DNA of 64,000 nucleotides from Escherichia coli (GTDB lineage Bacteria > Pseudomonadota > Gammaproteobacteria > Enterobacterales > Enterobacteriaceae). Of this stretch, positions 1 through 64,000 are shown in pieces; the first letter of the stretch is position 1, and each line of letters opens with the position of its first letter. Under the pieces are notes generated by a model. That model searched no databases. It saw nothing but the letters and a program-made list of their open reading frames with translations, and was not told the origin of the DNA. A program made the translations under genes and the position numbers. The stretch lies in the NCBI RefSeq assembly GCF_024298765.1, contig NZ_CP101210.1; one strand, given 5' to 3'.

Positions 1-394
1 TATAACGAATGGCTGCGGTCAGGGCTTCAAACATGAGTCCTTTGCCCTGCCATTTTTGCCCAATCGAATAACCGAGATAGCAGGCATGAAAAGAGCCACG
101 AACAACATTGGAAAAATTGGCAACGCCAATAATCTCTTTTTCGTCCGGGTCGAATAAGCCAAAGTAGAAAGCTGAACCTTGTTTATGAAATTCGTTAATC
201 ATCCCCAGCCTGGCCTGCCAGCCTGATGGATAACAGTGGCTTTCGTCGCGCACTGGCTCCCAGGGCTTGAGGAAATGGCGATTCTCTGCGTAATAATCCG
301 CAAGACGCCAGGCATCACGATCATGCACCAGACGCACGACCAGTCGGTCTGTGGTTAAGCGCACTTTTGGCACGTTACTGCGATAGCCAAACAT
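1..394 (-). CDS. rimJ: Ribosomal-protein-S5 alanine N-acetyltransferase RimJ, N-terminal part (3' end lies beyond the window start)
   Basis: The reverse complement of 361-394 reads ATG TTT GGC TAT CGC AGT AAC GTG CCA AAA GTG = [11 protein letters not shown], the RimJ N-terminus as I recall it. The frame stays open to position 1. It is absent from the ORF track because it is truncated. Confidence 0.85.
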
Positions 395-629
395 TCTATA
401 CCTACTCCTTCCCGTAACGTCTTTAATACGCTGTAAGTATTACTATACCTGCGCAACCAGACCCTGTGAAAAGTCCAGAATGTCATTTTCTGCATTATTC
501 ACATATTTGATAAAAACTCTCTATCAAAGCGACGTTTTGATAAAAAAATATTGTCCCCGAAGTGATGGGAAAAGTCTTAGCGGCAATGCAGAATAGAAAG
601 TGCTCATCTTTTATTTCCCGGGAGGGGAA

Positions 630-1838
630 ATGTCCCGCGTATCGCAGGCGAGGAACCTGGGTAAATATTTCCTGCTCATCGATAATATGCTGGTCGTGCT
701 GGGGTTCTTTGTTGTCTTCCCGCTGATCTCTATCCGCTTCGTTGATCAAATGGGCTGGGCCGCCGTCATGGTCGGTATTGCCCTCGGCCTACGCCAGTTT
801 ATTCAGCAAGGTCTGGGTATTTTCGGCGGAGCAATTGCCGACCGCTTTGGTGCCAAACCGATGATTGTTACCGGTATGCTGATGCGTGCCGCCGGATTCG
901 CCACAATGGGTATCGCCCACGAACCGTGGCTATTGTGGTTTTCATGCCTGCTTTCGGGACTCGGCGGCACGTTGTTTGATCCTCCGCGTTCGGCGCTGGT
1001 GGTGAAATTAATCCGTCCACAGCAGCGTGGTCGTTTTTTCTCGCTGTTGATGATGCAGGACAGTGCCGGTGCGGTCATTGGCGCATTGTTGGGGAGCTGG
1101 CTGTTGCAATACGACTTTCGCCTGGTCTGCGCCACAGGGGCAGTTTTGTTTGTGCTGTGTGCAGCGTTCAATGCGTGGTTGTTACCGGCATGGAAACTCT
1201 CCACCGTACGCACGCCCGTTCGCGAAGGCATGACCCGCGTGATGCGCGACAAGCGTTTTGTCACCTATGTACTGACGCTGGCGGGTTACTACATGCTGGC
1301 TGTACAAGTGATGCTGATGCTGCCAATTATGGTCAACGACGTGGCGGGCGCGCCCTCTGCCGTTAAATGGATGTATGCCATTGAAGCGTGTCTGTCGTTA
1401 ACGTTGCTCTACCCTATCGCCCGCTGGAGTGAAAAGCATTTTCGTCTGGAACACCGGTTGATGGCTGGGCTATTGATAATGTCATTAAGCATGATGCCGG
1501 TGGGCATGGTCAGCGGTCTGCAACAACTTTTCACCCTGATTTGTCTGTTTTATATCGGGTCAATCATTGCCGAGCCTGCGCGTGAAACCTTAAGTGCTTC
1601 GCTGGCGGACGCAAGAGCTCGCGGCAGCTATATGGGGTTTAGCCGTCTGGGTCTGGCGATTGGCGGCGCTATTGGTTACATCGGTGGCGGCTGGCTGTTT
1701 GACCTGGGCAAATCGGCGCACCAGCCAGAGCTTCCGTGGATGATGCTGGGCATTATTGGCACCTTCACTTTCCTTGCGCTGGGTTGGCAGTTTAGCCAGA
1801 AACGCGCCGCGCGTCGTTTGCTTGAACGCGACGCCTGA
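630..1838 (+). CDS. mdtH: MFS multidrug efflux transporter MdtH (402 aa)
   Basis: ORF track 600..1838. The internal ATG at 630 gives [21 protein letters not shown]..., recognised as MdtH. The protein is a multi-TM MFS type. Confidence 0.93.
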
Positions 1839-1901
1839 TTTGATACTCCCCCCTGACTCCTCCATACTGAAAGTGAACTGACAGCCAAATGGAGGAGTCA
1901 C

Positions 1902-2549
1902 GTGAAGCTATACATTTACGATCACTGCCCTTACTGCCTCAAAGCCCGCATGATTTTCGGCCTGAAAAATATCCCCGTCGAATTACATGTTCTGCTCAAC
2001 GACGACGCAGAAACACCCACCCGGATGGTCGGTCAAAAACAGGTTCCCATTCTGCAAAAAGATGACAGCCGCTATATGCCAGAAAGCATGGACATCGTTC
2101 ACTATGTCGATAAACTCGACGGCAAACCGTTACTGACCGGCAAACGTTCCCCTGCCATTGAAGAGTGGCTGCGCAAGGTCAATGGCTACGCCAACAAACT
2201 GCTGTTGCCGCGTTTTGCCAAATCGGCATTTGATGAGTTTTCTACTCCTGCCGCGCGCAAATATTTCGTCGACAAGAAAGAGGCCAGCGCGGGTAATTTT
2301 GCCGACCTGCTGGCCCACTCTGACGGTCTGATTAAGAATATCAGCGATGATTTACGTGCGCTGGACAAACTGATCGTCAAACCGAACGCCGTGAATGGCG
2401 AACTTTCGGAAGATGATATTCAGCTATTTCCGCTGCTGCGTAATCTGACGCTGGTAGCCGGAATTAACTGGCCAAGCCGCGTTGCTGATTACCGCGATAA
2501 TATGGCGAAACAGACACAAATCAATTTGTTATCATCAATGGCGATTTAA
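1902..2549 (+). CDS. grxB: Glutaredoxin 2
   Basis: 215-aa ORF with a GTG start. MKLYIYDHCPYCLKARMIFGLKNIP carries the CPYC active site and is recognised as GrxB. Confidence 0.95.
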   Translation: MKLYIYDHCPYCLKARMIFGLKNIPVELHVLLNDDAETPTRMVGQKQVPILQKDDSRYMPESMDIVHYVDKLDGKPLLTGKRSPAIEEWLRKVNGYANKLLLPRFAKSAFDEFSTPAARKYFVDKKEASAGNFADLLAHSDGLIKNISDDLRALDKLIVKPNAVNGELSEDDIQLFPLLRNLTLVAGINWPSRVADYRDNMAKQTQINLLSSMAI

Positions 2550-2682
2550 TCCTGACCCGCCGCGGCAGCCTGTATTCGCGGGTTGCCGCCGTTTTCAGTT
2601 TTTTCTGCTGGCGCGTTTATCGCTGGTGACACATGCTGCGTTGTGTCAGGATATTGACGCAGATTTCATGTCGAGGACTACC

Positions 2683-3243
2683 ATGAACAAGTTTTTATTT
2701 GCCGCTGCATTGATCGTCAGTGGCCTGCTCGTTGGCTGTAATCAACTCACCCAATACACCATCACCGAACAAGAAATTAACCAGTCGCTTGCGAAACATA
2801 ATAATTTCTCAAAAGATATCGGTTTACCCGGCGTGGCTGACGCCCATATTGTTCTGACAAACCTGACCAGCCAAATTGGTCGCGAAGAGCCGAATAAGGT
2901 TACCCTAACCGGAGACGCCAATCTGGACATGAACTCCCTGTTCGGTAGCCAGAAAGCGACCATGAAACTGAAGCTGAAAGCGCTGCCCGTGTTTGATAAA
3001 GAAAAAGGCGCTATCTTCCTGAAAGAGATGGAAGTGGTCGATGCGACGGTACAACCGGAAAAAATGCAAACGGTGATGCAAACGTTGCTTCCCTATTTAA
3101 ACCAGGCATTACGCAATTACTTTAACCAGCAACCTGCTTACGTCCTGCGCGAAGATGGCAGCCAGGGCGAAGCAATGGCGAAGAAACTGGCGAAAGGCAT
3201 TGAAGTGAAGCCAGGCGAAATTGTCATTCCGTTTACTGATTAA
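2683..3243 (+). CDS. yceB: Lipoprotein YceB (186 aa)
   Basis: The internal ATG of ORF 2482..3243 gives MNKFLFAAALIVSGLLVGC, which contains a lipobox (LVGC). Confidence 0.9.
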   Translation: MNKFLFAAALIVSGLLVGCNQLTQYTITEQEINQSLAKHNNFSKDIGLPGVADAHIVLTNLTSQIGREEPNKVTLTGDANLDMNSLFGSQKATMKLKLKALPVFDKEKGAIFLKEMEVVDATVQPEKMQTVMQTLLPYLNQALRNYFNQQPAYVLREDGSQGEAMAKKLAKGIEVKPGEIVIPFTD

Positions 3244-3248
3244 TCACG

Positions 3249-3275
3249 AGGGCGCATTCGCGCCCTTTATTTTTC
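3249..3275 (+). terminator. Rho-independent terminator after yceB
   Basis: The stem AGGGCGC / GCGCCCT has the loop ATTC and is followed by TTATTTTTC. Confidence 0.7.
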
Positions 3276-3348
3276 GTGCAAAGGAAAACGTTTCCGCTTA
3301 TCCTTTGTGTCCGGCAAAAACATCCCTTCAGCCGGAGCATAGAGATTA

Positions 3349-4395
3349 ATGACTGCACCATCCCAGGTATTAAAGATCCGCCGCCCAGACGACTGGCACC
3401 TTCACCTCCGCGATGGCGACATGTTAAAAACTGTCGTGCCGTATACCAGCGAAATTTATGGACGGGCTATCGTAATGCCCAATCTGGCTCCGCCCGTGAC
3501 CACCGTTGAGGCTGCCGTGGCGTATCGCCAGCGCATTCTTGACGCCGTACCTGCCGGGCATGATTTCACCCCATTGATGACCTGTTATTTAACAGATTCG
3601 CTGGATCCTAATGAGCTGGAGCGCGGATTTAACGAAGGCGTGTTCACCGCTGCAAAACTTTACCCGGCAAACGCAACCACTAACTCCAGTCACGGCGTGA
3701 CGTCAGTTGACGCAATCATGCCGGTATTAGAGCGCATGGAAAAAATCGGTATGCCGCTACTGGTGCATGGTGAAGTGACACATGCAGATATCGACATTTT
3801 TGATCGTGAAGCGCGCTTTATAGAAAGCGTGATGGAACCGCTACGCCAGCGTCTGACTGCGCTGAAAGTCGTTTTTGAGCACATCACCACCAAAGACGCT
3901 GCCGACTATGTCCGTGACGGAAATGAACGGCTGGCTGCCACCATCACTCCGCAGCATCTGATGTTTAACCGCAACCATATGCTGGTTGGTGGCGTGCGTC
4001 CGCACCTGTATTGTCTACCCATCCTCAAACGCAATATCCACCAACAGGCATTGCGTGAACTGGTCGCCAGCGGTTTTAATCGCGTATTCCTCGGTACGGA
4101 TTCTGCGCCGCATGCACGTCATCGCAAAGAGAGCAGCTGCGGCTGCGCGGGCTGCTTCAACGCCCCAACCGCGCTGGGCAGTTACGCTACCGTCTTTGAA
4201 GAGATGAATGCTCTGCAGCACTTTGAAGCATTCTGTTCTGTAAACGGCCCACAGTTCTATGGCTTGCCGGTCAACGACACATTCATCGAACTGGTCCGCA
4301 AAGAGCAACAGGTTGCTGAAAGCATCGCATTGACTGATGACACGCTGGTGCCATTCCTCGCCGGGGAAACGGTACGCTGGTCCGTTAAACAATAA
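3349..4395 (+). CDS. pyrC: Dihydroorotase
   Basis: 348-aa ORF starting [26 protein letters not shown], with the HxH metal motif. Recognised as PyrC. Confidence 0.96.
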
Positions 4396-4431
4396 AAATC
4401 GTAGCTTCCTGTTGTCATTAGGTTATTTTAA

Positions 4432-4447
4432 CTGTATAAATAACCAG
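4432..4447 (+). promoter_or_regulatory. LexA (SOS) box upstream of dinI
   Basis: CTGTATAAATAACCAG fits the CTG-N10-CAG SOS-box consensus and lies 22 nt upstream of the dinI ATG. Confidence 0.85.
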
Positions 4448-4468
4448 TATATTCAACAGGGGGCTATT

Positions 4469-4714
4469 ATGCGAATTGAAGTCACCATAGCGAAAACTTC
4501 TCCATTGCCAGCTGGGGCTATTGACGCCCTGGCTGGCGAACTTTCCCGCCGTATTCAGTATGCGTTTCCTGATAATGAAGGCCACGTATCGGTACGTTAT
4601 GCCGCAGCGAATAATTTATCGGTTATTGGCGCGACAAAAGAAGATAAACAGCGCATTAGCGAAATTCTCCAGGAAACGTGGGAAAGCGCCGATGACTGGT
4701 TTGTCAGCGAATAA
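4469..4714 (+). CDS. dinI: DNA damage-inducible protein I (81 aa)
   Basis: The internal ATG of ORF 4337..4714 gives MRIEVTIAKTSPLPAGAIDALAGELSRRIQ..., recognised as DinI. Confidence 0.93.
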   Translation: MRIEVTIAKTSPLPAGAIDALAGELSRRIQYAFPDNEGHVSVRYAAANNLSVIGATKEDKQRISEILQETWESADDWFVSE

Positions 4715-4735
4715 TATGCAGTGATTTTTGTTTTT

Positions 4736-4762
4736 GCCGGGTCGCCCCGGCTTTTTTATTTT
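4736..4762 (+). terminator. Rho-independent terminator after dinI
   Basis: GCCGGG tcgc CCCGGC is followed by TTTTTTATTTT. Confidence 0.8.
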
Positions 4763-5003
4763 ACTTGCGAATTGTGAGTACAAAATTTCTACACTTCCTC
4801 AAAATAATTGCACAATATGCTAAAAAAATATGAATGACATGCTGTTTTATTGTTCATATAAATCTTAAAAGCAAAAATTTATCTGTTCCCCCCTTTAAAA
4901 ATTCGGTGAATACCCTTACTTATTGGTATACTGAAGTTGCTTCAGATAAAAACGCATTGAACCTCGAATAACGTTGTCTAGTAACACGAATTAGGGGGCC
5001 ATG

Positions 5004-5258
5004 ATGGAAAAAAATAATGAAGTCATTCAGACTCATCCGCTCGTAGGGTGGGACATCAGCACCGTTGATAGCTATGATGCGCTGATGTTGCGTTTGCACT
5101 ACCAGACCCCAAATAAGTCCGAGCAGGAAGGGACTGAAGTTGGTCAGACGCTCTGGTTAACCACTGATGTTGCCAGACAATTTATTTCGATATTAGAAGC
5201 AGGAATCGCCAAAATTGAATCCGGTGATTTCCCGGTAAACGAGTATCGGCGTCATTAA
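5004..5258 (+). CDS. bssS: Biofilm regulator BssS (84 aa)
   Basis: ORF 5001..5258. MEKNNEVIQTHPLVGWDISTVDSYDALMLRLHYQ is recognised as BssS. Confidence 0.9.
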   Translation: MEKNNEVIQTHPLVGWDISTVDSYDALMLRLHYQTPNKSEQEGTEVGQTLWLTTDVARQFISILEAGIAKIESGDFPVNEYRRH

Positions 5259-5372
5259 CATGACATGACCATCCACCCAAAAGGCACCTCACCGGTGCCT
5301 TTACCATTTCTGGGTTGTATATCTGCATTCAGTTAATTACTCTGCTTAAACCATGAGAGCAGAGAGAAAAAA

Positions 5373-6491
5373 ATGAAATACGATCTCATCATTATTGGCA
5401 GCGGTTCCGTAGGCGCTGCCGCCGGGTATTATGCAACCCGTGCCGGTTTAAACGTGCTAATGACCGACGCCCATATGCCACCGCATCAACACGGCAGCCA
5501 CCACGGCGATACGCGATTAATTCGCCATGCTTATGGTGAAGGCGAAAAGTATGTCCCGCTGGTTCTCCGCGCGCAAACGCTGTGGGATGAACTCTCCCGC
5601 CACAACGAAGAAGATCCCATTTTTGTACGCTCTGGCGTCATTAACCTTGGCCCGGCTGATTCCACATTTCTCGCCAACGTCGCCCACAGCGCCGAACAAT
5701 GGCAACTCAACGTTGAAAAGCTCGATGCGCAAGGGATTATGGCCCGCTGGCCAGAAATACGCGTCCCGGACAACTACATCGGCTTATTTGAGACTGATTC
5801 CGGCTTTTTACGCAGCGAACTGGCGATTAAAACCTGGATCCAACTGGCGAAGGAAGCGGGCTGTGCGCAGCTGTTCAACTGCCCGGTCACCGCAATTCGT
5901 CATGACGATGATGGCGTAACTATTGAAACGGCTGACGGTGAGTATCAGGCGAAAAAAGCGATTGTCTGCGCGGGAACATGGGTAAAAGACCTGCTCCCGG
6001 AGTTGCCTGTCCAGCCCGTACGCAAAGTATTTGCCTGGTATCAGGCCGATGGGCGCTATAGCGTGAAGAATAAATTCCCGGCGTTTACCGGTGAACTTCC
6101 CAATGGCGATCAATATTATGGTTTTCCGGCAGAAAACGACGCGTTGAAGATTGGCAAACATAACGGAGGCCAGGTTATCCATTCAGCGGATGAACGTGTT
6201 CCGTTTGCGGAAGTGGTCAGCGATGGTTCGGAAGCCTTCCCGTTCTTGCGCAATGTATTGCCGGGTATCGGTTGCTGCCTGTACGGCGCCGCCTGCACCT
6301 ATGATAATTCGCCTGACGAAGATTTTATTATCGATACCCTACCCGGCCACGATAATACACTGCTCATTACCGGCCTGAGTGGGCACGGTTTTAAATTTGC
6401 GTCAGTTTTAGGGGAAATAGCTGCCGATTTTGCGCAAGACAAAAAAAGCGATTTTGATTTGACGCCATTCAGGCTTTCCCGCTTCCAATAA
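5373..6491 (+). CDS. solA: N-methyl-L-tryptophan oxidase
   Basis: 372-aa ORF. The N-terminal [13 protein letters not shown] motif is an FAD-binding Rossmann fold. Recognised as SolA. Confidence 0.95.
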
Positions 6492-6499
6492 TCATCATT

Positions 6500-6525
6500 A
6501 CGGCCTCCAGAATGAGGCCGTTTTT
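6500..6525 (+). terminator. Rho-independent terminator after solA
   Basis: ACGGCCTC cagaat GAGGCCGT is followed by TTTTT. Confidence 0.8.
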
Positions 6526-6538
6526 ACAGGAGTATTTA

Positions 6539-6652
6539 ATGCGTCGGCTGTTGCACTATCTCATCAATAATATTCGCGAGCATCTGATGCTTTATCTTTT
6601 TCTCTGGGGATTGTTGGCAATTATGGATCTGATCTATGTGTATTATTTTTAG
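6539..6652 (+). CDS. yceO: Small hydrophobic protein YceO (37 codons as read here)
   Basis: My own translation gives [37 protein letters not shown]. It is below the ORF-track size cut-off. Position and sequence match my recollection of yceO. Confidence 0.6.
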
Positions 6653-6912
6653 TTTTCCGCACTGACATAAACTGACAAATATTTAATCCCCCTTTCATTT
6701 AGCGTGAAAAATTGAATGAGATTATTCCTGCTTCAACAGCACTCACCAGACATCTCTGATGCTGAACCCACTAAACTTATGAAGATTCTTTCATTATTAA
6801 TTCAAAATTATTGAAATAAAAATAAATATCATTCAAATTGTTATTTTTGTGTTGCAATTCATTCTCCGACACGCCATTTTCTTTCTCTCGCAAAGTCGTT
6901 TTGGATGCACTT

Positions 6913-7479
6913 ATGTCATTCACAAATACCCCTGAACGCTATGGTGTTATATCTGCGGCCTTCCATTGGCTAAGCGCAATTATTGTCTACGGCATGTTTG
7001 CTTTAGGTCTGTGGATGGTCACGCTCAGTTATTACGATGGCTGGTATCACCAGGCACCCGAACTGCATAAAAGCATCGGTATTTTGTTAATGATGGGGCT
7101 GGTTATTCGCGTTCTGTGGCGCGTCATATCTCCACCGCCGGGTCCGCTGCAGAGTTATTCGCCCATGACTCGTCTTGGCGCAAAGGCTGGACATCTCGCA
7201 TTGTACTTATTGCTGTTCGCCATCGGCATCAGCGGCTATCTGATCTCAACTGCCGATGGTAAACCGATCAGCGTTTTTGGCTGGTTTGACGTCCCCGCGA
7301 CCCTCGCCGACGCTGGCGCACAGGCTGACTTTGCCGGTGCCCTGCATTTTTGGCTCGCGTGGAGCGTCGTAGTACTGTCCGTTATGCACGGATTTATGGC
7401 CCTGAAGCATCATTTCATCGATAAAGACGACACTCTGAAGCGCATGCTGGGAAAGTCGTCATCTGACTATGGAGTATAA
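6913..7479 (+). CDS. yceJ: Cytochrome b561 homologue YceJ (188 aa)
   Basis: The internal ATG of ORF 6838..7479 gives MSFTNTPERYGVISAAFHWLSAIIVYGMF... The protein has four TM segments with conserved His residues. Confidence 0.9.
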   Translation: MSFTNTPERYGVISAAFHWLSAIIVYGMFALGLWMVTLSYYDGWYHQAPELHKSIGILLMMGLVIRVLWRVISPPPGPLQSYSPMTRLGAKAGHLALYLLLFAIGISGYLISTADGKPISVFGWFDVPATLADAGAQADFAGALHFWLAWSVVVLSVMHGFMALKHHFIDKDDTLKRMLGKSSSDYGV

Positions 7480-7482
7480 AAA

Positions 7483-8058
7483 ATGAAAAAAAGCCTGCTT
7501 GGTTTAACCTTCGCTTCCCTGATGTTCTCTGCCGGTTCAGCGGTTGCCGCCGATTACAAAATTGACAAAGAAGGTCAGCACGCCTTTGTTAACTTCCGCA
7601 TACAGCACCTTGGCTATAGCTGGTTATACGGCACCTTTAAAGATTTCGACGGTACTTTTACCTTTGATGAAAAAAATCCAGCTGCCGATAAAGTGAATGT
7701 GACAATTAACACCACCAGCGTCGATACTAATCACGCCGAACGCGATAAACATCTTCGCAGTGCAGATTTCCTCAATACTGCAAAATATCCACAGGCAACA
7801 TTCACCTCCACCAGCGTGAAGAAAGACGGTGACGAACTGGATATTACCGGCGATCTGACGCTGAATGGCGTAACCAAACCCGTCACGCTGGAAGCGAAAT
7901 TAATTGGTCAGGGCGACGACCCATGGGGTGGTAAACGTGCAGGCTTCGAGGCCGAAGGCAAAATTAAGCTCAAGGACTTCAATATCAAAACAGATTTAGG
8001 TCCAGCTTCTCAGGAAGTGGATCTGATTATTTCAGTGGAAGGCGTACAGCAGAAGTAA
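7483..8058 (+). CDS. yceI: Periplasmic polyisoprenoid-binding protein YceI
   Basis: 191-aa ORF with signal peptide [22 protein letters not shown]. The start lies 3 nt after the yceJ stop. Confidence 0.93.
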
Positions 8059-8068
8059 GCGTGAAATG

Positions 8069-8093
8069 TTGCCGGATGGCACGCATCCGGCAA
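8069..8093. terminator. Bidirectional hairpin between the convergent genes yceI and trhO
   Basis: TTGCCGGATG gcacg CATCCGGCAA forms a perfect 10-bp stem. Confidence 0.6.
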
Positions 8094-8099
8094 TGATAT

Positions 8100-9152
8100 T
8101 TATTCTGTTGGATCAGGAATGCCCAGTGTTGTATTCAGACGTCCACGAGACTTATTAAAGATCTTATTGCCATTTTCACGTCCTGCCCGACGGCGTCGCT
8201 GTTCTTCAGACGGTAACGCGCTTTCTTCGCAGCAAATCTCACTACAACAACCTTTGTATTTTTCCGCACATACTGGACACTGAATAAAAAGCAGGTGGCA
8301 GCCATCATTTTTACAGTTGGTATGGCTGTCGCACGGCGCACCGCACTGGTGGCAATGCGCGATAATCTCATCAGAGATACGTTCGCCCATCCGCTCGTCA
8401 AAAACAAAATTTTTGCCAATAAAACGTACCGGTAAACCCTGCTCGCGCGCCTTGCGGGCGTATTCAATAATTCCGCCCTCGATATGCCAGACTTTATTGA
8501 ATCCGTTATGTTTCATCCAGGCACTGGCCTTTTCACAACGAATGCCGCCGGTGCAGTACATAACGATTTTTTTATCTTTATGTGCCTGCATCATCTCGAC
8601 TGCTTTTGGCAGCTGCTCACGGAAGGTATCTGCCGGAATTTCCAGCGCGTTTTCAAAGTGCCCCACTTCATACTCATAGTGGTTACGCATGTCGATAAAC
8701 AATGCATCGGGATCGTCAAGCATGGCGTTCACTTCCGCCGCTTGCAGATACTCACCCACATTGCTGGCATCAAAGTGAGGATCGTTAATACCGTCGGCAA
8801 CGATACGATCACGGACCTTCATGCGCAGTACCCAGAAGGATTTCCCGTCATCATCCAACGCGATATTCAGGCGTAAGCCCTCTAAAGCCGGGTCGAAGGC
8901 ATAAAGCTGCGCGCGAAATGTTTCAACATTGCTCGCAGGTACGCTGATTTGCGCGTTAATGCCCTCATGCGCCAGATACACTCGCCCAAAAACATCCAGC
9001 GCGGTAAACAGCTGATATAAAGCGTCACGGGTCGCCTTAGGATCGGCGATGTGGAAGTACTTATAAAACGAAATGGTGGTTCGCGGTTCGCTCTCAGCCA
9101 ACATTTTGGCTTTTAACGCGTCGTTGGAAATGCGGTTGTGTAACACTGGCAT
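8100..9152 (-). CDS. trhO: tRNA uridine(34) hydroxylase TrhO / rhodanese-domain protein YceA (350 aa)
   Basis: ORF 8100..9206. The internal start gives [26 protein letters not shown]... The protein has a rhodanese CTGGIRCEK loop and a Cys-rich C-terminus. Confidence 0.92.
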
Positions 9153-9376
9153 GGTGTACGGTTCCTGCGAGATGGGAAAGTAAAAATCCGCGGCATGATA
9201 TAGCAATTATCGATAATTAACATCCACACATTTTACGCTACATTTGCGCATTAAAAATTATTTGTTATTTACAAGCGCGGCAATTTCGCCCAGTCTTCAG
9301 CCACAAATTTTGGTTGCGGGCGAAAAAATGCGACAATACATACAATTGCCCGAATAGGTTGAAAAACAGGATTGAT

Positions 9377-10297
9377 ATGACGAATCTACCCAAGTTCTCC
9401 ACCGCACTGCTTCATCCGCGTTATTGGTTAACCTGGTTGGGTATTGGCGTACTTTGGTTAGTCGTGCAATTGCCCTACCCGGTTATCTACCGCCTCGGTT
9501 GTGGATTAGGAAAACTTGCGTTACGTTTTATGAAACGACGCGCAAAAATTGTGCATCGCAACCTGGAACTGTGCTTCCCGGAAATGAGCGAACAAGAACG
9601 CCGTAAAATGGTGGTGAAGAATTTCGAATCCGTTGGCATGGGACTGATGGAAACTGGCATGGCGTGGTTCTGGCCGGACCGCAGAATCGCCCGCTGGACG
9701 GAAGTGATCGGCATGGAACACATTCGTGACGTGCAGGCGCAAAAACGCGGCATCCTGTTAGTTGGCATCCATTTTCTGACACTGGAGCTTGGTGCGCGGC
9801 AGTTTGGTATGCAGGAACCGGGGATTGGCGTTTACCGCCCGAACGATAATCCACTGATTGACTGGCTACAAACCTGGGGCCGTTTGCGCTCAAATAAATC
9901 GATGCTCGACCGCAAAGATTTAAAAGGCATGATTAAAGCCCTGAAAAAAGGCGAAGTGGTCTGGTACGCACCGGATCATGATTACGGCCCGCGCTCAAGC
10001 GTTTTCGTCCCGTTGTTTGCCGTTGAGCAGGCTGCGACCACAACCGGAACCTGGATGCTGGCACGGATGTCCGGCGCATGTCTGGTGCCCTTCGTTCCAC
10101 GCCGTAAGCCAGATGGCAAAGGGTATCAGTTGATTATGCTGCCGCCAGAGTGTTCTCCGCCGCTGGATGATGCCGAAACTACCGCCGCGTGGATGAACAA
10201 AGTGGTCGAAAAATGCATCATGATGGCACCAGAGCAGTATATGTGGTTACACCGTCGCTTTAAAACACGCCCGGAAGGCGTTCCTTCACGCTATTAA
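9377..10297 (+). CDS. lpxL: Lipid A biosynthesis lauroyltransferase (306 aa)
   Basis: The internal ATG of ORF 9314..10297 gives [27 protein letters not shown]..., recognised as LpxL/HtrB. Confidence 0.95.
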
Positions 10298-10468
10298 ATC
10301 TCCCATGCCGGATGCTTCAGAAGGGTATCCGGCATTACCACAGCAAATCCCCCTGATTTAGCGATAAAAGCTCTCTGGATTGCGCCCCCTGGAAGTCGGG
10401 CGCATAATTAGTGTGCTTATCTTTTCTTCTTATGTTCACCGCGCCTGGCGCACCAACAGCGGATTGCT

Positions 10469-10650
10469 ATGTCACCCTGTGAAAATGACACCCCTATAAA
10501 CTGGAAACGAAACCTGATCGTCGCCTGGCTAGGCTGTTTTCTTACCGGTGCCGCCTTCAGCCTGGTAATGCCCTTCTTACCCCTCTACGTTGAGCAGCTT
10601 GGCGTTACCGGCCACTCCGCCCTGAATATGTGGTCCGGTATTGTCTTCAG
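10469..10650 (+). pseudogene. mdtG: mdtG 5' fragment (codons 1 to about 61) cut by an insertion
   Basis: [62 protein letters not shown] is the MdtG N-terminus. The frame then reads MGP* in foreign sequence, with the stop at 10664-10666. Confidence 0.93.
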
Positions 10651-10672
10651 TATAATGGGTCCCTAAACACAT
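10628..10672. other. attL junction of the mdtG-borne element
   Basis: The sequence reads host ...ggtattgtcttc, then AG, then element tataatgggtccctaaacac. The arm TCCCTAAACAC (10660-10670) is the inverted partner of GTGTATTTAGGGA at 14933-14945. Confidence 0.75.
10651..10656 (+). promoter_or_regulatory. Consensus -10 hexamer TATAAT at the extreme left end of the element, upstream of the recombinase gene
   Basis: TATAAT lies 34 nt upstream of the ATG at 10690. No good -35 is visible in either the integrated or the reconstructed circular context. Confidence 0.3.
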
Positions 10673-10689
10673 CATTTTAGGTATTGAAT

Positions 10690-12219
10690 ATGAGACGGGC
10701 AATCAGCTACATCAGATTTTCAAGTGAACGACAACTAAAAGGGGACTCTGTACGCAGACAATCTAAGCTGGTCACTGACTGGCTTGATAAGAACCCTGAG
10801 TTTTACTTGGATTCATCCTTGAGCTTTAAAGATTTGGGGAAAAGTGCTTTTAGTGGTAAGCACTTGAAAGGTGGCTTAGGTGACTTTTTAACCGCTATCG
10901 AGAAAGGGCTTGTTAAAGCTGGTGATACACTACTAATCGAGAGTTTAGACCGTCTCTCACGTCAGGATATTGATATTGCTTCTGAGCTATTACGTCGTAT
11001 CTTAAGGGCTGGTGTAGATATAGTCACACTGAGCGATGGTGAACATTACACACGAGAAAGTTTAAAAGACCCGTTATCCCTGATTAAAAGCATTCTGATA
11101 ATGCAGCGGGCGCATGAGGAAAGTCTGAGGAAGTCTGAGCGTGTCCAAGCTGCATGGAACCGTAAAAAAGAACTCATCTCCGAAGGTATCAAGGTATCTA
11201 GGCGTTGTCCTGCATGGTTAAGGCTGAATGATGACCGTCGAACATTCACTATCATCCCCGATAAAGTGGAAGTTGTTAAACGAGCATTTGACCTGAGATT
11301 ACAGGGTTTAAGCTTTTGGGCTATCACCAGAACTTTAAACGATGAAGGCCACTTGTCATTGAATCAATACACACCTAAACAAAAGGGATGGTCTGATACT
11401 GCTGTAAAGAAACTACTCAGAAATCGTGCTGTGATTGGATGTTTCACACCTGCTGGACGTGAAGAAGTTCAGGGTTACTACCCCGCAATAATCAGTGAGT
11501 CACTATTCTATCGAGTACAGCAACTGAACACAGGGCAATATGGTAGGGCTTCTGTATCAAGTAATCCGCTATCAGTCAACTTGTTCAGGGGTATCATCAA
11601 ATGTTCTGAGTGTGGGGCTACTATTGTTCTTGGTGGATATGCCTTAAAACGTTTTGGGATGTACAGATGCCCTAATCGTTCAGCTAACAGGTGTAGTGCA
11701 AAGGCTATCAGTCGTAAGCAAACGGATACAACTATCCTTTACATGCTCGCATTATGCGACCGTTTTGAAACTGAAAATACTGACACTATTGATAGCCTTA
11801 AATTACAGCGTGAAGATTTGCAGCGTAAAATCTCAAAAATGGCAGAACTCGCTATTGAACTCGATGACATGACAATTATCACAGAGAAATTACGTGATAT
11901 GAAGAATGCGCTATCAAAACTCAATCATGATATCGAAGAGGAAACAAAGCGGATAAAGGCCATCACAACTGGAAGCCTCAAAGATATTGACAGGACAACA
12001 AAGGAAGGGATGATAGAGACACAGCTACTTATCAAGGGCGTACTCAAAGAAATAGTTATAGATGCCGCTAAACGTCGCTGTAAAGTGACTTTTCACAACG
12101 GTAAGGTAATTGACCTACCTATAACAGAAAACCCCTCAGAGGACGTTACAGAGGCCATACAGTCGCTTTCTGAAGTCACTGAGAGGGGTTTAATAGATGT
12201 TGATGTAGTAGCGATTTAG
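10690..12219 (+). CDS. Large serine recombinase (integrase), 509 aa from the ATG
   Basis: ORF track 10684..12219. The N-terminal catalytic domain has AISYIRFSSERQ and ESLDRLSRQ motifs. It is followed by a recombinase domain, a Cys4 zinc ribbon (CSECG...CPNRSANRC) and a long coiled coil (LKLQREDLQRKISKMAELAIELDD...). Confidence 0.9.
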   Translation: MRRAISYIRFSSERQLKGDSVRRQSKLVTDWLDKNPEFYLDSSLSFKDLGKSAFSGKHLKGGLGDFLTAIEKGLVKAGDTLLIESLDRLSRQDIDIASELLRRILRAGVDIVTLSDGEHYTRESLKDPLSLIKSILIMQRAHEESLRKSERVQAAWNRKKELISEGIKVSRRCPAWLRLNDDRRTFTIIPDKVEVVKRAFDLRLQGLSFWAITRTLNDEGHLSLNQYTPKQKGWSDTAVKKLLRNRAVIGCFTPAGREEVQGYYPAIISESLFYRVQQLNTGQYGRASVSSNPLSVNLFRGIIKCSECGATIVLGGYALKRFGMYRCPNRSANRCSAKAISRKQTDTTILYMLALCDRFETENTDTIDSLKLQREDLQRKISKMAELAIELDDMTIITEKLRDMKNALSKLNHDIEEETKRIKAITTGSLKDIDRTTKEGMIETQLLIKGVLKEIVIDAAKRRCKVTFHNGKVIDLPITENPSEDVTEAIQSLSEVTERGLIDVDVVAI

Positions 12220-12263
12220 TATCTCTTATTAGGATTCACTGAGTACTTTTTAAGCTTTGAAGC

Positions 12264-12307
12264 TACCCGACCAGCGTTACTGTTAGCATTGGTGAGGTTG
12301 GTTTTTT
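12264..12307 (+). terminator. Candidate intrinsic terminator after the large recombinase gene
   Basis: The imperfect stem ACCCGACCA...TGGTGAGGT (alternatively CCGACC/GGTTGG with a G-U pair) is followed by TTTTTT. Confidence 0.45.
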
Positions 12308-12482
12308 CAGCTTCTTCACAAAAAAGCTTCAGAGGTCTTCTTAACCATCCGCTAAGCAGGAGAGAGGGTGGTACATGAGAAAGAACCCTCACTTCTAAAA
12401 AGATTTTTTAGCTATTTTGCTTAAAACCATATCAAAAGATACATTTTATTGATTCAGGTCAAAGACAAAAGCATTGACAAAA

Positions 12483-12580
12483 TGGTAAAATTGTTCACAT
12501 GACCTTACTTAACAGACTTTTTAAGAGCTTTTGAGAAGCTTGTTGAACAGACACTCTTTCTGGAGTGTTGTCTTTTACTT
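12483..12580 (+). ncRNA. Hypothetical sRNA-like transcription unit of about 80 nt (promoter to terminator)
   Basis: An extended -10 TGGTAAAAT (12483-12491) is followed by the terminator-like hairpin ACAgACACTC tttctg GAGTGTTGT and CTTTTACTT (12547-12580). This is a prediction from sequence only. Confidence 0.2.
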
Positions 12581-12934
12581 AAGAGGTTTGTTTAGATAAC
12601 TCTCAAGGCATCTCTTAAGAATCACTGTTAAGGTGATACTCTCCCTTCGGGTTATATCGTATCTCTTCTCCCGTTAGACAGTTTTTCCTAGCAACTTCAT
12701 AGTTATCTGTCAAGTGCCTTTGAAGATTCCATCAAGACCTCTGAATCTGACCTGATATAGATGCTGTGAAGGCATATTCTCTAGGTCTGTGTAGCTTACT
12801 TAGTGGGAAGAGAGGGATATAGTGACCATAGGGGAACCCCTCCTGTTAAAAAGACTACTTAGAAGTCTGAGACTTTAGTAAAATCTGTGAATATAGCTTC
12901 TCAGACGCTCTGTAACGCATTCTAAGCGATTTTA

Positions 12935-12953
12935 CCACCTTATTTTAAGGTGG
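12935..12953. other. Perfect 7-bp hairpin CCACCTT-atttt-AAGGTGG
   Basis: Read directly from the sequence. It is immediately followed by the second copy of GGGTGGTACAT (12952-12962). Confidence 0.6.
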
Positions 12954-13206
12954 GTGGTACATCCCTATAGGTTACCCTAAAAATGGGGTTAAAACTCGCT
13001 ACAGAGCTTTCTATGAGGCTTGGTAGAGTTGCATAAATTTTACACAACACTTATTCAGCTTCTAAATTTTTTTATAAAAAATCGTAGTAACCCCTCTACA
13101 TTCCCCTTCACCGATAATCTTCAAAAATATCTATCACAGGTCTATACCTGCTAAGTACCCGTCACTACGCCTAAGTGGTCCCCTTTGCAAAATTTTAAAA
13201 TATCTA

Positions 13207-13233
13207 TTGACTTTTTATGTGAACTGTTATAAA
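13207..13233 (+). promoter_or_regulatory. Candidate sigma-70 promoter reading toward the small recombinase
   Basis: TTGACT (13207-13212), a 15-nt spacer, and the extended -10 TGtTATAAA (13225-13233). Confidence 0.4.
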
Positions 13234-13303
13234 GACCGCTCCATCTCTTAGGCATACCGTTATAGCATACTAAAAAGGTATAGCTAACCCCCTGTAAAAA
13301 CCA

Positions 13304-13345
13304 TACCGATTAGCCTTGTAAAACACTTTATCGGTACATTATACT
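13304..13345 (+). promoter_or_regulatory. Inverted repeat overlapping the proximal promoter of the small recombinase (res-like or operator candidate)
   Basis: TACCGAT (13304-13310) and ATCGGTA (13330-13336) are separated by 19 nt. They overlap TTGTAA (13316-13321), an 18-nt spacer and TATACT (13340-13345). A related ATACC-N18-GGTAT lies at 13254-13281. Confidence 0.4.
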
Positions 13346-13380
13346 CAACTCATCAAATGAGTAAGGCAAATGAGTATATT

Positions 13381-13926
13381 ATGGCTAACATTGGTTATAT
13401 CCGAGTTTCATCAATCCAGCAGATTACAGACCGTCAACTTGAAGGGGTCGTACTGGATAAGATATTTACTGATAAAGCATCTGGGAAGAATACAGACCGT
13501 CCACAACTAAAGGCTATGCTCGATTATGTTCGTGAAGGTGATGTTATCCATGTACACGACTTGTCACGTTTAGGGCGCTCTACCGTGGATGTATTAACGC
13601 TGGTGGATAAACTTTCACAGAAAGGTATCAAGGTTCACTTTCACAAAGAAGGTCTGATAACTGGTGACGATAACCCCACGTCTAAGATGATTCTCACAAT
13701 CTTTTCAGCAGTGGCTGAAGCTGAACGTAAAATGATGCTTGAGCGTCAACGAGAAGGCTATGAAGCTGCTAAAGCTGCTGGTCGTGTAGTTGGAAGGGGT
13801 AACGGTAAAGCGGTTGACAGAGAAGGTATTAAAGCTGCTCTTGCTGCTGGTGGTTCAATCGCTAAAGTAGCCGCTCAATTCAACGTTGCCAAGTCAACTG
13901 TACAGCGTATTAAAGCTGAAGATTAA
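13381..13926 (+). CDS. Small serine recombinase of the resolvase/invertase family (181 aa; alternative start at 13357 gives 189 aa)
   Basis: MANIGYIRVSSIQQ carries the catalytic Ser. The protein also has DLSRLGRS and AERKMMLERQREG motifs and a C-terminal HTH (SIAKVAAQFNVAKSTVQRI). The layout matches gamma-delta/Tn3 resolvase and Hin/Gin. Confidence 0.9.
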   Translation: MANIGYIRVSSIQQITDRQLEGVVLDKIFTDKASGKNTDRPQLKAMLDYVREGDVIHVHDLSRLGRSTVDVLTLVDKLSQKGIKVHFHKEGLITGDDNPTSKMILTIFSAVAEAERKMMLERQREGYEAAKAAGRVVGRGNGKAVDREGIKAALAAGGSIAKVAAQFNVAKSTVQRIKAED

Positions 13927-13939
13927 GTCAGGAAATACA

Positions 13940-14623
13940 TTAGATTTTTCTTCCAAATAAACTTGGGAGATTCTTACGGTTTCTTGCTTGCATCATTATT
14001 TCTGGGCTAACAAGTTTTTTTAATTCGCTTCTGTACTCATCAATAGAACACTCATCCGCAACAAGTTTTGAAATCAGGTCTTCAATAGACATAACATCTT
14101 GTTGCAGGAAATCAAGTTCACGAGACAAGTGCTTTTTTTGATTCTCTAACTTTCCTATCTCAGCATTTAAGTTATCTACATCTGTCGCCAATTTCTCTGC
14201 CTGAGATTTCAAATTACTTGTATCTTCTTTTTCTCTTTCGATAAGGTTTTTTTGTTTCTCAATCTTCAACTTTGACGTCAGTCTAGCTGACTCTTCAAGA
14301 TTTTCAGCTTCTACTTTTTGTCTTGCTCGCCATGCGGTTGCCTTGATTTGAAGTAGTGTTACAAGGTTGCTGAAGTAAGGGAAAAAGGTCGCCAAAATGA
14401 ACCCTAGCCCTACGGGATAGCATAATGTTTTTAGATAGAAGTCTTCCGTCGATGTGATTTGTTGAATACGAGTAACAACCGAAGCCTCACTAAGACACAT
14501 GATAGCAATGCTTTTCCAGTTAAATCCCACCCATGACAAAATGATGTAGCCCCATAAAGGGTTAGCTACTCGTTCCTTCAACGCCTGCTTAACTGATTCC
14601 GTGATACTTTCTTCACTACTCAC
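13940..14623 (-). CDS. Hypothetical protein with two TM segments and a coiled coil (227 aa)
   Basis: The GTG start is preceded by GGAG 8 nt upstream. Hydrophobic segments are PLWGYIILSWVGFNWKSIAIMCL and LCYPVGLGFILATFFPYFSNLVTLL. A charged heptad-like region of about 110 aa follows (EAENLEESARLTSKLKIEKQKNLIEREKED...). I do not recognise the family. Confidence 0.7.
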   Translation of the reverse strand: MSSEESITESVKQALKERVANPLWGYIILSWVGFNWKSIAIMCLSEASVVTRIQQITSTEDFYLKTLCYPVGLGFILATFFPYFSNLVTLLQIKATAWRARQKVEAENLEESARLTSKLKIEKQKNLIEREKEDTSNLKSQAEKLATDVDNLNAEIGKLENQKKHLSRELDFLQQDVMSIEDLISKLVADECSIDEYRSELKKLVSPEIMMQARNRKNLPSLFGRKI

Positions 14624-14893
14624 AATTACTGCTCCATAGAAAACTCTGGTTTGAGAAATTTTAATGCGAATCCAATCAGTTAGATAGACCTGTAAATAGC
14701 AATTTTATAGAAGTCGAGAGAGGGATGACTAACACCCTGCATAGTTTCCTGAAAAGAGACTTCGCATATTATCTATATATTTCAATAAGTTATGCTAAAA
14801 AGGAACTATACCAATACTGCATAGATTCTGCGTAAAACTGCTTGGATACTTGGAAATCCACCATTAAATTGCATAGTCATTCACCTGATAAAG

Positions 14894-14908
14894 CCTGTTA
14901 TTAACAGG
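14894..14908. other. Perfect 15-bp palindrome CCTGTTATTAACAGG near the right end of the element
   Basis: Read directly from the sequence. It is nested within TCACCTG (14881-14887) and CAGGTGA (14905-14911). Confidence 0.6.
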
Positions 14909-14932
14909 TGATAGGATTCGGATGTTCTCATA

Positions 14933-14980
14933 GTGTATTTAGGGAATTAATATCAGCATTACATTTTTATTTTCGGCCAT
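14933..14980. other. attR junction of the mdtG-borne element
   Basis: The sequence reads element GTGTATTTAGGGAATTAATATC, then AG, then host cattacatttttattttcggcc, which resumes MdtG as (S)[15 protein letters not shown]. Confidence 0.75.
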
Positions 14981-16001
14981 CGCCTCACCGTTTTGGGGTG
15001 GACTCGCCGACCGTAAAGGCCGAAAACTCATGCTATTACGCTCTGCCCTCGGCATGGGCATCGTGATGGTGTTGATGGGACTGGCACAAAATATCTGGCA
15101 GTTTTTGATCCTGCGGGCGCTTCTTGGGTTACTTGGCGGATTTGTCCCCAACGCTAATGCTCTTATCGCCACACAAGTACCGCGTAATAAAAGCGGCTGG
15201 GCGCTGGGTACGCTCTCCACAGGCGGCGTTAGTGGTGCGTTGCTCGGCCCAATGGCTGGCGGCCTGCTCGCCGATAGCTACGGCTTACGTCCGGTATTCT
15301 TTATTACCGCCAGTGTGCTCATACTCTGCTTTTTCGTCACCCTGTTCTGCATCAGAGAAAAATTCCAGCCGGTCAGCAAAAAAGAGATGCTGCACATGCG
15401 GGAAGTGGTGACATCACTTAAAAACCCGAAACTGGTACTCAGCCTGTTTGTCACCACGTTAATCATCCAGGTGGCGACAGGCTCAATTGCCCCCATTCTG
15501 ACGCTGTATGTCCGCGAACTGGCGGGTAACGTCAGTAACGTCGCCTTTATCAGTGGCATGATCGCCTCGGTGCCAGGCGTGGCGGCTCTGCTAAGCGCAC
15601 CACGACTCGGCAAACTTGGCGATCGAATCGGACCCGAAAAGATCCTGATTACAGCGCTGATCTTTTCTGTACTGCTGTTGATCCCAATGTCTTACGTTCA
15701 GACGCCATTGCAACTTGGGATTTTACGTTTTTTGCTCGGTGCCGCCGATGGTGCACTACTCCCCGCCGTACAGACACTGTTGGTTTACAACTCGAGCAAC
15801 CAGATCGCCGGGCGTATCTTCAGCTATAACCAATCGTTTCGTGATATTGGCAACGTTACCGGACCATTGATGGGAGCAGCGATTTCAGCGAACTACGGTT
15901 TCAGAGCGGTATTTCTCGTCACCGCTGGCGTCGTGTTATTCAACGCAGTCTATTCATGGAACAGTCTACGTCGTCGTCGAATACCCCAGGTATCGAACTG
16001 A
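14957..16001 (+). pseudogene. mdtG: mdtG 3' fragment (codon 61 to the stop)
   Basis: The frame reads [38 protein letters not shown]... and runs to the stop at 16001. ORF-track entry 15030..16001 is its internal-Met portion. Confidence 0.93.
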
Positions 16002-16083
16002 TTTTTCGCCTTTCATACTTGCAAAAGCGGAGAATCAGCTATCCTTTTCCCTGAAACCTCATCAACTCAAAGGGAGAATCGTG

Positions 16084-16458
16084 ATGACCATGTACGCAAC
16101 GCTTGAAGAAGCCATTGACGCTGCACGCGAAGAATTTCTTGCAGACAACCCCGGCATCGACGCCGAAGATGCGAATGTGCAACAGTTCAATGCCCAAAAA
16201 TACGTTTTGCAGGACGGCGACATCATGTGGCAAGTTGAGTTTTTTGCCGACGAAGGGGAAGAAGGTGAATGTTTACCTATGCTTAGCGGTGAAGCCGCGC
16301 AAAGTGTTTTTGATGGCGACTATGATGAGATAGAGATACGCCAGGAGTGGCAGGAAGAGAATACATTACATGAATGGGACGAGGGGGAATTTCAGCTTGA
16401 GCCACCGCTGGATACCGAGGAAGGACGCGCAGCAGCTGATGAGTGGGATGAACGTTAA
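16084..16458 (+). CDS. msyB: Acidic protein MsyB (124 aa)
   Basis: MTMYATLEEAIDAAREEFLADNPGIDAEDANVQQ... is highly acidic and recognised as MsyB. Confidence 0.93.
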   Translation: MTMYATLEEAIDAAREEFLADNPGIDAEDANVQQFNAQKYVLQDGDIMWQVEFFADEGEEGECLPMLSGEAAQSVFDGDYDEIEIRQEWQEENTLHEWDEGEFQLEPPLDTEEGRAAADEWDER

Positions 16459-16686
16459 TCACTCATACGGGCCATGATGAATGTCGATCGGCAGCAGTAA
16501 AGTATCGAAAACCAGGGAGAATGGCAGATCAAGGATCGTGACGTAACGCCAGGCGGAGTCACGCACGTCCCATTGCACACCGGGATAATATTGGTTGCCA
16601 TGCCCCTGCCCCGGTATAGTGCGACTAATGATGCTGCCACAGCCACTCAGCAAGGTCACCATTATGCTCATCACAATTAAACGCAT
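16459..16686 (-). CDS. yceK: Lipoprotein YceK (75 aa)
   Basis: MRLIVMSIMVTLLSGC contains a lipobox. Recognised as YceK. Confidence 0.9.
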   Translation of the reverse strand: MRLIVMSIMVTLLSGCGSIISRTIPGQGHGNQYYPGVQWDVRDSAWRYVTILDLPFSLVFDTLLLPIDIHHGPYE

Positions 16687-16749
16687 TTGATACCTCTTCC
16701 GTAAAAAATACCGGCATAACGCCGGTATTTTTATTGGCTCGTTGTTTTT

Positions 16750-16848
16750 GCCGGATGCGGCGTGAACGCTTTACCCGACCTACAAAATCTTGCAAAATCA
16801 ATAAATTGCAGGAACGATGTAGGCCTGATAAGCGTAGCGCATCAGGCA
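16750..16848. repeat. REP/BIME element (two opposed REP palindromes)
   Basis: GCCGGATGCGGCGTGAACGCTTTACCCGACCTAC and GTAGGCCTGATAAGCGTAGCGCATCAGGC are canonical E. coli REP sequences. Confidence 0.85.
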
Positions 16849-16857
16849 ACTACGTTT

Positions 16858-21040
<4,183 letters not shown>

Positions 21041-21322
21041 TCAGCACACTGGCTCATGGATTAAGCACCTGATTGCAACCGTTTTCACTTTCCGTGCTTC
21101 TCCTAAAGACAGAAGCATCGACTTCGTGTAGGGTTTGCCAGCAAATTTATTTATCAACCGTCTTACAGACGCTTCCATTCTGGTTAGTGGTAGCGATGAT
21201 GCTATGCATAAAAACCTTGAAGCCTGCGCCTGGCGCGGTCAGGTCGGTGTCGCTATGGCAACAAGCCTAAAGGCATAACCCGACAGGGATAAGACGAAAA
21301 ATCCGAGATTAGTTAACCATAT

Positions 21323-22480
21323 ATGAATCCAGTACCCGCGCAACGTGAATATTTCCTCGACTCCATCCGCGCCTGGCTGATGTTGTTAGGGATCCCTTTT
21401 CATATTTCTTTAATCTATTCGAGCCATACATGGCATGTGAATAGCGCCGAACCGTCATTGTGGCTGACCCTTTTTAATGACTTCATCCACTCGTTCCGCA
21501 TGCAGGTATTTTTCGTTATATCCGGGTACTTTTCCTACATGCTTTTTTTACGCTATCCCTTGAAAAAATGGTGGAAAGTACGTGTCGAACGTGTAGGTAT
21601 CCCGATGTTAACAGCCATCCCCCTACTGACATTACCGCAATTTATTATGCTGCAATACGTCAAAGGGAAAGCGGAAAGTTGGCCTGGGCTATCATTGTAT
21701 GACAAATATAATACGTTGGCCTGGGAATTAATATCACACCTGTGGTTTTTACTGGTGTTAGTAGTCATGACGACGCTGTGCGTATGGATATTTAAGCGCA
21801 TCAGAAATAATTTAGAAAATTCTGATAAAACGAATAAAAAATTCTCGATGGTAAAACTATCGGTGATTTTTTTGTGCCTCGGCATCGGTTATGCGGTAAT
21901 AAGAAGAACGATTTTTATTGTGTATCCGCCCATTCTGAGTAATGGCATGTTCAATTTTATTGTCATGCAAACGCTATTTTATTTGCCGTTCTTTATCCTC
22001 GGCGCACTGGCTTTCATTTTCCCTCATCTTAAAGCCTTGTTTACCACGCCGTCTCGTGGCTGTACCCTTGCAGCAGCATTGGCATTTGTCGCTTATTTAC
22101 TCAACCAGCGCTATGGCAGTGGCGATGCCTGGATGTACGAAACCGAGTCGGTGATCACCATGGTCCTCGGTCTGTGGATGGTGAATGTGGTCTTCTCCTT
22201 TGGCCACCGTTTGCTTAACTTCCAGTCAGCGCGGGTGACTTATTTTGTTAACGCATCGCTGTTTATCTATCTGGTTCACCACCCGTTAACGCTGTTTTTC
22301 GGCGCATACATTACACCACACATCACCTCCAACTGGCTTGGTTTTCTCTGTGGCCTGATATTCGTAGTAGGGATTGCGATAATTCTGTATGAAATTCATT
22401 TACGCATCCCATTATTGAAGTTTTTGTTCTCTGGTAAACCGGTTGTTAAGCGTGAGAACGATAAAGCACCAGCCCGTTAA
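21323..22480 (+). CDS. opgC: Glucan succinyltransferase OpgC/MdoC
   Basis: 385-aa polytopic acyltransferase-3 type protein starting [27 protein letters not shown]... Confidence 0.93.
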
Positions 22481-22487
22481 GCCACGC

Positions 22488-23918
22488 TTATAATAACCAT
22501 TCCACGGGCAATATCGACGCCAGTCTGACCATAACCCGCTTCCAGAAACTGGTGGCGGGTTCTTTTTTGAGAATAATCTCTTTCTTTGCATGACGATCAA
22601 CCCAGTTGATCCGTCCCCACCTGTCCAGACGGAGCTGCCAGGCCGCATCATACTGGCTCTGAATAAAGCGTTTATCAATTAACTGTGCCAACGTTTCGCT
22701 CTCTATCACGAAGCCCATTTCAGTATTGAGCAATGTCGAACGTGGATCGAAATTGAAAGAGCCGATAAACACCGTTTTACCATCGATGCTAAAGGTTTTA
22801 GCATGCAAGCTGGCACCGGAATTACCGGTTATACCGCGATCGTGTAACGTACTACTTTGTTCACGCGTCGGCTTGAGTTCATATAATTCCACGCCATAGC
22901 GGAGCAATTTTTTGCGCCAGCGCGCGTATCCGGCATGGACGACAGCAACATCGTTAGCGGCAAGAGAATTGGTTAGGATCGCAATCTTTACCCCTTTTCT
23001 CACCATCCGTAAGAGTTGCGCCACACCTGCGCGTGTCGGTACAAAATAGGAAGAGATAATATCGATGCGTTCACTGGGTGAGCCCATGATATCGAACAGG
23101 CGCTGCGGTAACAGTGAATGCCGTTTTGCCTTGCCTTCCCCTTTCGCCGGATCATCACTTAATAAACGTGTTTTCGCCCAGATAAGCGGCAACGTTCCAT
23201 CAACCAGATGATTTATAAACGGGCTGGATTCCATTTTGCGTAAATAACGATGCGTCATGGCATCGTTGTGCCAGGATGCTGGTAACTCGATGCGATCCGC
23301 CATTTCACCTTCCGGGACATCCAGCACCTGCTGTAGGGGTGAAACCGATTTGCAATACCAGTAGCGGGCGAAATCATCGGCAACGTCCTCTACAACTGGT
23401 CCTATTGCCATGACATCTAAATCCGAAAAAAGTGGCTCTTCCCCTGCACCAAAATAGGCATCACCAATATTTCGCCCCCCTACCAGGGTAACCACGCCAT
23501 CGACAGTGAAACTTTTATTGTGCATACGGCGATTGAGACGGGAAAAGTCGGTGATATAACCAAGCGGACGCAGCAAGCGAAACGAGAAAGGATTAAAAAG
23601 CCGGACTTCAATGCGGGGATGACTGTCAAGCAAGCGTAAAATGTCGTCAAGTCCGGGCGTATTGTTGTCATCCAGCAACAAACGGACGCGAACGCCACGC
23701 TTTGCTGCGGCTAACAGGGCGGAAAAGAGTAACCGACCCGACATATCGTCCTGCCAGATGTAATACTGAACATCCAGCGTATGCTCTGCCATTTCGGCCA
23801 GACGGTACCGGGCGGCAAACGCATCCAGACTTTTCTCCAGAGGAAAAAGGCCACACTGACCGGGATGTTGCGAACACAGTGGCAGCACCGCGCTCGCCAG
23901 CCGGGGCAAATCATTCAT
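22488..23918 (-). CDS. clsC: Cardiolipin synthase C (PLD family)
   Basis: ORF 22488..23978. Two HKD motifs are present ([12 protein letters not shown] and [11 protein letters not shown]). The start was chosen at [11 protein letters not shown] (ATG 23918), which overlaps the ymdB stop as ATGAATGA. The start is uncertain, and 23978 is also possible. Confidence 0.88.
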
Positions 23919-24444
23919 CTCCTTGTTGAGTAAGGAGTCTTTCGTAGAGGTGGGCGTTTTCTTCATCATAACAGACAAAGTATACCTGTTCGGGTAAAGC
24001 GTGACGGGTAATAAATTCTGAAACGGTTTTTACTGCGATTTCAGCCGCTGCCGCACGAGGGTAACCATAAACCCCAGTACTGATTGCAGGAAAAGCCACT
24101 GACGTATAGCTGTTTGCCGCCACCAGTCGTAGGCTATTGAGATAGGCATCCTGCAAAAGCTGGTCTTCGTTTTGTTCACCACCACGCCAGACTGGCCCGA
24201 CGGTGTGCACTACGGCTTTAGCAGGAAGATCGCCTGCAAGCGTAATAACGGCATGCCCCGTAGGGCAATCGCCCTGCTGCTGCCTGACTTTTAAACAGGC
24301 ATCCAACAGGGCCGGACCCGCTGCGCGATGAATGGCCCCATCGACGCCGCCGCCTCCCATTAATGACGGATTAGCCGCATTCACAATCACATCAACGGCC
24401 AGTTTGGTAATATCACCCTGCACAACATGAATACGCGTTTTCAT
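23911..24444 (-). CDS. ymdB: O-acetyl-ADP-ribose deacetylase (macrodomain) YmdB
   Basis: 177-aa ORF starting [43 protein letters not shown], which is a macrodomain signature. Confidence 0.94.
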
Positions 24445-24538
24445 AACGCCTCCTTACACCTTCTTGTTTCTTAAGTGTACAGCAGGCTTTTTGGTTAAAT
24501 CGCATTTTTCTGCTCAGCAACGTGAGTTGTTCAGAAAC

Positions 24539-24966
<428 letters not shown>

Positions 24967-24969
24967 TAG

Positions 24970-25303
<334 letters not shown>

Positions 25304-25361
25304 ATTCTTCTCCCGAAAAAAAACAGGGCTTGCGCCCTGTTTCTTTAATACAGATGATGTA

Positions 25362-25820
25362 TTAGTACTGATGAGCGGTCGCGTTGTTACCAAAGCCAAC
25401 CTGAGTCACGTTGACGGAGGAGTTAGATGCAGTCTGATCAACTGCAGCACCGTTGCCACCACCGAACTGTTTAACAGTCATTTCAGAATTTTTGCCGTTC
25501 CACTGATCAAGAGTGGCGCTGTTACCGAAGCCACGTTGGGTCAGATCGATTGAGCTGTCATCTGAGCCCTGACCAACATCTGCACCATTACCACCGCCAT
25601 GTTGGGTAATAGTCAAGTCAGAGTTACGGGCATCAGCTTGCAGAGCAAGTGCAGAGTTACCGCCACCGTACTGGTAAATGTTCAGCTCTGAATTTGGGCC
25701 GCTATTATTACCGCCACCACCGTGGTTGCCGCCACCGCCGCCGTACTGAGGAACAACACCTGCCAGAGCGCTACCGGAGAATACGATTGCTGCAATTGCT
25801 GCTACTTTTAAAAGTTTCAT
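25362..25820 (-). CDS. csgA: Major curlin subunit CsgA
   Basis: 152-aa ORF with a signal peptide and five imperfect S-X5-Q-X-G-X-G-N-X-A-X3-Q repeats. Confidence 0.96.
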   Translation of the reverse strand: MKLLKVAAIAAIVFSGSALAGVVPQYGGGGGNHGGGGNNSGPNSELNIYQYGGGNSALALQADARNSDLTITQHGGGNGADVGQGSDDSSIDLTQRGFGNSATLDQWNGKNSEMTVKQFGGGNGAAVDQTASNSSVNVTQVGFGNNATAHQY

Positions 25821-25860
25821 GTAAAACCCCCATCGGATTGATTTAAAAGTCGAATGGAAA

Positions 25861-26316
25861 TTAACGTTGTGTCACGCGAATAGCCATTTGCGACTGTCTC
25901 TGCACTACAATTGCCGTTTTTTGAGTACCATACTGTGTAATATTTGCTTTATTACCCGAACCTTTCTGGATAATCATCGCAGTATTACCATAAGCACCTT
26001 GCGAAATACTGGCATCGTTGGCACTGCCCGCCTGATCAATATATGCAAGGTTATAATCTCCTGTCTGGTCAATCTTTGCCCGGTTGCTACTACCTTCTTG
26101 CGCAACAACCGCCAAAAGTTTTGAGCCTCCCTGCCGTAACTGAGCACTATTATTAGTCCCAGCTTGACCAATTATGGCTGCCTGATTAAATGAAGACTTA
26201 CTCAATTCATTTACCGCGAAGTTATATTCTGAATTAGCTAAATCATAACCTGCTGCGGCTGCAATCCCAGGCGCACCCAGTATTGTTAACATCATAAATA
26301 ACAATTTGTTTTTCAT
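25861..26316 (-). CDS. csgB: Minor curlin / nucleator CsgB (151 aa)
   Basis: The internal ATG of ORF 25861..26343 gives MKNKLLFMMLTILGAPGIAAA..., followed by curlin repeats. Confidence 0.95.
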   Translation of the reverse strand: MKNKLLFMMLTILGAPGIAAAAGYDLANSEYNFAVNELSKSSFNQAAIIGQAGTNNSAQLRQGGSKLLAVVAQEGSSNRAKIDQTGDYNLAYIDQAGSANDASISQGAYGNTAMIIQKGSGNKANITQYGTQKTAIVVQRQSQMAIRVTQR

Positions 26317-27069
26317 GTTGTCACCCTGGACCTGGTCGTACATTTAAGAAATTAAATCATTTCAACTTGGTTGTTAACGCAACCTGTATTTTGTTAACGC
26401 TGCGTTACGATGGAAAGTATGTCTGCGGAAATATTTTTAATAACTCACCCGCGCGTTGTATTTTTCTTTTTTTGTTCATACCAAAGTATTAAAACTCACG
26501 TAAATACGCTGTTATCTACGCAAAAAATATTTTGTTTTCTTTTAAATCTCCGTTTTCCGCTATCAAAAATCACCAGACAATCATTCTTCTTGCCCGTCGC
26601 TGATTGCTGCGATATGTCTTGCGCACAAGCCGTGACAAACCTCGTCTTTTTGCAGTAAAAAATTGTCCACGGAGGTGTGGAGAAAAAACAAGAACGTTTT
26701 ACATGACGAAAGGACTACACCGAAATATTTTTTATATGCATTATTAGTAAGTTAGCACCATTTGTATGATTTTTTAAAATTGTGCAATAAAAACCAAATG
26801 TACAACTTTTCTATCATTTCTAAACTTAATAAAACCTTAAGATTAACATTTTAATATAACGAGTTACATTTAGTTACATGTTTAACACTTGATTTAAGAT
26901 TTGTAATGGCTAGATTGAAATCAGATGTAATCCATTAGTTTTATATTTTACCCATTTAGGGCTGATTTATTACTACACACAGCAGTGCAACATCTGTCAG
27001 TACTTCTGGTGCTTCTATTTTAGAGGCAGCTGTCAGGTGTGCGATCAATAAAAAAAGCGGGGTTTCATC
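26317..27069. promoter_or_regulatory. Divergent csgBAC/csgDEFG control region (753 bp, AT-rich)
   Basis: This long AT-rich intergenic region lies between csgB and csgD. From the literature it holds the csgD and csgB promoters and many regulator sites. I did not map individual sites. Confidence 0.8.
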
Positions 27070-27720
<651 letters not shown>

Positions 27721-27724
27721 AGCC

Positions 27725-28114
27725 ATGAAACGTTATTTACGCTGGATTGTGGCGGCAGAATTTCTGTTCGCCGCAGGGAATCTTCACGCCGTTGAGGTAG
27801 AAGTCCCGGGATTGTTAACTGACCATACTGTTTCATCTATTGGCCATGATTTTTACCGAGCCTTTAGTGATAAATGGGAAAGTGACTATACGGGTAACTT
27901 AACGATTAATGAAAGGCCCAGTGCACGATGGGGAAGCTGGATCACAATAACGGTGAATCAGGACGTTATTTTCCAGACTTTTTTATTTCCGTTGAAAAGA
28001 GACTTCGAGAAAACTGTCGTCTTTGCACTGATTCAAACTGAAGAAGCACTAAATCGTCGCCAGATAAACCAAGCGTTATTAAGTACGGGCGATTTGGCGC
28101 ATGATGAATTTTAA
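27725..28114 (+). CDS. csgE: Curli secretion specificity factor CsgE
   Basis: 129-aa ORF in operon position after csgD. Confidence 0.93.
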
Positions 28115-28138
28115 ATAATAAATTGTTCGGAGGCTGCA

Positions 28139-28555
28139 ATGCGTGTCAAACATGCAGTAGTTCTACTCATGCTTATTTCGCCATTAAGTTGGGCTGGAAC
28201 CATGACTTTCCAGTTCCGTAATCCAAACTTTGGTGGTAACCCAAATAATGGCGCTTTTTTGTTAAATAGCGCTCAGGCCCAAAACTCTTATAAAGATCCG
28301 AGCTATAACGATGACTTTGGTATTGAAACGCCCTCGGCGTTAGATAACTTTACTCAGGCCATCCAGTCACAAATTTTGGGTGGGCTACTGTCGAATATTA
28401 ATACCGGTAAACCGGGCCGCATGGTGACCAACGATTATATTGTTGATATTGCTAACCGCGATGGTCAATTGCAGTTGAACGTGACAGATCGTAAAACCGG
28501 ACAAACCTCGACCATCCAGGTTTCGGGTTTACAAAATAACTCAACCGATTTTTAA
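28139..28555 (+). CDS. csgF: Curli assembly component CsgF
   Basis: 138-aa ORF with a signal peptide. Confidence 0.93.
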
Positions 28556-28581
28556 GCCCCAGCTTCATAAGGAAAATAATC

Positions 28582-29415
28582 ATGCAGCGCTTATTTCTTT
28601 TGGTTGCCGTCATGTTACTGAGCGGATGCTTAACCGCCCCGCCTAAAGAAGCCGCCAGACCGACATTAATGCCTCGTGCTCAGAGCTACAAAGATTTGAC
28701 CCATCTGCCAGCGCCGACGGGTAAGATCTTTGTTTCGGTATACAACATTCAGGACGAAACCGGGCAATTTAAACCCTACCCGGCAAGTAACTTCTCCACT
28801 GCTGTTCCGCAAAGCGCCACGGCAATGCTGGTCACGGCATTGAAAGATTCTCGCTGGTTTATACCGCTGGAGCGCCAAGGCTTACAAAACCTGCTTAACG
28901 AGCGCAAGATTATTCGTGCGGCACAAGAAAACGGCACGGTTGCCATTAATAACCGAATCCCGCTGCAATCTTTAACGGCGGCAAATATCATGGTTGAAGG
29001 TTCAATTATCGGTTATGAAAGCAACGTTAAATCGGGCGGGGTTGGGGCAAGATATTTTGGGATCGGTGCAGACACGCAATACCAGCTTGATCAGATTGCC
29101 GTGAACCTGCGCGTCGTCAATGTGAGTACCGGCGAGATCCTCTCCTCGGTGAACACCAGTAAGACGATACTTTCCTATGAAGTTCAGGCGGGGGTCTTCC
29201 GCTTTATTGACTACCAGCGCTTGCTGGAAGGGGAAGTAGGTTACACCTCGAACGAACCCGTTATGCTGTGCCTGATGTCGGCTATCGAAACAGGCGTCAT
29301 TTTCCTGATTAATGATGGTATCGACCGCGGTCTTTGGGATTTGCAAAATAAAGCAGAACGGCAGAATGACATTCTGGTGAAATACCGCCATATGTCGGTT
29401 CCACCGGAATCCTGA
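28582..29415 (+). CDS. csgG: Curli outer-membrane secretion channel lipoprotein CsgG
   Basis: 277-aa ORF starting MQRLFLLVAVMLLSGC, which contains a lipobox. Confidence 0.95.
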   Translation: MQRLFLLVAVMLLSGCLTAPPKEAARPTLMPRAQSYKDLTHLPAPTGKIFVSVYNIQDETGQFKPYPASNFSTAVPQSATAMLVTALKDSRWFIPLERQGLQNLLNERKIIRAAQENGTVAINNRIPLQSLTAANIMVEGSIIGYESNVKSGGVGARYFGIGADTQYQLDQIAVNLRVVNVSTGEILSSVNTSKTILSYEVQAGVFRFIDYQRLLEGEVGYTSNEPVMLCLMSAIETGVIFLINDGIDRGLWDLQNKAERQNDILVKYRHMSVPPES

Positions 29416-29421
29416 TAGATA

Positions 29422-29450
29422 AAAATGCCGGAATTATCATCCGGCATTTT
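29422..29450. terminator. Bidirectional terminator between csgG and ycdZ
   Basis: AAAATGCCGGA attatca TCCGGCATTTT is a hairpin with A/T runs on both sides. Confidence 0.8.
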
Positions 29451-29478
29451 ACTGTTTAAGCGAAAGCGTGAGTGCCCC

Positions 29479-29970
29479 TCACGCTTTATTTTTGATTTGC
29501 TGCTCACGGTGAGCGGTCTTCGTACTACGCGCCGCCAGCCACAAGCCGCTGTTTTTCATTGCGTAACCAAATATCAACCCGAGCGCCAGCGAAGGTAACA
29601 CCAGTTTCCAGTCACCCTGCCCGGCAAACGTCGCGCATGCGCCTATAAACGTTCCCGGAACAAATGAAAGCAGCAGCTGTTTGGCCTGAATACACATCAG
29701 AAACGCGACAATACCGGTTATGACATAACCGAGAATTTCCAGATGTGGTGCCAGTGCACTACCGTAAATAATGACCATCGCCCACACCACGCCACTAAGC
29801 AGGGTTGCAGCGGAGATCGCCAGCCCTTTCAGCCCACCTTGCGGGCAGGCAAAGTAGGCCGTACAGCCCAGGAAGCCCGCCCAGCTTAGTAAGCCCAGGG
29901 AAACAGCCACCCATCCCCAGATACCGGAGAGAATGCCTGTTGTGATTGCAATAGAGAGAAGTATGTTCAT
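29479..29970 (-). CDS. ycdZ: Inner membrane protein YcdZ (163 aa)
   Basis: The internal ATG of ORF 29479..30018 gives MNILLSIAITTGILSGIWGWVAVSLGLL... Confidence 0.88.
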   Translation of the reverse strand: MNILLSIAITTGILSGIWGWVAVSLGLLSWAGFLGCTAYFACPQGGLKGLAISAATLLSGVVWAMVIIYGSALAPHLEILGYVITGIVAFLMCIQAKQLLLSFVPGTFIGACATFAGQGDWKLVLPSLALGLIFGYAMKNSGLWLAARSTKTAHREQQIKNKA

Positions 29971-30071
29971 GCCGCGCATGATAGCAGAAAACGCGGCCAT
30001 GAATGAGATCGAGCACACATTTTATGCAACAACAAATTATCTGTTGCAGTTATGAGTGATGTAGATCACAT

Positions 30072-30626
30072 TTACTCTTCAGAATCTTCTTCCAGCTCGT
30101 CCCACATTGCACTAATGGCATCGCGGGTTAGCGGTGCCATGGTGCGCCAGAAAGGCGTGGTTGCATGGGCCTCCACTTTGCCAAGGAACGCACCACACCA
30201 GGGTAACAGATACTCACTGAACAGTGTTTCCAGTGCTTCGCTCTCATCTTCCGTTGACTGATCTTCCAGCCAGGAAGCCGCGAGCAGCAATGTGCCGATG
30301 TGATCGGCTGGCGTATCCGCTAATGGCATCCCCCGTTCGGAAAGAAAAGCGCGCACTTCCGCTTCCGTCGCGCCCTCAACCCATGCGCTACGATATGGCG
30401 GCACAGCACATTCATCGCCGATAAACAACGCATTGTAATCGGCAGAGACTTGCGTCATATCACAGCTTTTCTGTAAACGCGTCAGTAACTCATCCTGCTC
30501 CAGTGGCCAGTTCGCAGCCAGTTTCCCCTCACGAATCAGGGTAAACAACGGCACCAGTAAAGGATCTTGCGGTTGGCGGTAATAGAGCGAACCCAGCACA
30601 CGACAGAGGATAGAAAACTCATTCAT
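30072..30626 (-). CDS. ycdY: TorD-family redox-enzyme maturation chaperone YcdY
   Basis: 184-aa ORF starting MNEFSILCRVLGSLYYRQPQDPLLVPLF... Confidence 0.92.
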   Translation of the reverse strand: MNEFSILCRVLGSLYYRQPQDPLLVPLFTLIREGKLAANWPLEQDELLTRLQKSCDMTQVSADYNALFIGDECAVPPYRSAWVEGATEAEVRAFLSERGMPLADTPADHIGTLLLAASWLEDQSTEDESEALETLFSEYLLPWCGAFLGKVEAHATTPFWRTMAPLTRDAISAMWDELEEDSEE

Positions 30627-30649
30627 TAATATATTTCCATTACTAGTAA

Positions 30650-31387
30650 TTAAAGGTCTGCAAATTCCGCAATCGGTGCCATACCGCGAGATTCAAGGAA
30701 GTTAAGTAAGCGGCGCGGAGAAACATTCAAAATGCGCTCTGGCGGAAAATCTACCGCGTCGAGGATTTTAAGACACTCTTCAAATTCCCCCATGGTAAAC
30801 GCAGTGTGAGAATCCGAGCCTAATGCCACCCAACCTCCAGCGTCACGTACCGCTGCGGCTACCGCCCGACAGTTGTCTTCACTGCCCTTACGTGAGTGTA
30901 AAAATGAGGAATTATTGATTTCCAGCGCCACCTGATGTTTCGCGGCTGCTTCAGCAACGGCTTTAACATCTATTTCATATTTCGGATTTCCGGGATGGCT
31001 TATTATATGCACATTGCCGCTGGCGATAGTGGCGATCATCGCTTGCGTATTGGTCGCTTTGTCATGCGGCGCAAACACCGGCTCATGAAAACCGGCAATA
31101 ATCAGATCCAGCGAATCAAACATTTTTCCGCTGCAGTCAATTTCACCATCAACATTTTTAATGTTAGCTTCGATGCCGCGCAGGATCCCTACCCCATCAA
31201 CCACTCGCGGCCAGATACGCATGTTAATGAAGTGCCAGTGATGCGGCGCATCTTCCATATCCGGGCCATGATCGGTGATCGCAAAAAGTTTAATGCCCTT
31301 TTGTTTGGCCTGGGCAATGTAATCACTCAATGTGCTATATGCATGCGTGCTGGCAACGGTATGCATATGAAGGTCGACGGGATACAT
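30650..31387 (-). CDS. ycdX: PHP-family zinc phosphatase YcdX
   Basis: 245-aa [23 protein letters not shown] carries the PHP His motif. Confidence 0.93.
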
Positions 31388-31441
31388 AACTCTCTCCTGT
31401 ATTCAATTCCCGCCAAGGATAGCAGGAAACCTGATGCTTTA

Positions 31442-32431
<990 letters not shown>

Positions 32432-32613
32432 CTACAAAGACCACCAGCATAACAAATCCGTGGTCGGTGGCAAAAAAAGCAAATTTCGCTTATTAAAACT
32501 GCATATTGATTGAAGTTTGAATAATCGAGCGATTTTTTAAAAAAAGTTTGTTGACCTCAGGTCATGATTTCCCTAAATTAGCGCCCGTTCCAGCAAGACA
32601 GGAACGACAATTT

Positions 32614-32701
32614 GGTGAGGTGTCCGAGTGGCTGAAGGAGCACGCCTGGAAAGTGTGTATACGGCAACGTATCGGGGGTTCGAATCCCCCCCTCACCGCC
32701 A
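32614..32701 (+). tRNA. serX: tRNA-Ser (anticodon GGA), 88 nt including CCA
   Basis: The sequence is GGTGAGGTGTCCGAGTGGCTGAAGGAGCACGCCTGGAAAGTGTGTATACGGCAACGTATCGGGGGTTCGAATCCCCCCCTCACCGCCA. The acceptor stem GGTGAGG/CCTCACC pairs, the anticodon loop is CT-GGA-AA, and it has the long variable arm typical of Ser and a T-loop GGTTCGAATCC. Confidence 0.95.
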
Positions 32702-33107
32702 TCTTTAAAGAAGAGCTCGTACGAAAGTACGAGCTTTTTTTTCGTATATTGCACACACCGGGGGGATGAGAAGCCCCGACCGGGGTTCGACAACTGGCGA
32801 CAGCCAGTTGGACAGACCGTGAACGCAGTGAGCGGGCTGCCCGCAGGGCGAGCGAAGCGAGTCAATCCCCCCCTCACCGCCATCTTTAAAGAAGAGCTCG
32901 TACGAAAGTACGGGCTTTTTTTTCGTATATTGCACACACCGGGGGGATGAGAAGCCCCGACCGGGGTTCGACAACTGGCGACAGCCAGTTGGACAGACCG
33001 TGAACGCAGTGAGCGGGCTGCCCGCAGGGCGAGCGAAGCGAGTCAATCCCCCTCACCGCCATCTTTAAAGAAGAGCTCGTACGAAAGTACGGGCTTTTTT
33101 TCGTATA
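32683..33107 (+). repeat. Tandem 181-bp direct repeat (2 full copies plus a third interrupted by an IS) containing the tRNA-Ser 3' end
   Basis: AATCCCCCCCTCACCGCCATCTTTAAAG... starts at 32683, 32864 and 33045. The copies are nearly identical. The third copy has CCCCC instead of CCCCCCC and resumes after the IS at 34418-34447. Confidence 0.9.
32715..32742 (+). terminator. Rho-independent terminator after serX
   Basis: GCTCGTAC gaaa GTACGAGC is followed by TTTTTTTT. The terminator is repeated in each 181-bp unit. Confidence 0.9.
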
Positions 33108-33160
33108 TGACCCGTCCTGAATAGCGTTGACACGTTCCTGACTTAAATCCGGAGAACGTG

Positions 33161-33561
33161 ATGATGACTGAGTTCAAACGCACCCAACGTGATTATCCTC
33201 TATCCTTTAAAATAGCTGTTGTTGAGCAGGTTGAAAAAGGCGAGATGACCTATAAACAGGCCCAGCAGCGGTATGGCATTCAGGGGCGCTCCACCGTTCT
33301 TGTCTGGTTACGTAAATTGGCCGGCTTGACTGGAGTCCTGGACTTCCTGACCTGGTGAAGAGGAAACTGCCTGTGACTCAGACAACTATCCCGCTCACAC
33401 CCGAGCAAAGAATCAGGGAACTTGAAGCGCAGCTTGAGCTGGCGAACCAGAAAGCTGAGTTTTTTGAGTCAGTTATCAATGTCCTTAAAAATGATTACGG
33501 GGTGAGTATCGTAAAAAAGCGGCCCGGCAAGTCCTCGCGCAAAGTCCGGCCCCCAAAATAA
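33161..33561 (+). pseudogene. IS3-family orfA (HTH plus leucine zipper), apparently frameshifted
   Basis: Frame 1 reads MMTEFKRTQRDYPLSFKIAVVEQVEKGEMTYKQAQQRYGIQGRSTVLVWLRK and then stops at 33358. The sequence continues in another frame as (I)GRLDWSPGLPDLVKRKLPVTQ...VKKRPGKSSRKVRPPK. This is consistent with a 1-nt deletion near 33317. Confidence 0.7.
33513..33519 (+). promoter_or_regulatory. Programmed -1 ribosomal frameshift heptamer A AAA AAG
   Basis: The heptamer is in the orfA frame as GTA AAA AAG. The -1 frame is continuous with orfB (33564 frame). Confidence 0.75.
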
Positions 33562-33563
33562 CT

Positions 33564-34414
33564 GTGACGCGTGCATGTCTGTTCCTGGGACACAGCAGAC
33601 AGGCATGGTATCAGGACAACACAAGGCGCAGAAAACGGCAGGAACATCATGCTCAGGTTCTTGATTTTGTTGCCCGTGTCAGATGTCGTCAGCCCCGAAT
33701 CGGTGCGCGTAAGCTGCACTATCTGCTGAACACTCAGGCCGATAAAAGGCTGAATATCGGGCGAGACCGCCTGTTTAACCTGCTCGATGAATACCGACTC
33801 CTGGTGCCAGTAAAACGGGCATATCACAAAACTACCAACAGTCATCATCGCTTCTACCGACATCCAAACCTGCTTAAACCAGGCCCTGAACAGGTTACCG
33901 CTCTTGAACCAGAACAGGTCTGGGTCGCCGATATTACTTACCTTCCACTGCGCAATGGTACGGCCTATCTGAGTCTGGTCACCGATGCCTGCTCCAGAAA
34001 AATTATGGGCTACCATGTTGGGGAAAACCTGCAGACAGAAAATGTGGTAAAAGCGTTCAGACAGGCGCTGAGGCTGAGAAAAACGACGAGTCCCCTGGTG
34101 CATCATTCTGACAGGGGCTGCAATACTGTTCAGCGCTCTATCAGTCAGTTCATGAAAGAAATGGAATAACCTGTTCAATGACGGATGGTTATGACTGCTA
34201 CCAGAACGCACTGGCTGAGCGAATAAACGGTATCCTGAAAGATGAGTTTTTACTCTCGCGTCCTGCAGACCTGGCGCAGGCCCGGGAAATGGTCAAAGAG
34301 TCCGTGGCAATTTATAACCATGAGCGGCCACATCTGGCTCTGAAATACAAAACGCCCGATGACGTTCATCAGGCGTTTTACAGACAGAAAAGTGTCAACT
34401 TATATCAGGACTAG
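33564..34414 (+). pseudogene. IS3-family orfB (DDE transposase), frameshifted in a G-run
   Basis: ORF 33564..34169 ends ...HHSDRGCNTVQ...*. The other frame reads GLQYCSALYQSVHERNGITCSMTDGYDCYQNALAERING... (ORF 34178..34414). This is consistent with a 1-nt loss in GGGG at 34114-34117. Confidence 0.75.
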
Positions 34415-34464
34415 TCAATATTGCACACACCGGGGGGATGAGAAGCCCCGACCGGGGTACTTAG

Positions 34465-35151
34465 TTAATGCAACGGTTCACCCTTTGTCGCCGCGGCTAA
34501 TGGGCGAATTTTGTCACGGGTATCCCAGACCGGAGGGATTTCATCCAATTTAGTGACAGAAGCTCGTACAAAAGGCACCCGTGCAATAGTCATAATCGTA
34601 TTCAACCAACGGTCACGAATAATGCGATCTGCCCTTTCATGACTCGGATCATCCAGCTCAATAACACAGACTATTTTGTTGTTCTTCTTTGAAACCAGAA
34701 CATAATCCATTGCCATTCCATTATAAATTGCAAAGAAACGCTTTCTTTCTTCTTCGCTAAACTCGGGTTGTTCTGGAAAGTTGATCAAGCGCCCCAGAGA
34801 GACCTGGCAATGGATATGACAATAATGTCCAAACCATTTCTCCAGATTATCAAAATAGATTTTTTCACAACGCGTAATTAACCACTCTTTTCCTTCCAAT
34901 AAAATACCTTCGGCAACCATTCCATGAAATAACTCATCTCGTTCTTGCCAACGAGAATCACGATAGGTTTTCTGCGGTGTATAGCTCCTTGTCGACGCCT
35001 TAGCAGCAGGGGGAGTTGCAGATGAAGGGACTGGTTGCGATTTAGAGATGATCACCGATGAGGCAACTTTTCGGAGTGTCAATTTTCTGGCAACAACAAA
35101 ACCGGCGACAAATGCAATTGTCAAACAAGTTACAAAAGCCATAAAGCTCAT
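34465..35151 (-). CDS. Hypothetical membrane-anchored protein with a DUF2726-like (endonuclease-fold) C-terminal domain, 228 aa
   Basis: The N-terminal TM segment is FMAFVTCLTIAFVAGFVVA. The C-terminal MDYVLVSKKNNKIVCVIELDDPSHERADRIIRDRWLNTIMTIARVPFVR resembles the DUF2726 pattern as I recall it. This was not verified. Confidence 0.6.
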   Translation of the reverse strand: MSFMAFVTCLTIAFVAGFVVARKLTLRKVASSVIISKSQPVPSSATPPAAKASTRSYTPQKTYRDSRWQERDELFHGMVAEGILLEGKEWLITRCEKIYFDNLEKWFGHYCHIHCQVSLGRLINFPEQPEFSEEERKRFFAIYNGMAMDYVLVSKKNNKIVCVIELDDPSHERADRIIRDRWLNTIMTIARVPFVRASVTKLDEIPPVWDTRDKIRPLAAATKGEPLH

Positions 35152-35667
35152 AATTAATTTTCACCTATCCATGTTGATTATATTTCATTACCAACGTTAC
35201 TCGCTGTAGCGTGTTACATGCCAACAATTCAACGATCAATATATAGTTAGTATCATGTTTTTATTATTACAACCACCCCTATTTTGCCATTGCGGCTTGC
35301 CTTCCACAAAAAATAAAAACACAAAACATTAGCCAAAGAATTAATTAAGATTAACCTGACATTTTTAATGTTATCCCTAAAAAATATAATCAGGAGAATA
35401 TATTCGGTGTTAATCAGTCAGTCAAATTTTGGCTCATTGTTGATTAAACCTCATACGCAAAATTGGCACCAGACCTCCTGTACAGGTTGAATGGCTGGAA
35501 AAAGATAGGCAAAAAACTCTCCGCGCTGGCGGCATTACATTGGTCGCGTGCTATGACGAAAAATGCCTGGTAAAAGTATCTAAACCAGAATTAATTTCAG
35601 CTTATCAACACGCTCAAAGTCGCCCCCCAGAACGTTAACCTGAAGTGAAAGTCTTTGCTGTTAATGA

Positions 35668-35697
35668 AATAAAACAAAGCCCGGTTCGCCCGGGCTC
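35668..35697 (-). terminator. Rho-independent terminator after phoH
   Basis: On the minus strand, AGCCCGG gcgaa CCGGGCT is followed by TTGTTTTATTT. Confidence 0.8.
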
Positions 35698-35713
35698 TGC
35701 GCCGATAATACAC

Positions 35714-36637
35714 TTAACTGTATGCATGTAGCGTACGTTGGCAAAGTGCCGAACGTACGCAATCCTCTTTACCGAATCGGACGATCCCGACCATTTCATC
35801 TTCTTCGAAACGTTCCAGCGCGTCACTTAATCCGGAGCGCACGCCGCGAGGCAAATCGCATTGCGTGATATCACCGTTGACGATAACCGTCACGTTCTCC
35901 CCGAGGCGGGTTAAAAACATTTTCATTTGCGCGGCAGTCACATTCTGCGCCTCGTCAAGAATGACGACTGCATTTTCAAAGGTACGTCCACGCATATAGG
36001 CGAACGGCGCAATTTCCACCTTCCCTATTTCCGGTCGCAGGCAGTACTGCATAAAGGAAGCCCCTAAGCGCCGAACCAGCACGTCGTAGACCGGGCGAAA
36101 ATAGGGAGCAAACTTTTCTGCGATATCACCAGGTAAGAAGCCAAGATCTTCATCGGCTTGCAGAACTGGACGGGTGACGATAATCCTGTCGACATCCTTA
36201 TGTATCAGGGCCTCTGCCGCTTTTGCTGCGCTGATCCAGGTTTTTCCGCACCCGGCTTCGCCCGTGGCGAATATCAGCTGCTTACTCTCAATAGCCTTCA
36301 GATAGTGCAATTGCGCTTCATTTCGCGCGAGGATGGGCGAGGTATCGCGACTATCGCGGGCCATACCAATGGCTTCTACGCCGCTCATTTGCACAAGCGA
36401 GGTGACCGATTCTTCTTCACGCTGCTTATGGCTGCGCGAATCCCGTCTCAGCACACGTTTTGCCTCGCGACGAGCTTTGATCACTGCTTTTTGTCTTCCC
36501 ATGGAGAGCACCTTGAGTTGTTTGTATTCATCACACGCGCCGTTGGCAGCGCGATTATGCGCACGAACATCAGAGGGTTGGCTTCCTTGTAAGCCATAGT
36601 TTGCTTTTGGATAAAATGCCGAAAAACGGCTACGCAC
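35714..36637 (-). CDS. phoH: PhoH, phosphate-starvation-inducible ATPase
   Basis: ORF 35714..36637 starts at GTG. An ATG at 36502 (MGRQKAVIKARREAKR...) would give 262 aa. The protein has a Walker A motif GEAGCGKT. The start is uncertain. Confidence 0.9.
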   Translation of the reverse strand: MRSRFSAFYPKANYGLQGSQPSDVRAHNRAANGACDEYKQLKVLSMGRQKAVIKARREAKRVLRRDSRSHKQREEESVTSLVQMSGVEAIGMARDSRDTSPILARNEAQLHYLKAIESKQLIFATGEAGCGKTWISAAKAAEALIHKDVDRIIVTRPVLQADEDLGFLPGDIAEKFAPYFRPVYDVLVRRLGASFMQYCLRPEIGKVEIAPFAYMRGRTFENAVVILDEAQNVTAAQMKMFLTRLGENVTVIVNGDITQCDLPRGVRSGLSDALERFEEDEMVGIVRFGKEDCVRSALCQRTLHAYS

Positions 36638-36926
36638 ACCGTTTGCGGCGTCGGTAACACGAGTAAAGAGAGGAAGTGAGAAAAATACAGAGTGACGAAG
36701 TTGCTACCGGAGGAGAAATCTCCGCGAGTGGTGGAGCCTTGCTTAACAAAACATTGTCCAGAACAGGACGTTACCATCCGCGATCTCCATAGTGACTGAC
36801 TATCACTGCCGGGAACTTCCGCTGCTACTTAATAATTACAACAGATTTCGCATTCATTGCAACAATATATTCACTTACATTTAACCATAAAACACCATTT
36901 CAGTGACATTAGTTTCTACTGGAAAG

Positions 36927-36944
36927 ATGACAAAGTGATGACAG
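36927..36944 (-). promoter_or_regulatory. Pho box (PhoB binding site) upstream of phoH
   Basis: The minus strand reads CTGTCATCACTTTGTCAT, two 7-bp direct repeats (CTGTCAT / TTGTCAT) separated by 4 bp. Confidence 0.75.
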
Positions 36945-36996
36945 AGATGAAAAAAGCTGTGTGCTTTCAGCAGGATTCGCAGGGCTGGTAAAAGCT

Positions 36997-37120
36997 TGCC
37001 GGATGCGGCGTGAACGCCTTATCCGGCCTACCGACCCGCACCGATTGTAGGCATGATAAGACGCGCATGCGTCGCATCAGCGCACGAACGCCTGGTGCGG
37101 CACGAACGCCTTATCCGCCT
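36997..37120. repeat. REP/BIME cluster
   Basis: TGCCGGATGCGGCGTGAACGCCTTATCCGGCCTAC, GTAGGCATGATAAGACGCGCATGCGTCGCATCAG and a third REP (GCGGCACGAACGCCTTATCCGCCT). Confidence 0.85.
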
Positions 37121-37127
37121 GAAAACA

Positions 37128-38399
37128 TTAAACCCGCAATAACGCGCTTCCGAGATAATCGTTCGTGTCCTTCACCCCCGGCAGCGCAAAAAAATAACCG
37201 CCGCCGATAGGTTTAACGTATTCCTCCAGCGCTTCGCCATTGAGCCTTTTTTGTACTGTCAGGAAGCCTTTTTCCAGATCGTGTTGATAGCAGACAAACA
37301 GTAGCCCCATATCCAGTTGTCCGGAGTTGGTGACGCCCAACGAATAACTGTAGCCACGACGCAGCATCAGACTTGACTCACTCTCTGGCGTGCGGGGATT
37401 CGCCAGCCGGATATGGCTGTCCAGCGCAATCACCTTCCCTTCCGGATCGCTGGCGTAATCGGGAACATCATGCTCATGCTGCATTCCCAGCGGCGCGCCG
37501 GTTTGCTTATCACGCCCAAATATCGTCTGCTGTTCTTTCAGCGGCGTTCTGTCCCAAAATTCCACCCGAAACTGAATCAACCGCACCGCCTGGTAGCTGC
37601 CGCCGATTGTCCACGCAGGCTCCTGCTGATCTGCCGTCACCCACACCACTTTTTGCATCAACTTATCATTCTGGCTATCGGGATTGGCAGTGCCGTCTTT
37701 GAAACCCAGCAAATTAATCGGCGTCTCTTTGCCTTTACTACGCGCCGCGTGATCGGAAATAAACCCTTCCCGCTTCCAGCGCACACTGAGCAAATCCGGC
37801 GTGTGTTTGATGATATCGCGCAGCGCATGGATCACCGTATCCTGGGTGTTGGCGCAAATTTGTAGCAACACATCACCATGACATAATGCTGCATCAAGCG
37901 AGTCGTTGGGGAAACGCGTCATCTTCTGCAACTTTTTCGGCATCTGTGGCGCAAGACCAAACCGTTCATCAAACAACGAGTGACCCACCGATAACGTGAT
38001 GGTGAGATTATCGGGCGCAATGTAGCCGCCAAGAATGCCGGAATCGAGTGGTGGCAGGCGCGGATTTGGCGTTTCTGGTGCCGCTCCGCCCTGAGTCAGA
38101 AAAGCAAAACGCTGAGTCAACAAGCGAAACAACCGTTCAAGATCGGCTTTATCGCTGGCAAGCACATCAAACGCCACCAGCATCATTGCAGCCTGTTGTG
38201 GTGTCAGGATCCCTGCCTGATGCTCACCATAAAACGGCTGTTTCTCATTGCGTGCATCCGGTGAAAGCGTACCCGGCGCACTTTGCGTTTTTTGTGCATG
38301 AGCGACCGGACAACTTCCCGCCAGCGCCAGTGCACCAATCCCTTTCAGTAAACGTCGGCGTGACGGTTCATTCACGCCGTTTTCATCTTTATACTGCAT
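37128..38399 (-). CDS. efeB: Dye-decolourising-type haem peroxidase / deferrochelatase EfeB (Tat-exported)
   Basis: 423-aa ORF with a twin-arginine signal [17 protein letters not shown]. Confidence 0.94.
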
Positions 38400-38404
38400 A
38401 ACGT

Positions 38405-39532
38405 TTAATCCAGTCCCAGCACACCGCGAAGTTGCGCCAGATCTTCCGCCAGCGCAGTAATCGGTCCTTTCAGTGCATTCCGGTCGGCATCGGTCAATTT
38501 GTCGTAGGTTTCAAAACCGTCTTTAGTACGGTATTTCGCCAGAATGGTATCGACCTTTTTAAAGTTGGCATCGACTTTTGCCAACAGTTCCGGGTTGGCT
38601 TTTTGCAGTTGTGGACGCAGTAGATCGACAATTTTCTGCGAGCCTTCAACGTTAGCCTGGAAATCCCACAGATCGGTGTGGCTGTAGCGATCTTCTTCAC
38701 CGCTGATTTTGCTGGCTGCCACTTCCTCAATCAGTCCGGCTGCACCGCCGACCACTTTTGAAGGTGGGAAAGCCAGTTCACTGATGCGTTTTTGCAAATC
38801 GACCACATCGGTATAAAGCTGGTCAGCGTACTTATCCATTCCTTTGGTGGTGTTGTCGCCAAACAATGCTTTTTCCAGACGGTGGAAACCGGTGAATTTT
38901 GGATCGGCGGCTTTTTGCTCATAATCATCTTCACGGGCGTCAATGCTACCATCCAGATCGGAGAACAGTTCAGCAATCGGTTCAATGCGCTCATAGTGCT
39001 GGCGCGTCGGCGCATACAGTGCTTTTGCTTTTTCGATATCGCCTGCTTTAATAGCGTCGGTAAAGGCTTTGGTGTCGGCCACCAGCTGCGTGGTTTCCGC
39101 CATGACATACGCTTTATATGCAGTAATTGCACCACCAAGACTTAACAGCGCATCACTTTGCGCCGCATCCGCCGTTGCCTCACCTTTGACAATCAACTTC
39201 CCTTTCGGGTTAGTCAGCAGACCGCAGGTCATATCGTATTCGCCAGGCTGTAAATTCGCCGTCATTTTCTGGCTAAAGCCAGGGGCGATATTTTCTCGCT
39301 CTTCCACCACCATCACGCCTTTGAGGATCTCCCACTCCAGCGCCTTCTGGCTGTGGTTCTGAATAATGAACTGTGTTTTCCCGGCGTTAACCGTAATGGT
39401 CATCGGTTCGCACTGCTTATCCGTCACGGTGACTTTGACTTGCGGCACATCAGCGGCGTTAGCCATAAAAGCGGAAGAAAACAGCACAGCCACACTCAAC
39501 TGCAATGCGTTACGGCGGAAGTTAATGGTCAT
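38405..39532 (-). CDS. efeO: Periplasmic iron uptake component EfeO
   Basis: 375-aa ORF with a signal peptide, followed by a cupredoxin-like domain and an M75-like domain. Confidence 0.94.
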
Positions 39533-39589
39533 GACGAGACTATCCCTTTAAAGTATGTTGTAACTAAGCAAGAGTTTGCGTCGTATTTG

Positions 39590-40420
39590 CTACGCAGAGC
39601 GAGACGCTGTCGCCCCTGCACGTGGTGGCAGGGCAAATGCCACCAGCGCCGGGATGAGATAAATAAACCAGACGGCGACTTCGCTGACACTTGGCGCTTC
39701 CTGATAGCCAAAAATCCCTTCCATCAGCGTGCCAAACAGCGAGTGAGTTGACAGCACCGCGCTCATATCGAAGGCGATTTCCTGAAAGTGGTTCCACAAT
39801 CCGGCTTCATGAAATGCGCGAATGGCACCAGCTGCCAGCCCAGCGGCGACGAAGAGAATAAACAGACTGGTCCATTTAAAAAATGCACCAAGATTGAGGC
39901 GAATACCGCCCCAGTAGAGCAGGAAGCCGAGCACCACGGCTGTAGCAAGACCGAGCATTGCACCCAGCGGCGGCCAGATCCCGACATCTTGTTGAAATGC
40001 CGCCAGCAGGAAAAAGACCGACTCCAGCCCTTCCCTTGCAACGGCAAAAAAGACCATCATCACCAGCGCCCAGCCATGATGATTTCCACGCTGCAATGCG
40101 CTATCGACTGCCTGTTCCAGTTGCACTTTGACGTTGCGCGACACTTTACGCATCCAGAAAACCATCCAGGTAAGGATCACCACGGCGATCACCGCCACGA
40201 TACCTTCAAACAGTTCCTGTTCTTTTTGCGGGAATTCGCCGGTGGTTTCGTTAATGAAGATACCCAAGCCCAGGCACAACGCAGCGGCAAGCAACACGCC
40301 AATCCACATCACACTAATCCATCGGCCTCGCTGGGTACGCTTAAGATAGCTGGCAATCAAACTGACAATCAGCGCGGCTTCAAGTCCTTCGCGCAACATA
40401 ATGAGAAACGGAACAAACAT
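39590..40420 (-). CDS. efeU: Ferrous iron permease EfeU (FTR1 family), intact 276 aa
   Basis: ORF 39590..40429. The start MFVPFLIMLREGLEAALIV carries the first REGLE motif, and the second is in AREGLESVFF. The reading frame is uninterrupted. Confidence 0.92.
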   Translation of the reverse strand: MFVPFLIMLREGLEAALIVSLIASYLKRTQRGRWISVMWIGVLLAAALCLGLGIFINETTGEFPQKEQELFEGIVAVIAVVILTWMVFWMRKVSRNVKVQLEQAVDSALQRGNHHGWALVMMVFFAVAREGLESVFFLLAAFQQDVGIWPPLGAMLGLATAVVLGFLLYWGGIRLNLGAFFKWTSLFILFVAAGLAAGAIRAFHEAGLWNHFQEIAFDMSAVLSTHSLFGTLMEGIFGYQEAPSVSEVAVWFIYLIPALVAFALPPRAGATASRSA

Positions 40421-40479
40421 GCCACCCACCCTTAAACGTTTTTCTGAGTCAATCTATGCAAAGAAAAGTAAATCGCAGT

Positions 40480-40497
40480 GATAGCGATTATCATTAC
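40480..40497 (-). promoter_or_regulatory. Fur box upstream of efeU
   Basis: The minus strand reads GTAATGATAATCGCTATC. This matches 15 of 17 positions of the Fur consensus core TAATGATAATCATTATC. Confidence 0.7.
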
Positions 40498-40789
40498 GGC
40501 AAAGAAAAATACAAGCGGAATGTTTATAAAATGATGTTGGAATGTAAACAAAGAGAGGTAATGGCAGGGGATATAAACGATTATTCCAGGTACAAAGATG
40601 GGATTGTTTACAACGAGCCATGTGTTCTTGCCAGATGCCGCGTAAACGCCTTATCCAGCCGACAAAACTGTCCAGACTCAATGCATCAGAGCTTCCATGT
40701 AAAACTGATAAGCGGGTGTATCAAGCAATTTCGTCCATCCGCGATTATCAAATCTAACTTTTTGCCCGGAACATAATAACAGCTCGGGT

Positions 40790-41000
40790 GTTGGTGGCGT
40801 CAAAGTCGCTGAAGCGTTCCCCGAAGGCCGGGGCAGCCCACATGGATGTGGGCTGAGGGCGCGTCTTACAGGACATTACCTCGCGCCCGACCCGGTAGCC
40901 GAAGGGGATAAGCTGAAGGTACCGCGCAGCGGCGATTTTGTTCGCCAGAGCCCGGGGTGCAGGGGGTGGCGGCGATTGGCCGCCCCCTGCACCATTCAAT
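40790..41000. repeat. GC-rich, hairpin-dense intergenic module between efeU and putP
   Basis: It contains the palindrome CAGCCCACAT-gg-ATGTGGGCTG (40834-40855) and a stem of about 14 bp, GTGCAGGGGGTGGC...GCCGCCCCCTGCAC (40957-40992). Its composition differs from the AT-rich surroundings. Confidence 0.5.
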
Positions 41001-41073
41001 TTATATGGCGAGGCACATTAAGGGAGCGCAACCCGCTGCTGAAGCCAAACAAAACCGCCGCAGGCTAAGTCCC

Positions 41074-42582
<1,509 letters not shown>

Positions 42583-42770
42583 CTAAAGTCTCCAAAAAAT
42601 TATTATCGGCAATGTCGAAACTTGCCGTTATATCTGCCACCGGAACGGGGTAACAGAGTTTATGTTTTACCAGGGCGACCGTATCCTGCCGGAAGCGCTG
42701 GTTATTCACAATCGATTTAACACACCATTTACATTAAATTTTAGTGCTCAGCGACACTATTTTTCATCAG

Positions 42771-42978
42771 GTTGCACTCTCTCACATTTTTTGCGGTTGC
42801 ACCTTTCAAAAATGTTAACTGCCGCAGAGAAAAAGTCTGAGTTATTTTTTTAATCCCTGTCATATCGATTTCGTTTATTAACATTTCATTCATTTTTAAG
42901 CTTGCTACGCAGGTCACATTTAACACAGTTGCACAAAGTTGCAACATCATGGATATTTCACGATAACGTTAAGTTGCA
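42771..42978. promoter_or_regulatory. put control region with five GTTGCA PutA operator motifs
   Basis: GTTGCA occurs at 42771, 42796, 42928, 42938 and 42973. Five GTTGCA sites are what I recall as published for the put intergenic region. Confidence 0.8.
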
Positions 42979-43004
42979 CCTTTCAGAACAACAGGAGTAA
43001 TGGC

Positions 43005-46000
43005 ATGGGAACCACCACCATGGGGGTTAAGCTGGACGACGCGACGCGTGAGCGTATTAAGTCTGCCGCGACACGTATCGATCGCACGCCACACTGGTTA
43101 ATTAAACAGGCGATTTTTTCTTATCTTGAACAACTGGAAAACAGCGATACTCTGCCGGAGCTACCTGCGCTGCTTTCTGGCGCTGCCAATGAGAGCGATG
43201 AAGCACCGACTCCGGCAGAGGAACCACACCAGCCTTTCCTCGACTTTGCCGAGCAAATTTTGCCCCAGTCGGTTTCCCGCGCCGCGATCACCGCTGCCTA
43301 TCGCCGTCCGGAAACCGAAGCGGTTTCGATGCTGCTGGAACAAGCTCGCCTGCCGCAGCCAGTTGCTGAACAGGCGCACAAACTGGCGTATCAACTGGCC
43401 GATAAACTGCGTAATCAAAAAAACGCCAGTGGTCGCGCAGGTATGGTTCAGGGGTTATTGCAGGAGTTTTCGTTGTCATCGCAGGAAGGCGTGGCGCTGA
43501 TGTGTCTGGCGGAAGCGTTGTTGCGTATTCCCGACAAAGCCACCCGTGATGCGTTAATTCGCGACAAAATCAGCAACGGTAACTGGCAGTCACACATTGG
43601 TCGTAGCCCGTCGTTGTTTGTTAATGCCGCCACCTGGGGGCTGCTGTTTACCGGCAAACTGGTTTCCACCCATAACGAAGCCAGCCTCTCCCGCTCGCTG
43701 AACCGCATTATCGGTAAGAGCGGTGAACCGCTGATCCGCAAAGGTGTGGATATGGCGATGCGCCTGATGGGCGAGCAGTTCGTCACTGGCGAAACCATCG
43801 CAGAAGCGTTAGCCAATGCCCGCAAGCTGGAAGAAAAAGGTTTCCGTTACTCTTACGATATGCTGGGCGAAGCTGCACTGACCGCCGCAGATGCACAGGC
43901 GTATATGGTTTCCTATCAGCAGGCGATTCACGCCATTGGTAAAGCGTCTAACGGTCGTGGCATCTATGAAGGTCCGGGCATTTCAATCAAGCTGTCGGCG
44001 CTGCATCCGCGTTACAGCCGCGCCCAGTATGACCGGGTAATGGAAGAGCTTTACCCGCGTCTGAAATCACTCACCCTGCTGGCGCGTCAGTACGATATTG
44101 GTATTAACATCGATGCCGAAGAGGCCGATCGTCTGGAGATCTCCCTCGATCTGCTGGAAAAACTCTGTTTCGAGCCGGAACTGGCAGGCTGGAACGGCAT
44201 CGGTTTTGTTATTCAGGCTTATCAAAAACGCTGCCCACTGGTGATTGATTACCTGATTGATCTCGCCACCCGCAGCCGTCGCCGTCTGATGATTCGCCTG
44301 GTGAAAGGCGCGTACTGGGATAGTGAAATCAAGCGCGCGCAGATGGACGGCCTTGAAGGTTATCCGGTTTATACCCGCAAGGTGTATACCGACGTTTCAT
44401 ATCTCGCCTGTGCGAAAAAGCTGCTGGCGGTGCCGAATCTAATCTACCCGCAGTTCGCAACGCATAACGCCCATACGCTGGCGGCAATTTATCAACTGGC
44501 GGGTCAGAACTACTACCCGGGTCAGTACGAGTTCCAGTGCCTGCACGGTATGGGCGAGCCACTGTATGAGCAGGTCACCGGGAAAGTTGCCGACGGCAAA
44601 CTTAACCGTCCGTGTCGTATTTATGCTCCTGTCGGTACCCATGAAACGCTGCTGGCGTATCTGGTGCGTCGCCTGCTGGAAAACGGTGCTAACACCTCGT
44701 TTGTTAACCGTATTGCTGACACCTCTTTGCCACTGGATGAACTGGTTGCCGATCCGGTCACTGCTGTAGAAAAACTGGCGCAACAGGAAGGGCAAACTGG
44801 ATTACCGCATCCGAAAATTCCCCTGCCGCGCGATCTTTACGGTGACGGGCGCGACAACTCGGCAGGGCTGGATCTCGCCAATGAACACCGGCTGGCCTCG
44901 CTCTCTTCTGCCCTGCTCAATAGTGCACTGCAAAAATGGCAGGCCTTGCCAATGCTGGAACAATCGGTCGCGGCTGGTGAGATGTCGCCCGTTATTAACC
45001 CTGCGGAACCGAAAGATATTGTGGGCTTTGTGCGTGAAGCCACGCCGCGTGAAGTAGAACAGGCGCTGGAAAGTGCGGTTAATAACGCGCCAATCTGGTT
45101 TGCCACTCCTCCGGCTGAACGCGCGGCGATTTTGCATCGCGCTGCTGTGCTGATGGAAAGCCAGATGCAGCAACTGATTGGTATTCTGGTGCGTGAGGCC
45201 GGAAAAACCTTCAGTAACGCCATTGCCGAAGTGCGCGAAGCGGTCGATTTTCTCCACTACTACGCCGGACAGGTGCGGGATGATTTCGCTAACGAAACCC
45301 ACCGTCCATTAGGGCCTGTGGTATGTATCAGTCCGTGGAACTTCCCGCTGGCGATTTTCACCGGGCAGATCGCTGCCGCACTGGCGGCAGGTAACAGCGT
45401 ACTGGCAAAACCGGCAGAACAAACGCCGCTGATTGCCGCGCAAGGGATCGCCATTTTGCTGGAAGCGGGTGTACCGCCAGGCGTGGTGCAATTGCTGCCA
45501 GGTCGGGGTGAAACCGTGGGCGCGCAACTGACGGGTGATGAACGCGTGCGCGGGGTGATGTTTACCGGTTCAACCGAAGTCGCTACGTTACTGCAGCGCA
45601 ATATCGCCAGCCGCCTGGACGCTCAGGGTCGCCCTATTCCGCTCATCGCTGAAACCGGCGGTATGAACGCGATGATTGTCGATTCTTCAGCACTGACCGA
45701 ACAGGTCGTCGTGGATGTACTGGCCTCGGCGTTCGACAGTGCAGGCCAACGTTGTTCGGCGCTGCGCGTGCTGTGTTTACAAGATGAAATTGCCGACCAC
45801 ACGTTGAAAATGCTGCGCGGCGCAATGGCCGAATGCCGGATGGGTAATCCGGGTCGCCTGACCACCGATATCGGTCCGGTGATTGATAGCGAAGCGAAAG
45901 CCAATATTGAGCGTCATATTCAGACTATGCGTAGTAAAGGCCGTCCGGTGTTCCAGGCGGTGCGGGAAAACAGTGAAGATGCCCGTGAATGGCAAAGCGG

Positions 46001-46967
46001 CACCTTTGTCGCCCCGACGCTGATCGAACTGGATAACTTTGCCGAATTGCAAAAGGAGGTCTTTGGTCCGGTGCTGCATGTGGTGCGTTATAACCGTAAC
46101 CAGCTGCCGGAACTGATCGAGCAGATTAACGCTTCCGGCTATGGTCTGACGCTTGGCGTTCATACGCGTATTGATGAAACCATCGCCCAGGTCACTGGCT
46201 CGGCCCATGTCGGTAACCTGTACGTTAACCGTAATATGGTGGGCGCAGTGGTCGGGGTGCAGCCATTCGGCGGCGAAGGGTTGTCCGGCACCGGGCCGAA
46301 AGCAGGCGGTCCGCTCTATCTCTACCGTCTGCTGGCGAATCGCCCGGAAAGTGCACTGGCAGTGACGCTCGCGCGTCAGGATGCAGAGTATCCGGTGGAT
46401 GCGCAGTTGAAAGCCGCATTGATCCAGCCGCTAAATGCACTGCGGGAATGGGCGGCAAACCGTCCAGAATTGCAGGCGTTATGTACGCAATATGGCGAGC
46501 TGGCGCAGGCAGGAACACAGCGATTGCTGCCAGGGCCGACGGGTGAACGCAACACCTGGACGCTGCTGCCGCGTGAGCGCGTGTTGTGTATTGCGGATGA
46601 TGAACAGGATGCGCTGACTCAGCTCGCCGCCGTGCTGGCGGTGGGCAGCCAGGTACTGTGGCCGGATGACGCGCTGCATCGTCAGTTAGTGAAGGCATTG
46701 CCATCGGCAGTCAGCGAACGTATTCAACTGGCGAAAGCGGAAAATATAACCGCTCAACCGTTTGATGCGGTGATCTTCCACGGTGATTCGGATCAGCTTC
46801 GCGCATTGTGTGAAGCAGTTGCCGCGCGGGATGGCGCAATTGTTTCGGTGCAGGGTTTTGCCCGTGGCGAAAGCAATATCCTTCTGGAACGGCTGTATAT
46901 CGAGCGTTCGCTGAGTGTGAATACCGCTGCTGCTGGCGGTAACGCCAGTTTAATGACGATCGGTTAA
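43005..46967 (+). CDS. putA: Bifunctional proline dehydrogenase / P5C dehydrogenase and transcriptional repressor PutA (1320 aa)
   Basis: The internal ATG of ORF 42939..46967 gives MGTTTMGVKLDDATRERIKSAATRIDRTPHWLIKQAIFSY, a ribbon-helix-helix N-terminus. Confidence 0.96.
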   Translation: MGTTTMGVKLDDATRERIKSAATRIDRTPHWLIKQAIFSYLEQLENSDTLPELPALLSGAANESDEAPTPAEEPHQPFLDFAEQILPQSVSRAAITAAYRRPETEAVSMLLEQARLPQPVAEQAHKLAYQLADKLRNQKNASGRAGMVQGLLQEFSLSSQEGVALMCLAEALLRIPDKATRDALIRDKISNGNWQSHIGRSPSLFVNAATWGLLFTGKLVSTHNEASLSRSLNRIIGKSGEPLIRKGVDMAMRLMGEQFVTGETIAEALANARKLEEKGFRYSYDMLGEAALTAADAQAYMVSYQQAIHAIGKASNGRGIYEGPGISIKLSALHPRYSRAQYDRVMEELYPRLKSLTLLARQYDIGINIDAEEADRLEISLDLLEKLCFEPELAGWNGIGFVIQAYQKRCPLVIDYLIDLATRSRRRLMIRLVKGAYWDSEIKRAQMDGLEGYPVYTRKVYTDVSYLACAKKLLAVPNLIYPQFATHNAHTLAAIYQLAGQNYYPGQYEFQCLHGMGEPLYEQVTGKVADGKLNRPCRIYAPVGTHETLLAYLVRRLLENGANTSFVNRIADTSLPLDELVADPVTAVEKLAQQEGQTGLPHPKIPLPRDLYGDGRDNSAGLDLANEHRLASLSSALLNSALQKWQALPMLEQSVAAGEMSPVINPAEPKDIVGFVREATPREVEQALESAVNNAPIWFATPPAERAAILHRAAVLMESQMQQLIGILVREAGKTFSNAIAEVREAVDFLHYYAGQVRDDFANETHRPLGPVVCISPWNFPLAIFTGQIAAALAAGNSVLAKPAEQTPLIAAQGIAILLEAGVPPGVVQLLPGRGETVGAQLTGDERVRGVMFTGSTEVATLLQRNIASRLDAQGRPIPLIAETGGMNAMIVDSSALTEQVVVDVLASAFDSAGQRCSALRVLCLQDEIADHTLKMLRGAMAECRMGNPGRLTTDIGPVIDSEAKANIERHIQTMRSKGRPVFQAVRENSEDAREWQSGTFVAPTLIELDNFAELQKEVFGPVLHVVRYNRNQLPELIEQINASGYGLTLGVHTRIDETIAQVTGSAHVGNLYVNRNMVGAVVGVQPFGGEGLSGTGPKAGGPLYLYRLLANRPESALAVTLARQDAEYPVDAQLKAALIQPLNALREWAANRPELQALCTQYGELAQAGTQRLLPGPTGERNTWTLLPRERVLCIADDEQDALTQLAAVLAVGSQVLWPDDALHRQLVKALPSAVSERIQLAKAENITAQPFDAVIFHGDSDQLRALCEAVAARDGAIVSVQGFARGESNILLERLYIERSLSVNTAAAGGNASLMTIG

Positions 46968-46974
46968 ACAGGTA

Positions 46975-47002
46975 GCCGGAGGATGTTACAACCTCCTCCG
47001 GC
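46975..47002. terminator. Bidirectional hairpin between putA and rutR
   Basis: GCCGGAGGA tgttacaacc TCCTCCGGC forms a 9-bp stem. Confidence 0.65.
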
Positions 47003-47006
47003 ATCT

Positions 47007-47645
47007 TTAACGTGGTCGAATCCCCTCAATAATTATCCGCTGCACGTTTTCAACCGTTTGATTGAAAAACACCTCATCGCGCAACGTCGCGCCTGTCACC
47101 GCCTCCACCTGAGGGGCAAAATCGGCGTAATGTTGAGTGGAAGCCCAAATCATAAAAATCAAATGCTGCGGGTCAATCGGCGCGAGTTTGCCGCTTTTGA
47201 CCCAACCGGCAATCAGCGCCGATTTCTCATCAATTAATGCCTTCAAATCGCCCGTCAGTTCATCCATTAACAGCGGTGCACCTGCCAGCATCTCCATACA
47301 GAACAGGCGCGAAGCCTGCGGATAATCGCGTGAGACTTCCAGCTTCAGACGGATGTACTCTTTGATCGCCGCCAGCGGGGCGAAATCTTCACGAAACGCT
47401 TTTAACGGTGCCAGCCAGATATCGAGAATCTGCCGCAGTACGGCTATATACAGCGCCTCTTTTGACGGAAAGTAATACAGCAGATTGGTTTTTGAAACAC
47501 CCGCCAACTCCGCGATCTGCTCCAGCCTTGTGCCGTGAAAACCGAATTGTGAAAAAGTGTCCAGTGCTGCGCTAAGAATCGCTTTTTTCTTCGCGCTTAC
47601 TGCGCGCGAACGCTTACCCGTTGTTTTCACTGCGCCTTGCGTCAT
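47007..47645 (-). CDS. rutR: TetR-family repressor RutR (212 aa)
   Basis: The internal ATG of ORF 47007..47672 gives MTQGAVKTTGKRSRAVSAKKKAILSAALDTFSQFGFHGTRLEQIAELAGVSKTNLLYYF. Confidence 0.94.
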   Translation of the reverse strand: MTQGAVKTTGKRSRAVSAKKKAILSAALDTFSQFGFHGTRLEQIAELAGVSKTNLLYYFPSKEALYIAVLRQILDIWLAPLKAFREDFAPLAAIKEYIRLKLEVSRDYPQASRLFCMEMLAGAPLLMDELTGDLKALIDEKSALIAGWVKSGKLAPIDPQHLIFMIWASTQHYADFAPQVEAVTGATLRDEVFFNQTVENVQRIIIEGIRPR

Positions 47646-47751
47646 GCGCTCTCCCCTCTTGTTGATTGGCAACAGGATAGCAAAACCCCCGCCCGGCCTC
47701 GACCTTCTGCACTCTCATCGCGCACGAATGCATGTTTTATGTGCAACTGTT

Positions 47752-47767
47752 TTGACCGTTTAGTCCA
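47752..47767. promoter_or_regulatory. Candidate RutR box
   Basis: TTGACCGTTTAGTCCA resembles the palindromic consensus TTGACCAnnTGGTCAA recalled from the literature. The match is partial. Confidence 0.5.
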
Positions 47768-47831
47768 CTTTTTTTCAGGCATTTTAGACAACTTAACATT
47801 AACACATTAATAACATTCACTTTTTAAAAAC

Positions 47832-47847
47832 TGGCATCCGCTTTGCA
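47832..47847 (+). promoter_or_regulatory. Sigma-54 (-24/-12) promoter of the rut operon
   Basis: TGGCATCCGCTTTGCA has GG (47833-47834) and GC (47845-47846) spaced as in the TGGCAC-N5-TTGCA consensus. The rut operon is known to be NtrC/sigma-54 dependent. Confidence 0.75.
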
Positions 47848-47875
47848 AACAAGCCATTACGCGGCTGAAAAGGAT

Positions 47876-49716
<1,841 letters not shown>

Positions 49717-49727
49717 GGAGTTTAACG

Positions 49728-50114
49728 ATGCCAAAATCCGTAATTATTCCTGCTGGCAGCAGCGCACCGCTGGCCCCCTTCGTTCCCGGCACGCTGGCTG
49801 ATGGCGTGGTGTATGTCTCCGGTACGCTGGCTTTTGATCAACATAACAACGTGCTGTTTGCCGATGACCCAAAGGCGCAAACCCGCCACGTTCTGGAAAC
49901 CATCCGCAAGGTCATCGAGACGGCGGGTGGCACGATGGCGGATGTGACCTTCAACAGCATCTTTATTACCGACTGGAAAAATTACGCCGCGATTAACGAA
50001 ATCTACGCCGAGTTTTTCCCGGGTGACAAACCGGCGCGATTCTGCATTCAGTGCGGACTGGTAAAACCTGACGCGCTGGTGGAAATCGCCACAATTGCGC
50101 ATATCGCCAAGTGA
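49728..50114 (+). CDS. rutC: Aminoacrylate peracid reductase RutC (RidA/YjgF family)
   Basis: 128-aa ORF. Confidence 0.93.
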
Positions 50115-50121
50115 GGCCGCG

Positions 50122-50934
50122 ATGAAACTTTCACTCTCACCTCCCCCTTATGCTGATGCGCCCGTAGTGGTGTTGATTTCGGGTCTTGGCGGTAGCGGCA
50201 GTTACTGGTTACCGCAACTGGCGGTGCTGGATCAGGAGTATCAGGTAGTCTGTTACGACCAGCGCGGCACCGGCAATAATCCCGACACGCTGGCAGAAGA
50301 TTACAGTATCGCCCAGATGGCAGCGGAACTGCATCAGGCGCTGGTAGCCGCAGGGATTGAGCGTTACGCGGTGGTCGGCCATGCGCTCGGTGCGCTGGTG
50401 GGAATGCAGCTGGCGCTGGATTATCCCGCGTCGGTAACTGTGCTGGTCAGCGTTAACGGCTGGCTACGAATAAACGCCCATACGCGCCGCTGTTTTCAGG
50501 TTCGCGAACAGTTACTACATAGCGGCGGCGCGCAGGCATGGGTGGAAGCGCAGCCGTTGTTCCTCTATCCCGCCGACTGGATGGCGGCCCGCGCACCTCG
50601 CCTTGAGGCAGAAGACGCGCTGGCACTGGCGCATTTTCAAGGCAAAAATAATTTACTGCGTCGACTTAACGCCCTCAAACGCGCTGACTTTAGTCACCAT
50701 GCGGATCGTATCCGCTGCCCGGTGCAAATCATCTGCGCCAGTGATGATCTGCTGGTGCCAACAGCATGTTCCAGTGAACTTCATGCCGCCCTGCCCGATA
50801 GCCAGAAAATGGTGATGCGCTATGGCGGACACGCCTGCAACGTGACCGATCCCGAAACGTTTAATGCTCTGTTACTCAACGGGCTTGCCAGCCTGTTACA
50901 TCACCGTGAAGCCGCCTGTAAGGAATTGCTATGA
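50122..50934 (+). CDS. rutD: Alpha/beta hydrolase RutD
   Basis: The internal ATG of ORF 50095..50934 gives [29 protein letters not shown]. The nucleophile motif GHALGA is present. Confidence 0.92.
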
Positions 50935-51521
50935 ACGAAGCCATTAGCCCAGGTGCGCTTAGCACCTTGTTCACCGATGCCCGCACTCACAACGGCTGGC
51001 GGGAGACACCCGTCAGCGATGAGACGTTACGGGAGATTTATGCCCTGATGAAATGGGGGCCGACATCAGCTAACTGTTCTCCGGCACGGATCGTGTTTAT
51101 CCGCACTGCAGAAGGAAAAGAACGTCTGCGCCCGGCGCTTTCCAGCGGCAATCTGCAAAAAACCCTGACCGCGCCCGTCACCGCTATCGTCGCCTGGGAC
51201 AGTGAATTTTATGAACGGTTACCACTACTGTTTCCCCACGGTGATGCCCGCAGTTGGTTTACCTCCAGCCCACAACTTGCCGAAGAAACAGCGTTTCGCA
51301 ACAGTTCCATGCAGGCGGCTTATCTGATCGTCGCCTGCCGCTCGCTGGGGCTGGATACCGGCCCGATGTCGGGCTTTGACCGTCAACACGTGGACGACGC
51401 CTTTTTTACGGGCAGCACGCTGAAGAGCAATCTGCTGATTAATATTGGCTATGGCGATAGCAGCAAGCTTTATGCGCGCCTGCCACGTCTGTCCTTTGAG
51501 GAAACCTGCGGGCTGATGTAA
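50931..51521 (+). CDS. rutE: Malonic semialdehyde reductase RutE (nitroreductase family)
   Basis: 196-aa ORF whose start overlaps the rutD stop. Confidence 0.93.
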
Positions 51522-51531
51522 GGAGCAAACT

Positions 51532-52026
51532 ATGAACATTGTCGATCAACAAACTTTTCGCGATGCGATGTCCTGCATGGGCGCGGCGGTCAATATCATC
51601 ACCACGGACGGTCCAGCCGGGCGCGCCGGGTTCACCGCCAGCGCCGTCTGCAGCGTGACCGATACGCCGCCCACATTACTGGTGTGCCTGAATCGTGGGG
51701 CGTCCGTCTGGCCGGTATTCAATGAAAATCGAACGCTGTGTGTAAATACACTTAGCGCCGGACAGGAGCCGCTTTCAAACCTTTTTGGCGGCAAAACGCC
51801 CATGGAACACCGCTTTGCCGCCGCCCGCTGGCAGACTGGTGTGACCGGATGCCTGCAACTGGAAGAAGCACTGGTTTCGTTTGACTGCCGTATCAGCCAG
51901 GTGGTGAGCGTCGGCACCCACGACATTCTGTTTTGCGCCATCGAAGCGATTCATCGTCACGCCACCCCCTACGGGCTGGTGTGGTTTGATCGCAGTTATC
52001 ACGCGCTGATGCGCCCTGCTTGTTAA
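51532..52026 (+). CDS. rutF: FMN reductase RutF
   Basis: 164-aa ORF of the flavin reductase family. Confidence 0.93.
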
Positions 52027-52046
52027 CCTCCTTAAGGAGACAGCTG

Positions 52047-53375
52047 ATGGCAATGTTCGGTTTTCCTCACTGGCAGTTAAAATCGACCTCTACAGAGAGC
52101 GGCGTGGTCGCGCCGGATGAACGATTGCCGTTTGCTCAGACGGCAGTAATGGGCGTTCAACACGCGGTGGCGATGTTTGGCGCGACGGTGTTAATGCCGA
52201 TTCTGATGGGGCTGGATCCCAATCTTTCCATTTTTATGTCGGGGATCGGCACGTTACTGTTTTTCTTTATTACCGGCGGGCGCGTGCCCAGTTATCTCGG
52301 TTCCAGCGCGGCTTTTGTCGGCGTGGTGATTGCCGCAACGGGCTTTAATGGTCAGGGAATTAATCCGAATATCAGCATCGCGCTGGGCGGGATTATCGCC
52401 TGTGGGCTGGTTTATACCGTCATTGGCCTGGTGGTGATGAAAATCGGTACGCGCTGGATTGAACGACTAATGCCGCCGGTTGTGACGGGTGCGGTAGTGA
52501 TGGCGATTGGCCTGAACTTAGCGCCTATCGCAGTGAAAAATGTATCGGCTTCGGCCTTTGATAGCTGGATGGCGGTAATGACGGTGCTGTGTATTGGGCT
52601 GGTGGCCGTATTTACCCGTGGCATGATCCAGCGATTATTGATTCTCGTAGGATTAATTGTCGCCTGTCTGCTGTATGGCGTGATGACCAACGTTTTAGGG
52701 CTGGGAAAAGCCGTCGATTTTACTCTCGTCAGCCATGCTGCCTGGTTCGGTCTGCCACATTTTTCCACTCCTGCTTTTAATGGTCAGGCAATGATGCTGA
52801 TTGCGCCCGTGGCGGTGATTCTGGTGGCGGAAAACTTAGGTCATCTCAAGGCGGTCGCCGGGATGACCGGACGCAATATGGACCCGTATATGGGGCGGGC
52901 ATTCGTCGGTGATGGTCTGGCGACGATGCTTTCTGGCTCTGTCGGCGGTAGCGGCGTAACCACCTACGCCGAGAATATCGGTGTGATGGCCGTGACAAAA
53001 GTCTACTCGACGCTGGTGTTTGTTGCCGCTGCCGTCATCGCCATGCTGTTGGGCTTTTCGCCGAAATTTGGCGCGCTGATTCATACCATTCCAGCACCGG
53101 TGATTGGTGGTGCATCAATTGTTGTGTTCGGGCTGATTGCCGTCGCAGGCGCAAGGATCTGGGTACAAAACCGTGTCGATTTAAGCCAGAACGGTAATTT
53201 GATTATGGTCGCAGTAACCTTAGTGCTGGGCGCGGGTGATTTTGCTCTCACGCTGGGCGGTTTTACGTTGGGAGGGATCGGTACAGCCACCTTTGGCGCG
53301 ATTTTACTCAATACGTTGTTAAGCAGAAGGTTGGTTGACGTTCCACCGCCAGAAGTTGTTCATCAGGAGCCATAA
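52047..53375 (+). CDS. rutG: Pyrimidine permease RutG (NCS2 family, 442 aa)
   Basis: The internal ATG of ORF 52020..53375 gives MAMFGFPHWQLKSTSTESGVVAPDERLPF... Confidence 0.93.
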   Translation: MAMFGFPHWQLKSTSTESGVVAPDERLPFAQTAVMGVQHAVAMFGATVLMPILMGLDPNLSIFMSGIGTLLFFFITGGRVPSYLGSSAAFVGVVIAATGFNGQGINPNISIALGGIIACGLVYTVIGLVVMKIGTRWIERLMPPVVTGAVVMAIGLNLAPIAVKNVSASAFDSWMAVMTVLCIGLVAVFTRGMIQRLLILVGLIVACLLYGVMTNVLGLGKAVDFTLVSHAAWFGLPHFSTPAFNGQAMMLIAPVAVILVAENLGHLKAVAGMTGRNMDPYMGRAFVGDGLATMLSGSVGGSGVTTYAENIGVMAVTKVYSTLVFVAAAVIAMLLGFSPKFGALIHTIPAPVIGGASIVVFGLIAVAGARIWVQNRVDLSQNGNLIMVAVTLVLGAGDFALTLGGFTLGGIGTATFGAILLNTLLSRRLVDVPPPEVVHQEP

Positions 53376-53457
53376 ATAGAAAACCGCCGGGGTAACCGGC
53401 GGTGATGACTTTTTGACGAGCTTCAGACAAAAATACATTCGTCATTGATTAGCCCGG

Positions 53458-53631
53458 CTAGTTGTCGCTTTTGCCGTGACTGCTCTTGCCACCTTTTTTA
53501 CCTGCTTCAGATGCGCGCTGCGGGTCATTTTTGAAATTACCCCCGCTGTGCTGTCCACCTTTTTTACCTGCTTCTGATGCTCTTTCGCGGTCTTCTGCAA
53601 AATTGCCGGAACCGCCTCGATGGTTTGCCAT
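53458..53631 (-). CDS. ymdF: Stress-induced KGG-repeat protein YmdF (57 aa)
   Basis: The internal ATG of ORF 53458..53661 gives MANHRGGSGNFAEDRERASEAGKKGGQHSGGNFKNDPQRASEAGKKGG... Confidence 0.88.
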   Translation of the reverse strand: MANHRGGSGNFAEDRERASEAGKKGGQHSGGNFKNDPQRASEAGKKGGKSSHGKSDN

Positions 53632-53985
53632 TACTGACCTCCGTCTGGGTATAGACATCATATTGCATAGAATTAACGCGGCGTATGGCGGCTGCCATAT
53701 TTTCGCTACGTGGGACTAAGCTTAGTGAACTGACGCGGGCAGACCCGCGTTTGGTAATATCCTGCAACAGCTTCTTAGCGAGAATAGATATCATCTCCAA
53801 TAATTATCCATAAGCCGCTCTTATGATTAAAAAAACGCGATGAGATAAAAATGTGTCATTTTGCGACAAAATTACGTGCTTGTGAAAGTTGTTATAAATC
53901 AAATAAGTGGTTGTGAAATTTGCACTCTGAAAAGGACGTCTTATCTTTAAATAAGTGGTAGCGAATCGCTACGGAATAGAGATAA

Positions 53986-54600
<615 letters not shown>

Positions 54601-54620
54601 TCTTCAACAGGAGGATACGC

Positions 54621-54848
54621 ATGCCAACTCAAGAAGCGAAAGCTCATCACGTCGGTGAATGGGCATCTCTGCGCAATACGTCGCCGGAAATAGCCGAGGC
54701 CATTTTCGAAGTCGCCGGGTACGACGAAAAAATGGCGGAAAAGATTTGGGAAGAAGGTAGCGATGAAGTGTTAGTCAAAGCCTTTGCTAAGACCGATAAA
54801 GATTCGCTTTTTTGGGGCGAACAGACCATCGAACGTAAAAACGTTTAA
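54621..54848 (+). CDS. yccJ: Small protein YccJ (75 aa)
   Basis: ORF starting [37 protein letters not shown]... Confidence 0.9.
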
Positions 54849-54854
54849 CCAGCG

Positions 54855-54885
54855 ACTCCCCCGCTTCACGCGGGGGAGTTTTCTG
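54855..54885. terminator. Terminator hairpin between yccJ and agp
   Basis: ACTCCCCCG cttcacg CGGGGGAGT is followed by TTTTCTGTT. Confidence 0.8.
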
Positions 54886-56127
54886 TTATTTCACCGCTTC
54901 ATTCAATACGCGATCAAACTTATCCATTGGGCAAAAACCGTTGGCATCTATCGGGCAACCGCTTAATTCCAGCGTCACGCGCTGCGCAGGTGCCTGCAGG
55001 GTTAACGCATCGGCATTACGTAACTGTTCCGCACTCTGGTACACATATTCAATTTTCATCAAATCGCGATTGGCTTTGCTGTCATGCCAACGCTGGAAAA
55101 CGATTTTGCCGCCAATCGGCGTGCGTTCGTTCTGGTCATGCAACTGATACGGTTTGAAATCCAGCGCCGTTAACAGAGAGGCAATGTTGGAGTCGTGCCC
55201 AACTAATACCGTGATTTTCGGTGCACTGGTGCGATCGGTGACCAGGGCTTTGTCGATATAACTGACCAGCGGTTTCGCAACATTGCGCGCCACTTCCGGT
55301 GAGGTAAACAGGCTGTCCTGGTAACCGTTTTTCAGCTTCGACAACACCTTCCACTGCTGGTCAGATTTGATTTCTCCCCAGGCCACCTGATCCATCGGAA
55401 AACCTTCGTAGTATTGCAAAGTAAACGCATCTACCAGCGAGTTGCCGACTTTCAGCGGCCCGGAAACGCCCGGTTCTTGTTGATACTTCGCGCTAAAGGT
55501 ATTTTTGCCATCTACAAGCGAACATTGTTGCTTCTCTTTACACGCAGGAGAATCTTTATAGTTAACGATTTGTTCCAGTAGCTTGTAGCTGTCGGTAAGC
55601 TGGAGTTTGCTGAGCTCTTTCTCCATTGCCGCCACCGCCTGTTCACTGAATGCGGCGGAATCATCGGTGATCACTGGGTTAAAGGTGGGGTCCATAGTGC
55701 CCATTTTTTCCTGGTGATGAACAGGAATATCACACCCAGGGAATGCGCCAGTAATAAAGAACTGCGCGGTCGCGACGGTGCGTTGCAGACTATTGGCATA
55801 GGCATAAACGGTGTCCGGTGGCGGGCATTCCCCTGATTTCACCATCCCCTGTTCTGCCAGCCATTCACGCATATAATGGCCCATATACACTTCGAGCACG
55901 CCCCCTTTAGTGGTGAGCTGCCCACCGGGGACGTCCCATTCAGGCCATTTATTCGGCGTCGACTGCTCCAGCACACTGCCATTGTTCGCCAGCGGCGCAC
56001 GTAAGTTATGACGGCTCATCATAAGGACTTGCTGTAGCTGATAGCCTTCCGGTACGGTTTGTGCCTGAGCATTTGAAGCGAGTAAAACTATCCCTGCCAC
56101 AGTTGCGGCGATTAGCGTTTTGTTCAT
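54886..56127 (-). CDS. agp: Periplasmic glucose-1-phosphatase
   Basis: 413-aa ORF with a signal peptide and the histidine acid phosphatase motif MSRHNLRAP. Confidence 0.95.
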
Positions 56128-56661
56128 TCCTCATACCTCTTTTGTTATCAATAATTAAAGAGTGTGACAGAAATATGTCATTTTTCCGGGAACAGGTTCG
56201 CAAAATGGCTCGTTGAACGCCTGTTTTTCTATATTCCCCTTTAAAAACAGGCAAGTTTTGACGCAAACTATGCCTGATTAGCCCCGGCCTCGTTTACGCC
56301 GCTAATGATTACATCAGTAGCTATAAAGAAAATCAGCGGCGTTACCATTACCAATAAAAAAAGAATGTGAGACTAATAGAAATGGTTTTTAGCACATGTC
56401 TTTATCATTAAATTGCATAACGATTTAAATAGTCGAGTTGTGCATTCCTTTCCTTATTGTTTAACTTGTAAGCATGAGCCATAAGTTCAGGAGGGAGGTA
56501 AATAAAATATGTTCCTCCCACCTTGAGGCGACCTCCTCTCCGCGATGATTTCAATAACATATTCTGTGTTGGCATATGAAATTTTGAGGATTACCCTACA
56601 CTTATAGGAGTTACCTTACAGGGGTTCCTTCAATTTGAGTTGATTTACGCGAGATAACGCT

Positions 56662-57582
56662 ATGGAATTAAAGGATTATTACGCCATCATGGGCGTGAAA
56701 CCGACGGACGATCTCAAGACAATCAAGACCGCCTATCGTCGACTGGCCCGCAAATACCATCCTGATGTCAGCAAAGAACCGGATGCCGAAGCCCGCTTCA
56801 AAGAGGTCGCTGAAGCCTGGGAAGTGTTAAGTGATGAACAACGTCGCGCTGAGTATGATCAGATGTGGCAACATCGCAACGATCCGCAATTTAGCCGTCA
56901 GTTCCAGCATGGCGACGGTCAGAGTTTTAACGCCGAAGATTTTGACGATATCTTCTCGTCAATTTTCGGTCAGCATGCCCGCCAGAGCCGTCAACGCCCC
57001 GCCACACGCGGCCACGATATTGAAATCGAAGTGGCGGTTTTCCTCGAAGAAACGCTTACTGAGCATAAGCGTACCATCAGCTATAACCTGCCGGTTTATA
57101 ACGCCTTTGGCATGATCGAACAGGAAATCCCGAAAACGCTGAATGTGAAGATCCCGGCGGGCGTCGGCAATGGTCAACGCATCCGCCTGAAAGGCCAGGG
57201 GACGCCGGGCGAAAACGGCGGTCCAAATGGCGACCTGTGGCTGGTGATTCACATTGCGCCACATCCGCTGTTTGATATTGTCGGCCAGGATCTGGAAATA
57301 GTGGTGCCGGTTAGCCCGTGGGAAGCGGCGCTGGGTACTAAAGTCACCGTTCCAACACTGAAAGAAAGCATTTTGCTGACTATCCCGCCTGGCAGCCAGG
57401 CCGGGCAACGATTGCGCGTTAAAGGCAAAGGTCTGGTGAGCAAAAAACAGACCGGCGATCTGTATGCGGTACTGAAAATCGTGATGCCGCCGAAACCGGA
57501 TGAAAACACTGCCGCGCTGTGGCAGCAACTGGCAGACGCCCAGTCGTCTTTTGATCCACGTAAAGATTGGGGGAAAGCATAA
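56662..57582 (+). CDS. cbpA: Curved-DNA-binding DnaJ homologue CbpA
   Basis: 306-aa ORF with a J-domain containing the HPD motif ([15 protein letters not shown]). Confidence 0.96.
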
Positions 57583-57887
57583 TGGCTAATGTTACGGTGA
57601 CTTTTACTATTACCGAATTTTGCCTGCATACCGGCATCTCTGAAGAGGAGTTGAATGAAATTGTCGGTTTGGGGGTGGTTGAACCGAGTGAGATCCAGGA
57701 GACAACCTGGGTATTTGACGACCATGCCGCCATTGTGGTGCAACGCGCGGTACGCCTGCGTCATGAACTGGCTCTGGACTGGCCGGGGATCGCGGTGGCG
57801 CTGACGTTAATGGATGATATTGCGCACCTGAAGCAGGAAAACCGCCTGCTGCGCCAGCGGCTTTCCCGGTTTGTGGCTCACCCGTGA
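57582..57887 (+). CDS. cbpM: CbpA modulator CbpM (101 aa)
   Basis: The internal ATG of ORF 57567..57887 gives [31 protein letters not shown]. The start overlaps the cbpA stop as TAATG. Confidence 0.93.
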
Positions 57888-57894
57888 GTTTGTT

Positions 57895-58240
57895 GCCTGA
57901 TGCGACGCTTAACGCGTCTTATCAGGCCCACAAAAAGCACTGTTCCCGTAGGCCGGATAAGGCGTTCATGCCGCATCCGGCAACTGCGCCATAATGCCTG
58001 ATGCGACGCTTAACGCATCTTATCAGGCCCACAAAAAGCACTGTTCCCGTAGGCCGGATAAGGCGTTCTCGCCGCATCCGGCAACTGCGCCATAATGCCT
58101 GATGCGACGCTTAACGCATCTTATCAGGCCCACAAAAAGCACTGTTCCCGTAGGCCGGATAAGGCGTTCTCGCCGCATCCGGCAACTGCGCACTAATGCC
58201 TGATGCGACGCCTGCCGCGTCTTATCAGGCCTACAAACGG
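57895..58240. repeat. BIME array: about 3.4 tandem copies of a 101-bp unit built from REP palindromes
   Basis: GCCTGATGCGACGCTTAACGC(G/A)TCTTATCAGGCC...GTAGGCCGGATAAGGCGTT...GCCGCATCCGGCA starts at 57895, 57996, 58097 and 58198. Confidence 0.9.
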
Positions 58241-58242
58241 CA

Positions 58243-58842
58243 TTATCTTTTTTGGTAGTCACACTCCACTAACACCAGCAATAACTGGCTTAGTGCCGCG
58301 TAAAAACCAAAGCTGTCATACTGTCGACAACGCGCAGCAAACTCTGGTAACCATTCCCGCAGAGCCGTCAGTGTTTTTTGCCGCAAACCGTCGATTCTTC
58401 GCGCAGGAACGGTCCCCTCTCCCAGCGAAAAATGCAGATGACTCAACAAATCGAGATAGATCGCCAGATGATCTGCCGGTTCGTTGAAATTGCCGCTGGT
58501 TTCCATCCCCGCCTCAACTAACAAGCGTTTAATCTCTTGCTCGTCCTGTTTGTAGGCCGATGCATACGGCAGCGCCGCTTGTTTGTCGGTCATCAGAAAC
58601 AGGCCGCAAAAGTCAGCGGCCAGTTCCAGACGGGCATCGTCACGTACTGTCAGAGTGGCAATACTGTTTTCCAGCCCATTCACCGCCGCAGTGAGCGGAG
58701 GTTCGCTTTTCAGCAACGAAAACCATTCAGCCATCTGCGCACTGGCGATTTGCGTCAGTTGTTCATCGTCCAGTTCACGGGAGAACAACTGCGCCAGCCA
58801 GGCGTAAACACAGGCAATCTGTTGTGCTGTCAGCGTGGTCAT
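58243..58842 (-). CDS. torD: TMAO reductase maturation chaperone TorD (199 aa)
   Basis: The internal ATG of ORF 58243..58875 gives [29 protein letters not shown]. It overlaps the torA stop as ATGA. Confidence 0.94.
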
Positions 58843-61385
58843 GATTTCACCTGCGACGTGGGAACATATTCGCACTGCGCCACCATCTCAACAGGGCCGT
58901 TAAACGCCGTCACCTGCTCCACTGTTCCGTTGTACTTCTCAATTTCCACCAGCGTGGTATGCGCACTGGTCGCCTGCGCCAACTGCGAAGTACCGATGTC
59001 GATGGTCAACACGTTGGGGTTACCGTATTTGCACAGCGCACCAGGCTCGCCGCCTTTATCTGGATCGTACCATGCCCCTTCATGAATTCGCGCCACGCCG
59101 GGTGCATAGCGGTCAGAAACCACTGCCCCTGCCAACACCTGACCGCGAGCGTTAAACACGCGTACCACATCACCGTTACGAATACCGCGCGCGCTGGCAT
59201 CCTGCGGGTTAATGAACACTGGCTCTTTGCCCGCTACCGTATATTGCTGACGCAGCGTTTCCGACTCACATAACTGCGAGTGAAGTCGGAAATCCGGATG
59301 CACAGATTGCAGATGCAACGGATACTTCTGCGAGCCGGGCCCACCGTGGGAGCGTTCGATTTTCTCAAACCACATCGGATGCCCCTGACAATCGTCGTAG
59401 TTCATATCAGCGATGGTTTTCGAGTAGATCTCAATCAGGCCACTCGGCGTGCCCAGCGGTTCGAGATCCGGATCTTCGCGGAATGCCTGGTGGCGAACAA
59501 ACATCTGCGGATGGTCAAACTCGACGTACTCTTTATTATTCCAGAAGTCATCAAACGCTGGCAGATGAACGCCGCGTCCTTTGCCCTGTTGTACACCTTC
59601 CTGCCAGATGCGTTTCAGCCAGCCCATTTCGTCCAGCCCTTCGGTAAAGGCTTCTTCGCGATTAAAGCGACGGCACAGCTCGCGGAAAATATCGAAGTCG
59701 TTGCGCGCCTCGAACTGCGGCGGCACGACCTGTTTCATGGCGATAATGCCACGATTGGAGTGGTTGCCGTACTGGTCGAGATCGTTACGCTCAAACTGCG
59801 TGGTCGCAGGCAGCACGATATCGGCAAAGCGGCAGGTTGAGGTCCACTGGTTATCTATGGCGATAACCGTTTCCAGCTTGCGCCAGCCTTCAATAATGCG
59901 GTTGATCTGCTGATGGCGATGGAACGGGTTAGTTCCGGCAAAAATACACATTTTCAGCGGCGGTAGTTTTACCGATTTACCGTTCCAGTTGATCACTTTC
60001 CCCGGTTCGAGGATCGCATCGATAAAACGGGCAATCGGAATGGTGCTGCTGTAGCCTTTGTAGTCGCTGTTGTCGTGAACAGGCGGAATCGACGTAGAGC
60101 CGGAGAAACCACTCAGAATAACGCCTTTACGCCCCGGCGTGCCTGCGCCGTTATAGTGCCAGCCAAAACCAAAACCTCCACCTGGCAGGCCAATTTGCCC
60201 CAACATCGCCGCCAGAACGACAATCATCCACGCCCACTGTTCACCGTGCTGCATACGCTGCACGCACCAGCCAGCAATAATCTGCGTTCTGTTCGCCGCC
60301 ATCTGCCGCGCCAGCCCACGAATGGTTTCGGCATTAATACCTGTCAGTTTTTCAGCCCATGCGGCATCTTTCGGCTGACCGTCTTTCTCACCCAGCAGAT
60401 ACGGCAGGAACTGCTCAAAACCTACACAGTAGTTAGCGAGGAAGTTTTTGTCGTACAGGTTTTCACTGTACAGCGTATGCGCCAGAGCCAGTTGCAGCGG
60501 CACGTCAGTTTGCGGGTTAACCGCAATGTGCTTCACATGCTCGCGCCCCAGATACTCATGGGTGGATGTGACAACCGGATCGATGCTGATGACCTCAATT
60601 TCACCGGCGGCGACTTTCGCTTTTAGCTGCTCGTAATATTCATAAACATCGTGATCCGGGCACCACCAGTTCGCTTGCTGGTTTTTCAGCAAATCGGAGC
60701 CCCACAGCACAATGGTTTTGCTGTTCTGCAATACCAGCGGCCAGGAGGTTTGCTGTTCATACACTTCCATCGAACCGACTACGCGCGGCAGGATCACCTG
60801 CGCAGCCCCGGTAGAGTAATCTCCGCCTGTACCCACGCTATTACCATGCAAGGCAATCGCTTTCGCCAGCATCCCCGAAGCGTTATGGAACATCCCCGTC
60901 GATTGCCAACCACTGGCGGTCAGCAAGGCACTCGGCCCGTGAATTTTCTGTACGCGTTCCAGTTCTTCATAGAACATGTCGAGGGCTTCATCCCAGCTCA
61001 CGCGCACAAAACGGTTATCACCGCGCTGGGAGGTGTCTCTCAGATGGCGCTTACGCAGCCAGTCCACGCGTACCATCGGGTAACGAATACGCGCCGCGTT
61101 GTGTACATGATCCGGCAATCCGGCGATCATTTTCGACGGATATTTATCCAGTTCGAACGGTTTTGCTGCCACAAAGCGACCCTCCTTCACCGTCGCGCGG
61201 ATAGCCCCCCAGTGCGACCCGGTAAGAATGCCCTCTTTCGAGATGACAGCCTCAGTCGCCGCTTGCGCCGCAGTCGCACGGCGCGGCGTTAACAATGACG
61301 GCCCCAGCATCCCGGCGACGGTTAAGCCGCCGAGTTGTGCCAGAAAACGCCGACGTGATGCCTGAAAGAGATCGTTATTGTTCAT
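58839..61385 (-). CDS. torA: Trimethylamine-N-oxide reductase TorA (molybdoenzyme, Tat signal)
   Basis: 848-aa ORF starting [32 protein letters not shown], a twin-arginine signal. Confidence 0.96.
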
Positions 61386-62557
61386 TATTTTTCTTCCTTC
61401 TTATCGCCGTGAGCTTTACCTGCGGTGTCAGACGCATTCATTTGCAGATATTTCAACAAGGTGCGTTCTTCACGTTTATCGAGGCTGGTAAAGCCAATCA
61501 TGCCGTTGAGCGTGCCGATCCAACCGTTAGCGTCAAAGTGGGATATTTCCGGTGCGCCGTGGCACTGGTTACAGGTGCCGTTGTACAGCGAATCCGCATA
61601 AGCCCAGATCGGTTTGATATCGTTCACCATGTCGCCTTTCTTCATCCACGCAGTAGCCTGCAACTTGCTCCACTCGGTATTGGTGTCGGCAACGGTGGTT
61701 TTCTCCAGCGTTTTCACCTGCTGCTGCACATCACCACGAATCGAGGCAACAAAGATGCGTTTACCTGGGAATTGGGTGAGTACACGCTGACGTCCTGCAC
61801 TTTCCGTCCAACCAGTGATTTCAATTTGCAGCCAGTCGCCGTCACGTTTAAGGACTTTCACTTCCGAAGCAGGCAGCAGAGAACCAGACGCTTCTTTATC
61901 GCCTTTCGCCGCATAAATCGGCTTAATATCAATGGAGTACAGCGTGTCACCACTATCATTAGCACTGGCGCGCAGCTCATCGAACTGCTTACGGAAGCCA
62001 CTACTCATATCCGGTAACTGGTGGGCAATACCTTTATGACAGTCGATGCAGGATTGATTATCTTTCGCTGCCACCTTCATCTGACGCGCCGCTTCAGGAT
62101 GCTGCTTGGCATGATCCATCGCATCGTAGTTATGGCAGGAGCGACAGGTTGCCGAGTTGTTTTCTTTCATTCGCGCCCATTCACGCTCGGCAAGTTCCGC
62201 GCGTTTGGCTTCGAATTTTTCAGGTGTATCAATGGAGTGGGCAATAAAGGTCTGGTAAATGTCGTTGCTCGCTTCCAGTTTGCGCTTCACCATGCCTGGA
62301 ATATCCGGCGGGATATGACAGTCATGGCATTCAGCTCGCACGCCGGAGGCGTTCTGGAAGTGCACCGACTGTTTATATTCTTCATACACCGGTTGCATAC
62401 TGTGGCAACTGACACAAAATTCGGTTGTGCTGGTGACTTTGATCCCAACGTGTGGCAATACAATCAGCGCAATGCCAATCACAATCCCAATAGCGACCAG
62501 CGCCAGTACCGACCAACGAGCACTGGGTCGGCGTAGCGCGTTCCAGAGTTTCCGCAT
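61385..62557 (-). CDS. torC: Pentahaem c-type cytochrome TorC
   Basis: 390-aa ORF with five CxxCH motifs (CVSCH, CHDCH, CRSCH, CIDCH, CNQCH). Confidence 0.96.
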   Translation of the reverse strand: MRKLWNALRRPSARWSVLALVAIGIVIGIALIVLPHVGIKVTSTTEFCVSCHSMQPVYEEYKQSVHFQNASGVRAECHDCHIPPDIPGMVKRKLEASNDIYQTFIAHSIDTPEKFEAKRAELAEREWARMKENNSATCRSCHNYDAMDHAKQHPEAARQMKVAAKDNQSCIDCHKGIAHQLPDMSSGFRKQFDELRASANDSGDTLYSIDIKPIYAAKGDKEASGSLLPASEVKVLKRDGDWLQIEITGWTESAGRQRVLTQFPGKRIFVASIRGDVQQQVKTLEKTTVADTNTEWSKLQATAWMKKGDMVNDIKPIWAYADSLYNGTCNQCHGAPEISHFDANGWIGTLNGMIGFTSLDKREERTLLKYLQMNASDTAGKAHGDKKEEK

Positions 62558-62605
62558 AATAGCCCCTGTAAAATTATGGTTTAGTGAAGCGATCTTAATG
62601 AGTAA

Positions 62606-62668
62606 ATATGAACAGCGGCACTGGTCAGGATGAACGGCTTACGGCAGAATATGAACAGATATGAACAG
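62606..62668 (-). promoter_or_regulatory. tor boxes (TorR binding decamers) in the torC-torR intergenic region
   Basis: The minus-strand decamer CTGTTCATAT occurs at 62606-62615, 62649-62658 and 62659-62668. A degenerate copy (CCGTTCATCC) lies at 62628-62637. Confidence 0.85.
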
Positions 62669-62686
62669 AATGAGTAAAACCCTCTG

Positions 62687-63379
62687 ATGCCACATCACAT
62701 TGTTATTGTTGAAGATGAGCCGGTTACCCAGGCGCGATTACAATCCTACTTCACTCAGGAGGGGTATACCGTTTCCGTTACGGCGAGCGGTGCCGGGCTG
62801 CGGGAAATTATGCAGAATCAGCCGGTGGATTTAATTCTGCTGGATATTAATTTGCCCGATGAAAATGGCCTGATGTTAACCCGCGCCCTGCGAGAACGCT
62901 CAACGGTGGGGATTATTCTGGTTACGGGACGCAGCGATCGGATTGACCGTATTGTTGGGCTGGAAATGGGCGCAGACGATTACGTCACCAAACCGCTGGA
63001 ACTGCGCGAACTGGTAGTACGGGTGAAAAATCTGCTCTGGCGAATCGACCTCGCGCGACAAGCTCAACCGCACACACAGGACAACTGCTATCGCTTTGCC
63101 GGTTATTGCCTGAATGTGTCGCGCCATACGCTGGAGCGGGATGGCGAGCCGATTAAACTGACCCGCGCAGAGTATGAAATGTTGGTGGCATTTGTGACGA
63201 ATCCGGGCGAAATTCTTAGCCGTGAACGTCTGCTGCGTATGCTCTCTGCGCGTCGGGTGGAAAACCCTGACTTGCGCACCGTCGATGTGTTAATTCGTCG
63301 TTTACGCCATAAACTCAGCGCGGATTTACTGGTGACGCAACATGGCGAAGGTTATTTCTTAGCCGCTGATGTGTGCTGA
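62687..63379 (+). CDS. torR: OmpR-family response regulator TorR
   Basis: 230-aa ORF with a receiver domain (IVIVEDEPV...LDINLPDENG) and a winged-helix domain. Confidence 0.95.
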   Translation: MPHHIVIVEDEPVTQARLQSYFTQEGYTVSVTASGAGLREIMQNQPVDLILLDINLPDENGLMLTRALRERSTVGIILVTGRSDRIDRIVGLEMGADDYVTKPLELRELVVRVKNLLWRIDLARQAQPHTQDNCYRFAGYCLNVSRHTLERDGEPIKLTRAEYEMLVAFVTNPGEILSRERLLRMLSARRVENPDLRTVDVLIRRLRHKLSADLLVTQHGEGYFLAADVC

Positions 63380-64000
63380 TAAAAATAGACCGGACGAAAT
63401 CCCCCTGGTGACAGCGAGCGGCGGATATGTTCACGGTCGGCATTTTTCGGCGTCATGACTAAAATCGGTGGGCTGACATTATCAGACACCGATTGCCCCT
63501 GTAATTGCCTGATGGCCTGCTCAACCGCCAGTTCCCCCTGCCAGACCATTTGATCGCTGGCAGCCATAATGACTCTCCCTCGCTTCAGGCCTCGGTATAC
63601 CTGATGCGACAGATAAAACGATACCACGGTAAGCGGCGTTTTCAGGTTACGCCCTTCCCCCATTGCCGCCTCTGCCGCAATGGCCGTTCCGGCAACGACG
63701 TCGATTTCTGGATGGCGCTCCAGCATCTCCTGCAACAGGTTACGCTGGATTTCAATATCGTTGTCACCGAGCGCAATATCGACAATACGCACCGGGCTTC
63801 CGGCAATGGCTGCGCGAAAACCCTCGACCATCTCCTTACTACCCCCGGCGTTATCGGGGCCGGGCATCAACAGCACGTTCAGTGGTTTACCGTGCGCCCA
63901 TTGCACAAGATATCGCCCTGGTTGATAGCCCATCTGAAACCAGGGCACACCAACGCGGCTTTTCACGTGGGGAGCATCAATAGCATTTACCAGTTCGATC
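63352..64000 (-). CDS. torT: Periplasmic TMAO-binding protein TorT, C-terminal part (5' end lies beyond the window end)
   Basis: ORF 63352..63966 (…VGVPWFQMGYQPGRYLVQWAHGKPLNVLLMPGPDNAGGSKEMVEGF…) stays open to the window edge. It overlaps the torR 3' end convergently by 28 nt. Confidence 0.9.
   Translation of the reverse strand, partial: IELVNAIDAPHVKSRVGVPWFQMGYQPGRYLVQWAHGKPLNVLLMPGPDNAGGSKEMVEGFRAAIAGSPVRIVDIALGDNDIEIQRNLLQEMLERHPEIDVVAGTAIAAEAAMGEGRNLKTPLTVVSFYLSHQVYRGLKRGRVIMAASDQMVWQGELAVEQAIRQLQGQSVSDNVSPPILVMTPKNADREHIRRSLSPGGFRPVYFYQHTSAAKK

Follow-up and report, generated by a model that had tools for sequence, protein, structure and literature searches.

The 181-bp tandem units found directly behind serX, a tRNA-Ser(GGA) gene of Escherichia coli, are very probably RtT elements which grow in number by local exchange and would be transcribed by read-through. 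The RtT family has already been described, is represented in Rfam and is annotated in RefSeq, and the array does not constitute a novel att-site structure. K-12 carries it too, and in E. coli it counts among the standard features with public annotation. The analysed stretch of DNA, hereafter the window, comprises 64,000 nucleotides of contig NZ_CP101210.1.

Layout and identity of the array behind serX

ARAGORN detected a single tRNA gene in the window, serX (32614..32701, plus strand; Rfam tRNA score 53.8 bits), identified it as tRNA-Ser(GGA) and called none within the repeat units. As in K-12, serX is flanked by ghrA. A sigma-70-like promoter candidate (TTGACC, 17 nt, TAAATT), assigned to serX on the basis of its position upstream of the tRNA, is located at 32551..32579 on the plus strand; it was the sole candidate of the consensus promoter scan, which returned none inside the array units. 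Tandem Repeats Finder (TRF) reported a repeat at 32683-33108 with a period of 181, 2.4 copies, 98% matches, 1% indels and a score of 824, in agreement with the initial annotation, which had described a 181-bp repeat of tRNA 3′ end, terminator and GC-rich module. The 3′-terminal 19 nt of serX (32683-32701), AATCCCCCCCTCACCGCCA, are present again at 32864, and a 17-nt version of the tRNA end, with CCCCC (two C fewer), starts at 33045. A unit contains an intrinsic terminator, a spacer, a GC-rich module of ~120 nt and the last 19 nt of the tRNA, from AAT of the T-loop through CCA. Each copy of the tRNA end is followed by the hairpin AAAGAAGAGCTCGTACGAAAGTACG(A/G)GC, then by a T-run and a GC-rich stretch. 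The terminator stem reads acgAgc in copy 1 and acgGgc in copies 2 and 3, and the T-runs of copies 1, 2 and 3 are T8, T8 and T7; these differences, as well as the CCCCC of copy 3, had all been recorded correctly.

The individual features, all on the plus strand, follow one another closely. Intrinsic terminator 1 (32707..32742) folds into a perfect hairpin, AAAGAAGAGCUCGUAC/GUACGAGCUUUUUUUU, with an A-tract and U8. RtT element 1, composed of the GC-rich module and the 19-nt tRNA 3′ end, occupies 32746..32882. Intrinsic terminator 2 (32888..32923), as read from its sequence, is a G·U wobble variant and precedes RtT element 2 (32927..33061), in which the C-run is cut to CCCCC. Unit 3 begins with terminator 3 (T7) and a spacer (33062..33107; sequence and TRF), as far as the point where an insertion sequence (IS) has entered. 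The rest of this unit (34418..34458) includes the end of the spacer and the first ~28 nt of a third module (GGGGGGATGAGAAGCCCCGACCGGGG). Copy 3 had been rightly described as interrupted at 33108 and resuming at 34418, but it ends at ~34458 and not at ~34447. Beyond ~34458 unit 3 breaks into strain-variable DNA, and the break in O111:H8 is identical.

In the Rfam scan, unit 1 was recognized as RF00391 (RtT RNA), with 46.3 bits against a gathering score of 45 over model positions 1-130. Unit 2 matched the full model with 43.8 bits, just under the gathering score, because its C-run is shortened. Equivalent units in RefSeq genomes (K-12, E7) are labelled 'RtT sRNA' by PGAP. The founding member of the family is located at tyrT: the repeat was reportedly described by Egan and Landy in 1978, and Bosl and Kersten are said to have described in 1991 the rtT RNA released from it. 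PMC3318445, PMC7542023 and PMC11623569 cite the 1991 paper, and in PMC7542023, three decades after the description, the function of RtT is still called unknown. Amino-acid starvation, in relA+ and relA- backgrounds, is reported as the condition relevant to rtT. Our literature search retrieved no paper naming RtT together with serX, and papers on pseudouridine and on RNase E tiling touch on tyrT/tpr just briefly.

Comparison with the tyr locus of K-12, where the order is tyrT, RtT, tyrV and then three RtT with a period of 178 bp, revealed a homologous module. Units of tyrT and serX have a common order of motifs, namely, a purine-rich 5′ segment, TGAGAA, GAC, GGTTCGAC and central hairpins, followed in the 3′ part by CCCGnAGGGCGA, GCGAAGCG and the last 19 nt of the adjacent tRNA. 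In both, the module is arranged in tandem units of ~180 bp (181 bp at serX according to TRF, 178 bp at tyrT and 179 bp at the paralogous serW) on the same strand as the tRNA and directly 3′ of it, and the terminal stem is formed by the purine-rich 5′ segment and the tRNA-derived 3′ segment. The serX units accordingly end in the 3′ end of serX itself, including CCA. The two types differ in several respects. Units of serX carry the tRNA-Ser 3′ end, and their four T-stem-like segments read GGGGG/CCCC/GGGG/CCCCC, whereas those of tyrT read GAAGG/CTTC/AAGG/CCTTC. The central hairpins are longer in the serX type, and every CCA is followed by an intrinsic terminator, which the tyrT units lack. Finally, the arginine-rich Tpr frame of 29-33 aa has no counterpart at serX, where the frame of the unit is only 18 aa. 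Since, in addition, the Tpr frame is intact in only one tyrT unit, coding is not conserved, and we rejected a coding role for the module.

The same scan produced a sub-threshold match to the Xanthomonas sRNA sX4 (RF02223; 32.7 bits against a gathering score of 70), which extends from tRNA-Ser across the spacer into the beginning of the module (GGGGGGAUGAGA). Judging from sequence similarity, this hints that a tRNA-Ser read-through RNA of a comparable kind may exist elsewhere.

Structure of the module and its association with tRNA genes

The unit was predicted to fold into the terminator hairpin and a four-way, cloverleaf-like structure (MFE −80.7 kcal/mol, z = −6.0). In the closing stem of the latter, GGGGGGAU of the G-rich 5′ segment pairs with the tRNA-derived AUCCCCCC.

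To collect homologs, we ran a motif scan over one genome per bacterial species and obtained at least 120 loci with at least 184 RtT copies, a motif-biased sample. The matches listed come mostly from Enterobacteriaceae, Erwiniaceae and Pectobacteriaceae, with a few from Pseudoalteromonas and Halopseudomonas. For the 184 copies listed, the nearest upstream tRNA gene on the same strand is Tyr(GTA) in 86 cases, Ser(GGA) in 69, Ser(GCT) in six and Ser(CGA) in one; the other 22 copies have no such gene because of contig ends or chance matches. Among these matches, which were sampled by motif, RtT thus appears to be restricted to tRNA genes with a long variable arm. Most of the 184 copies (120 loci) have as their 3′ end 18-19 nt of their own tRNA. 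Moreover, in species with a variant T-stem, the RtT 5′ segment and an inner hairpin change along with it, as could be followed for CCCCG in E. whittamii, CCCTCCC in a Klebsiella and CCCCTCTC in Scandinavium. Neither the restriction to class II tRNAs nor this four-way tracking of the T-stem was found in the literature examined.

Cross-family MAFFT alignment misaligns the central hairpins of the Tyr and Ser types; therefore, pairs were counted in the Ser subfamily, using 21 non-redundant serX-type copies from different genera and the structure computed by RNAalifold. For these copies 37 pairs are predicted, and 96.9% of the cells are paired. Compensatory double changes occur in 14 of the 37 pairs, compared to 4.7 ± 1.2 in column shuffles (0/500 reach 14) and to 1-3 in controls with slid partners. 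Pairs of helix 1, the terminal stem, include GC/AU/CG exchanges. Covariation in this stem could be partly copied from the T-arm of the tRNA and not result from selection on RtT RNA, but the inner hairpins are exempt from this concern. Three of the inner helices covary, so that the tRNA-derived strand is not the sole source of the signal. Retention of the fold across genera through compensatory changes shows selection on the module, which sets it apart from decaying scar DNA. Taken together, strong covariation and tracking of the cognate tRNA suggest that RtT merits experiment.

These results also bear on whether the units might be pseudogenes of a tandem-duplicated tRNA gene, degenerate everywhere except at the 3′ end. 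Such an origin could account for the T-arm-like pieces matching the local tRNA (GGGGTTCGA and AATCCCCC at serX, AAGGTTCGA and AATCCTTCC at tyrT) and for the RtT that stands between two intact tRNA-Tyr genes at tyrT. However, the core of ~80 nt (TGAGAA...CCCGnAGGGCGA...GCGAAGCG) has no counterpart in either tRNA. Because this core is common to Tyr- and Ser-linked elements, the elements share an ancestor among themselves and not with the tRNAs. Pseudogenes would also not be expected to show conservation with covariation, ARAGORN calls no tRNA-like gene in the units, and there are no graded intermediates among the 120 loci listed. We therefore consider descent from decayed tRNA copies highly improbable and retain the identification of the units as RtT elements.

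As to what such elements might do, we can offer only a tentative proposal, which we ourselves hold to be rather doubtful: RtT would form a dedicated class of structured RNAs that mimic tRNA, are found only with the genes of class II tRNAs (Tyr, Ser) and serve as a decoy or sensor tunable by dosage. The four T-stem-like segments, co-evolving with the neighbouring tRNA, would allow two alternative pairings. The target would be a factor that binds T-arms or tRNA 3′ ends, and the strain-variable number of copies (0 to at least 6) would set the dose.

Terminators and transcription of the modules

Terminator 1 folds into a 16-bp hairpin, which includes A/U-tract pairing, followed by U8. At the sequence level, the intrinsic terminator is recognizable as a GC-containing hairpin with a U-tract that is conserved across genera. 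A hairpin with a T-run after CCA is present in 95% of 40 distinct Ser(GGA) spacers, where variation of the stem is compensatory, but in only 2% of 56 Tyr-linked spacers. Flanked by an A-tract and, opposite to it, a T-tract, the terminator looks bidirectional in the folded model. It should be noted that a simple terminator scan listed the unit hairpins on the minus strand only, presumably because the stem runs on into the T-tract through A-U pairs; for the plus strand, the terminator was read from the fold and the spacer survey. The first 41 nt of the unit, a hairpin and U-tract after CCA, resemble the rho-independent terminators of tRNA operons, from which the unit differs in that the terminator makes up only a quarter of it and the rest is the RtT module.

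One may then ask whether the terminator is what has been selected, as a bidirectional fail-safe or insulator, provided in tandem copies, between the strongly transcribed tRNA gene and a convergent gene, with the module as a passenger. The perfect hairpin with its A-tract and U8 is found behind every CCA, the frequency and compensatory variation of hairpins in Ser(GGA) spacers fit such a role, and a convergent neighbour is present both at serX (DUF2726 or ycdU) and at serW (clpA). On the other hand, tyrT-type units keep the module and the tandem arrangement despite the near absence of the terminator (the 2% given above), the module itself covaries structurally and hence is no neutral passenger, and many genomes have zero complete modules at serX. 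An array selected primarily for termination is thus unlikely, although a contribution of bidirectional fail-safe termination is a reasonable alternative in part.

The position of the terminators has consequences for expression. Since every serX and serW module is located behind an intrinsic terminator, module RNA can be made only through read-through, and the presence of a strong terminator before each module argues that little module RNA is produced from the serX promoter. By analogy with tyrT, the modules would be transcribed only when RNA polymerase reads through the terminator behind each CCA. They would then be released by tRNA 3′-end maturation enzymes, because each module ends in a genuine tRNA 3′ end; the putative RNA 3′ end is ...CACCGCCA.

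Copy number, islands and the neighbourhood of the array

The array region has matches in 5425 of 5426 complete E. coli genomes. The initial annotation was not aware of an array at serX in K-12, yet K-12 strain MGY has three full modules and a partial fourth at this locus, and four modules are present in other K-12 records, C600 and DH5alpha. The number of modules in K-12 (3-4) therefore exceeds that in the window (two and a partial third). Paralogous arrays can be even longer, as illustrated by serW (infA-serW-clpA), which has six units in strain JNE23-011.

To assess the variation in copy number, we searched 60 evenly sampled genomes with an artificial query composed of the upstream flank, the tRNA and six units. 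The 38 rows that include the serX flank fall into span classes corresponding to 242 + n × 181 + partial unit, from which we infer the number of modules. Spans of 303-344 bp (12 rows) correspond to zero complete modules, 484-505 bp (six rows) to one, 665-687 bp (eight rows) to two, 846-847 bp (four rows) to three and 1027-1049 bp (four rows) to four. Two rows with spans of 587-588 bp contain one module and a long partial one, the single row of 407 bp is unclear (0-1 modules), and the longest span, 1332 bp (one row), contains at least six modules. The number of copies at serX thus varies between 0 and at least 6, each step measuring 181 bp, bearing out the variation that the initial annotation had suggested looking for, and the two modules and partial third of the window are in the middle of the range among the sampled genomes.

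Tandem 181-bp repeats may collapse or expand in assembly, and the K-12 records disagree with each other (three versus four modules), which indicates that the array is collapse-prone. Being also highly polymorphic, its copy number should not be trusted in short-read assemblies. Nevertheless, the chance that the array of the window is an assembly artefact and its true copy number is one is negligible: multi-copy arrays occur in thousands of complete genomes and form discrete 181-bp classes, the identical array with the IS is present in the complete genome of strain E7, and the junction with the IS is found in 61 genomes.

Identity of the units depends on the array from which they come. Within one array it is 98.3-100% (the six serW units reach 99.4-100%); it amounts to about 98% when serX arrays are compared among strains and to 92-93% between serX and serW arrays. 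In addition, some variants are array-specific and common to all units of one array. At the base after CCA+1, for instance, all units of the window and of E7 have C, whereas all K-12 units have A. Near-identity within arrays, array-specific variants and 181-bp steps together point to local tandem amplification and homogenisation and not to independent insertions. Simple tandem duplication, which the initial annotation had kept as a fallback, is thus the better account of the repeat. The array would expand and contract as its units undergo unequal homologous recombination or replication slippage with one another. The 19-bp identity between the end of the tRNA and the end of a single downstream RtT may have supplied the initial direct repeats. 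Once duplicated, a unit would offer 181 bp of homology for further exchange, and repeated exchange would hold the units of one array nearly identical.

The explanation initially preferred was a different one, namely, that the array is a stack of att scars, in which each unit represents the decayed remnant of a separate element inserted at the 3′ end of serX. Tyrosine integrases that target tRNA genes use identity blocks extending from the T-loop to CCA, and the repeated piece spans the same part of the tRNA. Likewise, the attL/attR sites of tRNA-integrated islands leave part of the tRNA 3′ end repeated behind the intact gene. Furthermore, serX is a genuine integration site of islands, and the array is then located at the far end of the island. 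In strain 124611, the toxin-antitoxin end of a CP4-like island lies directly behind the serX tRNA, and in O111:H8 08-4455 and AR_0069 a tyrosine integrase gene is found ~160 bp upstream of a tRNA fragment and RtT array. The integrase of the serX island is of the WP_000279869 type. In about 12 of the 60 sampled genomes the array is displaced from the tRNA, the best match starting at the tRNA fragment.

Several observations nevertheless speak against this scenario. In the one island type analysed, attR shares with the tRNA a core of ~15 nt, TCCCCCTCACCGCCA (5 C), and not the 19-nt AATCCCCCCCTCACCGCCA of the units; the island-side DNA is unrelated to the module, and at the other junction the DNA behind the tRNA bears no relation to the unit terminator. 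A chimeric query joining the RtT end to the one island left end tested was covered to at least 80% in 0 of 5426 genomes, and all island junctions detected in this search are of the genuine tRNA with the island. The 162 bp between the tRNA-end repeats contain the terminator and the RtT module only, with no integrase, integrase remnant or attP arm. The 181-bp unit has no match in 50,697 phage records, and its plasmid matches are confined to 40 records, 36 of which are non-mobilizable and many of which are of chromosome-fragment or chromosome size. Nor would independent decayed scars be expected to be near-identical with identical boundaries, to show cross-genus conservation with compensatory changes, or to recur with the same architecture at tyrT/tyrV and serW. 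Combined with the RF00391 identity, these results largely refute the att-scar reading for the array of the window, and we judge it very improbable. The co-occurrence of arrays with island boundaries, which the initial annotation had expected, does exist, but its cause is that the genuine tRNA serves as insertion site for islands, with the array already in place downstream; no island of the type tested was found at an RtT unit.

The element which splits unit 3 is a 1310-bp insertion sequence of the IS3 family (33108..34417, plus strand). It has TG...CA termini, an rve (DDE) domain (E-value = 6e−18) and a 3-bp target duplication, ATA, at 33105-33107 and 34418-34420. Its transposase is degenerate (frameshifted), in line with the PGAP annotation in strain E7 ('IS3 family transposase, frameshifted'). 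The array-IS junction of the window is found in 61 of the 5426 complete genomes, chiefly those of avian isolates, and the element entered unit 3 later, in a lineage-restricted event.

The array is followed in the window by a convergent DUF2726 gene (34465..35151, minus strand; Pfam DUF2726, E-value = 1.8e−18), then by phoH and efeB, the same as in strain E7. At the position of the DUF2726 gene, K-12 has ycdU, ymdE, IS3, dgcT and pgaABCD, while in strain MS 57-2 dgcT is located directly behind serX without a complete module. The final, truncated module is cut at one point in the K-12 context and at another in that of the window; the distal end of the array thus likewise delimits strain-variable DNA. 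With islands inserting upstream and variable DNA adjoining downstream, the serX array is a useful landmark for delimiting serX islands.

RtT modules and class II tRNA genes

A motif scan of one genome per bacterial species yielded a sample of at least 120 loci (L007-L126), biased by the search motif. Among the matches listed, the tRNA upstream of RtT copies, where identifiable, always belonged to class II (long variable arm) and was Tyr(GTA), Ser(GGA), Ser(GCT) or Ser(CGA). In several Enterobacter-like genomes among the same matches, the final array unit is truncated within the 19-mer that repeats the tRNA 3′ end, between AATCCCCCCC and GGTGC.

An RtT array is also present at serW, a second tRNA-Ser(GGA) gene. 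In E. coli JNE23-011, serW is located between infA and clpA and is accompanied by six tandem RtT units (4008-5169 of the serW locus L127). These units are 179 bp long and share 99.4-100% identity with each other and about 93% identity with the serX units.

At window 32603-32771 (+), the sX4 family of Xanthomonas sRNAs gives an Rfam match of 32.7 bits, below its gathering score of 70, that covers the entire tRNA-Ser, the spacer and the opening bases of the RtT module. This match suggests that sX4 could likewise be an RNA formed by read-through of a tRNA-Ser gene.

Variation at and downstream of serX

The length of the serX array is inconsistent among K-12-derived records (complete-genome matches H113 and H125-H127, and the K-12 locus L001). 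Three modules are found in MGY and 5FA, and four in the MG1655 record NZ_CP010442.1, C600 and DH5alpha. This discrepancy reflects either real variation on a laboratory timescale or assembly collapse.

Comparison of window 34459-36637 with the serX loci of K-12 (L001), O111:H8 08-4455 (L004), AR_0069 (L005) and a further strain (L128) revealed at least three different downstream contexts. In the window strain, ycdU-ymdE-dgcT-pgaABCD is absent between serX and phoH, and a DUF2726 gene is found in that place. The break point of the truncated RtT module also differs between the K-12 and window contexts.

Genomic islands are usually arranged with the tRNA gene followed by the integrase gene. In the serX island (4638-6014 in both L004 and L005) this order is reversed: the tyrosine integrase gene lies at the opposite end of the island from the intact tRNA and is transcribed away from attR, the island junction beside the tRNA fragment and RtT array.

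Other Rfam matches in the window

A strong, full-length match to Yersinia antisense sRNA 251 (Ysr251) at window 35719-35912 (+) scores 192.8 bits, well above the gathering score of 100. It is antisense to the phoH ORF (35714-36637, −), whose 3′ end it overlaps. Above-threshold matches to the PyrC leader (window 3299-3348), ES036 (CssrF; 16784-16826) and the ES056 sRNA (26923-27014) are ordinary E. coli features, which help to locate the window in the region running from pyrC through serX to phoH. Finally, three tandem matches to naRNA4/CssrE (RF02564; window 57951-58231, +), scoring 75-81 bits each and spaced with a 101-bp period, represent a further intergenic tandem repeat within the window.
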